NCBI GenBank assembly: GCA_965267415.1
Contig: OZ253955.1
Location: 3,390,902 to 3,454,901, forward strand
DNA length: 64,000 nucleotides
DNA from: Cyclobacteriaceae bacterium
GTDB taxonomy: Bacteria; Bacteroidota; Bacteroidia; Cytophagales; Cyclobacteriaceae
Reading direction: 5' to 3'
Shown: positions 1 to 64,000 of the stretch, in pieces
How positions within the stretch are numbered: the first letter of the stretch is position 1
How the letters are laid out: each line of letters begins with the position of its first letter
Position numbers and translations under genes: made by a program
The notes under the pieces: generated by a model
Seen by the model: only the letters and a program-made list of their open reading frames with translations
Database searches by the model: none
What the model was told of the DNA's origin: nothing

Positions 1-1147
1 CTTGCGCATTCTGAATATCTGTGGCGATGTATCGAATGACAGAATACCTGACATCTTCCGGACTCCATTCAGGATCTTCTTCTTTGGAAGGGGGGTCCTT
101 GGCCAGAATGGCATTCTTAAGGCCTGCTTTTTCGAATGCTGTTTGCCAGTCCTCAACCCCTTGTTTGATATAAGGTCGCCATTTTTCAGGAGTAGCAGGA
201 TCGATGTAATAAACGATTGGCTTTACTGGCTCGACTGCTTCTCCTCGATTATAGGCCGCCCAATCGCTTGGTTCAAGCCTCCACCTCGTGATGAATCTTC
301 TTCTGGCTGCCTTTTGTTCGTCAGCACTGTAATCCACTTGTTGAAGAGAAAAGAATCCCACACGCTCGTCATGGTACCTTGGGATCATGGGTTCTTCAGG
401 TAGCAAGATCATGGACTGATTCATCTCTACTGAAAGTGTACCTGTAAGTTGGTTAGCAGGTAACTCGTCACCTCTATAGGTCAGAATATGCCGCACTTCC
501 ACATTTTGAGGAAAGGACCTGACGGAAGTGATCAGCGAACGTGACTTGTCTATCCCTTTGATCTTGAAGCGTTTTCTTTCCGCATCTCTCAATGCCCCGA
601 TCATGGGAATATCATCAGAGAAAAATGAGTTGACCTTGAAAACATAGGAGGCCGAATCTGCAGTGATGGTCTCAATGTCAAAAGTGGAGATTAGCGGTTC
701 GAAATTGTTGTTCCTTACGGAGGTATAAATGGGCTCGTTTTCATCAGCTACATTGTTGTAGGAAACGGATCGCATGAGAATTTTCTTTCCATTTTTCTGA
801 AAACGAATGACTTGTTGCGGCCTTGACTTCATGCCTGCTCCTCCGAAATTCAGTCCCTTCACATGGCCGGAGATCCTTGAAACGATCAGTATCTCTTTTT
901 CCAGCAATTCATCATCGATCTCGAAGTAGAAATCATCACCCACCCGATGTGAAGTGATGAGCCCATCATCTGTAATGGCTTCATCTGTAATTACATCATT
1001 GTAATCTTTTAGGTCTCCCTTTTTCTTTTTTGGCGGTTCGGGTTGCTCTGTTTCAGCGTCCTTTTTCTTTTTCTTTCGCTGGGCCAAAGTTTCCATTGAC
1101 AGGCTGGTAGACAATATGATCAGGCAGAGTATGAATATCCTTTTCAT
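1..1147 (-). CDS. Zinc-dependent metalloprotease, DUF5118/DUF5117/EcxA-like family (N-terminal part; runs off the left edge; missing from the ORF track)
   Basis: Manual translation from ATG 1147: MKRIFILCLIILSTSLSMETLAQRKKKKK...LITSHRVGDDFYFEI...RFITRWRLEP...KPIVYYIDPATPEKWRPYIKQGVEDWQTAFEKAG...EDVRYSVIRY. Signal peptide; open to the window edge. Confidence 0.88.
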   Translation of the reverse strand, partial: MKRIFILCLIILSTSLSMETLAQRKKKKKDAETEQPEPPKKKKGDLKDYNDVITDEAITDDGLITSHRVGDDFYFEIDDELLEKEILIVSRISGHVKGLNFGGAGMKSRPQQVIRFQKNGKKILMRSVSYNNVADENEPIYTSVRNNNFEPLISTFDIETITADSASYVFKVNSFFSDDIPMIGALRDAERKRFKIKGIDKSRSLITSVRSFPQNVEVRHILTYRGDELPANQLTGTLSVEMNQSMILLPEEPMIPRYHDERVGFFSLQQVDYSADEQKAARRRFITRWRLEPSDWAAYNRGEAVEPVKPIVYYIDPATPEKWRPYIKQGVEDWQTAFEKAGLKNAILAKDPPSKEEDPEWSPEDVRYSVIRYIATDIQNAQ

Positions 1148-1265
1148 GATAGTAATGAATTTTATGCGGCCAGCAACTTAACCAATTGCCCTGATCTTTC
1201 AATTAGTGTTTATTTAAACGGTATGAATTTCAAGTCAGTAATGGCGTAAGCAAAAACTTGCGTAT

Positions 1266-1303
1266 AAACAAAGAAGCAGGTCTGCCCGGATGCAAACCTG
1301 CTT
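1266..1303 (-). terminator. Intrinsic terminator after dcp
   Basis: Stem AAGCAGGT(1274-1281)/ACCTGCTT(1296-1303) with an inner TGC/GCA pair, followed by a U-rich tract on the minus strand. Confidence 0.7.
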
Positions 1304-1323
1304 AAAAATCGTTTGTGAATAAT

Positions 1324-3432
1324 CTAGTTAAAACCTCTTCTGGTCAGGATCGCTTCAAATTCCGGCTCTCTTCCTCTGAAGTTGACATACATCTCCATGG
1401 CATCCATTGTCCCACCCTTCGAGAGAATGTTTTCCCGATAAGCATCGGCTGTGGCTTTGTCGAAAAGGCCATTTTCCTTGAAAGCACCAAAAGCATCAGC
1501 ATCCATTACTTCTGAATTCAGGTAGCTATAGTAGCCAGCAGAATAGCCACTTGCGAAGATGTGACGGAAATACCCGGTCCGGTATCGAGGTACGATCGCA
1601 TCGATCAAGCCGATCTTATCCATAGCAGCATTCTCAAACTCATTGATGTTGCCACTGATGGGTTCAGTAATCGTGTGGTAAGCCAGGTCAAGGTAAGAAG
1701 CTGCCATGTATTCGACTGTCGCAAAGCCTTGATTGAATTTAGAGGCATTGTTGATCTTCTCCACCAACTCGTTAGGCATCACTTCGCCTGTTTCATAATG
1801 ATATGCGTACAAGGCGAGCATCTCTGGTTCGAAAACCCAGTTTTCCAATACCTGGGATGGGAATTCAACGAAATCCCTTGGAGTAGAGGTGCCTGAGATC
1901 GAAGGATAAGTGCATTCGGATAGAAGCCCATGAAGCGCGTGACCGAACTCATGGAAGAGCGTGGTAGCTTCATCCTGGGAGAGGAGAGAAGGAGTGTCTG
2001 TTGTTGGCTTAGTGAAATTTCCTACATTAACCACGATCGGGATGATATTATCACCATCCATGTTGCTTTGATTGCGGAACGTATTCATCCATGCTCCTCC
2101 ACGTTTGCTGGATCGATAGAACCAATCAGACAAGTAAACCCCAATTAACTCACCGGCTTCATTCTTCACATTATACGTCCTCACATCCTGATGATACTTT
2201 GGAATGTCATTTTGCTCTTCAAAAGTCAAACCGAAAAGCTTGTTAGCCAGAATGAAAGTGCCATTGATCACATTGTCGACCTTTAAGTAAGGTCGGATCT
2301 CTTCTTCATCCAGGTTGTACTTCTGCATCTTTATTTTCTCTGCATAGTACCACCAGTCCCACGGACCAATTTCGATGTTGAGTCCTTCTCCGGAGGCCAT
2401 CCGCTTCATTTCATCACGCTCCTCTTTTGCTCTTTGCAATGCTGCAGGCCAAACCTTATCCAGTAAGTTGTAAACCATGTCCGGAGACTTAAGCATTCGC
2501 TCCTGAAGTACATAGTCAGCCCAGGTTTCATACCCTAGAAGATTGGCTTTGTCCAATCTAAGGTTTGCCATTTCACGGGCAATCTCCTTATTGTCCCACT
2601 CATTGTTATTATCACCACGGTTGATATACCCTTTCTTAAGAGTCATGCGGTGATCCCGGTTGTTTGCATAAGTGATGAAAGGGATCATGCTTGGTTTATG
2701 AGGAGTGAATAGGTTTTTTCCTTCATGCCCTCTATCCATTGCTGCTTCATCAGAAGCTTTGATCACATTTTCCGGCAGCCCGGAAAGATCATCATCGTTA
2801 TCGATCAGTAATTCGAAGCTGTTGTCTTCGTTTAGCACGTTCTCCGAGAATTTTACAGATAAAGCAGAAAGACGACCGTTAAGGTCCCGCATGCTTGATT
2901 TATCCTCATCACTTAAAGCAGCCCCTGCTCTGACGAAAGAAGTGTGGTAGTTCTCCAACAACTTAGCTTGTTCAATGGTCAAACCCAATTCATCCGTTTG
3001 ATCATACAGGGTCTTAACCCGACTGTAGAAATTTGGATTCAGGAAAATGTTGTCATTATGAGCGGAAAGCTTCGGACTGATCACCCTGGCTATTCCCTTC
3101 AGTGAATCATTCGTGTGAGCAGAAGAAAGGTTAAAGAAAACATTTGCAACCTTTGAAAGAAGCGCTCCGGATTTCTCGAAGGCTTCAATGGTGTTTTCAA
3201 ATGTTGGTTCTTCGGAATTATTAGCTATTTCCGTTACCTCGTTGAGCTGTTCGGCCATTCCATCCTCGAAGGCCTGCATGTAATGTTCGTCCTTAATCAG
3301 GTCAAATGGAGGAACGCCATACGGTGTATCCCACTCGGCATAGAATGGATTTCCAGTCTGAGCTTCGTTGTTTGATTGCTCGCAACTCACTGATAAGCAA
3401 ATAATTAAAAGTAAATAGAAAGTCTTTTTCAT
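1324..3432 (-). CDS. dcp: M3 family metallopeptidase (peptidyl-dipeptidase Dcp), lipoprotein
   Basis: HEFGHALH zinc motif, DFVEFPSQ, GYSAGYYSY; lipobox LSVSC. Confidence 0.93.
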   Translation of the reverse strand: MKKTFYLLLIICLSVSCEQSNNEAQTGNPFYAEWDTPYGVPPFDLIKDEHYMQAFEDGMAEQLNEVTEIANNSEEPTFENTIEAFEKSGALLSKVANVFFNLSSAHTNDSLKGIARVISPKLSAHNDNIFLNPNFYSRVKTLYDQTDELGLTIEQAKLLENYHTSFVRAGAALSDEDKSSMRDLNGRLSALSVKFSENVLNEDNSFELLIDNDDDLSGLPENVIKASDEAAMDRGHEGKNLFTPHKPSMIPFITYANNRDHRMTLKKGYINRGDNNNEWDNKEIAREMANLRLDKANLLGYETWADYVLQERMLKSPDMVYNLLDKVWPAALQRAKEERDEMKRMASGEGLNIEIGPWDWWYYAEKIKMQKYNLDEEEIRPYLKVDNVINGTFILANKLFGLTFEEQNDIPKYHQDVRTYNVKNEAGELIGVYLSDWFYRSSKRGGAWMNTFRNQSNMDGDNIIPIVVNVGNFTKPTTDTPSLLSQDEATTLFHEFGHALHGLLSECTYPSISGTSTPRDFVEFPSQVLENWVFEPEMLALYAYHYETGEVMPNELVEKINNASKFNQGFATVEYMAASYLDLAYHTITEPISGNINEFENAAMDKIGLIDAIVPRYRTGYFRHIFASGYSAGYYSYLNSEVMDADAFGAFKENGLFDKATADAYRENILSKGGTMDAMEMYVNFRGREPEFEAILTRRGFN

Positions 3433-3472
3433 GGCTTGGTTATGTTGTCTTTAAAATGGACATACAAGTTAA

Positions 3473-4078
3473 CTATCTACGGATATCTGGCAATTCCCAA
3501 CCATGACGAAAGGCCAAAATCCTAAATGAACAGATAAATAGCACAGTTACAATGATTGTTATGTTCGAATAGACCTGGTAATTATCCAGTAAAATGTAAA
3601 GGACACCACCAGACAGACAGGTCAATGCATAGATCTCTTTTCTAAAAATTAGAGGGATCTCGTTGCAAACGATATCACGAATGACCCCTCCAAATACGGC
3701 AGAGACCATTCCCATCATGATGGCAATAACAGGTTGAACCCCAATGTTCAATGCTTTCTGCAAGCCAAGCACGGTGAATACCGCAATTCCTATGGTGTCG
3801 AACAGAAAGAATGTCCTACGAAGTTTTTGAACAACCCTGTGGATCAGGACCGACAAGGTGATTCCAACAGCTATTGCAATAAGGTAGTTGAGGTCATTCA
3901 TCCATCCTACCGGAGTACTTCCAATGAGAATGTCCCGAAGTGTCCCACCTCCAATGGCAGTAATGAAACCCACTGCGCTTACTCCAAAGAAATCAAGCTT
4001 CTTTTCCGAGGCAGTTAATGACCCACTGATGGCAAAAACCATCGTTCCCAGGATATCTATGACATATAGCAAATTCAC
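3473..4078 (-). CDS. Trimeric intracellular cation channel (TRIC/UPF0126) family membrane protein
   Basis: Duplicated FAISG...TAIGGGTLRD / DTIGIAVF...AVFGGVIRD repeats. Confidence 0.9.
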   Translation of the reverse strand: MNLLYVIDILGTMVFAISGSLTASEKKLDFFGVSAVGFITAIGGGTLRDILIGSTPVGWMNDLNYLIAIAVGITLSVLIHRVVQKLRRTFFLFDTIGIAVFTVLGLQKALNIGVQPVIAIMMGMVSAVFGGVIRDIVCNEIPLIFRKEIYALTCLSGGVLYILLDNYQVYSNITIIVTVLFICSFRILAFRHGWELPDIRR

Positions 4079-4093
4079 CGGACGAAAGTAGAA

Positions 4094-5029
4094 CTATTCT
4101 GTGAGTTGTATGAACTGGATGTTTCTTTGTAGACCCTTGAATTTGGTCCGTTTTACAGGAGACTTTTTGAAAATGGTGTTGAAGACTTCTTCTGTCATGT
4201 CTTCCCATTCACTGTTTTCCAAATGCTCCCATCCCTGGGGTTGGAACTTTGGTTCGTTATGAGGTTTGGCAAACCTGTTCCAGGGGCACACATCCTGACA
4301 TATGTCGCATCCAAAAGCCCACCCCTCCATCTGATTTTTGAATTCACTAGGAAGATCATCCTTTAATTCAATAGTGAGGTAGGAGATACACTTGCTGCCA
4401 TCTACCACATAAGGTTCGGGAATTGCATCCGTTGGACATGCATCCTGGCAGGCGGTACAAGTGCCGCAGTAGTCTTTCATCGGCCCGTCAGGAGTCAACT
4501 CCATATCGATGATCAACTCAGCGAGGAAGAAAAAGCTCCCCATCTCCCGGTTCAGTAATAGACTGTTTTTCCCAATCCATCCAAGCCCGCTTTTTGCTGC
4601 CCAGGCTCGTTCATGAACGGGTGCGGAATCAACAAAAGCCCGACCTTCAACAGCTCCAATTTCTTCGGTTATTTTTCTGGTTAATTCTTTCAGCTTCTTC
4701 TTGATGACGAAGTGATAATCCTGGCCGTAGGCATACTTCGCAATTTTAGGACCATTATTGTGCTCATGTATTTTGGAAGGGAAGTAGTTATAAATAAGTG
4801 AGACAACTGATTTAGCACCAGGCACCAACTTCCTCGGATCTAGTCTTTTATCAAAATTTTGTTCGAGGTACGCCATTTTACCATGGTAGTTGCGCTTGAG
4901 CCATTCTTCAAGCCTTGGAGCCTCTTCTCCCAGAAAATCAGCTTTGGCAATACCGCAGAAATCGAAACCCAGCTCGGTAGCGTATCTCTTCACTTTTTGG
5001 GTGTTTGTCTTAACTATGTCTGGGTCCAT
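4094..5029 (-). CDS. queG: tRNA epoxyqueuosine(34) reductase
   Basis: [13 protein letters not shown] and [12 protein letters not shown] Fe-S motifs; YAYGQDYH; FVDSAPV. Confidence 0.96.
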
Positions 5030-5038
5030 CGAATCACC

Positions 5039-5070
5039 TTCGGAAGTGAAGATAATTCATATTACGTTTG
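5039..5070 (+). promoter_or_regulatory. Bacteroidota sigma70-type promoter facing away from queG
   Basis: -7 element TACGTTTG (5063-5070) matches TAnnTTTG; TTCG at 5039-5042 lies 20 nt upstream. Confidence 0.6.
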
Positions 5071-5075
5071 ATCTA

Positions 5076-5169
5076 GAAACCCATAGCCGGAGTTCTAAAC
5101 TTAGATAAAGAGATAATTACCGCTGATAGTAGGGACCGATGGCCTGTCTGGAATGACAGGCCTTTTTTT
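5076..5169 (+). ncRNA. Candidate small RNA (~90 nt), opposite strand to both neighbours
   Basis: Lies between a consensus promoter and a plus-strand intrinsic terminator; no usable ORF; both flanking genes are on the minus strand. The 5' end is estimated. Confidence 0.55.
5141..5169 (+). terminator. Intrinsic terminator oriented for a plus-strand transcript
   Basis: GGCCTGTC-TGGAAT-GACAGGCC-TTTTTTT; no U-tract on the minus side. Confidence 0.85.
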
Positions 5170-5180
5170 ATTCTCTACGC

Positions 5181-6206
5181 CTAAAACAAGGTGCCTGATT
5201 GCCGGGGCGGAATAATGTTCAAATGCGTGTAAGCCAGCTCTGTCGCTTCCCGTCCACGTGAGGTTCTTTTGATATATCCTTCCTGGATCAGGAAAGGTTC
5301 ATACACTTCTTCGATGGTTTCAGCCTCCTCGCCACAGGCGGTAGCGATCGTACCAATACCTACAGGCCCACCCTTAAATTTGTTTATGATCGTGGAGAGG
5401 ATCCGGTTATCCATTTCGTCTAACCCGTGATCATCAACATTCAAAGCACTCAATGCCATCCTGGCAATTTCCAGGGTGATCGCCCCGTCACCTTTGATTT
5501 GAGCAAAATCCCTGGTTCTCCTCAACAGGTTGTTAGCAATCCGTGGAGTTCCTCTGCTTCTTCGGGCAATTTCGTAAGCAGCTTCTTCATCGATGATGGA
5601 ATTCAGAATATCTGCTGATCGGCCCACAATTGACGTAAGCAATTTTCCGTCGTAATATTCCAGCCTTGAATTTATACCAAAGCGAGCACGCAATGGAGCT
5701 GTCAGGAGACCTGATCGTGTGGTAGCACCAACCAGGGTGAATGGGTTAAGCTCAATTTGAACAGAACGGGCATTGGGCCCGGAATCGAGCATGATATCAA
5801 TGCGATAATCCTCCATGGCCGAGTACAGATACTCCTCAACCACCGGATTCAATCGATGGATCTCGTCAATGAATAGTACATCATGAGCCTCAAGGTTTGT
5901 AAGCAGACCAGCCAGCTCGCCAGCCTTATCAAGCACCGGCCCTGACGTGACCTTGATGTTGGCCCCCAACTCATTGGCGATGATATATGAGAGCGTGGTT
6001 TTGCCTAATCCAGGAGGGCCATGGAGTAGTACGTGATCAAGTGGTTCTGTTCGTTGTTTTGCGGCTTCTACAAATATTTTAAGATTTTCAACCACTTTAT
6101 CCTGACCGACAAAATCAGAAAACGAAAGTGGCCTGAGTGCCTTTTCGATCTCCTTGTCAGTCGAACTCAAACCTTCACTATCAGGCTGTAAGTAGTCTTC
6201 TCTCAT
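5181..6206 (-). CDS. ruvB: Holliday junction branch migration helicase RuvB
   Basis: GPPGLGKTT Walker [23 protein letters not shown]. Confidence 0.98.
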
Positions 6207-6276
6207 ATCCTTTCCAAATATAGTTGAACCTGAATTTGGAATTGAATTGAATTATCATTGCATTAAATCCTGACCG

Positions 6277-7302
6277 ATGAAAAAGATCCATGTAATCGTT
6301 TTTGTTACAGCGATGCTCCTGGCTTTGATATGGTACCTGAGCAGGATAGGAAATGGAGCGAGCATGCACCACTTCAGTGGCCAAACAATGGGAACGATCA
6401 CTTACAATGTCAAATATGTAGGAGAGTCACTGCCCATTGAGTCAGAGATTGCAGATGTATTAGGTGCATTCAATCAATCACTTTCCACGTACATTCCTGA
6501 TTCAGAGATATCAAAACTCAACTCAAGTGGCAGCCTGAATTACGAGTCTGAATTCTTTTACCCTGTTTTAGCAAAAAGCCGTGAGGTGTATGATGTGACC
6601 GATGGCACGTTTGATCCAAGTATCGGACCATTGATCCGAGCCTGGGGCTTTGGCCCTGAAAAAGACGTTCCAGAACTTGATTCATCACAAGTTGATTCGC
6701 TCAGGAAAATATGCGGGTTTGATCAAGTAACGTTTGATACTGAAAGTGTATCATTTCCTGAAAACTTTCAATTGGACTTTAGTGCCATTGCCAAAGGCTA
6801 TGCAGTTGATCTTGTAGCAGAATTACTTGAAAGTAAAGGGTTAGAGAATTACCTGGTGGAGATAGGAGGTGAAGTGAGGTGTAGAGGGGTTCGTGAAGAT
6901 GGTGAATACTGGTCGCTCGGAATTGAAGATCCGTTAGTTGATCGGAATGAACAGAAGTTGTTGGCCATTGTCGATTTAGCAAATAAATCACTGGCTACAT
7001 CTGGCAATTACAGGAATTACTATGAACGTGATGGCAAGACCTATGCGCACATTATTGATCCAAGAACGGGCTACAACGCCCTTCATAATTTACTCAGCGC
7101 ATCGGTGTTTGCTGATGATTGCATTACAGCAGATGCGTATGCAACAGCGTTTATGGTCTTAGGACTTGAGGAGTCAAAAAAAATCATTGAAGCTGATCCC
7201 GAACTTGATGCTTTGCTTGTGTACAGAAGTGAAGGTGAGGGCCTTGCCAGTTATGTTTCTGCAGGTATTCGGGATTACATTGAACTAAATAAAGCTGAAT
7301 AG
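6277..7302 (+). CDS. apbE: FAD:protein FMN transferase (ApbE family)
   Basis: GQTMGT, DFSAIAKGYAVD, EIGGE, ATSGNYR, HIIDPRTG, ADAYATA. Confidence 0.93.
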   Translation: MKKIHVIVFVTAMLLALIWYLSRIGNGASMHHFSGQTMGTITYNVKYVGESLPIESEIADVLGAFNQSLSTYIPDSEISKLNSSGSLNYESEFFYPVLAKSREVYDVTDGTFDPSIGPLIRAWGFGPEKDVPELDSSQVDSLRKICGFDQVTFDTESVSFPENFQLDFSAIAKGYAVDLVAELLESKGLENYLVEIGGEVRCRGVREDGEYWSLGIEDPLVDRNEQKLLAIVDLANKSLATSGNYRNYYERDGKTYAHIIDPRTGYNALHNLLSASVFADDCITADAYATAFMVLGLEESKKIIEADPELDALLVYRSEGEGLASYVSAGIRDYIELNKAE

Positions 7303-7335
7303 TATTTACATTATTTACCTAAGGTACCGACCTGA

Positions 7336-8049
7336 ATGGTTTTAACAGTTATCGTATTAATTGCAAGCACTTTACTTGGGGGAATCAGTCTCAATTTTTT
7401 TCCATCGCTCAAGAAAAACCTAAGACTCCCATTGATCTTTGCCGGATCTTATTTGTTTGCCATCACCATCATTCATATCATTCCTGAGTTATTCACGATC
7501 AGTGATGCACCTTCCTCTATTGGTTTGTACATTCTTGTTGGCTTTTTCCTACAGCAGCTATTGGAATACTTCTCATCTGGAGTTGAGCATGGACACTTTC
7601 ATGCTGATAAGGCGATATCGCTTTCGGGCCGATCATCGATTGTCGTTGCATTGATCATTCATTCATTGCTGGAAGGTGCACTGCTAACCCATGATTCCCC
7701 TTTTCATGGGAAGCACGAATCCTACTCATTGATCCTTGGAATTATTCTGCACAAAATGCCTGCAGCATTTGCTTTGATGGTAACCATGCAGCATATCGGT
7801 CGAAAGGCCTATTACCTGCTGATCGTTTTCAGTCTTGCTTCACCGGCCGGGATGTTCATGAGCGACTTTTTGATGTTATCAAAAGACGAACTGTTGATTT
7901 TATTTGCAATTGTTTGTGGGAGTTTCTTGCATATCTCGACAACCATTTTTGTTGAGGCTAGCCCGGAACATCACTTTGGCCTTAACAAAATATTGATTTC
8001 GCTAGCGGGAGCGGTATTAGCTATCCTGGTTGAGTTTATGTTCCATTAG
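7336..8049 (+). CDS. ZIP family metal transporter
   Basis: Hydrophobic; EHGHFH loop; HSLLEG and LHKMPAAF metal-site motifs. Confidence 0.88.
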   Translation: MVLTVIVLIASTLLGGISLNFFPSLKKNLRLPLIFAGSYLFAITIIHIIPELFTISDAPSSIGLYILVGFFLQQLLEYFSSGVEHGHFHADKAISLSGRSSIVVALIIHSLLEGALLTHDSPFHGKHESYSLILGIILHKMPAAFALMVTMQHIGRKAYYLLIVFSLASPAGMFMSDFLMLSKDELLILFAIVCGSFLHISTTIFVEASPEHHFGLNKILISLAGAVLAILVEFMFH

Positions 8050-8056
8050 ACAAGGT

Positions 8057-9703
8057 TCAAATATCTTTTTCAACAAGAAGCTTTTCTGTTTCTGATAGAG
8101 GAAAGCTGACACTGAAAATAGTTCCAACATTAGGCGCACTCTCTACTTCTATTTTTCCACCCATTTCTTCTGTCATATACTTACACATAAACAAGCCCAT
8201 TCCCTGGGAGTTACGGTCGCTTAGATCAAGTCGCACTCCTGCTTTGAAAAGCTTGTTTCCATACTTTTTCAAATCTATTCCTTTTCCAAAATCCTTAATC
8301 CGGACAGTTAACTTGTCAGATTTAACGTAGTAGTCGATCTCAATGTCTCCTGCTTCCCCCTCTACTCCAAACTTGATGGCATTGGATATTAAATGATGAA
8401 AAATACTATCTACGTAAATGATAAAGGCCCTTATGTATAATTCAGGAGGTAGGGCATTCTTGATACGGATTCTCTTTTCTGCTATTGCCTGGCGATTGTG
8501 TCTCAACACATTCGCGATGGATGCTGATACGTTGCAATCCTTTTTGATGAAGATCTCATTCTTTCGGTCAAAGTTTATGAGGTTATTGATGTTGTCAACA
8601 CTTGTATTAAGTTTTTGAATAGTAGCATCCAGCGAGTCCAGGAATTCCGTATTGGTAGGGTCTTCCTGGATGAATTCATTCAAAGCAAGAAGATTTGCCA
8701 CCGATGCTCTGATGTTATGAGAGGTAATTTGTGAGAAATCCTTTAATCGTTTGTTTTGAATACTGGTTGTTTCCAATAGCTTGCGGAGCCTGATATGATT
8801 GTTTGCACGCCAGGTGATGTTTACGTACATGTTTGCAAATAATCTGACCGCAGCTATCTCTTCTTCCGTGTATTCTCGAACAGACCTGGTGGTTTCAATT
8901 CCAACAAAGCCAACACAGTTGTTTTCCAGCATCATTGGGACAGTCAGGATGCTCTTGGTCCTACGTGCCTGCAATGAAAGCTTGGATATGCCTTCTTCCA
9001 TTTGGTCTACATCTTTGACATAAACGGTTTTTCCTTCAAAATGACTGTTTACAATATCTATGATTGGTTCTATTGCAATGGTCTTTGGATCGTTTAATAC
9101 TGACTTTACCAATGCGGCACACCATTCATAAGTGACAGCACATTCGTTTTTATTGAAATCATAGTTGTAGATATGGATCCGGTCAACGTTTAGAAAGTCT
9201 CCTAACTCCTCAAGTGTGGATTGAACTGTTTGATCAATGAAGTCCAGGGGCATGTTAATGTACTTCGAAGAAATACTGATCAACAATTTTTGCATCTTGT
9301 ATTGATAGTGAAGCTTTTCTTCAGCTACCTTTTCAGCGGTGATGTCCCTAATGGTTCCGTCGAAGTAAATAGCTCCATCATCGCCAACTACCTTTATCGA
9401 GCTAAGAGATCCATAGAAAGAGGATCCGTCTTTTCGCTTAAACTTGATCTCCCTGTTAATAACAGAGCCGGTTTTGACGAGCTCATTACCCAGCTCCTTT
9501 CTTTGCTTCGCATCATAGTATAATTCGAGTGCACTGTTGTTAAGCACTTCGATGATACTCTCATAGCCAAACATTTTCACAAAGGCCTGATTAACATAAA
9601 CCAGTCCCTGGTTGAAAACACTCCGATAGATTGCCTCATTAACATGTTGGTTTATGCTGGCTATGAGTGATTCTTCTAGTGTATCCCTTGTTTTGGAATA
9701 CAT
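8057..9703 (-). CDS. PAS-GAF sensor histidine kinase (cytoplasmic)
   Basis: PAS (VNQAFVKMFGY...RKDGS...GTIRDIT), GAF (YEWCA...LTVPM...GFVG), H-box SHNIRA, N-box ISNAIKF, DFGKG, GMGL. ATG 9703 preferred over GTG 9778 of the ORF track. Confidence 0.88.
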   Translation of the reverse strand: MYSKTRDTLEESLIASINQHVNEAIYRSVFNQGLVYVNQAFVKMFGYESIIEVLNNSALELYYDAKQRKELGNELVKTGSVINREIKFKRKDGSSFYGSLSSIKVVGDDGAIYFDGTIRDITAEKVAEEKLHYQYKMQKLLISISSKYINMPLDFIDQTVQSTLEELGDFLNVDRIHIYNYDFNKNECAVTYEWCAALVKSVLNDPKTIAIEPIIDIVNSHFEGKTVYVKDVDQMEEGISKLSLQARRTKSILTVPMMLENNCVGFVGIETTRSVREYTEEEIAAVRLFANMYVNITWRANNHIRLRKLLETTSIQNKRLKDFSQITSHNIRASVANLLALNEFIQEDPTNTEFLDSLDATIQKLNTSVDNINNLINFDRKNEIFIKKDCNVSASIANVLRHNRQAIAEKRIRIKNALPPELYIRAFIIYVDSIFHHLISNAIKFGVEGEAGDIEIDYYVKSDKLTVRIKDFGKGIDLKKYGNKLFKAGVRLDLSDRNSQGMGLFMCKYMTEEMGGKIEVESAPNVGTIFSVSFPLSETEKLLVEKDI

Positions 9704-9870
9704 AATTGACTTACCTCCTTCGCTTATGGAGGTTATTGTCTGATTGATTTGACCTTCGTTATCCTTAAGTAATCCCACCGTTCTTGTTGATTATCAAACT
9801 CACTTGGTTTCTTTACTTGGTGGCGAACGGGAGCCATTCGAGTCTTATCGATATGGCTTTAGTGATTTAG

Positions 9871-10197
9871 CTACTTACGAAATAGCCAGTTGTTGATTCT
9901 ATGAGAGATAGAATCATTAGATAAAACCTCATCCGGAATTGTCGTGTGAAAGAAGGAGAAGAGATATTGCTGTATAATGTTGACTTCCATCTCATCCCAA
10001 CATGTCTTTTTGGTAATGCTGAAACAGTTGAAGTTCGCATTATGCTGTGTCAATTCTGGTAACGCTCTTACAATGATCATACTCCAGGCTTTTGCAGTTA
10101 ATTCTGATATGATCCATTGCTTAATGGGTAAAGCTCTATGTTTCATAATGGTTGGTTTGCCGGTTGAATAACCTAAAGTAGAATACGAACTACTCAT
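9871..10197 (-). CDS. Hypothetical orphan protein (108 aa; may be spurious)
   Basis: Only ORF filling the gap between the nrdA terminator and the kinase; no recognisable motif. Confidence 0.3.
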   Translation of the reverse strand: MSSSYSTLGYSTGKPTIMKHRALPIKQWIISELTAKAWSMIIVRALPELTQHNANFNCFSITKKTCWDEMEVNIIQQYLFSFFHTTIPDEVLSNDSISHRINNWLFRK

Positions 10198-10246
10198 GAA
10201 CTAGCGAATGGTGTATACATTGTGTATACAGCCCGATCAGGAATAC

Positions 10247-10280
10247 AAAAAAAACCTCATCGCAGGGCAATGAGGTTCTT
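10247..10280 (-). terminator. Intrinsic terminator after nrdA
   Basis: AACCTCAT...ATGAGGTT stem; plus-strand A-tract gives a U-tract on the minus strand. Confidence 0.8.
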
Positions 10281-10304
10281 GCTTTTGAATTAACACATAT
10301 GATT

Positions 10305-12707
10305 TTATGAGCCACACATCTCGCACCCATCCGGGTCATCCAGGGAACATTGCATAGCTGCCTGGTTATCGAGTTGTTCCTGGTTCATGGTGGCTGCTTC
10401 TCCCTGGGTCGCCACCAAGACCTCCTTTGGCTGTTCTTTTTTCTCTTTTTCTACCGTGAACTTGATAGCATCGGTAGCGGCCTTAGTTCTTAGGTAATAC
10501 ATGCCAGTTTTCAATCCTTTCTTCCAAGCATAGAAATGCATGGATGTCATTTTACCAAAGTTGGCATCCTGCAAATGGATATTCAGGCTCTGGCTCTGGC
10601 AAATGTATGCCCCCCGATCAGCGGACATATCAATGATCGCTTTTTGGGAGATCTCCCATACGGTTTTGTATCGTTCTTTGATATCCTCCGGAATCTCAGG
10701 AATATTCTGGATTGAGCCGTTTTCTGCTTTGATCTTATTCATCATTCGATCATCCCATAAGTTCAATGCAATAAGCTCATTCATCAAATGCTTGTTGGCT
10801 ACAATGAACTCTCCTGACAGTACCCTTCTTACATAAAGGTTAGAAGTATAAGGCTCGAAACATTCGTTATTGCCAAGGATCTGGGAAGTAGAAGCAGTTG
10901 GCATAGGAGCAAGAAGTAAGGAGTTCCTTACACCATTTTTCCTGACCTTCTGCTTTAATTCATACCAATCCCATCGTCCTGAATCCGGCTCTACACCCCA
11001 CATATCGAATTGGAAAATACCTTTTGAAACAGGAGATCCTTTGTAAGTCTCATAAGGACCGTGTTCGGCTGCCAATTCCATGGAAGTTTCCATAGAAGCG
11101 AAATAGATGGTCTCAAATATTTCCTTGTTCAACTTCTTCGCTTCCTCAGACTCGAATGGTAGTTTCATCAGGAGGAACGTATCAGCCAGTCCCTGAACTC
11201 CGATTCCAATAGGTCTGTGTCTTAGGTTAGATGTTCTCGCTTCTTCAACAGGGTAATAGTTGATGTCGATGACCTTATTAAGGTTTCGAGTGACAACCTT
11301 GGTGATCTCATACAACTTTTGATGATCAAATTTTCCATCCTTTACGAACATGGATAGAGCGATGGATGCAAGATTACATACCGCCACTTCATCCTTGGAA
11401 GTATATTCCATAATCTCTGTACAGAGGTTACTTGATCGGATGGTCCCTAAATTCTTTTGATTGGATTTTCTGTTAGCAGCATCCTTATATAGCATATAAG
11501 GTGTGCCGGTCTCAATTTGAGCCTCTAGCACTTCAAACCAAAGGTCCTGTGCTTTTACAGTCTTTTTGGCCTTGCCTTCTTTTTCATACTTTTCGTAGAG
11601 TAACTCAAATTCTTCACCGTACTTATCGTAAAGTCCTTTGCATTCATTCGGGCAAAAAAGTGACCAGTCACCATTTTCTTCTACACGCTTCATGAACAGA
11701 TCCGGGATCCATAATGCGTAGAAAAGATCCCTTGCTCGTAACTCTTCTTTTCCGTGATTTTTTCTTAGATCAAGGAATTCGAAAATGTCTGCATGCCATG
11801 GTTCAAGATAGATCGCGAAACTTCCTTTTCGCTTTCCACCTCCCTGGTCAACATATCGGGCAGTCATGTCGAAGTTTCTGAGCATCGGCACGATACCGTT
11901 GGATGTTCCGTTTGTTCCCTTGATGTAGGATCCGGTAGCTCTTACATTATGAATGCTTAAGCCAATACCACCAGCTGATTGAGATATTTTAGCACATTGC
12001 TTTAATGTGTCATAGATACCATCAATGCTATCGTCTTTCATTGAAAGCAAGAAGCAGGATGAAAGTTGAGGTTTTGGTGTTCCCGCGTTGAATAGGGTTG
12101 GAGTGGCATGTGTAAACCACTTTTCAGACATCAGGTTGTATGTCTCGATCGCAGCTTTTATGTCCTCTCCGTGAATACCAACAGCTACTCGCATCAGCAT
12201 ATGCTGTGGCCGCTCAACGATCTTGTTGTCAAGCTTCATCAGGTAGGATCGCTCTAATGTTTTATAACCGAAGAAATCGTAGTTGTAATCTCGGTCATAG
12301 TTGATCGCATCATCCAGTTTTTTAGCATTGGCCCGAATAACCCCATAGGTTTCCTTGGAAAGTAACGCTGCATTTTCACCTGTTTTCGGATTGATGTATT
12401 CATACATCCGTTTCATTGTTGTTGAAAATGAGGTTTCTGTAACCTTATGAAGGTTAGAAATTGCAATTCTTGCAGCAAGTTTTGCAAAATCCGGGTGTCT
12501 GGTGGTCATGGTGGCTGCAGTTTCAGCAGCCAGATTGTCTAGTTCAATTGTAGATACTCCATCGTAGAGTCCGTCGATCACCTTCTTTGCGATCTCTACC
12601 GGTTTAACGAAATCGGCATTGAGCCCATAACAAAGCTTTTCTATTCGGGCTGTGATCTTATCAAACTTTACTGATTCTCTTCTGCCATCTCTTTTTACTA
12701 CTAACAT
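10305..12707 (-). CDS. nrdA: Ribonucleoside-diphosphate reductase class Ia, alpha subunit with ATP cone
   Basis: VVKRDG ATP cone, [16 protein letters not shown]-terminal CEMCGS; no intron or intein seen. Confidence 0.97.
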
Positions 12708-12756
12708 AGGCTATGCGTGATTTTGGGGATTGGTTATTTGGTTTAGTTCGGGTTTA

Positions 12757-13752
12757 TTAAAAATCTTCATCTAGTGAAAACTTGGATTTTTCTCCTTCGC
12801 CTTCTTTAAGGACCCCAGCTTTCTGGTATTCGCCAACCCTTTTTTCGAAGAAGTTGGTTTTTCCCTGAAGTGAGATCATTTCCATGAAGTCAAACGGGTT
12901 GGTTGAGTTAAATATTTTTGAGCAGCCTAGTTCAGATAACAAACGATCAGCTACGAACTCAATGTACTGACACATTAGGTCTGAATTCATTCCAATCAAT
13001 TTGACCGGAAGGGCATCTGTAACAAATTCTTTTTCTATTGCCACTGCATCTGCAATGATTTCCTGAACAGTTTTTTCAGGAAGTCTATTCTTAATGTGGT
13101 TGTTGTAAAGCAAGCAAGCGAAATCACAATGCAGTCCTTCATCTCTGGAGATGAGCTCATTGGAAAAGCTCAGGCCTGGCATCAAGCCTCTTTTCTTCAA
13201 CCAGAAGATAGAGCAGAAACTTCCGGAGAAGAAGATCCCCTCAACAGCTGCAAATGCAATGATCCGCTCAGCAAAAGATCCTTCATCGATCCATCGAAGT
13301 GCCCAGTCAGCTTTCTTCCTGACACAATCCATTGTATCGATAGCATTGAATAAGTAATCCTTCTCTTTAGGATCCTTTACATAGGTATCTATAAGAAGCG
13401 AATATGTTTCTGAGTGAATGTTCTCCATGGCGATTTGGAAACCATAGAAAAATTTTGCTTCGGTGTATTGAACTTCAGCTACAAAGTTCTCGGCAAGATT
13501 TTCATTTACAATTCCATCACTCGCGGCGAAAAATGCAAGTACATGTTTGATGAAATGCTTTTCATCATCATTCATCACATCTGACCAGTCTTTTAGGTCC
13601 TGGCTGAGGTCTATTTCTTCAGCAGTCCAGAAACTGGCTTCTGCTTTTTTATAAAACTTCCAGATATCATCATGCTGAATAGGGAAAAGGACGAACCGGT
13701 CCTTGTTTTCTTTTAAGATGGGCTCTTCTACTTGCAAATTTGTTTCGCTCAT
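12757..13752 (-). CDS. nrdB: Ribonucleoside-diphosphate reductase class Ia, beta subunit
   Basis: [42 protein letters not shown]. Confidence 0.97.
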
Positions 13753-14097
13753 TGTTTAAATCTTCTACTTTAAAAACAACAGAATAATTCTCCAGTTCGC
13801 ACTTTTTGCGCGAAAATTTCGAATTTTCAAATTTTGGGATACAGCCCCTAGAAAGTGGTTTATTTTTCTTGGCCGTGTCTACAAATGTGTTTAAAACAGC
13901 TATAAATTCCAAGCAGTTATTACGGGTAAAAAGGTCAATTTTACAATTGATAAAAACAGACTATAAATGCTTGTTTTTAAATAGCTTAGGAATTGAAATC
14001 ATAATAAAAACTTGTACGATTAGGGCTCGTAAAGCGGGTTGAAAAATGTGGAAAAAAAGTTAATTTTTTTTTAACCTAAGATTATCAGGGCTTCATG

Positions 14098-14128
14098 TTT
14101 GAATATTAGTACGTAAACAATATCTTTG
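14098..14128 (+). promoter_or_regulatory. Promoter of rplU-rpmA
   Basis: TTTG (14098-14101), 19 nt spacer, TATCTTTG (14121-14128). Confidence 0.8.
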
Positions 14129-14153
14129 CACTCCTTTTTTAAAGAAGACAAGC

Positions 14154-14465
14154 ATGTACGTTATAGTAGACATTGCGGGAAAGCAGTTTAAGGCAGAAAA
14201 AGATAAGTTTTTATACGCTCCATTGCACGATGCAAAGGAAGGGTCAAAAGTGAACTTTGATAAAGTGCTACTTGTCGACGATGGAGGCAAAGTAAAGGTC
14301 GGAACACCTACCGTTAGTGGAGCGAAAGTTTCAGGTAAAGTGTTGGAGCATGTGAAGGATGACAAAGTGATCGTTTTCAAGAAAAAGCGTAGAAAAGGAT
14401 ACAAAGTGAAGAACGGCCATAGACAGCAATTCTCCAAAATCTTAATTGAAGACATTAAAGCTTAA
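14154..14465 (+). CDS. rplU: 50S ribosomal protein L21
   Basis: MYVIVDIAGKQFK...KKKRRKGYKVKNGHRQ. Confidence 0.98.
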   Translation: MYVIVDIAGKQFKAEKDKFLYAPLHDAKEGSKVNFDKVLLVDDGGKVKVGTPTVSGAKVSGKVLEHVKDDKVIVFKKKRRKGYKVKNGHRQQFSKILIEDIKA

Positions 14466-14471
14466 GAAACC

Positions 14472-14741
14472 ATGGCACATAAGAAAGGTGTAGGTAGCTC
14501 GAAAAACGGAAGAGAGTCGGAAAGTAAACGACTTGGCGTAAAGATCTATGGTGGTCAGAAGGCAGTTGCCGGAAACATCATTGTACGTCAAAGAGGAACC
14601 AAGCATCACCCTGGAAATAATGTTGGTCTTGGTAAGGATCATACATTGTTTGCACTTACCAACGGTGTTGTTAGATTCCAAAAAGGATACAAGAATCGAT
14701 CCTTTGTTCACGTAGAGCCAGTAGCTGAAACAGCTAAATAA
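14472..14741 (+). CDS. rpmA: 50S ribosomal protein L27
   Basis: [24 protein letters not shown]...RQRGTK. Confidence 0.98.
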
Positions 14742-14761
14742 AATACAAGATTTGATAATAA

Positions 14762-14790
14762 GAAAAGGGGTTCATTTGAACCCCTTTTTT
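14762..14790. terminator. Bidirectional intrinsic terminator
   Basis: AAAAGGGGTTCA-TT-TGAACCCCTTTTTTT between convergent rpmA and the HNH gene. Confidence 0.85.
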
Positions 14791-14812
14791 TGTCTCACTC
14801 ATAAAATTTTGA

Positions 14813-15304
14813 TCAGGCCTTTGCAGGTTTTTTCCTGGGCCTTCCCGGAAGCACAGTGCCAGGCTTGAATCCATTCGAATACCTTTTCTTCCTGGTCTTC
14901 CACACCTTGAAGTTATTTTTATTCCCAACTTCAAATTGCCATTTCATGTGCTCGGATTTTGTCATCCATTCAAGATTTTCGAAATAATTATTCCGAGGAT
15001 TATTATCCTGATGGATGATCATCGTTTTGTTTTTGTCCTTATTAGGAACGAAAGCTTTTGCGGTTTCCTTGTGAGGATAAACCGTCCTTCTTTTCTTGTC
15101 GTCATCGATAAGGTCTAGGAAATAGCACTTACAGATTTTATTCCACCGTTGGCGCATAATTTTTCCTCGAAGCTTCATGTTAGTCTTGCTTCCTTTGTGC
15201 CACACCTTCCTGGTTTTGCTTCTGACTTTCCCTCGGTTTGAAATCTCGTAGTTAGAAAATCCCTTGATCGGACGCCACTCTTCTTCTTTTTTTTGGTCTG
15301 CCAT
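14813..15304 (-). CDS. NUMOD4 domain / HNH endonuclease-like protein with C-terminal AT-hook-like motif
   Basis: EEWRPIKGFSNYEISNRGKVRS (NUMOD4); HKETAKAF...HQDNNPRNNYFENLEWMTKSEH (HNH-like); PGRPRKK. ATG 15304 preferred over TTG 15322. Confidence 0.85.
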   Translation of the reverse strand: MADQKKEEEWRPIKGFSNYEISNRGKVRSKTRKVWHKGSKTNMKLRGKIMRQRWNKICKCYFLDLIDDDKKRRTVYPHKETAKAFVPNKDKNKTMIIHQDNNPRNNYFENLEWMTKSEHMKWQFEVGNKNNFKVWKTRKKRYSNGFKPGTVLPGRPRKKPAKA

Positions 15305-15421
15305 AAGTTTGCTTGTTTTCAATATAAATCTTTAACAAGCTGGCTCTTAATGAACATCCGAAAATACAACTTTTTTGGTTCTCAGGATGTTAAAAAGTCG
15401 ATTTTAAATTAACTCAGTAGA

Positions 15422-15871
15422 TTACTGCTCTTCGTACTTTTTTGAAGCGAATAGAAAGCCGAAGGATTCACCTCCATGCTTTGTATGTTTTTCATGGTGA
15501 ACGTAATGGGCACGCATGATTCGTTTCATGTATTTACTCCGAGCTTTATATGGGATCTTAATGCGACGATGAACAATGATGTCATGAAAGATCACATAAA
15601 AAACTCCGTAGCAAAAGATTCCAATTCCTATGTATAGAAGCCAGCTAAGGTTTGGATTGGCATAGCCAAAATAGATGCATACAATTGATGGAATGCTGAA
15701 TACAATAGCAAAAAGGTCATTCATCTCCAATGCATGTGGATGGACTTTGTGATGAGATCTATGCCAACTCCAGAGGAATCCATGCATAATATATTTATGA
15801 GTAAACCAGGCAACTCCCTCCATAAAGAGGAAGGTCACGATCACAATCAAAACGTTCAGCACAATACTCAT
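15422..15871 (-). CDS. crtZ: Beta-carotene hydroxylase
   Basis: MEGVAWFTHKYIMHG, HRSHH, HDIIVHRR, HYVHH histidine boxes. Confidence 0.93.
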   Translation of the reverse strand: MSIVLNVLIVIVTFLFMEGVAWFTHKYIMHGFLWSWHRSHHKVHPHALEMNDLFAIVFSIPSIVCIYFGYANPNLSWLLYIGIGIFCYGVFYVIFHDIIVHRRIKIPYKARSKYMKRIMRAHYVHHEKHTKHGGESFGFLFASKKYEEQ

Positions 15872-16554
15872 TTGTTGAATCTTGATTTAAAGAATTCGTA
15901 GTAGTTAATATTCATTAGTAACAACAGTAGCGAGTACATAGTGTCCTCTACCGGTACCGTAAATAACCTAACAGCAAAGTTCTCATTATTGTTATACCAA
16001 ACAACCTGTTCATCAATAAAAGATCCGGTCAAAACTCCGTTAACAATAAAGAACGGGATGAGGTGATATAAATAGCTAATCCAAAAACGGGATAACCAGT
16101 CTGGATTCTTAAATCCAATGTAAACGAGGAATCCACCTGTGAATAGGAAATTCCAAAAAGTATAAGCCCGACCTGTATTCAGTAGTGCAACGACGATGAG
16201 CACAGCGCCGAGTATCCATGCTATTTTCCTGGAGTTGGTGTGCTGCTTACCTCCGGGGATAAAGTACCCCACACATTCATAAATGAAAACACAGCAATAG
16301 GGTATAACCACAAAAAACAAAACTTCTTCCAGGGGTAGACTAAACAGTTTAATGCCGGTGATGTATTTCTCATTGAACCCCCAAACTCCTCTTTGAGTGA
16401 AAATTTCATCCCAAACGAGAAAGAAAATGGCAGTGAGTACAATGGCTGGAAATAGGCTTTTCCAGTTTTTGTAATAAGCGACCCTTCGTTCAAAAGACCA
16501 CAAAAAAGGAAACAACAGTGATCCTCCTAATAAAATGAAATAGAGCCATTCCAT
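15868..16554 (-). CDS. crtY: Membrane-type lycopene cyclase (fused CrtYc/Yd-like)
   Basis: Two repeats with WGFN...LPLEEVLFF and VVWYN...PVEDTMY; located in the crt cluster. Confidence 0.85.
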   Translation of the reverse strand: MEWLYFILLGGSLLFPFLWSFERRVAYYKNWKSLFPAIVLTAIFFLVWDEIFTQRGVWGFNEKYITGIKLFSLPLEEVLFFVVIPYCCVFIYECVGYFIPGGKQHTNSRKIAWILGAVLIVVALLNTGRAYTFWNFLFTGGFLVYIGFKNPDWLSRFWISYLYHLIPFFIVNGVLTGSFIDEQVVWYNNNENFAVRLFTVPVEDTMYSLLLLLMNINYYEFFKSRFNK

Positions 16555-17391
16555 TTAGACAATGAGGTTTAATCGATGTAAGAAGTAACATCGGATCAAT
16601 AACAGCAGTTTGTTGAAATCAGGTACCCTGATTCGCTCTGTTTTTATTCTTGCCGGAGGGAGACCCGTGATCTTCTTGAAAAGTGCATTGTAATAGATGT
16701 ATGCCAGGTATACCCCGGCTCGTGATCCCTTTGGGAGTTTTTTGATACCAACCAAAGCAGATTGGAAATCTTTGCGGATGTCTTCTTCGATGGCTCTTTT
16801 GTCCTGTTCGGTAAACCCATTAAAGTTTACGCCTGGAAAATAAACCCTGCCTCTTTCATCAAAATCACTTTTCATATCACGCAGAAAGTTGACTTTTTGA
16901 AAGGCAGCACCAAGGTCCCTGGCCGGAGGAAGCAATTCATTGTAGAGCGTATCATCTCCTTCACAAAAAACCTTCAGACACATGAGGCCTACTACTTCCG
17001 CGCTTCCGTAGATATAGGTCTTGTAATCCTGATCCTGATAGTTCTTCTTGTCAAGGTCCATTTCCATGCTTTTCAGAAAAGCAGCGATCAGTTCCTGATC
17101 TATCTTGTACTTATTCACCACAAGTTGAAAGGAGTGAAGCACAGGGTTGAGGCTCAACTTTTGTGCAATTGCATCATAGGTGTCTTTCTCGAATGCTTCC
17201 AAAAGTGTTTTCTTATCGTGGGAATGAAAGGTGTCAACGATTTCATCTGCGTACCTGACAAATCCATAGATAGCATAAACCGGATCATGGTACTTTTTGT
17301 GCAAAGTTCTAATGCCCAACGAGAAAGAGGTGCTGTAGGCCTTAGTGATAACCGTGCTACATTCAAAAGCTGTCTTGGAATACAGATCCAT
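16555..17391 (-). CDS. crtB: Phytoene synthase
   Basis: YSTSFS, RYADEIVD, YIYGSAEVVGLMC, FQKVNFLRD. Confidence 0.95.
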   Translation of the reverse strand: MDLYSKTAFECSTVITKAYSTSFSLGIRTLHKKYHDPVYAIYGFVRYADEIVDTFHSHDKKTLLEAFEKDTYDAIAQKLSLNPVLHSFQLVVNKYKIDQELIAAFLKSMEMDLDKKNYQDQDYKTYIYGSAEVVGLMCLKVFCEGDDTLYNELLPPARDLGAAFQKVNFLRDMKSDFDERGRVYFPGVNFNGFTEQDKRAIEEDIRKDFQSALVGIKKLPKGSRAGVYLAYIYYNALFKKITGLPPARIKTERIRVPDFNKLLLLIRCYFLHRLNLIV

Positions 17392-17393
17392 GA

Positions 17394-18893
17394 TTATTTT
17401 GACTTAAAATTAGAAAAATCCTTTTCGATCTCATTTGCAACAACTTCTCCTGAGATCAGTGAAGGGGGAACCCCAGGTCCCGGAACTGTCAACTGACCGG
17501 TGTAATAAAGGTTTTTCAATTTCTTGTTCTTAAGCGATGGTTTCAAAATGGCTGTCTGACGCAATGTATTAGCCAGGCCATAAGCATTGCCTTTAAAGGA
17601 GTGATAATCTGAAATGAAGTCTCGGTGAGCATAGCTTTTCTTCACTACTACAGAATCACGAATACTTACACCTGTGAATGCCTCAAGTTTTTGAATGATA
17701 AGATCAAAGTATTTCGATCTGATTTCCTCTGTGTCCTCAATACCAGGTGCTACCGGAATTAAGACAACCAGGTTTTCATGGCCTTCCGGAGCAACCGATT
17801 CATCAGTTTTGGAGGTAGCTGAAACATAGATAAGTGGTTTGCTGGGCCACTTGGGATCTTCATAGATCTCCCTGGCGTGCAGCGTGAAATCTTCGTCAAA
17901 GAATAGTGTATGATGCTGAAGGTTCGGTAACTGCTTATTTACACCAAAGTAGAACAGCAGTGACGAAGGAGCCATCGTTCGAGATTCCCAATAGCTTTCC
18001 GAATAATTCCGAAATTGGTTTTCCAACACATGCTGGTCAATATGATGGTAATCCGCCCCAGCAACAACCATCTCTGCTTCATAAGAATGGGACGGAGTAT
18101 TTACATGAGTGATCTTTTTTTGATCATAGCTAAATGATTCAACTTCTTCTCCGGTCTTGATCTTAACTCCCAGTTCCAAGGCCAATTTTTCGATCCCAGA
18201 TACGACGGAAGCCATACCTCCCTTTGGATACCAGGTGCCTAGCACGATATCTGAGTAATTCATGAGTGTGTAGAGTGCAGGAGTATTATCCGCAGTAGCT
18301 CCCAGGAAAAGGATTGGAAATTCCATGAGCTGAATCAGTCGTTCATCCTTGAAGAACTTTCTGACATGCTTTGCAATTGATGTGAACACATCCATCTTCA
18401 GCAAACCGGTTAGTAATCGGATATCTAGGAATTCGAGAATGGATCTGCTTGGCTTATAAACCAGGTCATTAACACCCACTTCATACTTGAATTTTGCCTG
18501 GGAGAGAAATTTCCTCAATCGCTTACTGCTCCCAGACTCGATCTTTTCGAAGAGCTCTTCCAGTTCACCCATTGTAGCAGGAAGATCGACTACATCATTT
18601 TTGAACTTGACCCGGTAGGAGGGGTCCAGTCGATCAAGTTGATAATAGTCAGAAACGGACTTATTGAAAGATCCAAAGAATCGCTCAAACACATCTGGCA
18701 TCCAATACCAGGAAGGGCCCATATCCCAGGTAAATCCCTTTTCGGAATAAGACCGGGCTCTTCCGCCTACCTGATCATTTTTTTCAAGGAGAGTCACTTC
18801 GAAACCAGCTTTTGCAAGATGGCAGGCACAAGAAAGGCCGGAAAATCCGGCCCCTATTACAACAACTCTACTATGGGAATCTTTAGTTGGCAT
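17394..18893 (-). CDS. crtI: Phytoene desaturase
   Basis: VIGAGFSGL, WDMGPSWYWMPDVF, GQLTVPGPGVPP. ATG 18893 preferred over 18908. Confidence 0.95.
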   Translation of the reverse strand: MPTKDSHSRVVVIGAGFSGLSCACHLAKAGFEVTLLEKNDQVGGRARSYSEKGFTWDMGPSWYWMPDVFERFFGSFNKSVSDYYQLDRLDPSYRVKFKNDVVDLPATMGELEELFEKIESGSSKRLRKFLSQAKFKYEVGVNDLVYKPSRSILEFLDIRLLTGLLKMDVFTSIAKHVRKFFKDERLIQLMEFPILFLGATADNTPALYTLMNYSDIVLGTWYPKGGMASVVSGIEKLALELGVKIKTGEEVESFSYDQKKITHVNTPSHSYEAEMVVAGADYHHIDQHVLENQFRNYSESYWESRTMAPSSLLFYFGVNKQLPNLQHHTLFFDEDFTLHAREIYEDPKWPSKPLIYVSATSKTDESVAPEGHENLVVLIPVAPGIEDTEEIRSKYFDLIIQKLEAFTGVSIRDSVVVKKSYAHRDFISDYHSFKGNAYGLANTLRQTAILKPSLKNKKLKNLYYTGQLTVPGPGVPPSLISGEVVANEIEKDFSNFKSK

Positions 18894-19389
18894 AGACCTT
18901 GAGAACATCTTTCAGTTCCTTTCGTGCAATATGGATTCTGTTTTTGACAGTTCCAATAGGAATCTGAAGACGCTTGGCGATCTCATGGTACTTAAAGCCT
19001 TCGAAATACATATTAAATGGTATTCGATAAATTTCTTTCAAATCATCAATAGCCTTATAGAGGTCTCTCAGGACGAAATTCCCGTATGCACCATTCTCAA
19101 CCCTGGCACTGCTGGTATTGATGAAATGATTGTTTTCGGTAGTATCAATGAAGGTATTTCTTCTCACCATTCGCTGATAATTGGTGATGAAGGTGTTCTT
19201 CATAATCGTGTACATCCAGGCTTTAAGATTTGTACCTTCCTGGAACTTAGTACGATTCGAGTATGCCTTAAAAACAGTCTCTTGCAAAAGGTCATTCGCC
19301 TCTTCATGATCCTTGGTCAATTTAAGTGCATACGGTTTCAATGAGCTGGTTAAATTATCGATCCTGTAGCCAAATTCTAAAGCGGTCAT
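18883..19389 (-). CDS. ECF RNA polymerase sigma factor (carotenoid cluster)
   Basis: DLLQETVFKA, NLKAWMYTIMKN, GFKYHEIA...PIGTVKNRIHIAR. Confidence 0.92.
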   Translation of the reverse strand: MTALEFGYRIDNLTSSLKPYALKLTKDHEEANDLLQETVFKAYSNRTKFQEGTNLKAWMYTIMKNTFITNYQRMVRRNTFIDTTENNHFINTSSARVENGAYGNFVLRDLYKAIDDLKEIYRIPFNMYFEGFKYHEIAKRLQIPIGTVKNRIHIARKELKDVLKVYAN

Positions 19390-19397
19390 GATGACTT

Positions 19398-19471
19398 TGT
19401 TTAATCTTTTTTATAAAAGGTTAAACGAATGTATAGATATTTTGTTTAACAAACAAATAAAATCGTTAAAC
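19398..19471 (-). promoter_or_regulatory. Promoter of the sigma-crt operon overlapped by TnnACA-like repeats (candidate CarH/LitR operator)
   Basis: Minus strand -33 TTTG (19453-56), 20 nt, -7 TACATTCG (19425-32); TAAACA at 19398 and 19442, TATAAA 19409, TTAACC 19418, TATACA 19429. Confidence 0.5.
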
Positions 19472-19485
19472 AAAATAATTAGTTC

Positions 19486-20385
19486 TCACTCGGAGATCAT
19501 TACTCCGGAATTTTGGAGTACGAGATCAAGATCACCAATTTGATCGACGTTGATAATGTTGGCAGGCATTTCCATTTGCAAGTCGACAACCTGATTTCCT
19601 GTTAGGAAAATCTTTGTGTCTCGAAATTTTCTGGCCAACTCCAGGATGTAGCTCTCAACGTCACTTGCATTGGGCTTTGACGTGATGATCGAAAACAAGT
19701 AGTCAGGGTTGATCTTGTGAAATACTTCCTCAAGATCTCTTGTAGGTACAGACTGCCCCAGGTAAAAAGTTTTGACTCCCCTTGTGCGAAGCAGGTAGTT
19801 GGCAAATAACAACCCAAGTTCGTGTAGCTCACTTTCCGGTAGGAACAGCATAAAAGTGGGAGCATCGTCTCTCGGTTCAACTTTGGAAGTCTCGACAATG
19901 AGTTTTTGCCTGACTAGGTTGGAGACGAAATGTTCTTGTGCCGGGTTGATCGAATTTGCCATCCATAGAATACCAATTTTTCTGAAAAATGGATATAAGA
20001 CATCTATGACCAATGATTCTAACCCAATCTTTTCCTGGTTCTTCTGAATGATTGAATTAAAGAACGATTCATCCATATCCAGCATGGCTACTGTCAAGGC
20101 ATTGATCTGATCTTCGTAAGAATGTTCTTCATGATTCAGCTTAACTACCTCTTCCTGAATTGTCGAAGGGGACATTTGGACAATTCGACTGATCTTGAAC
20201 CCGTGATTCTTAAGAACGGAAATGTTAAGAACCTGTTTTAAATCTTCATCGCTGTAGAACCGAATATTGGTATCTGTGCGTTGAGGGGAAAATAGGTTGT
20301 ATCTCTGCTCCCATATCCGAATGGTGTGGGCTTTGATGCCCGAAAGATGTTCCAGATCCTTTATCGAGTAAATGCTCATTATCAA
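19486..20385 (-). CDS. MerR-family regulator with cobalamin-binding domain (CarH/LitR-like photoreceptor)
   Basis: MerR HTH (YSIKDLEHLSGIKAHTIRIWEQRY); W-x9-EH (WMANSINPAQEH) and ExHxxG (ELHELG) B12 motifs. Confidence 0.92.
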   Translation of the reverse strand: MIMSIYSIKDLEHLSGIKAHTIRIWEQRYNLFSPQRTDTNIRFYSDEDLKQVLNISVLKNHGFKISRIVQMSPSTIQEEVVKLNHEEHSYEDQINALTVAMLDMDESFFNSIIQKNQEKIGLESLVIDVLYPFFRKIGILWMANSINPAQEHFVSNLVRQKLIVETSKVEPRDDAPTFMLFLPESELHELGLLFANYLLRTRGVKTFYLGQSVPTRDLEEVFHKINPDYLFSIITSKPNASDVESYILELARKFRDTKIFLTGNQVVDLQMEMPANIINVDQIGDLDLVLQNSGVMISE

Positions 20386-20472
20386 TTGGTAAACTTTATT
20401 TTAATGAAAAAGTTTTGAAACATAGTTTAAGTGTTTTGTCGTTATTAGTTTTTCACAACGCTAACCAATGCA

Positions 20473-20778
20473 ATGATTCTTTATAATGTAACCGTCAATA
20501 TTGATTCAGATGTAGAAGAAGACTGGATCAAGTGGATGAAAGAAACCCACATTCCTGAAGTTATGGATACCGGGTTCTTTTTAAGCCATCGCATGATGAA
20601 AATGCTGACCGAGGACCCGGACGAAACAGGAAAAACATATGCCATTCAGTATACTGCGGAAACATTGGATCAATTGGAAACCTATCTGGATACCGTTGCA
20701 CCAAAGCTTCAGAAAGCTTCGATTATTCGTTATGGAACAAAAATGGCCGCATTCAGAACGGTTCTTGAAGAGGTTTAG
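20473..20778 (+). CDS. DUF4286 family protein
   Basis: MILYNVTVNID...WIKWMKETHIPEVM...TYAIQY...AFRTVLE. Confidence 0.85.
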   Translation: MILYNVTVNIDSDVEEDWIKWMKETHIPEVMDTGFFLSHRMMKMLTEDPDETGKTYAIQYTAETLDQLETYLDTVAPKLQKASIIRYGTKMAAFRTVLEEV

Positions 20779-21221
20779 AAGTCCAGGTGGCAATTCCACC
20801 ATTCTTCATCAAACCGTGTTTCATACTTCCTATAAAAGTTGATAGCAGGTTCATTCCAATCCAAAACCTGCCACATCATTCCGGTACAGTTGGTTTGTTT
20901 ACCTACATTGATTGTTTCTTCGAAGAGTAACTTACCAGCACCAGATCCTCTTTTTTCTTCTGTCACCACCAGGTCTTCCAGGTGTAGTCTTTTCCCTTTC
21001 CAGGTGGAATAGCGATAATAATAAATAGCCGTGCCGATGATCCCGGATTCATCCTCGGCTACTAAAAAGCCATAAACCGGATGATCTCCAAATCCATCCT
21101 TCAGCATCATTTCTACTGTATTGGTCACCTCCTCCGGGGCATTCTCATACACAGCCAATTCCATGATGAGTTCCAGGATTCTTGGCAGGTCTTCCTTTTT
21201 ACCTATTCGTATAGATGTCAT
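20775..21221 (-). CDS. GNAT family N-acetyltransferase (SSAT/diamine acetyltransferase-like)
   Basis: ELAVYE, YSTWKGKRLHLEDLVV, RGSGAG, VLDWNEPAINFY. ATG 21221 preferred over 21263. Confidence 0.9.
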   Translation of the reverse strand: MTSIRIGKKEDLPRILELIMELAVYENAPEEVTNTVEMMLKDGFGDHPVYGFLVAEDESGIIGTAIYYYRYSTWKGKRLHLEDLVVTEEKRGSGAGKLLFEETINVGKQTNCTGMMWQVLDWNEPAINFYRKYETRFDEEWWNCHLDF

Positions 21222-21287
21222 GGACCAAAAATATAAACCCTGCTCCAACTGGGAGCAGGGCATCTTATAGGTTAGTAAGGTGATAGC

Positions 21288-23420
21288 TTACAGTTCATCT
21301 TTTGCGAACTCAGGGATCACTCCCATATTGTACCATGCAAAAGAATAGCGATCAGTAAGCTGCTCAATTGTCTTTGATATAGGCGTCCCGGCACCATGGC
21401 CGGCATCTGTCTCTATTCGGATCAAAACGGGGTTTGGTCCGTTATGATGTTCCTGCAAGGTGGCAGCAAATTTAAACGAATGTGCGGGAACTACCCTATC
21501 ATCGTGATCTGCGGTCGTAACTAATGTCGCAGGATAGGCAGTTCCAGCCTTAAGAGCATGAACAGGTGAATACTTTCTCAGATATTGGAACATTTCCTCA
21601 GATTCTTCAGAAGTGCCATAATCAGTGGCCCATCCGGCACCTGCGGTGAATTTATGATATCGAAGCATGTCCATTACTCCCACTGCCGGAAATGCTACTT
21701 TGGCTAAATCCGGTCGTTGAGTCATGGTAGCCCCTACCAATAGCCCACCATTTGAACCACCTGCGATTGCCAGGTATTCACTTGAGGTGTAATCATTGGC
21801 TACTAACCATTCACCAGCAGCAATGAAATCATCAAAAACGTTTTGCTTTTGAAGTTTGGTGCCTGCTTTGTGCCATTTTTCACCATATTCACCTCCACCT
21901 CTGATGTTAGGCTGAGCATAAATCCCTCCGTTCTCCAGCCATACGATTCTTGAAGTACTGAAGGTAGGTCTTAGGCTGATATTGAAACCCCCGTAAGCAT
22001 AGAGGTAAGTAGGGTTCTTACCGTTTAGATCCAACCCCTTTTTATGGACAATAAACATTGGTACCTCCGTGCCGTCCTTACTGGTGTAGAAAATCTGTTT
22101 CGTTTCGTAATCGTCCGGATTGAAATCAATTTGTGGCTGCCGGTACAATTCCGAAGTTCCTGAAGGAATATCGAATTTATAGATTGATGAAGGATAGGTA
22201 AATGAAGTGAACGTATAGTAAATGAAATCCTCACTCATTCGACTTCCGAAACCGTAAACCGTCCCAATAGCAGGCAATTCAACATTTCTAACAGGGTTTC
22301 CTTTTAGGTCGAATTGCTTGATTTCCGTTTTTGCATCTACCAGGTAGTTTGCGAAAATGTACCCGCCTCCGGTATTGGCATTTAGCACATTGTCAGTTTC
22401 AGGAATTACATCATCCCAGGTCTCGGTAGTTGGATTACTAATCGTAGTTTCTACTATTCTTTGATTAGGAGCATTCTTGTTGGTTTGGATCAAAATACGA
22501 TCACCTTCAGTATGGAGCACGAATTCATCGGTTTCCATTTCTTCGTCTACCGGAATGATCCTGCCATTGTTCTTAAGATCCTGGATGAAGAGTACGTTAC
22601 CACTGGTGCTAGATGCCGCACTGATCACAAGGTAGCGATTGTCTTCAGTGACGTACCCAAAAATGTATCGATAAGGCTGTTGTTCACCTCCGAAGACCAG
22701 TCGGTCCTGGCTCTGAGGAGTCCCTAGTTTGTGGTAGTACAGTTTGTGATATTGTGTCTTAGCGGATAACTCGCTTCCATCTTTAGGCTTGTCGTAACTA
22801 CTGTAGTAGAATCCATCATTTCCTCTCCAACTGAGCCCACTAAACTTGATGTTATGAAGGGTATCCTCTACTATTTCCATTGTTTCGGTATTCATCACCA
22901 GTGCCTTTCTCCAGTCTGAACCCCCAATAGAGATCATGTATCCACACAGTGAGCCATCATCAGTGAAACTTGTTGTTGTAAGTGAAACGGTCCCATCTTC
23001 CGAAAATGAATTGGGATCCAGAAATACTTCTTCATTGCCCTTGTCATCAGAACGGTAAAAGACATTCTGATTTTGAAGTCCATCATTTTTATAGTAGTAG
23101 TCGTAAGCGCCATTTCTAGTTGGAGCGTAGACTCGTTCATAATCAAATAATTGGGTGAGGCGTTCTTTCAGTTTATCCCGATAGGGGATGTTGTCGAGGT
23201 AAGCAAAGGTCACTTCATTTTGCTGACCTACCCACTCCGCGGTTTCTTCTGAAAGGTCGTCTTCCAGCCACCGGTAAGGGTCAGGTACCTCCACTCCAAA
23301 GTAGACATCAACAGTATCCACCTTGCTGGTTGTTGGATAAGTGAGTTGTTTCGCACTTTCACCACTTTCCTGACAAGACCAAAGGAATGGGATTATGAGT
23401 GCATAGATCGTTCGTTTCAT
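21288..23420 (-). CDS. Prolyl oligopeptidase (S9A), lipoprotein
   Basis: DPYRWLED, GGSNGG, DDRV, AGHGAG catalytic triad motifs; lipobox LWSC. Confidence 0.95.
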   Translation of the reverse strand: MKRTIYALIIPFLWSCQESGESAKQLTYPTTSKVDTVDVYFGVEVPDPYRWLEDDLSEETAEWVGQQNEVTFAYLDNIPYRDKLKERLTQLFDYERVYAPTRNGAYDYYYKNDGLQNQNVFYRSDDKGNEEVFLDPNSFSEDGTVSLTTTSFTDDGSLCGYMISIGGSDWRKALVMNTETMEIVEDTLHNIKFSGLSWRGNDGFYYSSYDKPKDGSELSAKTQYHKLYYHKLGTPQSQDRLVFGGEQQPYRYIFGYVTEDNRYLVISAASSTSGNVLFIQDLKNNGRIIPVDEEMETDEFVLHTEGDRILIQTNKNAPNQRIVETTISNPTTETWDDVIPETDNVLNANTGGGYIFANYLVDAKTEIKQFDLKGNPVRNVELPAIGTVYGFGSRMSEDFIYYTFTSFTYPSSIYKFDIPSGTSELYRQPQIDFNPDDYETKQIFYTSKDGTEVPMFIVHKKGLDLNGKNPTYLYAYGGFNISLRPTFSTSRIVWLENGGIYAQPNIRGGGEYGEKWHKAGTKLQKQNVFDDFIAAGEWLVANDYTSSEYLAIAGGSNGGLLVGATMTQRPDLAKVAFPAVGVMDMLRYHKFTAGAGWATDYGTSEESEEMFQYLRKYSPVHALKAGTAYPATLVTTADHDDRVVPAHSFKFAATLQEHHNGPNPVLIRIETDAGHGAGTPISKTIEQLTDRYSFAWYNMGVIPEFAKDEL

Positions 23421-23497
23421 AGCTTGACTTTTATCAGCATGAAATTAGCGAACATCTGTTCACAGAAAAAAATGAGATGTGCTATTTACACCAGCGG

Positions 23498-24781
23498 TCA
23501 GGGCTTAACGATAGCATCAAATCCTACATATTTCTGCAATACTTCCGGAATTCTTATTCGATCAGGCTCCTGGTTATTCTCGAGTATTGCTGCGATAATC
23601 CTTGGGAGCGCTAAGGCACTTCCATTAAGTGTATGAGCAAGTTCCTTGGTTCCGCCTTCTCTTTTGAGACGAAGTTTTAGCCGATTGGCCTGATAGGCTT
23701 CAAAGTTTGAAACAGAGCTTACCTCCAACCACTTTTCCTGAGCTGCCGAGAAAACCTCGAAATCATAAGTTAGGGCCGAAGTGAAACCCAAATCTCCTCC
23801 ACAAAGCCTCAGAATTCGGTAAGGAAGTTCTAATGACTTAACTAGTTGTTCAACGTGTGCGGTCATCTCATCTAATATCTTGTAGGAATCCTCCGGCTTT
23901 GCAATTTGAACTAACTCTACTTTATCGAATTGATGTAATCGATTAAGCCCTCTCACATGCGAACCCCATGAGCCAGCTTCTCTTCTAAAGCAGGGAGTGT
24001 GCCCCGTATTTTTTATAGGAAACTGATCTTCAGGGATAATTGAATCACGATAGATATTAGTGATCGGTACCTCGGCTGTAGGAATCAGGTACAAATTATT
24101 GGCTTCCATATGATACATCTGCCCCTCCTTATCAGGAAGTTGCCCGGTACCATAGCCCGATGTTTCATTGATTACTACTGGTGGGTGGATCTCATAGTAC
24201 CCTGAATCGACTGCTTCATCAAGAAAATAATTGATCATACCTCGAACAAGCCGTGCTCCCTGACCTTTATAGAATGGGAAGCCAGCCCCTGTCACTTTAT
24301 TTCCTAACTCAAAATCAATGATGTCATAATCCTCAATAAGTTCCCAATGAGGTTTTTTAGAAGCACTTAATGCCGGGACATTCTCATCATGGGTTTGGAC
24401 GACTTCATTATCCTCATCAGTATTTCCAGAGGGAACACTTTCATGCGGGATATTAGGAATATTATACAAAGAGGTCTCAAGTTCTTTCTCAACTACATTC
24501 TGAGATTCTTGGAGTTCCTTGCTCTTAGATTTTAACTCAGATGTCTCAGCTTTCAGCTTTTCAGCTTCTTCTTTTTTCCCCTGTTGGAAAAGGGCTCCGA
24601 TTTCCTTCGCGAGTTGATTGGATCTATGAAGAATAGCATCCAGTTCTTGTTGAATTTGTTTTCTTGAAGCATCTTTTTCCAGGACTTCTTTCAGTAATTC
24701 CTCAGGATTTTTGATCCCTCTTTTCTTTAGACCATTAGCACATCGGTCAAATTCTTTCTCAATAGTTGAGACCTGTAACAT
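23498..24781 (-). CDS. serS: Serine--tRNA ligase
   Basis: LIPTAEVP, FRREAGS, GLNRLHQFDKVE, HTLNGSALA. Confidence 0.98.
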   Translation of the reverse strand: MLQVSTIEKEFDRCANGLKKRGIKNPEELLKEVLEKDASRKQIQQELDAILHRSNQLAKEIGALFQQGKKEEAEKLKAETSELKSKSKELQESQNVVEKELETSLYNIPNIPHESVPSGNTDEDNEVVQTHDENVPALSASKKPHWELIEDYDIIDFELGNKVTGAGFPFYKGQGARLVRGMINYFLDEAVDSGYYEIHPPVVINETSGYGTGQLPDKEGQMYHMEANNLYLIPTAEVPITNIYRDSIIPEDQFPIKNTGHTPCFRREAGSWGSHVRGLNRLHQFDKVELVQIAKPEDSYKILDEMTAHVEQLVKSLELPYRILRLCGGDLGFTSALTYDFEVFSAAQEKWLEVSSVSNFEAYQANRLKLRLKREGGTKELAHTLNGSALALPRIIAAILENNQEPDRIRIPEVLQKYVGFDAIVKP

Positions 24782-24869
24782 TGAATTGAAATTTTTTCAG
24801 AGCGCAAAGAAAAATGATTTTCAAATGAATGTAAGGCAGTTATCACCTTGATTAAAAAAAATCTGTGTA

Positions 24870-24901
24870 TTTGCTAAATAATAGGCGATAGTCTATACTT
24901 G
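24870..24901 (+). promoter_or_regulatory. Promoter of rho
   Basis: TTTG (24870-73), 20 nt, TATACTTG (24894-24901; one mismatch). Confidence 0.65.
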
Positions 24902-25005
24902 CGAAGCATTCCAATGGAATCCCACCCGGGTATTCCGCTTTATATAAAGCAATTAGCGAATCATTTACTACAAATTTCAATCTTAAAACCCACTTTTATT
25001 CACGT

Positions 25006-26532
25006 ATGTACACATTAGATGATCTGAGTGTAATGCTATTGTCAGAACTGCGAGAGGTAGCAGAACAGTTAGGAATTAAGAACGCAAAGAAGACCGCCAA
25101 ACAGGATTTGATATATAAGATTTTAGATCAGCAGGCTACTATGCCTGAGGGAGAAATTAAAAAGATCAAAGAAACGAATGGAGCTGTTGAAACAGTGGCT
25201 GCTAAAGCAGTAGCTGAAGAAGTTGTTGATAAGCCAGCAAGGAAACCTAAACCTAAAAAAGAAGAGAAACGAAACGGTGATGACAGACCTGCCAGTGACG
25301 AAAGATCTGCAAAGGATGAGGAAAAGGCGGAAAGAGATGCAGCGAGGCAGGAGAGAGAAGCTGAAAAGCAGGAGAGAAGAAGGAAGAAAGAACAATACAA
25401 TGAAGAGATCAAGGAATTTGATGGGGTCATTGAGAGCGAAGGTGTCCTAGAAATCATGCAGGATGGCTATGGCTTCTTAAGGTCAAGTGACTACCACTAC
25501 CTTGCCAGTCCGGATGATATATATGTTTCACCTTCTCAGATCAAGCTTTTCGGTCTGAGAACTGGTGATACGGTAAAAGGACAGATCAGACCTCCAAAGG
25601 ATGGAGAAAAATACTTTGCCTTGCTTAAGGTTGAATCTGTCAATGGAAAAACGACCGATGAGATTCGGGATCGGGTAGCTTTTGAATACCTGACTCCACT
25701 CTTCCCGGATGAGAAACTTAAGTTGAGCACTAAGCCAGACAACTATTCTACGAGAATACTGGACTTGTTTGCCCCAATCGGTAAGGGCCAGCGGGGTATG
25801 ATCGTAGCGCAACCAAAGACTGGTAAAACGGTGCTTTTAAAGAATGTAGCCAACGCGATCGCTGAAAATCACCCTGAGTGTTACCTGATGATCCTATTGA
25901 TCGATGAGCGGCCTGAGGAGGTAACGGATATGGCACGTTCGGTAAAAGCGGAAGTGGTTGCGTCTACTTTTGACGAGCAGGCTGAGAAGCATGTGAAAGT
26001 AGCCAATATCGTTTTGGAAAAAGCCAAGCGAATGGTAGAGTGTGGTCACGATGTAGTCATTCTTCTGGATTCGATCACACGATTGGCCCGGGCGCATAAC
26101 ACAGTTGTACCATCATCCGGAAAGATCCTTTCAGGGGGTGTTGATGCCAATGCACTTCATAAGCCAAAACGCTTCTTCGGTGCAGCACGAAATGTAGAGA
26201 ATGGAGGTTCTCTTACAATCATTGCCACAGCACTGATTGAGACCGGCTCTAAAATGGACGAAGTGATCTTCGAGGAATTCAAAGGAACCGGTAACATGGA
26301 GCTTCAATTGGATCGAAAACTTTCCAACAAGCGAGTTTACCCTGCAATTGATGTTCCTGCATCCGGTACGCGTCGTGAGGACTTACTAATGGATAAAGAA
26401 GAGCTTAGCCGTGTCTGGATCTTGCGTAAGTTCATGTCTGATATGAACAGTAGCGAGGCAATGGAATTCTTGCTAAGTAAAATGAAGGGCACCGTTAATA
26501 ATGATGAGTTCCTGGTAAGCATGAACGGCTGA
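25006..26532 (+). CDS. rho: Transcription termination factor Rho with charged N-terminal insertion
   Basis: [42 protein letters not shown]. Confidence 0.98.
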
Positions 26533-26563
26533 TAACGTAACTAAATAAGTCTTATGACAAAAT

Positions 26564-26600
26564 AAATGTCAGGCTCCCTTGGGGGTCTGACATTTTTTAT
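26564..26600 (+). terminator. Intrinsic terminator after rho
   Basis: AAATGTCAGGCTCC-CTTG-GGGGTCTGACATTT followed by a T-tract. Confidence 0.85.
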
Positions 26601-26646
26601 TGTACTATTCAAATACAAACTTGAATTTTACAAACCATAAGAGTAA

Positions 26647-27717
26647 ATGAAACTTAAACATTACCTACCAGCTATCGTCATCATTTTTGCAGCCTGTTCG
26701 GATGAAAACGACTCAGGGCTATCACCTGAAGGTGCTTCGGCACAAATCAGCTCCATTGCTGGAGAGATGAATGATGACGTTGTTACCATGGTTCAGTCAG
26801 AAGGTGTTCAAGGAGCCCTTTCATTGGTTGAATTGATGGAAAACTCAACTGAATTTGGCAGAATATCGCCATACACTCCTGATGAAAATCAAGCTTTTGT
26901 TCAACAGCAAGTTGGCACCATTGCTTACCATTTCACTACAGGCGTGGCTGATGCACTTGGTGAAGAGCCTCAGGACTTTATAGATCTAAAAGGAGTTTAT
27001 CTGTGGAATTTTGATTTGGAAGACTTTGAAAAGGTTGAAGAATCAGATTTTCTCGTAATCGGCTTTCCTTCCGAAGGATCAACCACTAATAATGCGGAAT
27101 TCAGATTGACAGAGTACACGGTTGTTGAAATTGATCAGGAGGAATGGCCCACTGCAATAAAAGCGGACCTGGCCGTGGATGATGTTACGTACATCAATCT
27201 GAATTTGATTGTGAATTATGATAGTGAAGGAGCGATTGAGGCTGCTGACATCACTCTTGACGTCCTTCCGTTCTCCTTAGATTTAACATTCTCTGACAAA
27301 GAGGCTCAATCATCATTTCTTGATGTCGCATTGTTATTAGAGGGGGAAGACCTTGTTGGTATTGACGTTGAAATAGAATTTGATTCAGAAGATAAACTTG
27401 AGCCTGTTGCCATCTCTGGCGAAGTATTCTATCGCGACTTAAAAATTGCCGGGAGCATCAGTGATACTATGATGGATGAGTCCGTGGACAGTAATCCCAA
27501 TGACTATGTAGATCTTGATCTCTTGATTGCAGATGATAAAGTCGGAGACATAGTGTTTGTACTGGAAGAATTTGAAGATGAGTGGGGGACTTATGAAGAA
27601 TATGTGCCTTACGTTCAATATTCAGACGGTACTCAGGAAAACCTGGAAGAACTGCTGGAAGATGTCATTCTGGAGATCGAAGATCTCTTTGAAGACCTTG
27701 ATGATTTTGAAGGATAA
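26647..27717 (+). CDS. Hypothetical very acidic lipoprotein
   Basis: Lipobox FAAC followed by SDEND; Asp/Glu-rich throughout; no family recognised. Confidence 0.8.
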   Translation: MKLKHYLPAIVIIFAACSDENDSGLSPEGASAQISSIAGEMNDDVVTMVQSEGVQGALSLVELMENSTEFGRISPYTPDENQAFVQQQVGTIAYHFTTGVADALGEEPQDFIDLKGVYLWNFDLEDFEKVEESDFLVIGFPSEGSTTNNAEFRLTEYTVVEIDQEEWPTAIKADLAVDDVTYINLNLIVNYDSEGAIEAADITLDVLPFSLDLTFSDKEAQSSFLDVALLLEGEDLVGIDVEIEFDSEDKLEPVAISGEVFYRDLKIAGSISDTMMDESVDSNPNDYVDLDLLIADDKVGDIVFVLEEFEDEWGTYEEYVPYVQYSDGTQENLEELLEDVILEIEDLFEDLDDFEG

Positions 27718-27747
27718 GAATTAGTTCTTACTTAAAGAATATACCAC

Positions 27748-27784
27748 AGTCCTCCTACCACTTGAAGTGGTAGGAGGACTTTTT
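27748..27784. repeat. Perfect 16-bp inverted repeat (terminator and/or REP-like)
   Basis: AGTCCTCCTACCACTT-G-AAGTGGTAGGAGGACT, then TTTT, between convergent genes. Confidence 0.8.
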
Positions 27785-28988
27785 ACTTCCCATCAACGAA
27801 TGGTTTCAAATAGGAATATCGGTCTGTTAACTCTTTGTTTCTTGTAATAGTAGCATTTCCAATAACTGACTTTTCATCGTTGTTGAACAAATGAGGCAAA
27901 ACATTATTAATAAACTCATCACCAAAACTTTCTGAAGCATCCCTCGGAAGTTCACAAGGTAAATTATCAACCGCCATGACAGTTATGTTCGCCTCATCAG
28001 ACATAGCTTCCTCAACCTGATCATCACTAGGGTTATAATCATAGATAGGGTCTTCAATTGTGCTTGGCTTTTTGGTCGATGGAATAGAGCCTTCTATATC
28101 ACAAGTGATGTCGGCAATGACACGAATATCAAAATCGTCTTTGGTAGCGTCTTCCCGATTAAATAATACAGGGGCAGATGGATCCCAGAAAGCACACGCT
28201 ATCAGCAAGTCGGTTACCCTGGCGAATTTGAGGAAGTCACCTTTAAAATGTTCCGGGTGTTCATAAAACTCTGTGCGGTGAAATTCATGATTATCCTTAT
28301 GCCTGTTATAATCCCGTGTATTGAGCTGGGTAAAGACTGGCTCATCAAATCTCTCATGCACAAAATCATGTGGTGTTACCTTTCGGATACCGATACCATT
28401 CAATACTTCCATAGCTCCTTTTGCCACTCGGCCGCCTCCTGTAACAGCGATCTTTACCGCTGGAAGTTTGATCTTCGAATACTCTGTTTTTAGATCCTCG
28501 TAATCAAAGCACTCATGAGCTCTTCGAATATCGAAGAGGCGATAACGCTTTCCGAATGTCCATAGTCCGTTATACGCACCTACAATTCCTGCCCATCTTC
28601 CAAAGGCGATTACACGATTTCCGTTTTCATTGGTAAGAGTTTCCCAATCAACAAGTTGAATATTCTTATTTAAGATGGCCTGGAGTAATTCGCGGTTATA
28701 CTCCTGCATCTTGATTGTGTGCGAAAAAAAGAAGTATGTTTTGTCAGGGATCAGTTGATCTATTGGGACTTCTTTGACCCCCAAGATAATGCCACAATCT
28801 GCAATTGAATCAGATACCTGGACTCCCTGATCTCTGTAATCCTGATCTGGAAAACAACGTATATCACTGGACTGTACAGTGATGGAAGCATCAAAATTTT
28901 CTGAAATGAACTTTGCTTGTTCTGGGGTGATCGGAACCCGATGATCAACAGGGACCTTACCTTCTCGGACAATGCCAATTTTTCGCAT
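27783..28988 (-). CDS. AlaDH/PNT-fold NAD(P)-dependent oxidoreductase (saccharopine dehydrogenase / lysine-ketoglutarate reductase-like)
   Basis: RVPITP, GVKEVP, FFSHTIK, FGRWAGIVG, GGGRVAKG, ADITCD, VDNLPCELPRDAS. Confidence 0.85.
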   Translation of the reverse strand: MRKIGIVREGKVPVDHRVPITPEQAKFISENFDASITVQSSDIRCFPDQDYRDQGVQVSDSIADCGIILGVKEVPIDQLIPDKTYFFFSHTIKMQEYNRELLQAILNKNIQLVDWETLTNENGNRVIAFGRWAGIVGAYNGLWTFGKRYRLFDIRRAHECFDYEDLKTEYSKIKLPAVKIAVTGGGRVAKGAMEVLNGIGIRKVTPHDFVHERFDEPVFTQLNTRDYNRHKDNHEFHRTEFYEHPEHFKGDFLKFARVTDLLIACAFWDPSAPVLFNREDATKDDFDIRVIADITCDIEGSIPSTKKPSTIEDPIYDYNPSDDQVEEAMSDEANITVMAVDNLPCELPRDASESFGDEFINNVLPHLFNNDEKSVIGNATITRNKELTDRYSYLKPFVDGK

Positions 28989-29032
28989 TTTGCGAAATTA
29001 ATGACTAACTGGTGATTAGCAGGTTTGTGGTG

Positions 29033-29236
29033 TTATTTCTCTTCTTCAGAATTCTTTTCCTCTTCCACATCCAAATCATCCCGATCCTTTAACTTCTTGT
29101 CTTCCACATTCTTGTTAAGAAATCGGTTCAACTCATCAATGGGCAGATTCGATTTTATTTCACCAAAAGAGTCAACTCTTAGCTCAAATCCGTCCAGATC
29201 CTTATGCACTTTCGCCTTTTCTTTCTTCTTACTCAT
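29033..29236 (-). CDS. Small conserved-looking hypothetical protein
   Basis: KVHKDLDGFELRVDSFGEIKSN...FLNKNVEDKKL; directly downstream of gltX. ATG 29236 preferred. Confidence 0.7.
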   Translation of the reverse strand: MSKKKEKAKVHKDLDGFELRVDSFGEIKSNLPIDELNRFLNKNVEDKKLKDRDDLDVEEEKNSEEEK

Positions 29237-29246
29237 GAGTAGCACT

Positions 29247-30776
29247 TTATTGGTTTAACAAATTAATCGAATATTTAATTCGCTTAGCTGCTTCTTTTGC
29301 ACCCATGATCTCTATGATCGACATGAGGTCAGGCCCGGACCCTTGACCAGTCAAGGCGAGACGCAAGGGCTGCATGAATTGACCTGGTTTATGACCAAGT
29401 CCCTCCAGGTAGTTCCAGAATAGGTCTTTAGCGGCTTCAGCATTGATTTCATCATGCTCTTCCAGTTTACTGGAGAAGGATTGAAGTGTTTCAGCGGTTT
29501 CCGAATTCCATTTCTTAGCCTTAACAGATTCATCATAACTGTCCGGTTCTCTGAATAATATCAAGCTGGATTCAATGAACTCCTGTGGAAAGGTGACTCG
29601 TCCTTTGAGCCACTCAATTATTTTTTCCGCCTTTTGTGAAGTACAGTCAATTTTATGTTTCTCCTTTAATTCAAGGATCAATTGACTGGCAAACGATTCA
29701 TTTGGGGCAGCTTTAATGTATTGTTGATTGTACCATTTGACCTTTTCAAAATCAAACTTAGTTCCTGCCTTATTGACACGATCAATTGAAAATGATTCGA
29801 CTAATTCATCGAGAGAGAAAATCTCTTGTTCGGTTCCTGGATTCCATCCCAAGAATGCCAGAAAATTAAGCAAAGCGGCGGGGAGGAAGCCTGATTCTCT
29901 GAAGCCTATTGAAAGTTCACCGCTTTCATGATCATTCCAGTTCAAAGGGAAAATTGGAAACCCGGCTTTATCGGCTGCTCGTTTGCTCAGTTTACCATTT
30001 CCATCTGGCTTCAGGATCAAAGGTAGATGTGCGAATGAAGGTATGGTGTCCTCCCATTCAAGGAACTGATAGAGAAGTACATGAAGCGGGGCTGACGGTA
30101 ACCACTCTTCTCCACGGATGACGTGTGTTACTTTCATCAAGTGATCATCTACCACATTGGCAAGGTGATACGTAGGCATCCCATCCGATTTCATCAGAAC
30201 TTTGTCGTCTATATCCTCAGACTTCACTTTCACCCAACCCCTGACCTGATCCTTGAGTCTTACTTCCTCATCCTCAGGGACCTTGATCCTGATCACATAC
30301 GGTTCACCTGCTTCGATTTTTTTGCTTACCTCTTCCTCAGATAGGGTCAGGGAGTTTTTCATCGTTTTTCGGGTGACCGTATTGTACTGAGGTTTGATGA
30401 CTCGTGCTTTCTGAAGTTTTTCACGCATCTCTTCGAGCTCTTCGGGAGTGTCAAATGCGTAATACGCATTTCCGGAAGCGATCAGTTGATCAGCGTATTC
30501 CTTATAGATGGATTTCCGTTCTGACTGGCGGTAAGGACCGTATGATCCCGGATTGTCAGGGCTTTCATCAGGCTCAATTCCACACCATTTGAGCGATTCC
30601 TGGATATATTCTTCAGCTCCTTCTACAAATCTAGCCTGGTCTGTATCTTCAATTCTAAGGATGAACTTTCCATTATTCTGCTTCGCGAACAAATAGTTGA
30701 ACAATGCTGTCCTTAATCCACCAATATGTAATCCACCAGTTGGGCTTGGAGCGAATCTTACACGTACTTCTTCCAT
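29247..30776 (-). CDS. gltX: Glutamate--tRNA ligase
   Basis: VRFAPSPTG, HIGG, RIEDTDQ, KLSKR. ATG 30776 is supported by a -7 element TATTTTTG at 30798-30805. Confidence 0.98.
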   Translation of the reverse strand: MEEVRVRFAPSPTGGLHIGGLRTALFNYLFAKQNNGKFILRIEDTDQARFVEGAEEYIQESLKWCGIEPDESPDNPGSYGPYRQSERKSIYKEYADQLIASGNAYYAFDTPEELEEMREKLQKARVIKPQYNTVTRKTMKNSLTLSEEEVSKKIEAGEPYVIRIKVPEDEEVRLKDQVRGWVKVKSEDIDDKVLMKSDGMPTYHLANVVDDHLMKVTHVIRGEEWLPSAPLHVLLYQFLEWEDTIPSFAHLPLILKPDGNGKLSKRAADKAGFPIFPLNWNDHESGELSIGFRESGFLPAALLNFLAFLGWNPGTEQEIFSLDELVESFSIDRVNKAGTKFDFEKVKWYNQQYIKAAPNESFASQLILELKEKHKIDCTSQKAEKIIEWLKGRVTFPQEFIESSLILFREPDSYDESVKAKKWNSETAETLQSFSSKLEEHDEINAEAAKDLFWNYLEGLGHKPGQFMQPLRLALTGQGSGPDLMSIIEIMGAKEAAKRIKYSINLLNQ

Positions 30777-30835
30777 CAAACTTCTGTAGTCAGGCCGCAA
30801 AAATAACTAGCTAAAGGGGAGTATCCGAACCCGGA

Positions 30836-31213
30836 TCAGAATCCTGCGATACAGGAAATTTCCACGTTCACACCTTTGGGCAGACCGCTTACTTCCACTG
30901 TTTCCCTTGCGGGCGGATTTTCAGTGAAATACTTTCCATATACTTCATTGATTTTAGCAAAATCTCCCATACTGCTCACGAAAATGGAGCATTTTAAAAC
31001 ATTATCGAAGGAAAGTCCGGCAGCTTCAAGAATGTAGCTGAGATTTTTCATGACTTGTTCGGTTTCTTCCTCAATAGTACCGGATACGAGTTCACCGGAA
31101 GCCTGATCGATCGGAATTTGACCAGAAACATATAAAGTGTTGCCAAACTTGACGGCTTGCGAGTAAGGCCCGATAGGTGCAGGAGCCTTTGATGAGTTTA
31201 TGATTTCTTTCAT
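30836..31213 (-). CDS. ridA: RidA/YjgF family enamine/imine deaminase
   Basis: APAPIGPYSQA, SGQIP, PARETVEVSGLPKG. Confidence 0.93.
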   Translation of the reverse strand: MKEIINSSKAPAPIGPYSQAVKFGNTLYVSGQIPIDQASGELVSGTIEEETEQVMKNLSYILEAAGLSFDNVLKCSIFVSSMGDFAKINEVYGKYFTENPPARETVEVSGLPKGVNVEISCIAGF

Positions 31214-31222
31214 CTGCGAAAG

Positions 31223-33061
31223 TTATTCAACCGTTACTGATTTTGCCAAATTTCTTGGCTGATCCACGTTTGCTCCTCTCATTACCGCAATGTGGTAGCT
31301 TAAAAGTTGTAGCGGAATGACTGAAATCAGGGGAGTTAATGCTTCGTTGGTTGCCGGAACTTCAATGGTGAAATCAGCCATATCCTGAATAAGTTCATCA
31401 CCTTCTGTCACGATTGCTATGACAACCCCTTTTCTTGCTTTGACCTCCTGAATGTTTGAAACGATCTTCTCATAAGAACTATCACGGGTCGCGATAAAGA
31501 CAACAGGCATGTTCTCGTCAATCAAAGCGATAGGTCCGTGCTTCATTTCGGCAGCCGGATAACCTTCAGCATGGATATAAGAGATTTCTTTGAGCTTTAA
31601 TGCTCCTTCAAGTGCAACCGGAAAATTGTATCCACGTCCGAGATATAAAAAGTTTTTCGCATCCTTAAATAGGTCTGCGATGGTTTCAATCTTATCATTA
31701 AAAGTTAACGCTTTTTCAACTTTTTCGGGGATGCTCTCCAGTTCGACCAGAAGTTCTTTGTAAACTCTTTCTGTAATCGTTCCCTTCAAGTGAGCAACTC
31801 TCAAGGCGATCATGGTAAGCACCGTAATCTGAGCAGTAAAGGCCTTGGTGGATGCGACTCCAATTTCTGGGCCTGCATGAAGATAAGCTCCTTCATGTGT
31901 TATCCTGGAGATAGATGATCCAACCGTATTCACAATTCCAAATACGATTGCTCCTTTTTCCTTAGCCAACTCAATGGCGGCAAGTGTATCTGCTGTTTCA
32001 CCTGATTGGGAGATCGCCACAACAATGTCTCCTTCCTGGATGACAGGGTTTCTATATCTAAACTCGGAAGCATATTCTACTTCAACCGGAATGCGACATA
32101 GATCCTCAAATATGTATTCAGCTACAAGTCCTGCATGCCATGAGGTCCCGCAAGCAATGAATGTTATTTTCTTGGCATTGATCAATGCATTTTTGTAGTT
32201 GCGTATGCCACCCAGGACTAACTCGCCCTTCTCGGCATTCAATCTACCACGCATACAATCAGCGATTGATTTAGGTTGCTCAAAGATCTCCTTCAGCATG
32301 AAGTGCTCATAGCCCCCTTTTTCAATTGCCTCCAATTCCATATCCAAAGTATGGATGTGTGGAGTTTGCTTGACATGACCTGTATTGATAACCTCATACT
32401 TATCTCTCTCGATAATGGCTATCTCCTCATCATTCAGGTAGATGACCTCATTCGTATATTCAATGATTGGTGAAGCGTCAGAAGCAATGAAAAACTCATT
32501 TTCTCCCAAACCTATTACCATTGGACTTCCTTTGCGCGCGGCAATTAGTTTGTCAGGCTCATCAGTAGATATGATAACTATAGCATAAGCACCAACAACA
32601 CGAGTCAAAGCAATTCGCACTGATTCAACAAGTGAAAGGCCCTCACTATTCTTGATGTATTCTATAAAGGATATGAAAACCTCCGTATCTGTCTCACTTT
32701 TGAATTGATACCCTTTATTGGTCAAGTCTTCTTTTAAGACACCATAATTTTCAATGATGCCATTGTGGATCATCGCCAGGGTACCATCATTTGATATATG
32801 CGGATGAGCATTGATATCGTTGGGTTCACCGTGAGTTGCCCATCTAGTATGTCCAATTCCAATGGTGCTGTTAAACCCGTTCGAGTTGACAATAGATTCC
32901 AGGTCTGCAACCTTTCCTTGTTTCTTTGCAGTTCGCAGCTTTCCTTCTTCAATGGTTGCTATTCCTGCGCTATCATACCCTCGATATTCAAGTCGCTTTA
33001 ATCCTCCAAGTAAGATGGGATAAGCTGGCTTGTCTCCTAGGTATCCGACTATTCCACACAT
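31223..33061 (-). CDS. glmS: Glutamine--fructose-6-phosphate transaminase (isomerizing)
   Basis: MCGIVG, LEYRGYDSAG, GHTRWATHG, SQSGETADT, RNLAKSVTVE. Confidence 0.98.
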   Translation of the reverse strand: MCGIVGYLGDKPAYPILLGGLKRLEYRGYDSAGIATIEEGKLRTAKKQGKVADLESIVNSNGFNSTIGIGHTRWATHGEPNDINAHPHISNDGTLAMIHNGIIENYGVLKEDLTNKGYQFKSETDTEVFISFIEYIKNSEGLSLVESVRIALTRVVGAYAIVIISTDEPDKLIAARKGSPMVIGLGENEFFIASDASPIIEYTNEVIYLNDEEIAIIERDKYEVINTGHVKQTPHIHTLDMELEAIEKGGYEHFMLKEIFEQPKSIADCMRGRLNAEKGELVLGGIRNYKNALINAKKITFIACGTSWHAGLVAEYIFEDLCRIPVEVEYASEFRYRNPVIQEGDIVVAISQSGETADTLAAIELAKEKGAIVFGIVNTVGSSISRITHEGAYLHAGPEIGVASTKAFTAQITVLTMIALRVAHLKGTITERVYKELLVELESIPEKVEKALTFNDKIETIADLFKDAKNFLYLGRGYNFPVALEGALKLKEISYIHAEGYPAAEMKHGPIALIDENMPVVFIATRDSSYEKIVSNIQEVKARKGVVIAIVTEGDELIQDMADFTIEVPATNEALTPLISVIPLQLLSYHIAVMRGANVDQPRNLAKSVTVE

Positions 33062-33084
33062 AGAAGTTTTAGTTAGTTACCGTT

Positions 33085-34479
33085 TTAGTTTACTTCGGTA
33101 TAGAAAACCCTCAATTTGATTCCTGAATTATTGAATATCGCTTGTTGAAGAATGGTATTAAAGGGACTTATCAGTACCAGATCATCTATTTGAATAGTAT
33201 CTGATTGAAAAGGCTCAATGAATATCACATCATCATTCCGCTGGAAATTGTTATACAGAAATTGGAAAAAAATTGTTGGATTAGCGATGTAATGGTCGTC
33301 GGTACTATTCAAGGCTCCAAGAATGGGATCATTATTTACAGCTCCTCCGGATACAGGCGATAAATAAGCTGCATCGTTCATTACAATGTTTGAGAAGGGA
33401 TCCTGTGCAACAGCCGGCCCGAAAATCCCTCCATCCTGAGTTCTGAAATAAAGCCTGAAGACATCAAGAGTGTCTCTTGATACAAATTCCTCATAATCAA
33501 ACTGTACTATAACAGAATTAATAAGGATGTTTGGATTTTCCTCAAAAAAGCTTCTTAGCGGACTCAACTCAAAAGTAGTTGTTAGCCCAGCAAGCGGATC
33601 TAAAACAGTTCTTCCGTCAGCTAGATTGAAATTCGTTTTTTCTTCTATTCCATCAAACAGCGACCCGGTGCGGTCCCTTGTAATATGACTGTAGGCAAGT
33701 CCGGTAGTGTTAAATGTAGCTCGATAAGAAGTATCAGGAGCGTTTCCTGACATATACAAAATAAGCTGTGTTTCAAGGTTACTCAAATCAACAGCTGTCA
33801 AACCTGTGCTACCGGCAGTAGGAACCAATCCCATATCTCTAAACCGGTAATTCAATAAGCGAAGCGTTGAATCTTCAACCACATTGCTTACCGTATTGAA
33901 GAACTCCTGACCAAATGCGTCATTCAATCGAACTCTGTAAACGGTATCACTTGAGTTGACCTCTTTATCGTAAGAACCAATGGTCCGAAGAGGAGTTTCG
34001 CTTTTACTTCCCAAATAAACTACAGTGCTGAGGAGTGTGTCAACCAGTTCAATTACATCAAATGCCAGCTGGCTGGACTCACGGAAAGGAATTAGTTCCG
34101 ATTGTCTTAGCTCCAGGTAGAGTGAATCATACTCAAGACTGTCTGTTGGGTCTGGGTTTGCGGAGGTCTGTTCCTGCACAGGAAGTATCCCACCTGTGAA
34201 TGCGTACTGGAAATAGCCTTCGGCTGTAACATTTCCTGTATTCAAATCTGTGAACGATCCAACAAGTACCCGGTTTTCATTATCTGTTCGAAGACTGTCA
34301 ATCCTTAAATTGGAGGAAGGCAAGTCAAACTCTATCAATTTGACATCAACTCCTGTATCCAGGTCGAATTCAGTCCCGAAATCATTGGCTGCATCGCAAC
34401 CTAAAAAAACCGGGATCAATGCGATTAATCCCGGTTTAATGAAATTTCTTAGCTTTTTCAAACTAGCCAACAAGCTCAT
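33085..34479 (-). CDS. DUF4270-like outer-membrane lipoprotein
   Basis: Lipobox FLGC after ATG 34479 (ORF-track start 34593 overlaps the upstream gene); conserved position between GT5 and glmS. Confidence 0.75.
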   Translation of the reverse strand: MSLLASLKKLRNFIKPGLIALIPVFLGCDAANDFGTEFDLDTGVDVKLIEFDLPSSNLRIDSLRTDNENRVLVGSFTDLNTGNVTAEGYFQYAFTGGILPVQEQTSANPDPTDSLEYDSLYLELRQSELIPFRESSQLAFDVIELVDTLLSTVVYLGSKSETPLRTIGSYDKEVNSSDTVYRVRLNDAFGQEFFNTVSNVVEDSTLRLLNYRFRDMGLVPTAGSTGLTAVDLSNLETQLILYMSGNAPDTSYRATFNTTGLAYSHITRDRTGSLFDGIEEKTNFNLADGRTVLDPLAGLTTTFELSPLRSFFEENPNILINSVIVQFDYEEFVSRDTLDVFRLYFRTQDGGIFGPAVAQDPFSNIVMNDAAYLSPVSGGAVNNDPILGALNSTDDHYIANPTIFFQFLYNNFQRNDDVIFIEPFQSDTIQIDDLVLISPFNTILQQAIFNNSGIKLRVFYTEVN

Positions 34480-35275
34480 TATATAAGTTGTAGTATGATT
34501 CTTCGAAATTCTCATCCTTCTCAATAGTCTCTGCTCGCTTATCATTCGACAGGTCAGCAATGAGCTTCTTGAAGCTTTCAGTAGACTCCTCATGCGCGTT
34601 GATCACTGCATCAGCATATTCCACGCCAACTTTGATGAACCCTTCGTAATCAGCCGTTTTTAGCGGATTCAGCATTTCATCATCAATATCTATCATCTTC
34701 ACTTTTTCCAACAGATCATCTCCGAACTTATGGGTGAATTTGTTATTGTATATTGTAAATACGGTCTTGGCGTCCTTGTAGATCGGATCGTTCTTATAAG
34801 TTGTCTTAGTGTATAAAGGAATTAAACTTGTCATCCAGTCATTGCAGTGAATGATATCTGGCGACCATCCCAACTTCTTAACAGTTTCCAACACTCCTTT
34901 GCAGAAGAAGATCGCTCGTTCGTCATTATCCTCAAAGAAGTTATCCTCCTTATCAAAGAATACAGATTTCCTGTAGAAATAATCTTCATTGTCAATGAAG
35001 TAGACTTGCAATTTTGCATTCGGGATGGATGCCACCTTTATAACAAGTGGTTTTTCCTCATCACCTACGGCAATGTTGATTCCTGATAATCTGACAACTT
35101 CATGGAGTCGGTTTTTTCGCTCATTGATGAGGCCGAACCTTGGAACTAAAATCCTAATCTCCATACCTCTTTCTTGCATCGCTTGTGGCAACCTTCTTAC
35201 AAACTCAGCCACTTCTGAAGTTCCCAGAAATGGATTGATCTCACTAGCCACGTAAAGGATCCTAATATTTGACAT
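34463..35275 (-). CDS. Glycogen/starch synthase N-terminal (GT5) domain protein, single domain
   Basis: LYVASEINPF, ILVPRFG, YFIDNEDYF, IIHCNDW, FTIYN; KTGGL motif absent. Confidence 0.85.
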   Translation of the reverse strand: MSNIRILYVASEINPFLGTSEVAEFVRRLPQAMQERGMEIRILVPRFGLINERKNRLHEVVRLSGINIAVGDEEKPLVIKVASIPNAKLQVYFIDNEDYFYRKSVFFDKEDNFFEDNDERAIFFCKGVLETVKKLGWSPDIIHCNDWMTSLIPLYTKTTYKNDPIYKDAKTVFTIYNNKFTHKFGDDLLEKVKMIDIDDEMLNPLKTADYEGFIKVGVEYADAVINAHEESTESFKKLIADLSNDKRAETIEKDENFEESYYNLYNELVG

Positions 35276-35390
35276 ATATTTTGTGAATTAAATTATTTCA
35301 GATGGGGATTGTAAAAAATGAGGACAAAAGTACCATATTTTTGGTTTATTATCAACGTATTCAATAAGTTAAGTGCTTAAACTACAGGGT

Positions 35391-36248
35391 ATGATGAGAG
35401 CAATAACTGCTCCAAAATCCATCTTCAACGTTTGTTCTGAAATAAAAAAAGAGAGCCTGACTTTGGGTTTAGTTCCTACAATGGGGGCCCTTCATGAAGG
35501 TCATATTTCATTGATCAAGCAAAGTCTTACTGAGAATGACAGGACTGTAGTAAGCATCTTCGTAAACCCACTTCAATTCAATAAAGAAGAGGACTTTGAC
35601 AAGTACCCTCGTACACTTGAGAGAGATTTAGCGATACTGGAAGAACTTGGTGTGGATTATTTGTTTCATCCCGGAGAAAAAGAGTTTTACGAAGTATCTC
35701 CGGAGGTACGAATATCCTTTGGTGAAATGGAAGATGTGCTTGAAGGAAAATACCGTCCGGGACATTTCGAAGGTGTTGGAGTAGTTGTATGTAAGTTGTT
35801 TAACCTAATCAACCCGGATCGAGCCTATTTTGGACTGAAGGACCTACAACAGTACTTATTGATCAAACGCATGACTCTTGATCTAGGATTTCCTATTGAA
35901 ATTGTTGGTGTTGAAACGGTCAGAGAACCTTCGGGACTTGCCATGTCATCCAGGAACCTGCGACTATCAGATGAAGGTAAGGAAATAGCTGCTAATATCC
36001 ATAAAGGACTAAAGAAGGCAAGCAGGCTCATTTTAGAGGGACAAGAGCTCTCCGATGTAAAGGAACAAATCAACTCATTTTACCAGGAGCTACCAGAGAT
36101 TGAAGTAGAATATATTGAGTTCATAAACGGAGTTGACCTTCAACCTATTGATGATTTAAATGAACTATCGGAACTGGCCGTATGCTTTGCTGGTTATGTA
36201 GAGGGAATTAGATTGATCGATAATCTATATTTGCGCCTGAATTCATAG
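35391..36248 (+). CDS. panC: Pantoate--beta-alanine ligase
   Basis: [42 protein letters not shown]. Confidence 0.97.
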
Positions 36249-36250
36249 GC

Positions 36251-36601
36251 ATGTTGATCGAGGTATTAAAGTCAAAGATTCATCGGGTAAGAATAACCGA
36301 AGCTGAGCTACATTATGTAGGTTCAATTACGATTGATCCTGACCTAATGGAAGCAGCAAACCTGGTGGCGAATGAGAAAGTGCAAATTGTTAATATTAAC
36401 AATGGAGAGCGCCTGGAAACGTATGTGATAAAGGGTGAGAGAGGATCTGGTCAGATCTGCCTTAATGGACCAGCAGCACGCAAAGCCCAGGTTGGGGATA
36501 TCATCATTATTATATCTTATTGTTCAATCGATCAAAAAGAGGCTGAGGCCCACGAGCCGGTTGTCGTCTTTCCGGACGAAAACAACCGGTTGGTTTCCTA
36601 G
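36251..36601 (+). CDS. panD: Aspartate 1-decarboxylase
   Basis: [14 protein letters not shown] (G-S cleavage site), [15 protein letters not shown]. Confidence 0.98.
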
Positions 36602-36606
36602 ATCTG

Positions 36607-37599
36607 ATGTCCAAAAAGATTTTCTTAGCATTAAAGGTTTTACTCAGCGTAGGGATTGCGGCCTTATTGTTATTCCTGGTTTTTAGAAACATTGAATGGG
36701 ATGATTTTTGGCGGAAGGCGGAAAATGTGGATTACTCCTGGGTTATTCTGTCAATTTCTATATCCATCTTCACATACATTGCTCGTGCATATCGATGGAA
36801 TATGCTCTTCAAACCGCTTGGGTATAATCTTAAAACATCAAGGACAATGCTTGCGGTACTGGTAGGTTACCTGGCGAACCTGGCATTGCCAAGACTCGGT
36901 GAATTTGCAAGATGTGGAGTACTCAACAGAAATGATCGAGTACCTGTTGCAACTGCTTTAGGTACAGTGGTAGTAGATCGTCTAACAGATGTAGCTGCTT
37001 TGTTTGTTTTGATAGTAGCAAGTCTGTTCATTGAATCGGAACGACTCATCGCTTTTTTGAGTGAGGCATACCGAGATCTCCATATTCCAAACTGGCTGTT
37101 AGTTACTTTAATTATTTTGATTCTAGCAGGGGCCGGTTTCCTTGTCTACATCATAAAAAACCAGGAACGATTAAAGGGAAGAATTGCCGAATTGCTCAAA
37201 CGTTTTGTACAAGGGTTTATTTCATTGAAGGATATTGAAAACCCTTTGGGCTATATACTCTCCACGGTATTCATTTGGGGTATTTATTTTTTGATGTCCT
37301 ACGTGATCGTGTTTTCACTTCCGGAAACAGCACACTTAGGACCAGGTGCGGGGCTAATGCTTTTGATTACCGGTGGTATGGCGCTTGCTCTTCCGGTACA
37401 AAGTGGTTTCGGGACCTATCATGGAATGATCTCAGGAATGCTGGTTTTATATGCTATTGATGGCACAACAGGTGTATTCATCGCAACTCTGCTTCATACA
37501 TCTCAAATTCTGGCTATTGCTTTTTTTGGAACGATTGCTTTGATAATTTCATTTTTAGTCAAGCGGAAAAAGGATGACAAAAGACAAGATTTTAAGTAA
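36607..37599 (+). CDS. Lysylphosphatidylglycerol synthase TM domain / UPF0104 flippase-like protein
   Basis: [35 protein letters not shown]. Confidence 0.88.
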
Positions 37600-38047
37600 G
37601 GATAATGCTGCAGCAGTAGTAGAACGCTGGAAAGACTCAGGCGAGGAAGTTGTATTTACCAATGGATGCTTTGATATCCTTCATCTTGGGCATGTGGACT
37701 ACCTGGAAAAAGCAAGAACATTTGGTGATCGGTTGATCATTGGTCTGAATTCTGATGACTCAGTCAAGCGACTGAAAGGTGAACATCGCCCCGTGAACGA
37801 AGAGAACGCACGGGCCAGATTGCTTGCTTCGTTAGCCTTTGTGGATGCCGTTGTAACTTTTGAAGAGGATACTCCATTAGAGTTAATAACTTTTTTGAAG
37901 CCGGACGTTTTAGTCAAAGGAAAAGATTATGAAATTAGCAACATCGTTGGTGCAGATGTCGTAATCGAAAATGGTGGCAGAGTGGAAACTATTGACCTTG
38001 TAGATGGGTTTTCAACTACAGGGATTATTGAAAAAATAAAGGAATAA
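37574..38047 (+). CDS. rfaE2: D-glycero-beta-D-manno-heptose 1-phosphate adenylyltransferase (standalone)
   Basis: [37 protein letters not shown]. Confidence 0.9.
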
Positions 38048-38051
38048 GAAG

Positions 38052-38744
38052 ATGTTATTAATAATTATAATCACATTCATGATTTTGAGCTGGGCTGTGA
38101 GTTCCCGCCTGAAAAGCAAATTCAGGAAATACTCTCAGGTGACTTTGGGCTCAGGTCTATCGGGAAGAGAAATAGCAGAATTGATGCTAAGAGATAATGG
38201 TATTTATGATGTCACGGTTACTTCTGTTGAAGGCCAGTTGACAGATCACTACAATCCGGCGAATAAGACTGTAAACTTGAGCCCGGATGTTTATAACGGT
38301 CGTTCCGCGGCTGCAGCAGCGGTTGCTGCACACGAGTGTGGACATGCGGTTCAGCACGCCACTGCCTATAGTTTTTTGGAATTTCGTTCAGCGATGGTAC
38401 CAATACAAAACCTCAGTGCGCGAGTCATAAATATCATTTTTATGATGATGTTCTTTGGAACATTTTTTCTGCCTTCCGTTATACCATTTGATATTGCCAT
38501 ATTGGTGATCATTGCTTGTTACGGAATATTCACATTATTCGCGTTCGTGACTCTGCCAGTAGAGTATGATGCCAGTAAGCGTGCGCTTGCATGGATCTCA
38601 GACCGAAACATAGTCAACAATGAAGAGCATGCGATGGCGAAGGATGCCTTGAATGCTGCAGCTTCTACTTACTTAATAGCAGCATTAGGCGCTTTAGCTA
38701 CACTATTGTACTACGTGATGCTGTTCTTGGGTAGCAGAGAATAA
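38052..38744 (+). CDS. Zinc metallopeptidase (YugP-like, membrane)
   Basis: LTDHYNP, AAHECGHAVQH, TLPVEYDAS, AASTY. Confidence 0.92.
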   Translation: MLLIIIITFMILSWAVSSRLKSKFRKYSQVTLGSGLSGREIAELMLRDNGIYDVTVTSVEGQLTDHYNPANKTVNLSPDVYNGRSAAAAAVAAHECGHAVQHATAYSFLEFRSAMVPIQNLSARVINIIFMMMFFGTFFLPSVIPFDIAILVIIACYGIFTLFAFVTLPVEYDASKRALAWISDRNIVNNEEHAMAKDALNAAASTYLIAALGALATLLYYVMLFLGSRE

Positions 38745-38768
38745 TCATTAAAGAAAACGTAAAGCAAG

Positions 38769-38794
38769 AGCCCCGAACATCGGGGCTTTTTTTT
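38769..38794 (+). terminator. Intrinsic terminator
   Basis: AGCCCCGA-ACA-TCGGGGCT followed by a T-tract. Confidence 0.88.
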
Positions 38795-38804
38795 GGTTAG
38801 ATAG

Positions 38805-38833
38805 TATGCTTGCATAACAAATTTATATATTTG
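38805..38833 (+). promoter_or_regulatory. Promoter of the acyl-CoA dehydrogenase gene with an overlapping palindrome
   Basis: -7 TATATTTG (38826-33); palindrome TATGC-TT-GCATA (38805-16) over the -33 region. Confidence 0.55.
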
Positions 38834-38862
38834 CCAGCCCAAGAAAACCTTAACCCAATAAC

Positions 38863-40002
38863 ATGAATTTCAACTTCACAGAGGAACAATTAGCGGTAAG
38901 AGATGCAGCACGGGATTTTGCTCAAAAGGAACTATTGCCTGGAGTGATTGAAAGGGATGATAAGCAGCAGTTTCCTGCGGAGCAAGTAAAAATGTTGGGA
39001 GAACTAGGGTTCATGGGAATGATGGTTGATCCCAAGTATGGTGGAAGCGGAATGGATACTGTGTCTTACGTGCTTGCTATGGAGGAGATCTCGAAAGTTG
39101 ATGCATCGACATCCGTTTGTATGTCTGTGAATAACTCGCTGGTATGTTGGGGACTTGAGAAGTACGGGAATGAGGAGCAAAAGCAGAAGTATTTAACCCC
39201 TTTGGCCAAAGGTGAAAAAATTGGTGCGTTTTGCCTGTCAGAGCCGGAAGCTGGTTCTGATGCAACTTCTCAACGAACAATAGCGGAGGATAAAGGAGAC
39301 CACTACCTCTTAAACGGAACAAAGAATTGGATCACGAATGGAAATTCGGCATCTACTTACATCGTAATGGCGCAAACCGAGCCTGAGAAGAAACACAAGG
39401 GGATCAACACGTTGATCGTAGAGAAGGGAATGGAAGGCTTTACGGTAGGAAAGAAAGAAGATAAGCTGGGCATCAGGGGAAGTGATACACATTCGTTGAT
39501 GTTCCAGGATGTCAAAGTTCCAAAGGAGAATCGTATAGGAGATGAAGGCTTTGGCTTTTCATTTGCAATGAACACGCTGAATGGAGGCCGGATTGGTATC
39601 GCTTCGCAGGCGCTTGGTATTGCTTCCGGGGCGTTGGAGTTATCTCTTAATTATGCTAAGGAACGAAAGGCGTTTGGAGTTGAAATAGCAAAACACCAGG
39701 CTATTCAATTTAAACTCGCTGATATGGCCACTCAAGTGGATGCTGCCAGGCTACTATGTCTGAGAGCTGCTCAGAAAAAAGATGCTGGAGAAGACTTTTC
39801 ACAGGAGAGTGCCATGGCAAAACTGTTTGCTTCTGAGGTGGCCATGAAACACACCGTTGAGGCTGTTCAAATTCATGGGGGGTATGGGTTTGTCAAGGAA
39901 TTCCATGTAGAACGGCTCATGAGGGATGCCAAAATCACCCAAATCTACGAGGGTACCTCTGAGATCCAGCGGATCGTTATTTCCCGCGGTTTATTGAAAT
40001 AA
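38863..40002 (+). CDS. Acyl-CoA dehydrogenase (short/branched-chain type)
   Basis: FCLSEPEAGSDA, NGTKNWITN, KLGIRGS, GRIGIA, QIYEGTSEIQR. Confidence 0.95.
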   Translation: MNFNFTEEQLAVRDAARDFAQKELLPGVIERDDKQQFPAEQVKMLGELGFMGMMVDPKYGGSGMDTVSYVLAMEEISKVDASTSVCMSVNNSLVCWGLEKYGNEEQKQKYLTPLAKGEKIGAFCLSEPEAGSDATSQRTIAEDKGDHYLLNGTKNWITNGNSASTYIVMAQTEPEKKHKGINTLIVEKGMEGFTVGKKEDKLGIRGSDTHSLMFQDVKVPKENRIGDEGFGFSFAMNTLNGGRIGIASQALGIASGALELSLNYAKERKAFGVEIAKHQAIQFKLADMATQVDAARLLCLRAAQKKDAGEDFSQESAMAKLFASEVAMKHTVEAVQIHGGYGFVKEFHVERLMRDAKITQIYEGTSEIQRIVISRGLLK

Positions 40003-40117
40003 TCACATAAGGGCTTCTGGTTCTGAGCATGCCTTCATTAGGTTTTGTAACAGAATAGTATTAGTTTCGTCCAACTATATTCCTATTTATTGATAGAATT
40101 ACCAGCTTTAGTCATAT

Positions 40118-41032
40118 ATGGAAGACTATAACAAGATTATAGAATCCCTAGAGATCAGATTCGTCAAGGCTAAGAATATTAATATTTTACGGCCGATTAC
40201 CATTGAGAATAATTACGAGGTTGAAAATTTCCTGGTCCTTGTTACAGCGGGAGAGATAAAATATGGGAAAGACAAGGAGGTAGCAGGTGAAGGTGATGTG
40301 ATTTTTGTGCCCGGTGGCAAACCTGTTTCAATGACTTACGGATCAGGTAAATCTGTCAGTCTTTCCAAGGACGATTTCCTATCTAACAAAGATCAATACC
40401 TAAGGTCTTTCACGGATAATCCAACTGCAGATGAGCACTATAGCTATGTTGCATTTGATGCAAAGGCATTCGATTCAGTAAACTTCTTTGCTTCGTTGGA
40501 TATTCCTCCGTTTAAGATTGAAGAGAACTATAAACTGGCAGGCCTGATCCGTCAGATCAATGATGAGAACATGGGTAACATGCCTGGTAAGGACCGAATA
40601 GTTAAGGTTCTTACTGAATCCATGACCATAGAGCTAATTCGATACATACTCAACAATGGTTTGTTTGTAGAGAAACTGGCTACAAATAGTACCTATTTCA
40701 GAGACCCACGTCTGATCGATATTTTCACATTCATCAAAGAAAACCTGGCAGAAGATCTTTCAAACAAGGTTTTAGCTAATGTTGCCAATGTTTCGGAAGA
40801 TTACGTTGGGCAATATTTTAAGATGCTCACCGGGATCAACCCTCAGGACTACATCGAGTATCAGCGGATGGAAGCGGCAGTGAATTTGCTAAGAACCTCC
40901 AAGAAGAGCATTCGAGACATTGGTAAGGATGTAGGATACAAGGATACTGCTTACTTCTGCCGAAGGTTTAAGATGATGTTTGGTATCCCTGCCGGAAAGA
41001 TGCGACGCAGGGAGTCACTGATGAATGTCTAA
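40118..41032 (+). CDS. AraC family transcriptional regulator
   Basis: C-terminal dual HTH (LANVANVSEDYVGQYFK...IGKDVGYKDTAYFCRRFK). Confidence 0.92.
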   Translation: MEDYNKIIESLEIRFVKAKNINILRPITIENNYEVENFLVLVTAGEIKYGKDKEVAGEGDVIFVPGGKPVSMTYGSGKSVSLSKDDFLSNKDQYLRSFTDNPTADEHYSYVAFDAKAFDSVNFFASLDIPPFKIEENYKLAGLIRQINDENMGNMPGKDRIVKVLTESMTIELIRYILNNGLFVEKLATNSTYFRDPRLIDIFTFIKENLAEDLSNKVLANVANVSEDYVGQYFKMLTGINPQDYIEYQRMEAAVNLLRTSKKSIRDIGKDVGYKDTAYFCRRFKMMFGIPAGKMRRRESLMNV

Positions 41033-41385
41033 CTTTCTTCCTCAGTTTCTTGCTTGCTGCTACTTCTGTCGGCAGAAAAATCACTTAACAGCCTGTCTAA
41101 AAACTTTCCCAGGTAGGGTAATAAAAATACTATAAGTTTTTCCGCAATAACGCTGGATGCAGTCCTTACATACTTGGCTTTCTTAGGCTTTTCTTCATTC
41201 TCAGAATCTGAAACGGAACGATAAACCATGTAGATCATAAGTGTCGTGATACCTCCGACAATCGCCACCTTGCCAACACGGTTTGCCTTTGATTGCAAAT
41301 TGGATGACCGTCCAAGAAGTGTGCTCTTTAATTCGGCTTCCTTGGCAGCCAGTTCCTTGGTTCGTTCTTTAATCTTCCTGCTCAT
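41029..41385 (-). CDS. Hypothetical protein with coiled N-terminus and one TM segment
   Basis: Overlaps the upstream membrane gene by 17 nt (translational coupling). Confidence 0.7.
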   Translation of the reverse strand: MSRKIKERTKELAAKEAELKSTLLGRSSNLQSKANRVGKVAIVGGITTLMIYMVYRSVSDSENEEKPKKAKYVRTASSVIAEKLIVFLLPYLGKFLDRLLSDFSADRSSSKQETEEES

Positions 41386-41722
41386 CTTCGCTTTCGGCTA
41401 TGTTTAATAATAATTGCTCAAACCATCCCTGGACTTTTCCAGATCTCATCAATAAAAAAATAATGATCATTAAGAGAAGGTAACACCCAGCAACGATCAG
41501 GTATCCCAGAAATTGGCTTGCTAACACTTCGTTGAGATAAGTTGCTAGACTCATACTCAGGAAGAAAACCAGAAACACACCAATGACCAGCAGAAACATG
41601 AACACAAGGATGTGTGCCATGATTCGAGAAATGTGGGAGATTACCCTGAGCTTGAGCTGCTCCGTCTTGATCTGGATGTACTGAGTGATCTTTTCTACGA
41701 TATCCGATACCGAGTTCGCCAT
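41369..41722 (-). CDS. Phage-holin-like (YqjE / Phage_holin_3_6-type) two-TM membrane protein
   Basis: YIQIKTEQLKL, two TM segments, GYLIVAGCY; own -7 TAGATTTG just upstream. Confidence 0.72.
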   Translation of the reverse strand: MANSVSDIVEKITQYIQIKTEQLKLRVISHISRIMAHILVFMFLLVIGVFLVFFLSMSLATYLNEVLASQFLGYLIVAGCYLLLMIIIFLLMRSGKVQGWFEQLLLNIAESEDEQED

Positions 41723-41747
41723 TATTAGACTCTTAATTTACGCAAAT

Positions 41748-42911
41748 CTAATCCTCAGCCGAAATTTCCATCGAAACCTGATTGCTTTCCAGGCTGCTTG
41801 AAAAATAAATCAAGGCAAAAGGAATGAGGAAAAATGCCACGAGGATGTAAGCAAATCCTGCAATTCGCAACTGAAGGGTAAACGAACCAAGCTTCCTTGC
41901 AAGGAAAACGGGCAGGGAACGCAGAAACGGAATGAAAAGAAAAATCAGGACACCAATAAGGTTAAATAGCAGATGTACAATGGCCAGGTTGATTGCTGCT
42001 TCTGACTGGAAGGTTGCAGCAAGTAGGGCTGTAATTGTGGTTCCAATGTTAGCGCCTAGGATGAACTGAAAAGCTCTTTTCAATTTGACTTTACTTGTCG
42101 CTACTAATGGAACGATAAGTGATGTTGTTAATGAACTGGATTGAATAGCAGACGTCAATAATAGCCCCCATCCAAATGATAAAAATGTATTCTTAAATAC
42201 AGTGGTCTGAAAACGATCCCTGGCTCTTCCAATCAGAAGGTTGTAAATAAGCTTGGATAAGAACTTTATGCTATAGAACAAAAGGGAGAAAGCAAGGATG
42301 AGCGTAACAACTGCTCCAAGGTTGCTGATCAGCCAATTATTGAGCCCGTTGAATAGAGAGCCGAATCCAAGTCCCGATGTTCCAACAGTTTCAACAGAGC
42401 TTACTCCAATCCAGGAAGTTATCGTCATGCTTGCCCGTTCCAAAATATGATAAGCTGACTCCAGTGGAAAAAGGATCAGCACCATCAGAATATTGAAGAA
42501 GTCATGGACCGTTCCTGCAGAAACTGCTTTACGAAACTCACCTGATTTAGTGATATAACCCATCGCCACAATCGTACTTGTGAGCGTAGTGCCAATATTT
42601 GCCCCCAATATGATCGGAATAGCTCCTTGAAGACTTAATGTTCCGGAGGCAACAGCAGCTACAGCAATTGTAGTAGTAGTGGAACTGCTTTGCAGAATTG
42701 CAGTGGATAGTAATCCAATGAACAGGCCAATAAACGGATTTCGGGTTGCACTGATAGCATAATCAGCAAAATCACGACCCAATGAAGTGATCGAACCGCC
42801 TATAAGTTGGATTGAAAATAGAAAAGTAAAGACAGAAAGCCCGATCGCGATCGCATTTACATACGCAGGGTAGTTATTCTTTGTCTGGCTGCTTAAGTCG
42901 TTAACTGTCAC
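41748..42911 (-). CDS. Na/Pi cotransporter family protein
   Basis: Two repeats QSSSTTT...GANIGTT and QSSSLTT...GANIGTT; -7 TAGCTTTG at 42937-44. Confidence 0.92.
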   Translation of the reverse strand: MTVNDLSSQTKNNYPAYVNAIAIGLSVFTFLFSIQLIGGSITSLGRDFADYAISATRNPFIGLFIGLLSTAILQSSSTTTTIAVAAVASGTLSLQGAIPIILGANIGTTLTSTIVAMGYITKSGEFRKAVSAGTVHDFFNILMVLILFPLESAYHILERASMTITSWIGVSSVETVGTSGLGFGSLFNGLNNWLISNLGAVVTLILAFSLLFYSIKFLSKLIYNLLIGRARDRFQTTVFKNTFLSFGWGLLLTSAIQSSSLTTSLIVPLVATSKVKLKRAFQFILGANIGTTITALLAATFQSEAAINLAIVHLLFNLIGVLIFLFIPFLRSLPVFLARKLGSFTLQLRIAGFAYILVAFFLIPFALIYFSSSLESNQVSMEISAED

Positions 42912-43078
42912 TTACTTTGAGTGTGAAAGAAAGCGCAAAGCTATAAGAATAAGCCAGACTGTTACGATTGAATTCATGAAACAATTGTTATGAATTACCA
43001 CTAGTAGGACTGCACCAGTGTTAACGAAAACTTAACATTGCTACCTATAATTATTGATAGTTTTGCTGGGCCTGTAAT

Positions 43079-44089
43079 ATGGGGCTTGCACTAGGAATGG
43101 GAGAAATAGAAATAGTAATGTATCTCGGGTTTTTCCTCGCAGCATACTCTGTGGTTGGAAACGATGTGATACAGACACTGGGAACATTCCTAAGTTCGAA
43201 TGAACATCGGCCTTGGTGGTTGTTAGGGTTATTCACCGCTTCTATACTTACTATAACACTTATTTACGGATGGCAGCTCAATGAAGGAGATGTTTCCTAT
43301 GGCAGGTTGATAGGTGATCCTGACGAAAACAGCTTTGAGAATCCAAAATACAAGAGCCCGTACGACACTGAAGGGTTTGGGTGGCCTTATTTACTTCCAC
43401 CACTGATCCTGCTTATTGTTACGCGGGTTGGTATACCGGTAAGTACTTCATTCATGATACTTACCTTTTTTAACCCGAGGAATCTTTATGACATGGTGGT
43501 TAAATCCATGTCCGGTTATGTAGTCGCTCTCTTTTCAGCAATCATCCTTTACTGGCTTATTGCACGTCCGATGGAGAAAAAATTTGCTGAAACGAGCCCG
43601 ACAAACTCCGAAATCAGAGGTTGGACCATTGCACAGTGGTGTTCGACAGGATTCTTATGGACACAATGGTTGATCCAGGATTTTGCGAACATTTATGTTT
43701 ACCTGCCCCGTCAAATTAGTTTATCAACACTGGTCATAACAATTGCTGTTTTCTGGGCGTTGATCGGCTACATCTTTTATTCAAAAGGAGGGGCTATTCA
43801 GTCAATTGTAAAAGCCAAAACGAATACACAGGATATCCGGTCTGCAACGATCATCGACCTGACCTTTGCAGTTATACTCCTCTTCTTCAAAGAGCTAAAT
43901 AACATTCCGATGAGTACTACCTGGGTCTTCCTGGGATTGCTTGCCGGAAGAGAATTGGGGATCAAATATTTTGCTTACAAAGAAGTGCCAATGGGTACGC
44001 TTAAAGACCTGGGAAGAGATCTTGCCAAGGTGTTTTTTGGCTTAGGAGTAAGTGTAGCGCTAGTTTTTCTCCTAAAGGCACTCGTCTAG
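43079..44089 (+). CDS. Membrane protein, divergent PiT/PHO4-like transporter candidate
   Basis: GNDVIQTLG...GIPVSTS and QDFANI...IPMSTTW resemble the duplicated PiT signatures; -7 TAGTTTTG at 43058-65. Confidence 0.65.
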   Translation: MGLALGMGEIEIVMYLGFFLAAYSVVGNDVIQTLGTFLSSNEHRPWWLLGLFTASILTITLIYGWQLNEGDVSYGRLIGDPDENSFENPKYKSPYDTEGFGWPYLLPPLILLIVTRVGIPVSTSFMILTFFNPRNLYDMVVKSMSGYVVALFSAIILYWLIARPMEKKFAETSPTNSEIRGWTIAQWCSTGFLWTQWLIQDFANIYVYLPRQISLSTLVITIAVFWALIGYIFYSKGGAIQSIVKAKTNTQDIRSATIIDLTFAVILLFFKELNNIPMSTTWVFLGLLAGRELGIKYFAYKEVPMGTLKDLGRDLAKVFFGLGVSVALVFLLKALV

Positions 44090-45276
44090 GAGTTGAGTTC
44101 ATTGATTGCCAGATAAGCCATTAGCCCCATTCCTGTTTTGAGTGCATTTTCATCAATATCGAAAGTAGGAGTGTGCACACCTGAGGTTATTCCCTCAGTT
44201 TCATTGCGTATTCCAAGCCGGTAAAAACAAGCATCTACATGGTGACTGTAACTGGCAAAATCTTCAGCTGCCATCCATAAGTCCAATTCCTCAACGTTCT
44301 CCTTGCCGAGATAGTCATTTGCAGCTTCAATATTGCGCTCCGTATATTCATCCTCATTTACCAGAAAAGGATACCCTGCAGCAAATTCCACTTCACAAGT
44401 AGCTCCCATGCTTTCCGATATACTCGTAGCAATGCTTTTGATCTTTTCTAGTGCACGCTTTCTCCAGTCTTCGTCAAAAGTTCTTAAAGTTCCTTCAAAT
44501 CGTACTTCGTCGGGGATCACATTATTTACACTGCCACCCTGGATCTTGCCAAAAGAGAGTACAGTCGGGATCTTTGGGTTAGCGGATCGACTAACTATTT
44601 GCTGGAGTGCTACGATTATCTGACTAGAGATAGCAATAGGGTCAATGAAGTTTTCAGGCATGGCGGCATGTCCACCTTTTCCTTTTACAGTAATGTAGAC
44701 CTCATCCGCACTGGCCATATACTTGCCTTTTCTGAATCCCACTTTCCCAACATCAATCAAAGGCATAACATGTTGCCCGAGAATGGCTGAAGGTCTGGGA
44801 TCTTCTAACACACCTTCCTTTATCATCAAGGAAGCACCACCAGGTGATTTTTCCTCTCCCGGCTGGAAAATGAATTTGATGGTTCCTGACCATTCACTCT
44901 TGAGCTCATTGAGAATTCGTGCGGCACCTAGTAGACTTGAAGTATGTACATCATGTCCGCAAGCATGCATTACCCCGTCATTTTGGGATTTGTAAGAAAT
45001 ATCATTGGCCTCCTGAATTGGAAGTGCATCAATGTCTGCCCGCAATGCGATGGTTTTGCCTTTACCATTTCCTTCCAAATTGAATGTTATTCCAGTTCCA
45101 GCCATCCTTTGAGTAGAGGTAATACCAAAAGAAGCCAGGGTCTTTTCAATGAAAGAAGCTGTTTCAAACTCTTCGAAAGAAAGCTCCGGATGAGAATGCA
45201 GGTGCCTTCTGATATCCCTAATGGAGTTGTAATGGGCTTCAGCCAGGGACTTTACTTTCGTGACTAACTCACTCAT
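44086..45276 (-). CDS. M20D family amidohydrolase
   Basis: HSHPELSFEE, RADIDALP, MHACGHD, QPGEE, AEDFA, HTPTF. Confidence 0.93.
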   Translation of the reverse strand: MSELVTKVKSLAEAHYNSIRDIRRHLHSHPELSFEEFETASFIEKTLASFGITSTQRMAGTGITFNLEGNGKGKTIALRADIDALPIQEANDISYKSQNDGVMHACGHDVHTSSLLGAARILNELKSEWSGTIKFIFQPGEEKSPGGASLMIKEGVLEDPRPSAILGQHVMPLIDVGKVGFRKGKYMASADEVYITVKGKGGHAAMPENFIDPIAISSQIIVALQQIVSRSANPKIPTVLSFGKIQGGSVNNVIPDEVRFEGTLRTFDEDWRKRALEKIKSIATSISESMGATCEVEFAAGYPFLVNEDEYTERNIEAANDYLGKENVEELDLWMAAEDFASYSHHVDACFYRLGIRNETEGITSGVHTPTFDIDENALKTGMGLMAYLAINELNS

Positions 45277-45754
45277 AGATCATGGTGAATCGTTCAGGGA
45301 TCAGAAGTGCTCGTGGGAATTCTTCTTTCACCTGTTCGAAGATCCGATGAGCTCTCAAACGATCTGTGAATCGTCCGGCCTTTACCTTAAAGTTGGGTTG
45401 ATGATAGGATATTTTTGGTTCCAGTTCAGGGAAGTAGTCCTCCATTTGTCTGCGAATGGTATTAGCCTGGTCCCTGCTGTTGCCAGTATATACCTGGATG
45501 ACAAATCCATTGACCACTTTCCCTTCCCGATTTTGAGCAATACTTATTCTGACAATACTGTCAAGCTCTTGCTTAATGTGTCCTTCAAGCGGGACAAACG
45601 TTACTGTCTCTGTGGGTATGGTGTCTATGCTGACCGGGACTTCCATGGCTGGCCTGTGGATGCTCAGATCTTCAGAATAGGTGGCTGTAGCTACCGGTTG
45701 GGTAGTCTTACAGCTCGCCAAAAGAATCAATATGATCAGTCCACAATAACGCAT
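45269..45754 (-). CDS. SPOR domain lipoprotein
   Basis: Lipobox LASC; GFVIQVYTG...PNFKVKAGRF C-terminal SPOR-like fold. Confidence 0.85.
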   Translation of the reverse strand: MRYCGLIILILLASCKTTQPVATATYSEDLSIHRPAMEVPVSIDTIPTETVTFVPLEGHIKQELDSIVRISIAQNREGKVVNGFVIQVYTGNSRDQANTIRRQMEDYFPELEPKISYHQPNFKVKAGRFTDRLRAHRIFEQVKEEFPRALLIPERFTMIYE

Positions 45755-48700
45755 TTGTTGTTTTTGATGTCGTCTTCTACTGTTTTGAACTTCACATCTT
45801 TCTTCACCGAACCATCGGCATACTGAACATTAACCCGTTGATTCCTGCTTGCAATTTTTTGTGTTTGGACTGGTTGTGCCTTCTGAACAGGAGGTCTGTT
45901 TCCTGCAGGGGCTGCCAATGCTGAGCGACTCTCTTCTTTCTGCTCATTATAATTCCTTGCGGTTCGTTGATTTTGAGCCGCCTGAACATCATCGGCTTCA
46001 TTAACAGGAATTTCCGCTTTCATCAGGAACGAAATGGTCTCCTCATTTACCCGACCAATGAACCCTTTGAACATCTCGAATCCTTCGAACTTATAGATCA
46101 ACAATGGATCTTTTTGTTCGTAGACTGCATTTCGCACAGATTGTCGCAGATCATCCATGTCACGCAGGTGTTCTTTCCAAAGCTGATCGATGGTTGCAAG
46201 CGCAATCATCTTTTCCATCTCCAGGATCACTTCATCGCCTTCGGTTTCCACAGCTTTCTCCAGGTTTACCCCGGTTCCGATTTGTTTCTTTCCGTCTGTA
46301 AATGGAACGAGTATATTTTCCAGCGTTGCACCTCGTGTTTGGTGAAGCTGTTTTAGAATAGGCAGAGCCTTTTCTTTGATCAGGTTGTTCTTTGCTTTGT
46401 AGTTGTCCATCGCCTGATCATATAAATGTTGTATAAGCGATGGCTCATCGGTTTTTTCAAACTCTTCTTGCGTGAGCTGGTAGTCCAGACCAAGGACAGA
46501 GATAGCATTTAGCTTGAGGCTGTCAAGATCACTTTGACCTTTGGCATTTAGAACCAGGTCCTCGCACGTCTCATAAAGCATGTTAAGGATGTCAAGCTCT
46601 AATCTGTCACCATAAAGTGCATTTTTCCTTCTCTTGTAGATGACCTCTCGCTGGCTGTTCATCACATCATCGTACTCAAGTAGGTTTTTACGAACGGCGA
46701 AGTTGTTCTCTTCAACCTTTTTCTGTGCTCGTTCGATTGACTTAGTGATCATTGAGTGCTGGATCACTTCCCCTTCCTGAAGACCCAGACGGTCCATGAT
46801 CTTTGCTACCCTATCCGACATGAACAATCGCATGAGATTGTCTTCAAGAGAGACGTAAAACTGGGAAGACCCAGGGTCTCCTTGCCGTCCTGATCTACCT
46901 CTTAATTGCCTGTCTACCCTTCTCGATTCATGCCTTTCCGTACCGATGATGGCTAGTCCACCAGCATCAATCACCTCCTGGGTGAGCTTGATATCGGTTC
47001 CTCGTCCTGCCATGTTGGTAGCGATCGTTACTGTGCCCGGCTTTCCAGCCTCAGCAACTACATCTGCCTCCTTCGCATGCTGCTTGGCATTCAATACCTG
47101 GTGGTTGATGTTCTTGATCTTCAACATCCGGCTTAGCAATTCTGAGATCTCAACGGAAGTAGTTCCTACAAGAACAGGACGCCCTTGCTTCGTGAGCTCT
47201 ACTACTTCATCAGCTACAGCGTTAAATTTTTCACGCATGGTCTTGTAGACCTTGTCATTTTCATCCTTTCGCTGTATTGGTCGGTTGGTTGGAATTACCA
47301 CCACATCAAGTTTATAGATGTCCCAAAATTCACCAGCTTCCGTTTCAGCAGTACCGGTCATCCCGGCAAGTTTGTGATACATCCGGAAGTAATTCTGCAA
47401 CGTAATGGTTGCATAGGTCTGTGTGGCATCTTCGACCTTTACATTCTCCTTGGCTTCTATTGCCTGGTGCAAACCGTCTGAGTAGCGTCGGCCTTCCATG
47501 ATCCTTCCCGTCTGCTCATCAACGATCTTTACCTTGCCATCCATCACGACATACTCCGTATCTTTTTCATACATGCAGTACGCTTTAAGAAGCTGGTTTA
47601 CTGAGTGGATACGTTGACCCTTAACATTGTAGTCCCGAATGATCTCTTCTTTCTTTTGAAGCTTATCTGATTCGGATAACTCCTCATCTTTCTCAAGCTT
47701 GGCGATCTCATCTCCGATATCCGGAAGGATAAAGAAGTTTGGATCTTCCCCATCACCTGTGATCAGGTCAATACCTTTTTCTGTGAGGTCAATGCTGTTA
47801 ATTTTTTCATCTATGGTGAAGTAGAGTGGTTCATCCGCTTCTGGCATTCTTTTTTGATTATCTGCCAGATAGATGTTCTCAGTTTTTTGGAGCATTTGCT
47901 TAACTCCAGTTTCACTCATGAATTTGATCAAAGGCTTGTATTTGGGTAGTCCCCGAAATGCTCTGAATAGGGGGAGTCCCGCTTCTCCATCATTCCCATT
48001 ATTGTTGAATTTCTTTGCCTCATTGAGGTAATCACCAATCAACTTTCGTTGCGCGTCAACCAATCGTTGGATCCGTGGTTTTAGATCGTAAAATTCATGT
48101 TCATCCCCCTTTGGAATCGGACCTGAAATGATGAGCGGAGTACGGGCATCATCCACTAGTACAGAATCCACTTCATCAACCATGGCGTAGTGATGTTTAC
48201 GTTGCACCAGCTCTTCCGGGCTTCTCGACATGTTATCTCTCAGATAGTCGAACCCAAACTCATTGTTGGTTCCGTAAGTGATGTCTGCCAAATAGGCATT
48301 TCTCCTTTCAGTAGAATTAGGCTGGTGATTGTCGATACAGTCGATTCGGAAGCCGTGGAATTCAAATAATGGTGCATTCCACTCCGCATCTCTTTTTGCC
48401 AGGTAGTCATTCACGGTAACCACATGGACTCCACGCTCTGCCAACGCATTAAGATATGCCGGAAGCGTAGCGACCAATGTCTTTCCTTCACCAGTAGCCA
48501 TTTCTGCAATCTTACCTTGATGTAAAACCACCCCACCAATCAATTGTACATCGTAGTGGACCATGTTCCACACTACTTCATTGCCCGCTGCAATCCATTT
48601 GTTATGCCAGGTAGCAGTTTCACCACTGACTTCCACATTTGATTTTCTGGCCGCCAATTCCTTATCATAGTGCGATGCACTTACGACAAGTTTTTCATTC

Positions 48701-49083
48701 TCGGCAAACCGTCTGGCTGTTTCCTTAACTACCGCAAAACCCTGTGGCAAGATGTCGATCAGTACCTTTTCTAACTCTTCATTACGTTGCTCTTCAAGCT
48801 TATCTATTTCACTAAAAATGCTCTCCTTCTCGCTAACATCAAGGTCCCTATTTTCATCTACTTGTTTGTGTAGAGCTTCTATTTCGTCATCTATCGACTT
48901 TAGCTTCTCTCGAATTATGTTTTTTAGTTCTTCCGTTCTGCCCCGTAGGTCGTCATCGGAGATGTTTCTAAGCTTTTCGTATTCCGCATTGATCAATGCT
49001 ACATAGGGAGTGAGTTCTTTCAAGTCCCTTTCAGTCTTCGTGCCAAAGATCTTGGCTACTCCCTTCGTAATCGAGTTTAGCAT
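45736..49083 (-). CDS. secA: Preprotein translocase subunit SecA (long Bacteroidota type)
   Basis: MATGEGKT, DEVDSVLVDDARTPL, TIATNMAGRGTDI, QLRGRSGRQGDPG. Confidence 0.98.
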   Translation of the reverse strand: MLNSITKGVAKIFGTKTERDLKELTPYVALINAEYEKLRNISDDDLRGRTEELKNIIREKLKSIDDEIEALHKQVDENRDLDVSEKESIFSEIDKLEEQRNEELEKVLIDILPQGFAVVKETARRFAENEKLVVSASHYDKELAARKSNVEVSGETATWHNKWIAAGNEVVWNMVHYDVQLIGGVVLHQGKIAEMATGEGKTLVATLPAYLNALAERGVHVVTVNDYLAKRDAEWNAPLFEFHGFRIDCIDNHQPNSTERRNAYLADITYGTNNEFGFDYLRDNMSRSPEELVQRKHHYAMVDEVDSVLVDDARTPLIISGPIPKGDEHEFYDLKPRIQRLVDAQRKLIGDYLNEAKKFNNNGNDGEAGLPLFRAFRGLPKYKPLIKFMSETGVKQMLQKTENIYLADNQKRMPEADEPLYFTIDEKINSIDLTEKGIDLITGDGEDPNFFILPDIGDEIAKLEKDEELSESDKLQKKEEIIRDYNVKGQRIHSVNQLLKAYCMYEKDTEYVVMDGKVKIVDEQTGRIMEGRRYSDGLHQAIEAKENVKVEDATQTYATITLQNYFRMYHKLAGMTGTAETEAGEFWDIYKLDVVVIPTNRPIQRKDENDKVYKTMREKFNAVADEVVELTKQGRPVLVGTTSVEISELLSRMLKIKNINHQVLNAKQHAKEADVVAEAGKPGTVTIATNMAGRGTDIKLTQEVIDAGGLAIIGTERHESRRVDRQLRGRSGRQGDPGSSQFYVSLEDNLMRLFMSDRVAKIMDRLGLQEGEVIQHSMITKSIERAQKKVEENNFAVRKNLLEYDDVMNSQREVIYKRRKNALYGDRLELDILNMLYETCEDLVLNAKGQSDLDSLKLNAISVLGLDYQLTQEEFEKTDEPSLIQHLYDQAMDNYKAKNNLIKEKALPILKQLHQTRGATLENILVPFTDGKKQIGTGVNLEKAVETEGDEVILEMEKMIALATIDQLWKEHLRDMDDLRQSVRNAVYEQKDPLLIYKFEGFEMFKGFIGRVNEETISFLMKAEIPVNEADDVQAAQNQRTARNYNEQKEESRSALAAPAGNRPPVQKAQPVQTQKIASRNQRVNVQYADGSVKKDVKFKTVEDDIKNNKCVIVD

Positions 49084-49123
49084 TTAAAGAATGATTTAAG
49101 CGTTAAAGTTATAATGGATTCTA

Positions 49124-49894
49124 TTAGAGTGAGATGGTTCCATCAAACACTTTTTCAGCAGGTCCGGCCAGCCAGATGTTTCTGAAAAATTCGTTTTCGA
49201 TTTCAAAGTAAACGAGTAGATCACCTCCTCTTGTTTCAATTGTTATCGGACTTTCTAATCCTTGCTGACTTGCAACCAATGCTACCGCCGTGGCACCAGT
49301 ACCACAACTCAACGTTTCGTTTTCAACTCCACGCTCGTAAGTCCGTATTTTCACTCGATCCTTCAAAAGCTGTGCGAAATTGACATTTGTGCCATTTTGG
49401 CTGGAATAAGCTGACAGATTGCGAATTTTCCGTCCTTCTTCGACTACAGGCTGGGTTTCTACATCATCAACAAACCTGACATAGTGTGGCGATCCGGTAT
49501 CCAAGTAGTAGTCACCATTTGTCTCAGAAATGGATAAAGGGAGATCGAATAGGGAGAAATGGATCTTTCCATCTTCTTTCTTGATTGAATGAACTCCATC
49601 GATGGCCTCAAAAGTGGCCGAGTGATTTACGATATTCAACGCTTTAGCGAAAGCAAAAGCGCACCTTGATCCGTTTCCACACAAGCTTTGAGTGCCATCG
49701 GCATTGAAGTAGACCATTTTATAGTCATGATCCGGATGTGATTCAATGAGAATCAGCCCGTCTGCACCGATTCCAAATTTGCGATCGCACAACCTTTGAA
49801 TCGGCGAAGTTTCTTTTGGAAAGTCAAGATAACGGTTATCGATCAGGATGAAGTCATTTCCGGTTCCCTGGTATTTGGAAAAATTGAAATCCAT
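49124..49894 (-). CDS. dapF: Diaminopimelate epimerase
   Basis: KYQGTGNDF, CGNGSRC, GSPH, RTYERGVE-ETLSCGTG. Confidence 0.97.
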   Translation of the reverse strand: MDFNFSKYQGTGNDFILIDNRYLDFPKETSPIQRLCDRKFGIGADGLILIESHPDHDYKMVYFNADGTQSLCGNGSRCAFAFAKALNIVNHSATFEAIDGVHSIKKEDGKIHFSLFDLPLSISETNGDYYLDTGSPHYVRFVDDVETQPVVEEGRKIRNLSAYSSQNGTNVNFAQLLKDRVKIRTYERGVENETLSCGTGATAVALVASQQGLESPITIETRGGDLLVYFEIENEFFRNIWLAGPAEKVFDGTISL

Positions 49895-49925
49895 CTTACA
49901 TAAGGTTGAATGGCCGAAATATGTA

Positions 49926-49959
49926 GAAACAAAAATCCCTCTGGAATGCAGAGGGATTT
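49926..49959 (-). terminator. Intrinsic terminator after rplS
   Basis: AAATCCCTCTG-GAATG-CAGAGGGATTT; U-tract on the minus strand. Confidence 0.85.
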
Positions 49960-49964
49960 GAAAT

Positions 49965-50327
49965 TTATTTTTGAATTTTTTCTTTGATCCTAGCAGACTT
50001 TCCTTTCCTCCCTCTGAGATAGAATAGTCGTGATCTTCTCACTTTTCCTTTTCGAAGAACTTCTATCTTGCTAATGTTTGGGGTAAGGAGCGGAAAGATC
50101 CTTTCAACAGCGATATCACCGGAAACCTTGCGAACTGTGAAGGTTTCTCCATTAGTATTCTTGTTACGAATCTGAATAACCGTTCCCTGGAATTGCTGGA
50201 TACGTTCTTTGTTTCCTTCCTTGATCTTATAGTGAACATTGATTGTATCACCAGAACCGAAAGAAGGAAGGCTTGCTCTACTTTCCTTGTATTCTTCAGC
50301 AACTACATCGAATAATTCTGCGCTCAT
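49965..50327 (-). CDS. rplS: 50S ribosomal protein L19
   Basis: [37 protein letters not shown]. Confidence 0.98.
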
Positions 50328-50397
50328 TTTCTTGCTCTATCAGAGTTTTTCTAAAAAATACCTTCGCTCAAAAAAGCTCCGGTTTTTAAAAGGAGTG

Positions 50398-50405
50398 CAA
50401 ATATA
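50398..50405 (-). promoter_or_regulatory. -7 element of a dedicated rplS promoter
   Basis: TATATTTG followed by CACTCCTTTTAAAAA. Confidence 0.75.
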
Positions 50406-50449
50406 GATGATATGGTAGAAAAACGTGCTATCGACATTGAATGATTTTT

Positions 50450-51067
50450 TCATATGATGCCGTTGTTCAGTGCGTATTGAATCAGCTCTGAACTGTTGTG
50501 CAAATTTAGCTTCTTCAGGATGTTTTTGCGATGTGTTTTCACGGTGTGCATTGATATGAATAGCTTATCTGCAATCTGTGAACTGGAAAGTCCGTCTGCC
50601 AGGCATTGTATGACATCCAATTCCCTTTCGCTCAATTTGTGTTTTTTGATTTCATCTTTATCAGAGCTAAAGGATTGAATTTGATCATAATAGGATCTTC
50701 CTGAATGAACACGGTCGATTGCATCGGCAAGCTCCTTCCCGGTATTGTTTTTAAGAAGGCATCCATCAATTCCGATCTGAATGATCTCTTCAATGAAAGA
50801 TTTTTGAGCATACATTGTTAGGATGATCACCTTTACATTAGGGTGGGACGCTTTTATCCTTTTTGCACAGGTTATTCCATCCATGACAGGCATGTTGATG
50901 TCTAGCACCACAATGTGAACGTGGTTCTTTTCCAGGAAATCGAGAACTTCCTGGCCGTTTTCAACTTCTCCAATCACTTCAAATTGGTCATTGGAACTAA
51001 GGATGAGTTTTAGTCCGTCAATGACGATTTTATGATCATCGGCTAACAAGATCTTAATCATGCTCAT
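50450..51067 (-). CDS. NarL/LuxR family response regulator
   Basis: LADDH, LDINMP (phospho-Asp), LTMY, LLKN; LuxR HTH LSERELDV...TVKTHRKN. Confidence 0.95.
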   Translation of the reverse strand: MSMIKILLADDHKIVIDGLKLILSSNDQFEVIGEVENGQEVLDFLEKNHVHIVVLDINMPVMDGITCAKRIKASHPNVKVIILTMYAQKSFIEEIIQIGIDGCLLKNNTGKELADAIDRVHSGRSYYDQIQSFSSDKDEIKKHKLSERELDVIQCLADGLSSSQIADKLFISMHTVKTHRKNILKKLNLHNSSELIQYALNNGII

Positions 51068-51831
51068 GCTAATGGGATTTCTAGGATAAAGGTGCTGCCT
51101 TTATCAGGTGATGAATCGATTTTTATGTCTCCGTCCAGTTTGTCAACTCGTTTCTCAATATTATTTAGTCCCATTCCAAAAGAGATCTGGTTGATATCAA
51201 ATCCCTTGCCATTATCCTCATAGATGATACTAAGTTCATGGTCGATTTCACTAATCTCCAGGCGAATGGAATTACATCCTGAATGTTTGAGTGAATTATT
51301 TACCAATTCCTGAATGATTAGGTAAATTTCGAGTCCTGCTTCAATGGATACGTTTTCGCTGATCTCTACTTCAGATTTGATACTCATCTGATCTGATATT
51401 CCAATAGCTTCCATTAATTCTTGAATTGCGATACCCAGGTCAAAGCACTTCAATAGATCTGAATCTAGTCTTTGTGCTATTTTTCTCACTTCATTACCGG
51501 CTTTGATAGAGGCATTATTAATTCGTTCAGCGATATCCCTAAGTTCGGTAGTCTTTTCCTTTGTTAAAAGAGAATCAGTGTACATTCCAAGGGTTGTGAG
51601 GATAGTCCCAATGTTATCCTGAATTTCTGAAGCGATTTGTTTTCCTACTTTATACTGTCTTTTCAGCAATTTGTGAGTCGTTTTGATTTCTTGACCGTGA
51701 ATAATATTTATGATTCTTTGATTGGACAATTCTTTTTTTCGGAGCAATTCAATTTTGCGACGTTTCCCCTTTTCAACCCAAAAAAGGTAGCCAGAGATTG
51801 ATAAAAAAAAGAGAAAACCGATTGTGGTCAT
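51064..51831 (-). CDS. HisKA_3-type sensor kinase lacking the phospho-acceptor His (pseudokinase or decaying gene)
   Basis: IASEIQDNIG in place of IAxELHD; intact QELVNNSLKH, DNGKGF, GMGL; one TM. ATG 51831 preferred over TTG 51891. Confidence 0.8.
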   Translation of the reverse strand: MTTIGFLFFLSISGYLFWVEKGKRRKIELLRKKELSNQRIINIIHGQEIKTTHKLLKRQYKVGKQIASEIQDNIGTILTTLGMYTDSLLTKEKTTELRDIAERINNASIKAGNEVRKIAQRLDSDLLKCFDLGIAIQELMEAIGISDQMSIKSEVEISENVSIEAGLEIYLIIQELVNNSLKHSGCNSIRLEISEIDHELSIIYEDNGKGFDINQISFGMGLNNIEKRVDKLDGDIKIDSSPDKGSTFILEIPLA

Positions 51832-51922
51832 TGGATCTTTATGGATTCCAGAATTCAATACAGCATTATCTGGAAAATTGGATGTAACCAAAAGTCCTGT
51901 CTCTTGTCAAAAATTGAAATAC

Positions 51923-52627
51923 CTAACTGGGGGTATTTGGTTGAGAATCATCGATATCGAGTAGATCCGGCCTTCTTTGCTTTGTGCGCTCTACGGCTTG
52001 TTCATGTCGCCAGGCCTCTACTTTGGCTTCATGACCAGAGGTTAAGATGTCGGGAACTTTCCAGCCTTTGTATTCAGCAGGTCTGGTGTAAACAGGTGGA
52101 GCTAATAAATTATCCTGAAAAGAGTCAGAAAGTGCCGAAGACTCGTCGTTCAGCACTCCGGGAATAAGTCTTATGACTGCATCTGCAAGAACCATGGCCC
52201 CTAACTCACCACCGGAAAGCACAAAATCACCTATACTTATTTCCCTGGTGACAAGGTGATCCCTCACACGCTGATCGACTCCTTTGTAATGACCACAAAG
52301 CAGGATCAGGTTTTGAGTGAGGGAAAGTTTATTGGCCATTTGCTGGTTAAATACTTCACCGTCCGGGGTGAGGTAGATCACATCATCGTATGCTCGCTCA
52401 GTCTTAAGGGTGGAAATACATTTATCAATAGGTTCGATCATCAAGACCATGCCAGCGCCACCTCCAAACGCATAATCGTCTACATGCTTGTGCTTATTAT
52501 CCGAATAATCGCGAAGATTATGGATCTGGATGTCCACTAAGCCTTTCTCTTTGGATCTTCTGACAATACTTTGGTTGATTGGGCCGTCGAAAAGTTCCGG
52601 CAGGCAGGTGATTATATCAAACCGCAT
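51923..52627 (-). CDS. trmD: tRNA (guanine-N1)-methyltransferase
   Basis: [34 protein letters not shown]. Confidence 0.98.
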
Positions 52628-52636
52628 AAAATGAAG

Positions 52637-53158
52637 TTACTCATTATAAATATCAAGCAAGCCATCGGGGAGCGAAACTTCAATGGTTCCGGATTCGATG
52701 TTGACGCTTTTGATGATCTCGTCAGTGATTGGAATAAGGATCTCCTTACCATCGGATTCGACCACAAGTAAGTGATTGTTGTTGAGGTCGTACACTGAAG
52801 ATACTTTCCCAATTAGTTCCTTGTTCTCTCTTACCTCAGATCCAATTAACTGATGATAGTAGAATTGTCCCGCTTCTAGTTTAGGAAGATTGGTAAGGGG
52901 GAGAAAAAGCCGGGCTTGTAAGATCTCGGAAGCTCTGTCAAGTTCGTCTACCTCCTCAAACTTGACAAGTGCCTTTTTCCCATTGATCTGAATTGATACA
53001 ATAAAAAAAGGAACCAGTTTCCCATTGATTTCAATGAATACTGATTCCAATTCTTTATAATCTTCAGGAAAGTCAACATCCAGGTGGATGTAAACCTCTC
53101 CCTGAAGTCCATGAGTTTTGATCACTTCCCCAAGCTGGTAGCAATCATCGGTTCTCAT
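52637..53158 (-). CDS. rimM: 16S rRNA processing protein RimM
   Basis: GEVIKTHGLQGEV, FYYHQLIG, EILIP; position after rpsP. Confidence 0.95.
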   Translation of the reverse strand: MRTDDCYQLGEVIKTHGLQGEVYIHLDVDFPEDYKELESVFIEINGKLVPFFIVSIQINGKKALVKFEEVDELDRASEILQARLFLPLTNLPKLEAGQFYYHQLIGSEVRENKELIGKVSSVYDLNNNHLLVVESDGKEILIPITDEIIKSVNIESGTIEVSLPDGLLDIYNE

Positions 53159-53164
53159 GACAAT

Positions 53165-54016
53165 TTATTCTTCCTTCTTCTCCTCTTCGGAGTTTTCAGC
53201 TTCTGCCTTAGGCTCTTCAGCAGGGGTTTCTTCCGCTGAAGGTTCCTCTGCTTTGGCTTCTTCAGCCGGAGTTTCTTCTGTTTTGGCTTCTACCTCGGGA
53301 GCTTCTTCAGCTTTTGTTTCCTCAGCTGGGGCTTCCTCGGTACTTGCTTCCTCAGCAGCTGGTTCTTGTGCCGGAGCCTCTTCTACAGCAGGTTCCTCTG
53401 ATGGAGTTTCCTCCGCTTTTGGCTCTTCTGCTGGAGCTTCAGCTTTTTCTTCAGTTGCTTCGGCTTGTGCCTCTTCTACAGCAGCTACATCTTCTGCCAC
53501 ATCTTCATCACCTTCGGCTCCACCTTCTTTGATCTCTTCTACCAAAGCAGCTTCAGCTTCTTGTGCTTTTTTCTTCAAGGCATCAGCTCGAGCTTCTTTG
53601 ACTTTGGATTCAGCTTCCATCTTGGCTTTCAGCTTTTCAGCTTTTTCTTTAGCCAATCGATCCACCTTGCCTTGGATCTTGGTTTCTTTATCCTTAATCC
53701 AGGCTTCCAATTTCTTATCTGCTTCCTCTTGCGAAAGCGCACCTTTCTGAACACCGATCTGCAAGTGCTTTCGGTACATCACTCCCCGGTAGGAGAGCAT
53801 TGCCCGAACGGTATCAGTAGGTTGTGCACCTTTCATTACCCATTCAAAGGCTTTGTCAGCGTCTAAATTGATTGAAGCAGGGTCTGTGTTGGGATTGTAG
53901 GTTCCGATCTTTTCAATAAAGCGACCATCTCGTGGTGCTCGTGAATCAGCCACAACAACATCGAACATGGCCAATTTTTTGCGTCCTCGACGCGCTAGTC
54001 TAATTTTTACCGACAT
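53165..54016 (-). CDS. rpsP: 30S ribosomal protein S16 with long acidic C-terminal extension
   Basis: VKIRLARRGRKK...DSRAPRDGRFIEKIGTYNP...GAQPTDTV; Glu/Ala/Pro-rich tail. Confidence 0.97.
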   Translation of the reverse strand: MSVKIRLARRGRKKLAMFDVVVADSRAPRDGRFIEKIGTYNPNTDPASINLDADKAFEWVMKGAQPTDTVRAMLSYRGVMYRKHLQIGVQKGALSQEEADKKLEAWIKDKETKIQGKVDRLAKEKAEKLKAKMEAESKVKEARADALKKKAQEAEAALVEEIKEGGAEGDEDVAEDVAAVEEAQAEATEEKAEAPAEEPKAEETPSEEPAVEEAPAQEPAAEEASTEEAPAEETKAEEAPEVEAKTEETPAEEAKAEEPSAEETPAEEPKAEAENSEEEKKEE

Positions 54017-54067
54017 ATTTTCTTTTCGTTATGGAACTCGTCCATTAAAAATTTTAAAAACGGAGCG

Positions 54068-54075
54068 CAAATGTA
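54068..54075 (-). promoter_or_regulatory. -7 element of the rpsP promoter
   Basis: TACATTTG followed by CGCTCCGTTTTTAAAA. Confidence 0.75.
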
Positions 54076-54240
54076 GTCTCTTTCTGAGAATTAATACCAC
54101 ATCCACTGAGAATATTGAAGCTCTATATGCGTATCAGTTCTCATGCTTATGAATAAACGATATATTCGTATAACCGGCTTTACAGTTTTTAAAGAAACTT
54201 AAAGTCCCATACATTTGTTCAGTACTGTATAAGGAAAGGT

Positions 54241-56946
54241 ATGGACAAATATTCCTATATCGCCAATGCCCATGGCAACTACATCGATGAACTTTATAAG
54301 TCATACAAATCGGATCCGGAGAGTATAGACGAGACCTGGAAGAAATTTTTCGAAGGTTTTGAATTCGGACAGGACGGATATGGTGACGTTTCAATGGCAA
54401 CTCCAAAGGAGACTGCTGTTAGAAACCTGATCTATGCTTATCGTTCCTGGGCTCACCTGATTTCTGACACTAACCCGGTAAGGGCACGTCGCAAGCATTC
54501 TGTCAAGTTGGATCTGGGGGATTTTGGCTTGACAGAAGCGGATTTGAACACGGAATTCGAGATTGGAAGTGAGATTGGATTGGGTAAGGCAACACTCAAG
54601 AGTATCCTTGAAAAACTTAACAAGGTTTACAACGAGCACATTGGCTTTGAATACAGCCATATAAGAGATGCTGAGATACAGGAATGGTTCAAGCAAAAAT
54701 GTGAAACAGAGGGTGCTGACATTAGTCCATCCAAAGAAGAAAAGAATCAAATCCTTTCTAAACTCAACGAAGCGGTAGTCTTTGAGAACTTTCTTCACAC
54801 CAAGTTTCTTGGCCAAAAGCGATTTTCTCTCGAAGGTGGTGAAAACACGATCCCGGCACTGCATAAGATCATTCATCGTGCAGCAGAGTTGAATGCTGAG
54901 GAGATTGTGATTGGTATGGCACATCGGGGACGACTAAATGTCCTGGCTAATATTATGGGCAAAACCTATGAGGAGATCTTCAGTGAATTCGAAGGGAACA
55001 TGGAGGTTGATTTAACCATGGGTGATGGAGACGTAAAATATCACCTGGGGTATTCCTCTCATTTGGATACTGCCACTGGAAAGAAGGTCTATGTAAAACT
55101 AGCTCCCAACCCTTCTCACCTGGAAGCGGTGGATCCTGTAGTACTTGGATATACCAGGGCCCAGATTGATGATGAGTATAGAGGAGACATGTCCAAAGCT
55201 GTGCCAATCCTGATTCATGGAGATGCAGCCGCCGCTGGTCAGGGAATTGTATATGAGTGTGTTCAAATGTCCCTCCTCGACGGATACAAAACAGGAGGCA
55301 CTATTCATTTTGTCATTAACAACCAGGTCGGCTTTACGACAGACTTTGATGATGCGCGTTCAAGTATCTATTGTACGGATCTGGCTAAGATCATTGACGC
55401 ACCAATCCTTCACGTAAACGGCGATGATGCAGAAGCAGTAAATTTTGCAGCAAACCTGGCGATCGAGTATCGACAGAAATTTAATAAAGACATTTTCATT
55501 GACCTTTTATGTTATCGTCGGCATGGCCACAATGAAAGTGATGAACCGAAATTCACTCAGCCTAAGCTTTATAATGTGATTGCCAAGCATCCCAATCCCA
55601 GGGAAGTTTATGTAAAAAAATTGATCGAACGAGGTGATCTGGACGATGCGGCTGTAAAGACACTGGACAAAGAATTTAAAGCACAGTTACAGGATCGATT
55701 AAATGAGATCAAGCAACATCCGCTTCCTTATAAACCTCAAAAGATCGAAGAGGAATGGCATCACCTGAGAAGATCAGAAGCCAAGGATTTTGATGCTTCT
55801 CCAGATACCAGTATTTCGGAGCAAACAGTTGAAAAAGTTGGAAAAGCGATTACTGAGGTACCAAAAGGATTCAAGCCTCTGAAACAGATCGAAAAGTTGT
55901 TGAAAGATCGCAGTGCCAATTTCTTTGAAAAGAAGGAGTTGGGTTGGGCAGATGCTGAACTTTTGGCATACGGTTCTTTGCTGGAGGAAGGAAAGATTGT
56001 CCGGATGTCAGGTCAGGATGTAAAGCGAGGAACTTTTTCTCATCGCCATGCTTACTTGTTCGACTCCAACACGAATGAGCCTTATAGCGGCTTGAATCAC
56101 ATAACCAAAGATCAGGAACCCTTCAGGATATATAACTCGCTCCTTTCAGAGTACGGAGTGCTTGGGTTTGAGTACGGGTATGCAATGGCTACACCAAATG
56201 CATTGATCATTTGGGAAGCCCAGTTTGGTGATTTTGCGAATGGTGCTCAGGTTATGATAGATCAGTTCCTTATGAGTGCGGAGAGCAAGTGGCAAAGAAT
56301 GAACGGATTAGTGATGTTGCTACCTCATGGTTATGAGGGACAAGGTCCGGAGCACTCCAGTGCTCGACTGGAACGGTTCCTGCAGATGGCTGCAGGTGAA
56401 AATGTGATCATCGCCAACTTGACGACCTCTTCCAATATCTTCCATTTACTAAGGCGTCAGGTCTCATGGGAATTCAGGAAACCAGCGGTTGTTTTTTCTC
56501 CCAAGTCATTACTTCGACATCCTGGTGTTGTCTCTCCAATCAAAGATTTCACTAATGGCAAGTTCAAAGAAGTCATTGGCGATGGTTATGTGACAGCTAA
56601 GTCAGTCAAGAAAGTGCTATTCTGCTCAGGTAAAGTTTACTTCGACTTGCTTGAGGAGCAACAAAAAAGAAAAGCCAAGGACATAGCAGTGGTGCGAATA
56701 GAGCAGGTCTACCCATTTCCAAAGAAGCAGGTAGAAGCAATATTGAAGAAGTATGGGAATCCGAAATTGGTCTGGGTACAGGAAGAACCTGAGAATATGG
56801 GATCGTGGACCTTTATCCTGAGCAGAACCGGGTTAGATTTTTCAGTGGTAGCACGAAAAATAAGTGCTTCTCCTGCAACAGGGTTTGCCAAGGTGCATAA
56901 GGAAGAACAGGCTGATTTAGTAAAAAAAGCATTTGATCTAAAATAA
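54241..56946 (+). CDS. sucA: 2-oxoglutarate dehydrogenase E1
   Basis: GQKRFSLEG, GMAHRGRLN, NPSHLE, HGDAAAAGQG, WEAQFGDF, GQGPEHSS. Confidence 0.98.
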   Translation: MDKYSYIANAHGNYIDELYKSYKSDPESIDETWKKFFEGFEFGQDGYGDVSMATPKETAVRNLIYAYRSWAHLISDTNPVRARRKHSVKLDLGDFGLTEADLNTEFEIGSEIGLGKATLKSILEKLNKVYNEHIGFEYSHIRDAEIQEWFKQKCETEGADISPSKEEKNQILSKLNEAVVFENFLHTKFLGQKRFSLEGGENTIPALHKIIHRAAELNAEEIVIGMAHRGRLNVLANIMGKTYEEIFSEFEGNMEVDLTMGDGDVKYHLGYSSHLDTATGKKVYVKLAPNPSHLEAVDPVVLGYTRAQIDDEYRGDMSKAVPILIHGDAAAAGQGIVYECVQMSLLDGYKTGGTIHFVINNQVGFTTDFDDARSSIYCTDLAKIIDAPILHVNGDDAEAVNFAANLAIEYRQKFNKDIFIDLLCYRRHGHNESDEPKFTQPKLYNVIAKHPNPREVYVKKLIERGDLDDAAVKTLDKEFKAQLQDRLNEIKQHPLPYKPQKIEEEWHHLRRSEAKDFDASPDTSISEQTVEKVGKAITEVPKGFKPLKQIEKLLKDRSANFFEKKELGWADAELLAYGSLLEEGKIVRMSGQDVKRGTFSHRHAYLFDSNTNEPYSGLNHITKDQEPFRIYNSLLSEYGVLGFEYGYAMATPNALIIWEAQFGDFANGAQVMIDQFLMSAESKWQRMNGLVMLLPHGYEGQGPEHSSARLERFLQMAAGENVIIANLTTSSNIFHLLRRQVSWEFRKPAVVFSPKSLLRHPGVVSPIKDFTNGKFKEVIGDGYVTAKSVKKVLFCSGKVYFDLLEEQQKRKAKDIAVVRIEQVYPFPKKQVEAILKKYGNPKLVWVQEEPENMGSWTFILSRTGLDFSVVARKISASPATGFAKVHKEEQADLVKKAFDLK

Positions 56947-56963
56947 TCTAACGATAAGAAGCA

Positions 56964-58511
56964 ATGAGTCTTGAAATGAAAGTACCCCCGGTAGGGGAGT
57001 CCATTACAGAAGTTACCGTGGCTTCATGGACAAAAAACGATGGTGATTTTGTGGAAATGGATGAGGTTTTGTGCGAGTTGGAATCAGATAAAGCGACCTT
57101 TGAAGTGACTGCAGAGGCAGCCGGAAAACTAACCATCAAAGCCCAGGAAGGAGACACACTGGAGATTGGTGCCGTACTCTGTGAAATTGATGAGAGTGCT
57201 TCCGGTGGTGAGCCTAAACCCACAGCTCAAGCAGAGCAACCAGCCGCTCCATCAAGTGCGGGAACTTCCGAACCCAAAGCGACAGGGGAAGTTCATGAAA
57301 TGAGAGTGCCCACGGTAGGTGAGTCCATTACTGAAGTCACACTTTCTACCTGGCAAAAAGCAGACGGTGACTTTGTAGAGTTAGATGAAAACATTGCTGA
57401 AATTGAATCTGACAAAGCGACTTTCGATCTCACAGCTGAGGCGCAAGGCATCTTGAAAATTGAGGCTCAGGAGGGTGATACATTAGAGATAGGAGCATTG
57501 ATCTGCAAAATTGAAGTGATGGAAGGGGCACCGACAAGTGCGGCTCCTGCCCCAGTTTCTTCATCAGCTCCTACCGCTGAGACTGCCCCGACAAGCTCTT
57601 CTCAAACGTATGCAACCGGTCATGCTTCTCCGGCAGCAGCAAAGATCCTGGATGAAAAGGGAATGGCAGCTTCAGAAGTCTCCGGAAGTGGGCGCGATGG
57701 AAGAATAACGAAGGAAGACGCAGTTCAGGCTCAGAAATCCGCACCAAAACAAGAGAGTGCAAAACCTTCCGCCCCTCAGTTCGAAGCTCCCGTGATAGGT
57801 GGTGGTGTTAGTCGAGAGCAGAAGCGTGAAAAAATGACTTCCTTAAGGAAGACCATCTCAAGGAGACTGGTGGCTGTGAAAAATGATACGGCTATGCTTA
57901 CTACTTTCAATGAAGTGAACATGGGGCCGATCATGAAACTGCGGAAGAAATACAAAGATCAGTTCAAGGAGAAATATGAGGTGGGATTAGGGTTTATGAG
58001 TTTCTTCACAAAAGCATGTTGTATGGCATTGCAAGAATGGCCAGCGGTGAATGGCCAGATCGATGGTGAAGAGCTAGTGTACAGTGATTATTGCGACGTA
58101 TCAATAGCTGTTTCAACGCCACGAGGGTTGGTAGTTCCAGTAATCCGGAATGCTGAATCATTGAATTTTGAGCAAATTGAAAAAGAAGTGGTTCGATTGG
58201 CGACCAAAGCACGCGATGGTAAACTAAGTATCCCGGAGATGGAGGGTGGTACATTCACTATCACAAATGGCGGAATATTTGGATCTATGATGTCAACACC
58301 TATCATCAATGCACCTCAATCAGCAATCTTGGGAATGCATAATATTGTTGAACGCCCTATGGTTGAAAATGGAGAGATTGTGATCCGACCAATGATGTAT
58401 GTGGCGCTATCTTATGATCATCGAATCATTGATGGGAGAGAATCTGTGAGTTTCCTTGTGCGAGTGAAACAATTGTTAGAAGATCCTACAAGGTTATTGA
58501 TTGGTATATAG
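56964..58511 (+). CDS. sucB: Dihydrolipoyllysine-residue succinyltransferase (E2) with two lipoyl domains
   Basis: Two ESDKA lipoyl motifs; GSGRDGRI; [10 protein letters not shown]. Confidence 0.97.
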
Positions 58512-58513
58512 TT

Positions 58514-58541
58514 AGTACAAAGTATTACGTACGAAGTATAA
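58514..58541 (+). repeat. Four tandem heptamers, left flank of the four-helix-bundle gene
   Basis: AGTACAA AGTATTA CGTACGA AGTATAA (consensus NGTAYNA). Confidence 0.8.
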
Positions 58542-58543
58542 AG

Positions 58544-58897
58544 ATGCATAGGTACAGGGAGTTGGATGTTTGGAAAAAAGCGATGGAACTTTCATTTACG
58601 ATATATGAGGCAACCAAAATGTTCCCGGATGAGGAAAAATTCGGATTAGTCTCACAGATGAGAAGAAGTTCAGTATCCATTGCTTCCAATATAGCGGAAG
58701 GTGCAGGAAGAAATTCTAATGGAGAGTTCAGGCAATTTCTGGGAATAGCTCAAGGTTCAACGTTTGAATTAGAAACTCAGACCCTACTTGCTTCAAGAAT
58801 GCACTTTATTGAAGAACGAGAAGTGAAATCAATCATCGAAGAAACAAATGCTATATCAAATATGATTTTCAAATTAAAAAAGAGTCTGATATCTTGA
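58544..58897 (+). CDS. Four helix bundle protein (23S rRNA intervening-sequence protein family)
   Basis: YRELDVWKKAM...FPDEEKFGLVSQMRRSSVSIASNIAEG...EFRQFLGIAQGS. Confidence 0.93.
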   Translation: MHRYRELDVWKKAMELSFTIYEATKMFPDEEKFGLVSQMRRSSVSIASNIAEGAGRNSNGEFRQFLGIAQGSTFELETQTLLASRMHFIEEREVKSIIEETNAISNMIFKLKKSLIS

Positions 58898-58922
58898 TAC
58901 TTGGTACCAAGTGCGTAATACC
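58895..58922 (-). repeat. Four tandem heptamers in inverted orientation, right flank
   Basis: Minus strand GGTATTA CGCACTT GGTACCA AGTATCA; includes a perfect palindrome ACTTGGTACCAAGT (58899-58912). Confidence 0.8.
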
Positions 58923-58934
58923 AAATAAAAAAAT

Positions 58935-60329
58935 ATGGATTATCAAGTAGTAGTAATAGGTTCTGGTCCTGGTGGCTATGTAGCAGCGATACGATGTGCG
59001 CAGCTCGGACTCAAAACAGCAATCATAGAAAAGTATGATACACTGGGAGGCACCTGTTTGAATGTTGGTTGTATTCCTTCGAAAGCATTACTGGATTCAT
59101 CTGAACATTTTCATGCTGCCGAGCATAATTTCAAAACTCACGGAATTGACATTACCAAACCGAAGGTCAATCTTGAGCAAATGATTTCCAGGAAGGCTGA
59201 TGTGGTCAAGCAAAATGTGGATGGCATTGCGTTCTTAATGAACAAGAATAAGATTGATGTATTTCATGGGATGGGGAGTTTCATTGATAAGAACACCATT
59301 CAAATAGATGGTAAGAAAAAAGAAACGATCACTGCGGAAAAGGTGATCATAGCTACCGGATCAAAACCAGCAAACCTTCCTTTCATTGAACTGGACAAAG
59401 AACGTGTGATCACGAGCACTGAAGCTCTGGAACTGAAGGAAGTACCAAAGCACATGATCATCATTGGAGGCGGTGTAATAGGTGTTGAATTGGGCTCTGT
59501 ATATGCTCGACTGGGAGCAAAAGTATCGGTAGTTGAATTCCTGGATAACCTGATCCCTACGATGGATTCTACCATGGGTAAAGAGCTTCAAAAGGTTTTA
59601 AAGAAGATCGGGTTCGAGCTTTACTTAGGACATAAAGTAACGGCGGTGGAGCGAAAAGGAAAGAACGTAACGATCAAAGCGGAGAATAAGAAAGGAGAGA
59701 ATGTTGAATTGAAAGGAGATTACTGCTTGGTTTCAATTGGTAGAAGGCCATATACAGATGGGCTTGGGTTAGACAAGGCAGGAGTGAAAATGGATGACCG
59801 TGGACGTGTCGAAGTAGATGAACATTTAAGAACGAATGTCGATAATATTTACGCGATCGGGGACGTGGTAAAAGGTGCCATGCTTGCTCATAAAGCTGAG
59901 GAGGAAGGCGTTTTTGTTGCTGAGACGATCGTTGGACAAAAACCTCATATTCACTACAAATTGATCCCGGGAGTTGTTTATACCTGGCCTGAGGTCGCTT
60001 CTGTTGGATATACGGAGGAAGAATTGAAGGAGCAGGGTAGAGCCTATAAGACCGGAAAGTTTCCATACAAGGCACTTGGAAGAGCACGAGCAAGTATGGA
60101 TACAGACGGTCTCGTGAAGATCCTCGCAGACAAAGCCACGGATGAAATACTTGGAGTTCACATCATAGGAGCAAGAGCTGCTGACATGATTGCTGCAGGT
60201 GTTACGGCAATGGAATTCAGAGCTTCGGCAGAGGATGTAGCCAGAATGTCACACGCTCACCCTACCTATATGGAAGCCTTTAAAGAGGCTGCACTGGCAG
60301 CTACTGAAAACCGGCCGATCCACATGTAA
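58935..60329 (+). CDS. lpdA: Dihydrolipoyl dehydrogenase (E3)
   Basis: IGSGPGGY, GGTCLNVGCIPSK, GGGVIG, MLAHKA, HAHPT. Confidence 0.98.
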   Translation: MDYQVVVIGSGPGGYVAAIRCAQLGLKTAIIEKYDTLGGTCLNVGCIPSKALLDSSEHFHAAEHNFKTHGIDITKPKVNLEQMISRKADVVKQNVDGIAFLMNKNKIDVFHGMGSFIDKNTIQIDGKKKETITAEKVIIATGSKPANLPFIELDKERVITSTEALELKEVPKHMIIIGGGVIGVELGSVYARLGAKVSVVEFLDNLIPTMDSTMGKELQKVLKKIGFELYLGHKVTAVERKGKNVTIKAENKKGENVELKGDYCLVSIGRRPYTDGLGLDKAGVKMDDRGRVEVDEHLRTNVDNIYAIGDVVKGAMLAHKAEEEGVFVAETIVGQKPHIHYKLIPGVVYTWPEVASVGYTEEELKEQGRAYKTGKFPYKALGRARASMDTDGLVKILADKATDEILGVHIIGARAADMIAAGVTAMEFRASAEDVARMSHAHPTYMEAFKEAALAATENRPIHM

Positions 60330-60404
60330 GTCTTCGGGCTGACGAGCTGACATAAATCAGTTAGAAAAAAAGAACTATTATACGTCTTCGGTTGTGGTTA
60401 CTGT

Positions 60405-61031
60405 ATGGAAACCACAATTAACCTAGAACCTATTCTTGAGCGGGCATTAGCTCAAGCTGTTTCACCAACATCGTATGAAAATTTACTTGCTGAGCACGCT
60501 GCTAATGGCAGAACGTCAGGTTCCGATCAAACTGAAAGTCTGATCAATTACACTAAGCTCAATGCTCACAGAAGCAAGCGGGTAAGCAAGACTGTTCAAC
60601 TGAACGAAGAACTAGCAGCAGGTGTAAGAGACATTCATGAAAAACAAACATGGATTTTGATTACAGAGACCTGGTGTGGGGATGCAGCAAGCATTGTCCC
60701 CATAATTATGAAGGTGGCCGAATTAAATCCATTGATTGATCTTCGAATTGTGTTCAGGGACTCTAACCTTGAACTCATGGATCAGTTCCTTACTAATGGT
60801 GGAAGGTCCATTCCTAAGCTGATTGCAGTTGATAGCTCCAATGAGGTGCTCTTTGATTGGGGACCCAGACCACAAGATGCTCAACAACTTTTTTATGAAT
60901 GGAAGGATTCTGAGGGTGAAGTTTCACGTGATCAATTCCATGTTGACTTGCAGCAGTGGTACAATACCGATAAGGGAAGGTCACTTCAAAGAGAACTGCT
61001 GGAAGTTATTTTAGGGGTAGAGCAACAGTAA
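60405..61031 (+). CDS. Thioredoxin family protein (single-Cys WCGD type)
   Basis: YTKLNAHRSKR, TETWCGDA, LTNGGRSIPKL, WGPRP. Confidence 0.88.
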   Translation: METTINLEPILERALAQAVSPTSYENLLAEHAANGRTSGSDQTESLINYTKLNAHRSKRVSKTVQLNEELAAGVRDIHEKQTWILITETWCGDAASIVPIIMKVAELNPLIDLRIVFRDSNLELMDQFLTNGGRSIPKLIAVDSSNEVLFDWGPRPQDAQQLFYEWKDSEGEVSRDQFHVDLQQWYNTDKGRSLQRELLEVILGVEQQ

Positions 61032-62754
61032 ATTCGGAACCTTTACCGATCTGACTTTTCAGTTCTACCTTCCCATTGAGTTTTTCAACGGCCCTGTTCA
61101 GGATATGTAGGCCTAAACCGGTTCCCTCTATGGTGCGATTGGCTCTGAAGAACATCCTGAAGATCTTGGACTGCTCTTCCTCGGACATTCCAATGCCATT
61201 GTCTACAACCGTTATGATGATGCTTTCTTCATCGGATCGAATGATGATCTCGATTTTTGGTTTTACGTCATCCTGCCTGGCGTATTTGATACCATTTTCA
61301 ACAAGGTTTTGAATGATCGCATTGACCAGTGCCCATTCAGCTTCAAAAAAGATGTTTTCCTGAATATCAACAGAAAAATCAATCTTTTCGAAATTGTTGA
61401 GGTGTTGATATGAACTTATACAGTCGTAGATCAGCTGCTCGAAATCAATCTCTTTCTTGGCTTCTGACCCGTATACCAACTTTGTCAACTTCATTAACTC
61501 ATCCAGGATATCGTTAACCCGTTTAGCCTGATTGCTGTACTCAGTTAAGTATTTCAGTGCTGTTTCATCCTTGACATCCTCCTTGGCCAAATAGCCAAGG
61601 CTCATCATCGCTGTGATAGGGCCTTTCAGATCATGAGATATCCTATAAAAAAAAGAATCAAGTTCAATGTTCTTCCTTTCAATAATATCTGCTTTTTCTT
61701 TTTGTGTCTCTGCTTCACGCTCAAGAGATTTCATTTTTGTGATCACCTCGTAGCTCTCGATCACCTTTGCTGTTTTGTCATTGATCACGCTTTCCTTTTC
61801 CTGAACGTACTGGGTCATATACTTCAAAGCAAGCTCATAGTCGCCTTCAAGTTTAGCTACATCGTGAAGAAGAAGGTTTGCTTTGAATTTGATAATGATG
61901 ATCTTATTCTTGTTGCTATACTGCAACGCTTTGACCAAAATTTCCCTGGCCTGGTCAAGCTTTTCCATTTGGATGTAAAGTGCACCCAACTTGTGATAGG
62001 ACATGGCTTGCCCAAGTTTTTCGCCCATTTCTACATGGATATCTATTGAGTCAAGGAAGTCTTTCTCTGCCAGGTCATACTCTCCGGTTTTGGTATATAC
62101 TTTTCCCCTTCCGTACAATGCGAAGGCCAGGCCTCTTACATCATTGGTTTGTCGTTTCAGTTCAATAGATTTCTCTATGAGTGCCATTGCATCCTTAATC
62201 CTACCGTGATTCAAATAGATCCCGGAGAGTGGATTGTAGGCGTTAGATAGAAGGTTTGGGTCATTCGCTTTTTCTCCGGACTCAATGGCACCCTGATAAG
62301 ATTGGATGGCACTTTTTTCATCTCCGAAATACTCATAGATCGTGCCCATTGACTTCTGTACACGTGCCAGGTTGTGCCAGTCTTCATACTTTTTGTAAGT
62401 AGTCAGACAGTCTATGAGGTAAGTAAGTCCGAGGTTGTAATTGTCTGTCTTATAAAGACCTCCCGCAATATTGTATTTAGCATCAGCTATTCCGCGATCA
62501 TCGTTCACTTCCTCAAAGTATTCAATGGCTTCCTCTGCAATGTTGATCGAAAGTTCGAAATCCCCGATGATCATATGATAAAGGGAGAGTTGATTCAGGC
62601 ATTTGGCGGTATAATGATTGTCGCCAATTTCTTTACTTAGTTCAAGGCCTTCTGAGGCCAATTTCATACTACGCTCGAGATTGTTAATTCGCGAGGAATA
62701 CGCTTCATCAAGAAGCGATTGGATCTTCGTAGTTGTTGATAATATCGTCTCCAA
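61006..62754 (-). CDS. Cytoplasmic TPR-repeat sensor histidine kinase
   Basis: Several TPR units; H-box ISHDLKGP; NLVENGIKY, DNGIG, GTGLGL; TTG start. Confidence 0.9.
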   Translation of the reverse strand: METILSTTTKIQSLLDEAYSSRINNLERSMKLASEGLELSKEIGDNHYTAKCLNQLSLYHMIIGDFELSINIAEEAIEYFEEVNDDRGIADAKYNIAGGLYKTDNYNLGLTYLIDCLTTYKKYEDWHNLARVQKSMGTIYEYFGDEKSAIQSYQGAIESGEKANDPNLLSNAYNPLSGIYLNHGRIKDAMALIEKSIELKRQTNDVRGLAFALYGRGKVYTKTGEYDLAEKDFLDSIDIHVEMGEKLGQAMSYHKLGALYIQMEKLDQAREILVKALQYSNKNKIIIIKFKANLLLHDVAKLEGDYELALKYMTQYVQEKESVINDKTAKVIESYEVITKMKSLEREAETQKEKADIIERKNIELDSFFYRISHDLKGPITAMMSLGYLAKEDVKDETALKYLTEYSNQAKRVNDILDELMKLTKLVYGSEAKKEIDFEQLIYDCISSYQHLNNFEKIDFSVDIQENIFFEAEWALVNAIIQNLVENGIKYARQDDVKPKIEIIIRSDEESIIITVVDNGIGMSEEEQSKIFRMFFRANRTIEGTGLGLHILNRAVEKLNGKVELKSQIGKGSEFTVALPLK

Positions 62755-62844
62755 GAGGAGGTAGGTTCTGCGAGTTCAGTATAGAAAGATAAATTGATAT
62801 TGAGATTAATGGAAATCAAATTATCAAATGATGAAAAATGATCG

Positions 62845-62866
62845 AAAAAATAAGGGACTTCCCTTA
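62845..62866 (-). terminator. Probable terminator after the DHFR-VOC-DUF1801 operon
   Basis: TAAGGG-ACTT-CCCTTA with a U-tract on the minus strand. Confidence 0.55.
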
Positions 62867-62933
62867 ATACTTTTTTAAGCAAAATTCCTACTCAATGATT
62901 ATTGGATCTGAAGAAACTCTGTAGAATCCAATG

Positions 62934-63308
62934 TCAGGACTTCTTCTTCCTTACGTTGTATTTAACCATTTCGTCAAGGATCAAAGCTTCCTGAAGTATT
63001 TCGTTGATGAGTCGATCCGGGATTTTGTTAACCTCAAATAGATCAATTCCAGCGACTTGTTTTCGACACTTGAAGTCAAGAAGGCCTTGCTCATTCGAAA
63101 GTTCGTTGGCCCTGGCAAATGCAAGTTCAACACCACCTTTTTTGAGTGGGTTTAAATAGCATACCCAGCTTTTTCGATAGTACATGGGTATCCCATAGCT
63201 AATTTTTCCCATGAGATCGTACTCGTTGACCAGCCGGGTATGCAGGTAGTTGACAATTGCTTTTTCCTGGCCTTCTAATCCCCAAATGAATTGATCGATG
63301 GTTTTCAA
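62934..63308 (-). CDS. DUF1801 domain protein
   Basis: KISYGIPMY...WVCYLNP...VELAF...GLLDFKCRKQV. Confidence 0.8.
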   Translation of the reverse strand: MKTIDQFIWGLEGQEKAIVNYLHTRLVNEYDLMGKISYGIPMYYRKSWVCYLNPLKKGGVELAFARANELSNEQGLLDFKCRKQVAGIDLFEVNKIPDRLINEILQEALILDEMVKYNVRKKKS

Positions 63309-63680
63309 GGTAGCTTAAAGTGAGGGTTATAAATCAATCCAATGACATTGTTCCATGGATCCAGAAGTGTTGTGACCAATATCCCACTGCCCACATCTTT
63401 GATCTCCGTGTGTTCTTTAGCGCCCAGCTCTAGAAATCTTTTATGTTCAGTATGGATATCTTCAACTCCCCAATAAGGTCTCGATGTTGTCCGATCGATT
63501 TGATATTGGCTTTGGTTCTGGGAAAAGCCCAAGTTCATATCCACCGATCTCAAAACCCACGTAGAAGGGCTCATCGAAATACGGCCCTTTTCCAAATGCC
63601 TTTGTGTACCATTCCTTCGCTGATTCCAGATCAGGAACCAGGTAAATTACCGTTCTAAGTCCCAGAATATTCTTATTCAT
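63305..63680 (-). pseudogene. VOC/glyoxalase family gene split by a +1 frameshift (or a sequencing error)
   Basis: N-half MNKNILGLRTVIY...YFDEPFYVGFEIGGYELGL and C-half YWGVEDI...DPWNNVIGLIYNPHF are joined by removing one T at 63475-63476 (ACC TTA TTG vs ACC TAT TGG). Confidence 0.85.
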
Positions 63681-63683
63681 TTG

Positions 63684-64000
63684 CTATTGTTTTAATTCAT
63701 AAATCAGTTCAATTACACCGCTGTTGAATTCCCGACTTGATTTCAGTTGGAGAGGTTTACTAATTGCATCATCAGAGAAAAGTGAGACCCCTTCGCCAAG
63801 TATGATTGGCATTACATAAACTCTCAGTTCATCAAGTAGTCCATTATTTAAGAAAAGAGAATTAAGCTGTGCGCCTCCCACCAACCAGAGGTGCTTACCA
63901 GGTTTAGACCTGATTTCCGTAAGCCAACCTTTTATTTCATCGCTCACAAATGAGACATGCTCATTATCCACCAGATCTTTCTTGTGAGAAAGAACATAAT
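63684..64000 (-). CDS. Dihydrofolate reductase / RibD C-terminal family protein (runs off the right edge)
   Basis: KHLWLVGGAQL...LLDELRVYVMPIILGEGVSLF...GVIELIY; open to the edge. Confidence 0.88.
   Translation of the reverse strand, partial: YVLSHKKDLVDNEHVSFVSDEIKGWLTEIRSKPGKHLWLVGGAQLNSLFLNNGLLDELRVYVMPIILGEGVSLFSDDAISKPLQLKSSREFNSGVIELIYELKQ

Follow-up and report, generated by a model that had tools for sequence, protein, structure and literature searches.

The 151-nt gap between ruvB and queG (5030-5180) in the genome of an uncultured Cytophagales very probably holds, as judged from its sequence, the gene of a non-coding RNA of about 95 nt, which lies on the plus strand and has its own Bacteroidota-type promoter and intrinsic terminator. 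All positions given without a locus name refer to the window, that is, the whole stretch of 64,000 nucleotides that was analyzed. We favor, with a probability of roughly 55%, the joint reading that 5075-5169 (+) is an independently transcribed non-coding RNA, that it tunes queG in cis or uncouples it from the upstream gene, that its conserved core is functional, and that it could possibly reach targets in trans as well. We infer the transcription of this candidate RNA, its exact 5′ end, and its effect on queG.

Organization of the ruvB–queG gap

Both neighboring genes are encoded on the minus strand, and the gap between them contains a set of plus-strand signals. The features of the locus are as follows.

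4094-5029, minus: queG (epoxyqueuosine reductase), recognized by Pfam QueG_DUF1730 and Fer4_16 and by named homologues
5031-5058, minus: queG-leader hairpin GAAUUAUCUUC-ACUUCC-GAAGGUGAUUC, 11 bp, ending 1 nt before the AUG
5039-5042, plus: -33-like element TTCG, one mismatch to TTTG, with a 20-nt spacer to the -7 box
5046-5060: conserved promoter spacer GTGAAGATAATTCAT, from the alignment of 11 loci
5063-5070, plus: -7 box TACGTTTG, consensus TAnnTTTG
5075-5169, plus: predicted non-coding RNA of about 95 nt, start inferred from the position of the -7 box
5075-5106, plus: variable 5′ domain of the RNA
5113-5137, plus: conserved core ATAATTACCGC-TGATA-GTAGGGACC, predicted to be mostly unpaired
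5141-5162, plus: terminator stem-loop GGCCTGTC-TGGAAT-GACAGGCC, 8 bp, 6 of them G-C
5163-5169, plus: U-tract, T7
5181-6206, minus: ruvB, recognized by Pfam RuvB_N/AAA_lid_4/RuvB_C and by named homologues; convergent with the candidate RNA
6215-6222, minus: promoter-like TATATTTG of ruvB

An earlier note on this DNA had pointed to a perfect plus-strand -7 element at 5063-5070 with a TTCG 20 nt upstream, and both elements were found there. The 8-bp GC-rich hairpin with 7 T that it described is also present, and the U-tract does serve the plus strand only; the minus strand after the stem reads AUCGGUCCCUAC and has no U-tract. Thus, the hairpin cannot act as a classical terminator of ruvB, and ruvB has no terminator in its own orientation. 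A terminator of ruvB, or a bidirectional one, would carry a U-tract on the ruvB strand; none is found there, and C·A mismatches weaken the stem on that strand in 9 of the 11 loci compared. In addition, the predicted RNA converges on the 3′ end of the minus-strand ruvB (5181-6206), as the same note had said, and its view that the RNA has no usable ORF agrees with our result that the longest ORF inside 5075-5169 has 5 codons. Reading the sequences of the predicted RNAs of the 11 loci, we found no ORF common to them. Folding of the full-length predicted RNA gave no exceptional stability in the window (z = -1.5), and the z-score of the whole RNA ranges from -0.2 to -3.4 among five homologues.

Intergenic sRNAs of Bacteroides have been defined by a transcription start site (TSS) and an intrinsic terminator, and a high-confidence sRNA of the Bacteroidota is one with its own mapped TSS, an intrinsic terminator, a length of 30-500 nt, no coding potential, and a stable structure (PMC7366714). 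The candidate has a rho-independent 3′ terminator on its own strand, and, with predicted lengths of 93-106 nt and a longest ORF of 5 codons in the window copy, it falls within 30-500 nt and lacks coding potential. The earlier note had also called for a comparison with Rfam. No family of Rfam 15 matched at the gathering score in the whole window, and none matched at E ≤ 10 in 4950-5260 on either strand. The families searched included the preQ1-I, preQ1-II, and preQ1-III riboswitches and the Bacteroidetes motifs; since there was no match on either strand even at E ≤ 10, preQ1 riboswitches are ruled out. The window was found only in sequencing runs of metagenomic DNA; it is absent from RNA-labelled runs under the same label, and a search for RNA runs containing the related loci L081 or L002 gave none.

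The 8-mer AGATAATT (AATTATCT on the queG strand) occurs twice in the gap, once in the promoter spacer (5050-5057) and once at the start of the core (5111-5118). This repeat is kept in most, though not all, of the relatives.

Promoter and terminator signals in the window

By its number of copies alone, the 8-mer TAnnTTTG does not exceed the chance level: the window has 34, versus 52 expected. Sixteen of the 34 copies fall in the non-coding 11% of the window, and 10 of these 16 lie 9-71 nt upstream of the start of a gene on the same strand. Meanwhile, 11 strict terminators (hairpin plus T-tract) were found in the window, against 0.75 ± 0.62 expected from Markov simulations, and most of them are located just 3′ of a gene with matching direction. 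The terminator at 5141-5162 (+) is the sole intergenic one that opposes both of its neighbors and has no T-tract on the other strand.

The rplU-rpmA operon (14154-14741, +) illustrates how the host uses these signals. It has a full promoter of the form TTTG-N19-TATCTTTG at 14098-14128 and a terminator hairpin at 14764-14787, the latter with T-tracts on both strands, so that it also serves the convergent gene at 14813-15322. Because this operon carries both, TTTG/-7 promoters and hairpin-plus-T terminators can be taken as signals used by the host.

Perfect -7 boxes without a gene close downstream were also observed in two long gaps, at 35325-35332 (minus) in the gap 34409-35390 and at 42936-42943 (minus) in the gap 42564-43078. 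A strict minus-strand terminator is located at 34409-34435. These two gaps may contain further unannotated transcripts or long leaders.

Distribution and synteny of the element

The window is derived from an uncultured Cytophagales, and its element-bearing relatives are uncultured marine Cytophagales. The QueG protein of the window shares no more than 79-80% identity with anything in the collections (Ekhidna, Marinoscillum, and Cyclobacteriaceae and Roseivirgaceae MAGs). The same element of about 150 bp was found directly upstream of queG in ten other loci (L002, L004, L018, L081-L085, L087, and L088). Three of them (L002, L004, and L018) are the 3 of 80 reference-genome queG loci that have a homologous spacer; L081 is the single further locus that a metagenome scan gave with the 20-nt core, again adjoining queG; and the other six were obtained by looking up QueG proteins with the N-terminus MD..IVKTNTQ. 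All counts out of 11 loci refer to the window plus these ten relatives. The earlier note had stated that a lack of conservation would speak against the RNA; on the contrary, the element is present in ten further genomes.

On the other side of the element there is a gene for a Cu/Zn-superoxide-dismutase-like lipoprotein (Sod_Cu) in 10 of the 10 relatives and ruvB in the window; in L018, L087, and L088, ruvB lies further upstream, beyond Sod_Cu. Since all ten relatives have Sod_Cu at this place, the window has lost the Sod_Cu gene and kept the whole element. Thus, across the 11 loci the element is constant beside queG while its other neighbor varies. The earlier expectation that the element would be conserved independently of its flanking genes therefore holds on one side only: the neighbor on the far side changes between ruvB and Sod_Cu, but the element is always found with queG. 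A covariance model searched over the window and 88 loci gave no second copy and no copy away from queG. A looser core pattern gave 4 matches in viral contigs, all without the hairpin, and we judged these to be chance matches rather than copies of the element.

The element is restricted to a narrow and patchy set of genomes. In the tree of QueG proteins, seven element loci formed one clade, and the window, L087, and L088 stood apart; the tree is star-like and too poorly resolved to separate an ancient origin with losses from transfer. The locus with the closest QueG (L089, P0072) has ruvB and queG only 4 nt apart (2456-2464), without Sod_Cu or the element, so the ruvB–queG junction appears to have been remodelled several times within a narrow group. 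More generally, where relatives lack the element, 4 to about 30 nt separate queG from the upstream gene, with which it must be co-transcribed in these genomes.

Conservation and strand of the structures

The -7 box reads TACGTTTG or TAGGTTTG in 10 of the 11 loci and TAAGTTTA in L087. At the aligned -33 position, a perfect TTTG occurs in 8 of 11 loci, TTCG in the window, and TTCT in L088, and the element is absent in L087; the spacing between the two positions is always 20 nt. The promoter of L087 is thus poor, and the -33 element of the window itself is imperfect. In most relatives, the promoter spacer is a 17-bp palindrome, AGTGAA-GATAA-TTCACT (for instance, L085:2470-2486), of which 5046-5060 in the window is a copy with one mismatch. 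This palindrome may be an operator or other regulator binding site, or a leader hairpin; as a regulon motif it shows no excess elsewhere in the window.

In Flavobacterium psychrophilum, a transcriptome map placed the -7 box at -12 to -5 (PMC9723704), and we used this rule to predict the +1 position of the RNA. The predicted RNA length is then 93-106 nt across the 11 loci. The terminator hairpin is followed by T6-T7 in all 11, and the hairpin energies of these loci add up to -137.5 kcal/mol in the plus orientation versus -101.8 kcal/mol in the other one. The hairpin has 14 G·U pairs in the plus orientation and 0 in the other, each of them being a C·A mismatch on the queG strand. After realignment with the covariance model, 93% of the cells in the stem are paired, with compensatory double changes in 4 of the 8 pairs, and none of 500 column shuffles reached the observed covariation values.

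The 5′ domain has diverged beyond alignment across the 11 loci, with AAAyCCCATAGCC common to the window and L087. Its summed energy over the 11 loci is also lower in the plus orientation (-63.6 versus -36.2 kcal/mol in the other), and most relatives have a stem-loop that starts exactly at the predicted +1. Two runs within the core at 5113-5137 are invariant in the 11 genomes, one of 11 nt (ATAATTACCGC) and one of 7 nt (GTAGGGA). In queG, third codon positions are saturated, with 4.7% of them invariant, and the longest invariant run within 900 nt of the CDS is 5. A small hairpin inside the core was also suggested by RNAalifold and was rejected: all of its pairs are invariant in the five sequences folded, and a U-to-C change in L087 and L088 breaks one plus-strand pair.

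Some positions are fixed and others vary freely, and the stem shows compensatory changes, a pattern that marks selection on a candidate RNA gene and differs from what a decaying remnant would show. Furthermore, the promoter, terminator, and core conservation in 11 genomes, together with the strand-specific G·U pairs, strongly supports the proposal of the earlier note that the gap encodes a putative unannotated plus-strand sRNA with its own promoter and terminator.

Relation to queG

It had been proposed that the RNA diverges from the queG promoter. We found a different arrangement: only 10 nt separate the beginning of the -33 element from the start codon of queG, the RNA is predicted to start 46 nt upstream of this ATG, and between the ATG and the RNA promoter there is no room for a separate divergent queG promoter. 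Because its promoter starts 10 nt from the ATG, the RNA would instead be antisense to the queG leader, and control of queG in cis is, for this reason, its likeliest role. As in cis-antisense RNAs of the DonS type, the candidate is encoded opposite to its putative target and overlaps the upstream region of that gene, running away from the ATG.

In the mechanism that we propose, a sigma-A type promoter (TTCG, 20 nt, TACGTTTG) would transcribe the RNA, and the 8-bp hairpin with U7 would end it. The promoter would lie inside the DNA that encodes the queG leader. The queG transcript would either be a read-through product from ruvB or Sod_Cu or start within the spacer. Read-through from either gene is plausible because the hairpin has no U-tract in the queG direction; as for an alternative start, our promoter search on the queG strand gave nothing beyond one -7-like box at the border of the core, weak and semi-conserved, which might serve this purpose. 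The queG mRNA would thus start inside or beyond the RNA gene or read through from upstream, so it would be complementary to part or all of the RNA, and polymerases on the opposite strands would meet head-on. Since the transcripts would be complementary and the polymerases would collide whichever start queG uses, a cis-antisense regulator of queG is favored. Such an RNA might tune queG or uncouple it from the upstream gene, by head-on transcription interference or by RNA-RNA pairing with the queG leader.

The invariant 25-nt core 5′ of the terminator would be the functional heart of the RNA, as a pairing site or a protein-binding site, and it could reach trans targets. Antisense complementarity alone does not explain these invariant 25 nt. 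The core may act as a seed on trans targets, bind a protein, or be under double constraint with a signal on the queG strand.

In L018, ACA (L018:2998-3000) is found where the other loci have the queG ATG. Translation of the QueG protein of L018 probably starts at a GTG five codons downstream, and for this reason the leader beside the RNA promoter would be free of coding constraint in this locus.

Possible origin from mscL

In four related loci (L003, L006, L012, and L015), a 130-aa mscL gene with the orientation of the RNA immediately precedes queG; in L015 (2481-2921) it stands between Sod_Cu and queG. With the covariance model of the RNA, the terminators of mscL gave matches of 25 bits (E = 4e-4) in L015 and 21 bits (E = 0.006) in L012. 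The stems of these terminators are homologous to that of the RNA, AGCCTG…CAGGCT in L015 and AGCCTGTC…GATAGGTT in L012, each followed by T's, and the mscL terminator of L015 abuts the Sod_Cu stop codon, as the terminator of the RNA does. In addition, AAAGATAATTACC of the RNA aligns in L015 with the final mscL codons and stop, AAA AAA TAA TTTCC. No residual mscL coding similarity was found in the element-bearing loci, homology between the promoters of the RNA and of mscL could not be demonstrated, and the genomes that carry mscL do not share a conserved form of the equivalent 3′ UTR.

Sister genomes have mscL in the same slot and on the same strand, with a homologous terminator in L015 and L012. 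In the simplest reading, the RNA gene may thus descend from an mscL transcription unit whose coding region was deleted, with the direction of this change given by parsimony only. A fuller scenario can be drawn, in which the mscL coding region was lost while promoter and terminator were kept, the former 3′ UTR became the invariant segment, and the resulting 95-nt RNA came to control queG in antisense and perhaps genes in trans. We put this scenario forward tentatively, as the less probable course of events.

Alternative explanations

The mscL genes in the same slot and on the same strand of L003, L006, L012, and L015, two of which (L015 and L012) have terminators that match the RNA model, would also suit a decaying relic, in which promoter and terminator are left over from a deleted mscL and are perhaps still transcribed but without function. 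However, the core, the -7 box, and a compensating stem were kept while nearby bases and the silent sites of queG diverged to saturation, and the complete unit is still present in the window, where the Sod_Cu gene is gone. The loss of all mscL coding similarity from the element loci and the lack of a conserved equivalent of the 3′ UTR among mscL-bearing genomes do not fit a relic either, and we regard it as very doubtful. The account that needs no plus-strand RNA of consequence assigns the conserved sequences to queG, for which they would provide promoter, operator, and structured leader, while the hairpin would stabilize or end the upstream mRNA. The queG strand indeed carries signals of its own. 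The fold of the gap on this strand is unusually stable in the window (z = -4.3), and the hairpin at 5031-5058 that abuts the queG AUG is strand-specific (-12.6 kcal/mol on the queG strand versus -5.5 on the other), so the conservation near queG may in part be due to functions of the queG strand. This hairpin overlaps the -33 position of the RNA, where the window and L088 have no TTTG; L088 has a similar hairpin, and most relatives have only a short palindrome in the leader. Furthermore, the -7-like box of the queG strand reaches into the end of the core (TATCTTTG in L087, 4-5 of 6 matches in the others), and the motif AATTATCT occurs twice on this strand. Nevertheless, on the queG strand the terminator hairpin has C·A mismatches in 9 of 11 genomes and a U-tract in none of the 11 loci, and neither a preQ1 riboswitch nor any other Rfam family matched. 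It would also have to be coincidence that the -33 and -7 elements of the plus strand keep a fixed spacing, that the terminator follows at a constant distance of 93-106 nt, and that a stem-loop with plus-strand G·U pairs stands at +1. An explanation by queG-strand signals only is thus quite improbable.

A plus-strand RNA might also be made as described and pair through its core with mRNAs elsewhere, its place beside queG being inherited synteny. The core is seed-like, as it is predicted to be mostly unpaired and adjoins the terminator, and GibS of Bacteroides acts through a conserved single-stranded seed (PMC7366714). Target prediction over the 56 genes of the 64-kb window gave a borderline best match inside a CDS, namely codons 13-22 (4013-4041, minus) of the UPF0126/Gly_transporter gene just downstream of queG. 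For the window and for L081, the duplex of this site with the core has an energy of -25.8 kcal/mol, about 3.6 sd lower than that of shuffled sites. However, this site lies deep in the CDS and within a conserved protein motif, L002, L083, and L088 show weak pairing there (about 1-2 sd), and over all window genes the core reaches only the 5th percentile of shuffled seeds. The element was not found away from queG, and the RNA would be complementary to the queG leader whatever else it does. A purely trans-acting sRNA therefore seems unlikely to us, and the site at 4013-4041 is a possible trans target that we treat as a lead only. For the favored RNA that acts on queG in cis, an additional trans role of the invariant segment is possible.

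Comparison with known systems

Beyond gut Bacteroides and some flavobacteria, the Bacteroidota have, to our knowledge, few described regulatory RNAs. A literature search for queG together with sRNA or antisense gave nothing relevant, and we found no description of a regulatory RNA for marine Cytophagales or for the control of queuosine tRNA modification in Bacteroidota. The cis-antisense candidate described here is credible as a new small RNA; its kind is ordinary, and it changes no general picture. If expressed, it would be a small and well-delimited sRNA case, clearly supported by strand-specific comparison between genomes and plausibly derived from a degraded gene, useful for the annotation of sRNAs in metagenome-assembled genomes and for the question of how new sRNA genes arise.

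For enterobacterial sRNAs, an origin from degraded protein-coding genes or former 3′ UTRs has been described. The candidate resembles such gene-remnant sRNAs in that homology links its 3′ segment and terminator to the 3′ UTR and terminator of mscL. It differs from them in that the direction from mscL to RNA comes from parsimony only, and homology of the promoters could not be shown.

With GibS of B. thetaiotaomicron and Rfp18 of Flavobacterium psychrophilum, the candidate shares a predicted sigma-A promoter with TAnnTTTG, an intrinsic terminator, the lack of an ORF, a conserved segment that is predicted to be unpaired, and conservation restricted to a lineage. It is not homologous to them, as there is no Rfam match, and, unlike them, it necessarily overlaps the leader of its neighbor in antisense.

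The closest parallel in layout is given by the cis-antisense RNAs of the DonS type in Bacteroides, which are 78-128 nt long and encoded divergently to the susC-like gene that they repress (PMC7366714). A sequence relationship is not expected. The candidate differs from DonS in its partner, since queG belongs to tRNA queuosine synthesis and the neighbors (queG, ruvB or Sod_Cu, and UPF0126) show no association with susC/susD polysaccharide utilization; in its host, a marine Cytophagales; and in its invariant inner segment, which is not a described feature of DonS. However, both belong to the same phylum and are of similar size, and the candidate, like DonS, has its own (here predicted) promoter, is encoded opposite to the adjacent gene, and overlaps the upstream or leader region of this gene. 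By analogy with DonS, the effect of the candidate RNA on the adjacent queG would be expected to be negative.

What the first reader, a model, noticed from the sequence alone, without database searches (positions are those of the whole stretch)
58512..58934. IVS-like cassette in an mRNA: four-helix-bundle gene in sucB-lpdA flanked by inverted heptamer arrays that pair over its own start and stop codons
Seen: the left flank has four NGTAYNA heptamers (58514-41) and the right flank four in inverted orientation (58895-922). As RNA, 58529-58546 (GUACGAAGUAUAAAGAUG, including the AUG) pairs with 58890-58907 (UAUCUUGAUACUUGGUAC, including the UGA) at 16 of 18 positions. 58522-28 pairs with 58915-21 after a bulge of exactly one heptamer, giving a ~25-bp stem that loops out the whole ORF. 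A second register shifted by 7 nt (11 bp, 58522-32 with 58911-21) and a competing 14-bp palindrome (58899-912) also exist. Established: this protein family was first found inside 23S rRNA intervening sequences, which RNase III excises from a long terminal stem, and it is structurally related to the DGR accessory protein Avd; sucB-lpdA otherwise needs no insert. Inference: a transposase-free mobile or regulatory unit that inserts at gene boundaries. The stem could (a) be cut by RNase III to uncouple E2 from E3, (b) block its own translation, or (c) be the protein's binding or mobilisation substrate.
Basis: partly seen in the sequence, partly recalled or inferred. Interest (0 to 1): 0.85.

Follow-up and report, generated by a model that had tools for sequence, protein, structure and literature searches.

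The report
Heptamer-flanked four-helix-bundle cassette inside operon
A small gene of the family first found inside ribosomal-RNA intervening sequences sits between two subunit genes of the 2-oxoglutarate dehydrogenase operon. It is flanked by mirror-image arrays of 7-base repeats, and this build turns out to be the family's hallmark across phyla, which gives a first testable clue to what these proteins act on.

Summary
Window 58544-58897 encodes a 117-aa PF05635 four-helix-bundle protein between sucB and lpdA. Four to five GTAY-type heptamers run from 2 nt after the sucB stop into its AUG. An inverted array runs from its last codons to 12 nt before the lpdA AUG.

Taken alone, the stem is only modestly better than chance (z = -2.6). 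Its weight comes from recurrence. In 83 relatives, period 7 is the best period in 74 left and 58 right flanks. Unit sequences differ from cassette to cassette. The same build occurs in phage contigs, Xanthomonas accB|accC, cyanobacterial cas and par operons, and the published Coxiella 23S rRNA IVS, where RNase III cuts at the first heptamer.

The cassette is not recently mobile here. It is syntenic across an Ekhidna-like clade whose synonymous sites are saturated. More distant relatives show empty sites, deleted remnants and solo arrays.

Complementarity lies at the level of the unit motif. I found no base-pair covariation and no G-U excess.

Best reading (confidence about 0.45): an mRNA-borne, IVS/STRR-type repeat hairpin whose arms gate translation and processing and are probably the protein's ligand. 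No RNA data could be obtained. Verdict: a new variant of a known kind, of high interest.

The parts
54241..56946 (+). sucA (2-oxoglutarate dehydrogenase E1), first gene of the operon
   Evidence: Pfam E1_dh, Transket_pyr and OxoGdeHyase_C
56964..58511 (+). sucB (E2 dihydrolipoyl succinyltransferase); its stop TAG lies at 58509-11, 2 nt before the left array
   Evidence: Pfam 2-oxoacid_dh, Biotin_lipoyl x2 and E3_binding; sequence
58514..58548 (+). Left (5') heptamer array: four NGTAYNA units, plus a fifth unit in phase (AGATGCA) that contains the cassette's AUG. In family terms these are AG-W-W-N-T-D units.
58544..58897 (+). 117-aa four-helix-bundle protein gene (PF05635 / TIGR02436). It has no promoter or SD of its own, and its GC is 36.7% against 44-46% in the neighbouring genes.
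58888..58922 (+). Right (3') inverted heptamer array, five units with the fourth degenerate. It covers the last two codons and the UGA stop.
58522..58546 (+). 5' arm of the long-range stem; two registers are possible
   Evidence: (I1, I3)
58890..58921 (+). 3' arm of the long-range stem
58899..58912 (.). Perfect 14-bp palindrome ACTTGGTACCAAGT inside the right array, giving a competing local hairpin
   Evidence: (I13)
58923..58934 (+). A-rich unpaired leader (AAATAAAAAAAT) between the right array and the lpdA AUG; an A-rich leader is also present in three orthologues (L001, L002, L006)
58935..60329 (+). lpdA (E3 dihydrolipoyl dehydrogenase)
   Evidence: Pfam Pyr_redox_2 and Pyr_redox_dim

Best explanation
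What it is (high confidence). It is an ORF-bearing heptamer-repeat hairpin cassette of the same build as the ORF-bearing intervening sequences of 23S rRNA. Here it lies in the sucB-lpdA intercistronic spacer and is co-transcribed with the operon. It has been inherited vertically in this Ekhidna-like clade.

How it most likely works (inferred).
- In the operon mRNA the two inverted arrays pair in any of several registers. This gives an imperfect duplex of about 22-25 bp that loops out the whole ORF and buries its AUG and UGA.
- The left arm starts 2 nt after the sucB stop, so ribosomes finishing sucB would melt it. That would allow the promoter-less, SD-less ORF to be translated.
- Ribosomes finishing the ORF would melt the right arm, which ends just before the A-rich lpdA leader. 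The insert would therefore preserve translational coupling.
- When closed, the duplex is a candidate RNase III substrate, as shown for the Coxiella IVS. Cleavage would separate the E1/E2 and E3 messages.
- The encoded protein belongs to a family whose solved members are homopentamers. It is proposed to recognise the repeated units, roughly one per protomer or crevice, and so feed back on its own translation or processing.
- The selected entity is the unit motif and the inverted array arrangement, not individual base pairs.
For: Shown.
- The architecture is flush with all four gene boundaries.
- There is no + strand promoter, no TAnnTTTG motif and no terminator in or around the cassette.
- In 81 of 81 relatives both neighbours are co-oriented, with median gaps of about 40 nt.
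- Period 7 is the best period in 74/83 left and 58/83 right flanks, against 15/162 control segments.
- The left-right duplex has a median z of -2.6.
- Two cassettes in one operon use different units. Own arms give -24.4 kcal/mol and crossed arms -13.2.
- Orthologues keep an intact ORF although dS is saturated, with dN of 0.12-0.41.
- The same build occurs in phage contigs, Xanthomonas accB|accC and cyanobacterial cmr2|cmr3 and parA|parB.

From the literature.
- The Coxiella IVS has heptamer repeats, a 28-bp stem and RNase III cleavage at the first repeat (PMC4990558).
- Cyanobacterial STRR sequences are 7-bp repeats that form hairpins between hupS and hupL. They have been proposed to act in transcript stability or translational coupling (PMC2670836).
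- All five protomers of the structural homologue Avd contact an RNA stem-loop, with flipped-out bases inserted in the crevices between protomers (bioRxiv 10.1101/2023.10.23.563531).
- 2GSC and 2RLD each have five chains. The model's TM-score to 2GSC is 0.95.
Against: - No RNA data could be obtained, so neither pairing, cleavage nor coupling has been observed.
- Mismatches between the arms show no G-U excess: 50 are sense G-U type, 80 are A-C type and 200 are transversions.
- There is no locus-specific compensatory covariation.
- Some cyanobacterial cassettes have direct or non-complementary arrays (L183, L181), so a stem is not universal.
- The protein is not basic: net charge 0 and pI 6.75, with a family median of +1. 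Avd, by contrast, is positively charged.
- Three phage cassettes lie antisense to their neighbours, so read-through expression is not general.
- The whole-region fold is not more stable than shuffles.
Confidence: 0.45

Rival explanations
1. DNA-level mobile element. The inverted heptamer arrays are terminal or subterminal repeats, like multi-site transposon ends. The four-helix-bundle protein is a DNA-binding accessory that marks or synapses the ends, with host enzymes doing the catalysis. The RNA stem is a by-product that merely makes insertions tolerable.
For: - Occupancy of sucB|lpdA is patchy among relatives. Some carry internally deleted remnants that keep both arrays (L103, L124). Others carry solo arrays (L097, L098, L102, L104, L106, L111, L146).
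- Related cassettes occupy many different junctions.
- Proteins 72-74% identical, with the same unit type, sit at three different sites in Sphingobacteriales.
- Identical copies lie on two Nostoc plasmids next to transposases.
- Complementarity is strand-symmetric and shows no G-U signature.
- The cassette's GC is lower than that of its neighbours.
- The literature reports a sporadic, HGT-like distribution of rRNA IVSs.
Against: - There is no catalytic domain, and no target-site duplication is visible.
- No near-identical copies at different sites were found among 185 loci.
- The cassette is syntenic across a clade with saturated dS.
- Gene-less hairpins at neighbouring junctions each have their own unit, unlike dispersed MITE or REP families.
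- All 81 of 81 cassettes lie in tight, co-oriented intercistronic gaps.
Confidence: 0.2
2. Passive hitch-hiker. The arrays arise and are homogenised by replication slippage and arm-to-arm gene conversion. They persist only because a hairpin makes the insert harmless. The protein has an unrelated cellular role and does not touch the repeats.
For: - Repeat number varies between orthologues and between Coxiella strains.
- Some arrays are expanded to 10-15 copies (L034, L183).
- There is no base-pair covariation.
- The protein is not basic.
- 23S_rRNA_IVP genes have been reported in cas loci.
Against: - Slippage alone would not fix period 7 (rarely 8) across phyla, GC contents and unrelated unit sequences.
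- The arrays are flush with the ORF's start and stop in nearly all members.
- The unit type is cassette-specific even within one operon.
- The ORF is kept intact, with invariant R41, S45, N49 and E52.
Confidence: 0.2
3. Chance, or low-complexity AT-rich spacer sequence around an ordinary small gene.
For: The whole-region fold has z = -0.56. The single-locus duplex has only z = -2.6.
Against: The pattern recurs in about 90% of 83 relatives and in other phyla. It is unique within the 64-kb window.
Confidence: 0.01

Closest known systems
ORF-bearing intervening sequences (IVS) of 23S rRNA (Coxiella burnetii, Leptospira; S23p ORF)
   Same: The protein family is the same (PF05635). The size is similar: about 410 nt here (58514-58922) against 428 nt in Coxiella. 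Both have terminal inverted repeats that loop out the ORF and tandem heptamers directly upstream of the start codon. Repeat number varies in both (PMC4990558).
   Different: The host transcript is a protein-coding operon, not rRNA. Excision by RNase III has not been shown here. In this lineage the ORF is kept intact across orthologues although synonymous sites are saturated, whereas the Coxiella authors report deletions and substitutions in S23p and consider it expendable and probably not expressed.
Cyanobacterial STRR (short tandemly repeated repetitive) heptanucleotide hairpins
   Same: Both are 7-bp tandem repeats that form hairpins between subunit genes, such as hupS-hupL. STRR function is unknown, with proposed roles in transcript stability or translational coupling (PMC2670836). 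STRRs also insert in a structural RNA gene, RNase P RNA (title cited). Gene-less counterparts are seen here in Bacteroidota.
   Different: The phylum and unit sequences differ. STRRs are described as multi-copy genome-wide families and are not linked in that literature to a protein. Here the hairpin loop carries the four-helix-bundle gene, and there is only one locus in 64 kb.
DGR accessory protein Avd (bAvd, PDB 4DWL / 8UB7)
   Same: The four-helix-bundle fold is shared (TM-score 0.77-0.80). Solved relatives are pentamers. Avd's five protomers grip an RNA stem-loop.
   Different: No reverse transcriptase, TR or VR lies nearby. The NCBIfam Avd model scores 18 bits against a cut-off of 80. The protein is not basic.
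REP/RAYT (REPIN) systems and MITE-like non-autonomous elements
   Same: A small gene is flanked by inverted repeats. ORF-less derivatives and remnants sit in intergenic spacers.
   Different: There is no Y1-transposase or any other catalytic fold. The repeats are tandem heptamer arrays, not a single palindrome. ORF-less hairpins do not share one sequence family.
Oligomeric RNA-binding attenuation proteins that read spaced triplets (TRAP; HutP with NAG-N4 repeats). Recalled from my own knowledge, not tested here.
   Same: The unit consensus A-G-W-W-N-T-D is an NAG triplet every 7 nt. There are 3-5 units per array and the protein is a ring oligomer.
   Different: The folds are unrelated, and binding is untested. 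The second array is the complement, so it could not be read the same way in the sense RNA.

Membership tests
PF05635 / TIGR02436 four-helix-bundle (23S rRNA IVS protein) family | Profile match above the curated cut-off | tested here: met
   Pfam 134.6 bits (cut-off 33.8); TIGR02436 125 bits (cut-off 24); NF008911 141 bits (cut-off 137)
PF05635 / TIGR02436 four-helix-bundle (23S rRNA IVS protein) family | Four-helix-bundle fold like XCC0516 and BT_0352 | tested here: met
   AF2 model with pLDDT 96.7 and four helices; TM-score 0.95 to 2GSC and 0.83 to 2RLD
PF05635 / TIGR02436 four-helix-bundle (23S rRNA IVS protein) family | Conserved R-x3-S-x3-N-x2-E motif | tested here: met
   R41, S45, N49 and E52 are invariant in 28 relatives; the motif is reported in PMC3936711
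PF05635 / TIGR02436 four-helix-bundle (23S rRNA IVS protein) family | Homopentameric toroid | not tested
   Only inferred from the five chains in 2GSC and 2RLD and from the literature
rRNA intervening sequence (IVS) | Located inside an rRNA gene | tested here: not met
   It lies between sucB and lpdA; there is no Rfam rRNA match
rRNA intervening sequence (IVS) | Terminal complementary sequences that form a long stem looping out the insert | tested here: met
rRNA intervening sequence (IVS) | Excised post-transcriptionally by RNase III without religation | not testable with these tools
   No RNA runs were available
rRNA intervening sequence (IVS) | Tandem heptamers before the S23p start codon (Coxiella type) | tested here: met
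Cyanobacterial STRR | Tandem heptanucleotide repeats that form a hairpin in an intergenic or intercistronic spacer | tested here: met
Cyanobacterial STRR | Multi-copy family with a shared unit sequence across the genome of a (heterocystous) cyanobacterium | tested here: not met
   The host is in Bacteroidota. GTAY tandem heptamers occur only at this locus in 64 kb. TRF lists one other short period-7/8 repeat (TCAGCTT, 24546-24567, 3 copies) and does not flag the cassette's own arrays. Apart from the cassette's own flanks, which were excluded, no window spacer reached 7-period score 7 in the scan.
Diversity-generating retroelement (Avd) | Avd equivalog score, and an adjacent reverse transcriptase with TR/VR | tested here: not met
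   NF033474 scores 18.3 bits against a cut-off of 80. The neighbours are sucA, sucB, lpdA, a thioredoxin-like gene and a histidine kinase.
DNA transposon / MITE | Transposase, or near-identical dispersed copies | tested here: not met
   This is the only PF05635 gene in the window. The closest pairs at different sites are 74% identical or less at the protein level.
DNA transposon / MITE | Target-site duplication at the array boundaries | tested here: inconclusive
   None is visible at 58512-13 or 58923 onward. Empty sites in relatives are too diverged (dS saturated) to define the boundaries.
Known anti-phage defence systems | Match to a PADLOC model | tested here: not met
   0 families matched

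The most novel reading that the evidence does not exclude
PF05635 pentamers are sequence-specific readers of 7-nt tandem repeats, and each paralogue is matched to the unit type of the arrays that flank its own gene. On this reading, 'ORF plus inverted heptamer arrays' is one ancient class of autonomous element. ORF-less derivatives are common intercistronic hairpins. The class would unite ORF-bearing rRNA IVSs, cyanobacterial STRRs and the Bacteroidota, Xanthomonas and phage cassettes. The elements would live inside transcripts of core operons (sucB|lpdA, accB|accC, fadB|fadA|fadE, hisH|hisA, cmr2|cmr3, parA|parB). There they would tune processing, stability or translational coupling between subunit genes.
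Probability: 0.35. Interest if true: 0.9.

Novelty: new variant of a known kind. Interest (0 to 1): 0.8.

Why it matters
PF05635 ('S23p', four-helix-bundle protein) is a very large family. More than 5,000 relatives were scored in a single search here. It has two crystal structures and no known function. The role of rRNA intervening sequences has been open for more than 30 years, and so has the role of cyanobacterial STRR heptamer repeats.

The same compact build, an ORF flush between arrays of 7-nt repeats, recurs from Bacteroidota operons to Xanthomonas accBC, cyanobacterial cas operons, phage contigs and the Coxiella rRNA IVS. This suggests one explanation for all three puzzles. It also names a concrete candidate ligand for the protein, namely its own heptamer array.

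The finding explains why these genes turn up 'associated' with unrelated systems such as cas loci: they are intercistronic inserts. For genome annotation, it flags a class of inserts inside core metabolic operons that may alter subunit stoichiometry.

Tried and rejected
- **RNA evidence.** The window is held only by four metagenome DNA runs, kept as contigs. No RNA run was found for L082.
- **Rfam.** There was no family match in the window region or in 11 loci, only a spurious plant miRNA hairpin hit.
- **Cassette swapping.** SucB and LpdA are 96-98% identical while the 4HB proteins are only 52-79% identical, which looked like replacement. However, dS is saturated everywhere, so fast evolution explains it equally well. 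I rejected this as proof of mobility.
- **Sense-RNA wobble signature.** None was found.
- **Mirror order of units.** The effect is weak (mean z = +0.52; window p = 0.66).
- **Own against cross-orthologue arm pairing.** There was no difference.
- **Three-frame stop hypothesis for period 7.** Arrays are enriched (22/45 against 9.6 expected), but the property is not universal and partly follows from period 7 itself. I kept it only as a note.
- **Own promoter or terminator.** None was found.
- **Defence-system models.** None matched.
- **Cultured-phage collection.** There was no hit.
- **TRF.** At default-like scoring it misses these imperfect arrays.
- **G-rich-first arm polarity as an orientation test.** I rejected this because an inverted repeat reads the same on both strands.
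Full report
**1. What is in the window**

The region is the 2-oxoglutarate dehydrogenase operon. It comprises sucA (54241-56946), sucB (56964-58511) and lpdA (58935-60329), all with strong Pfam matches. Between sucB and lpdA lies a 117-aa ORF (58544-58897). It matches PF05635 (23S_rRNA_IVP, E = 1.8e-39) and NCBIfam TIGR02436 'four helix bundle protein'.

An AlphaFold model (pLDDT 96.7) is a four-helix bundle. Its TM-scores are 0.95 to XCC0516 (2GSC), 0.83 to BT_0352 (2RLD) and 0.77-0.80 to the DGR protein Avd. Both crystal entries have five chains, and XCC0516 is published as a homopentameric toroid (cited in PMC4990558).

The best-named relatives are from Ekhidna and Cyclobacteriaceae.

**2. 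Check of the observation**

The left flank has AGTACAA, AGTATTA, CGTACGA and AGTATAA at 58514-58541. A fifth unit in phase, AGATGCA, contains the AUG. The array starts 2 nt after the sucB stop.

The right flank has the inverted units GATATCT, TGATACT (with the UGA), TGGTACC, AAGTGCG (degenerate) and TAATACC at 58888-58922. It ends 12 nt before the lpdA AUG, and those 12 nt are an A-rich leader.

- 15 Watson-Crick pairs and 1 G-U out of 18 for 58529-46 with 58890-907;
- 7 of 7 for 58522-28 with 58915-21, after a 7-nt bulge;
- an alternative 11-bp register, which is the one present in the MFE and centroid folds;
- a perfect 14-bp palindrome at 58899-912.

As a single locus the evidence is modest. 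The flank duplex is -31.1 kcal/mol against -21.3 +/- 3.7 for shuffles (z = -2.6). The 446-nt fold as a whole is ordinary (z = -0.56). Tandem GTAY heptamers occur nowhere else in the 64 kb, and this is the only PF05635 gene there.

There is no + strand promoter-like site, no Bacteroidota-type TAnnTTTG motif and no intrinsic terminator in or around the cassette. It must therefore be transcribed with the operon.

**3. The pattern is a family trait**

*Orthologues.* Orthologues with 63-76% protein identity sit at the same sucB|lpdA site. All have GTAY arrays on the left and RTAC arrays on the right, with different actual sequences and copy numbers.

*Eighty further genome loci* (45-73% identity), from Bacteroidota, Balneolaceae, Ignavibacteriae, a Desulfobia MAG and an acidobacterial MAG, show the same build.
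- Period 7 is the best period in 74 of 83 left flanks and 58 of 83 right flanks, against 15 of 162 control segments.
- Arrays typically hold 3-5 units.
- The left-right duplex has a median z of -2.6.
- Units differ between cassettes: GTAYNNN, TAGANNT, GAGATNT, AAGACAC, GTTTCAA, CGTGAAT.
- Phased on a common AG, the consensus is A-G-W-W-N-T-D.

*Other taxa.*
- High-GC viral contigs carry units such as GGGAGTA, TAGGCTG and GGGCTTG.
- The structural-genomics protein XCC0516 itself lies in Xanthomonas between accB and accC. GGGAATC x4 lies upstream and the inverted array abuts the accC AUG.
- Cyanobacterial plasmid copies sit at cmr2|cmr3 and parA|parB with inverted arrays. One sits at cas6|cas4 with 15 and 10 heptamers in direct orientation.
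- The published Coxiella burnetii 23S rRNA IVS (428 nt) has three or four GACAGAT heptamers directly before the S23p start and a 28-bp terminal stem. RNase III cleaves at the first repeat, and repeat number varies between strains (PMC4990558).

The window's element is thus the mRNA-borne counterpart of an ORF-bearing rRNA IVS.

**4. Context**

In 81 of 81 loci with both neighbours present, the neighbours are co-oriented with the cassette. Gaps have a median of about 40 nt, barely more than the arrays.

Recurrent sites are:
- fadB|thiolase (34 loci);
- sucB|lpdA (14 loci);
- thiolase|acyl-CoA dehydrogenase (10-11 loci);
- hisH|hisA;
- the two methylmalonyl-CoA mutase subunits;
- paaI|thiolase.

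Thirteen loci carry two cassettes in one fad operon. The two use different units. Own arms pair at -24.4 kcal/mol and crossed arms at -13.2.

In three phage-like contigs the cassette lies antisense between terminase or tail-tube genes.

**5. ORF-less relatives**

Other intercistronic spacers in the same loci often carry inverted heptamer arrays with only a short loop. Examples are three junctions of the Wenyingzhuangia his operon (L026), the thiolase|acad junction of L027, and versions with longer spacers in L042, L053, L061, L071 and L075.

This matches what cyanobacterial literature calls STRR. These are 7-bp tandem repeats that form hairpins between hupS and hupL. Their function is unknown, with proposed roles in transcript stability or translational coupling (PMC2670836). 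STRRs are also reported inside the RNase P RNA gene (title cited).

I found no paper in the searchable library that links STRR-like arrays to PF05635 genes or describes the cassette outside rRNA. No Rfam family covers it.

**6. History at this site**

LpdA-anchored metagenome loci show that sucB|lpdA varies among relatives:
- occupied by an intact gene (L086, L090, L121);
- occupied by internally deleted remnants that keep both arrays (L103 at 291 nt, L124 at 241 nt);
- reduced to solo arrays (a whole marine clade, L098-L146, plus L097);
- clean, sometimes with an ordinary hairpin (L087, L088, L094-96, L099, L100, L110, L114-117).

On an LpdA tree, the window and its nearest relatives form an all-occupied clade. 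Further out, occupied and empty loci are interleaved.

Synonymous sites are saturated in every comparison. SucB and LpdA have dN of about 0.02-0.03 in pairs where the four-helix-bundle protein has dN of 0.12-0.41. The ORF is therefore old, evolves fast and is still kept intact. Its invariant residues include R41, S45, N49 and E52.

I see no target-site duplication, no transposase and no near-identical copies at different sites. The best cross-site pairs are 72-74% identical.

**7. What is selected**

Three tests argue that the unit motif and the inverted arrangement are selected, not individual base pairs.
- Permuting the order of right-arm units hardly reduces complementarity (mean z = +0.52; window p = 0.66).
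- Among eight GTAY-type orthologues, a locus's own arms pair no better than arms exchanged between loci (-24.3 against -22.8 kcal/mol).
- Arm mismatches show no excess of sense-strand G-U. There are 50 G-U type, 80 A-C type and 200 transversions.

Specificity appears only between unit types. A stem made of tandem repeats pairs in any register. These results therefore do not exclude a functional stem, but they give no positive RNA-structure signal.

**8. Mechanism**

*Shown.* The architecture, its universality, co-transcription by default, cassette-specific units and an intact ORF are all shown here.

*From the literature.* RNase III cuts the equivalent stem in Coxiella. The homologous Avd pentamer grips an RNA stem-loop with all five protomers, and flipped-out bases sit in the crevices between protomers.

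*Inferred.*
- The arms pair in the operon mRNA and hide the AUG and UGA.
- Ribosomes terminating at sucB, 2 nt from the left arm, open the stem and license translation of the ORF.
- Termination of the ORF opens the right arm next to the lpdA leader, which keeps the genes coupled.
- The closed stem is an RNase III target.
- The pentamer reads the heptamers and feeds back.

I put this at about 0.45.

*Rivals.* They are a DNA-level mobile element with multi-site ends (0.2), a passive hitch-hiker whose protein does something else (0.2), and chance (about 0.01).

*Points against my reading.* There are no RNA data. The protein is neutral (net charge 0, pI 6.75). Some cyanobacterial cassettes have direct-orientation arrays. 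Phage cassettes are antisense.

**9. Verdict**

The IVS analogy is strengthened. Recent mobility and base-pair covariation are not supported.

The thing is a new variant of known kinds, namely the rRNA IVS and STRR hairpins. It is interesting chiefly because it exposes a family-wide, previously unconnected architecture and gives a direct experimental handle on an orphan protein family.

Noticed in passing
L026 1806-1879, 3617-3683, 4439-4520; L027 4069-4165; also L042 1061-1218, L053 4076-4197, L061 4082-4268, L071 4158-4319, L075 4111-4230: These are gene-less inverted heptamer-array hairpins at other intercistronic junctions of the same operons (his, fad). Each has its own unit type. In all, 48 of 140 'control' spacers reached a period-7 score of 6 or more (this count includes the flanks of second cassettes, which were not excluded).
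   Followed up: partly
L098, L102, L104, L106, L107, L111, L146 (also L109, L097): the sucB|lpdA spacer: A whole marine clade keeps only a 33-42-nt solo array between sucB and lpdA, mostly of the right-arm type. L097 looks like a left array fused to a right array at a GTAC core.
   Followed up: partly
L103 (291-nt spacer) and L124 (241-nt spacer): These are internally deleted four-helix-bundle pseudogenes that retain both heptamer arrays, that is, MITE-like deletion derivatives.
   Followed up: partly
L010, L014, L019, L029, L031, L036, L045, L046, L057, L064, L067, L076, L080: Each locus has two cassettes in one fad operon (fadB|4HB|thiolase|4HB|acad), carrying 32-58% identical paralogues. 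Where both sets of flanks could be read (nine loci), the two cassettes use different heptamer units.
   Followed up: yes
L167, L169, L173 (viral contigs): The cassette lies on the strand opposite to both neighbours (terminase large subunit, tail tube protein, GDSL lipase). The last heptamer merges into an SD-like AGGAG before the AUG.
   Followed up: partly
L177 2930-3375 (Xanthomonas campestris): The orthologue of the crystallised protein XCC0516 (2GSC) is inserted between accB and accC, with GGGAATC arrays. The right array abuts the accC start codon.
   Followed up: partly
L183, L184 (cyanobacterial plasmids): Four-helix-bundle genes sit between cas6|cas4 and cmr2|cmr3. This could account for the reported 'association' of 23S_rRNA_IVP with cas loci as intercistronic insertion. 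L183 has 15 and 10 heptamers in direct orientation.
   Followed up: partly
L180, L181 (Nostoc sp. PCC 7120 plasmids alpha and gamma): Identical four-helix-bundle proteins (WP_010994075.1) lie on two plasmids next to transposase genes (ISL3 family on gamma). Their flanking heptamer arrays are not complementary to each other.
   Followed up: no
left arrays of 45 loci: Stop codons fall in all three frames in 22 of 45 left arrays, against 9.6 expected. The T[T/G/A]AG part of the unit always contains TAG, TGA or TAA, and period 7 rotates the frame. Left arrays are also C-poor (mean G 0.22, mean C 0.07).
   Followed up: partly
window 58930-58963: In all four metagenome runs that hold the window, contigs break at the start of lpdA on a 34-nt unitig. 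Its depth is 60-100, against 9-21 on either side. This suggests co-occurring relatives that share only this stretch.
   Followed up: no
window 53165-54016 (-): The ribosomal protein S16 gene has a C-terminal tail of about 170 aa rich in E, A and K. The tail contains 30-nt tandem repeats (TRF 53228-53316).
   Followed up: no
window 58544-58897: The cassette's GC is 36.7% (GC3 33%), against 46.3% and 44.2% in sucB and lpdA. This echoes the low-GC IVS of Coxiella (36% against 42.5%).
   Followed up: no
L042 2850-2973: A long hairpin just downstream of the cassette scored as a plant MIR859 precursor in Rfam (42 bits, below the gathering score). The match is spurious but shows how long these repeat hairpins can be.
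   Followed up: no
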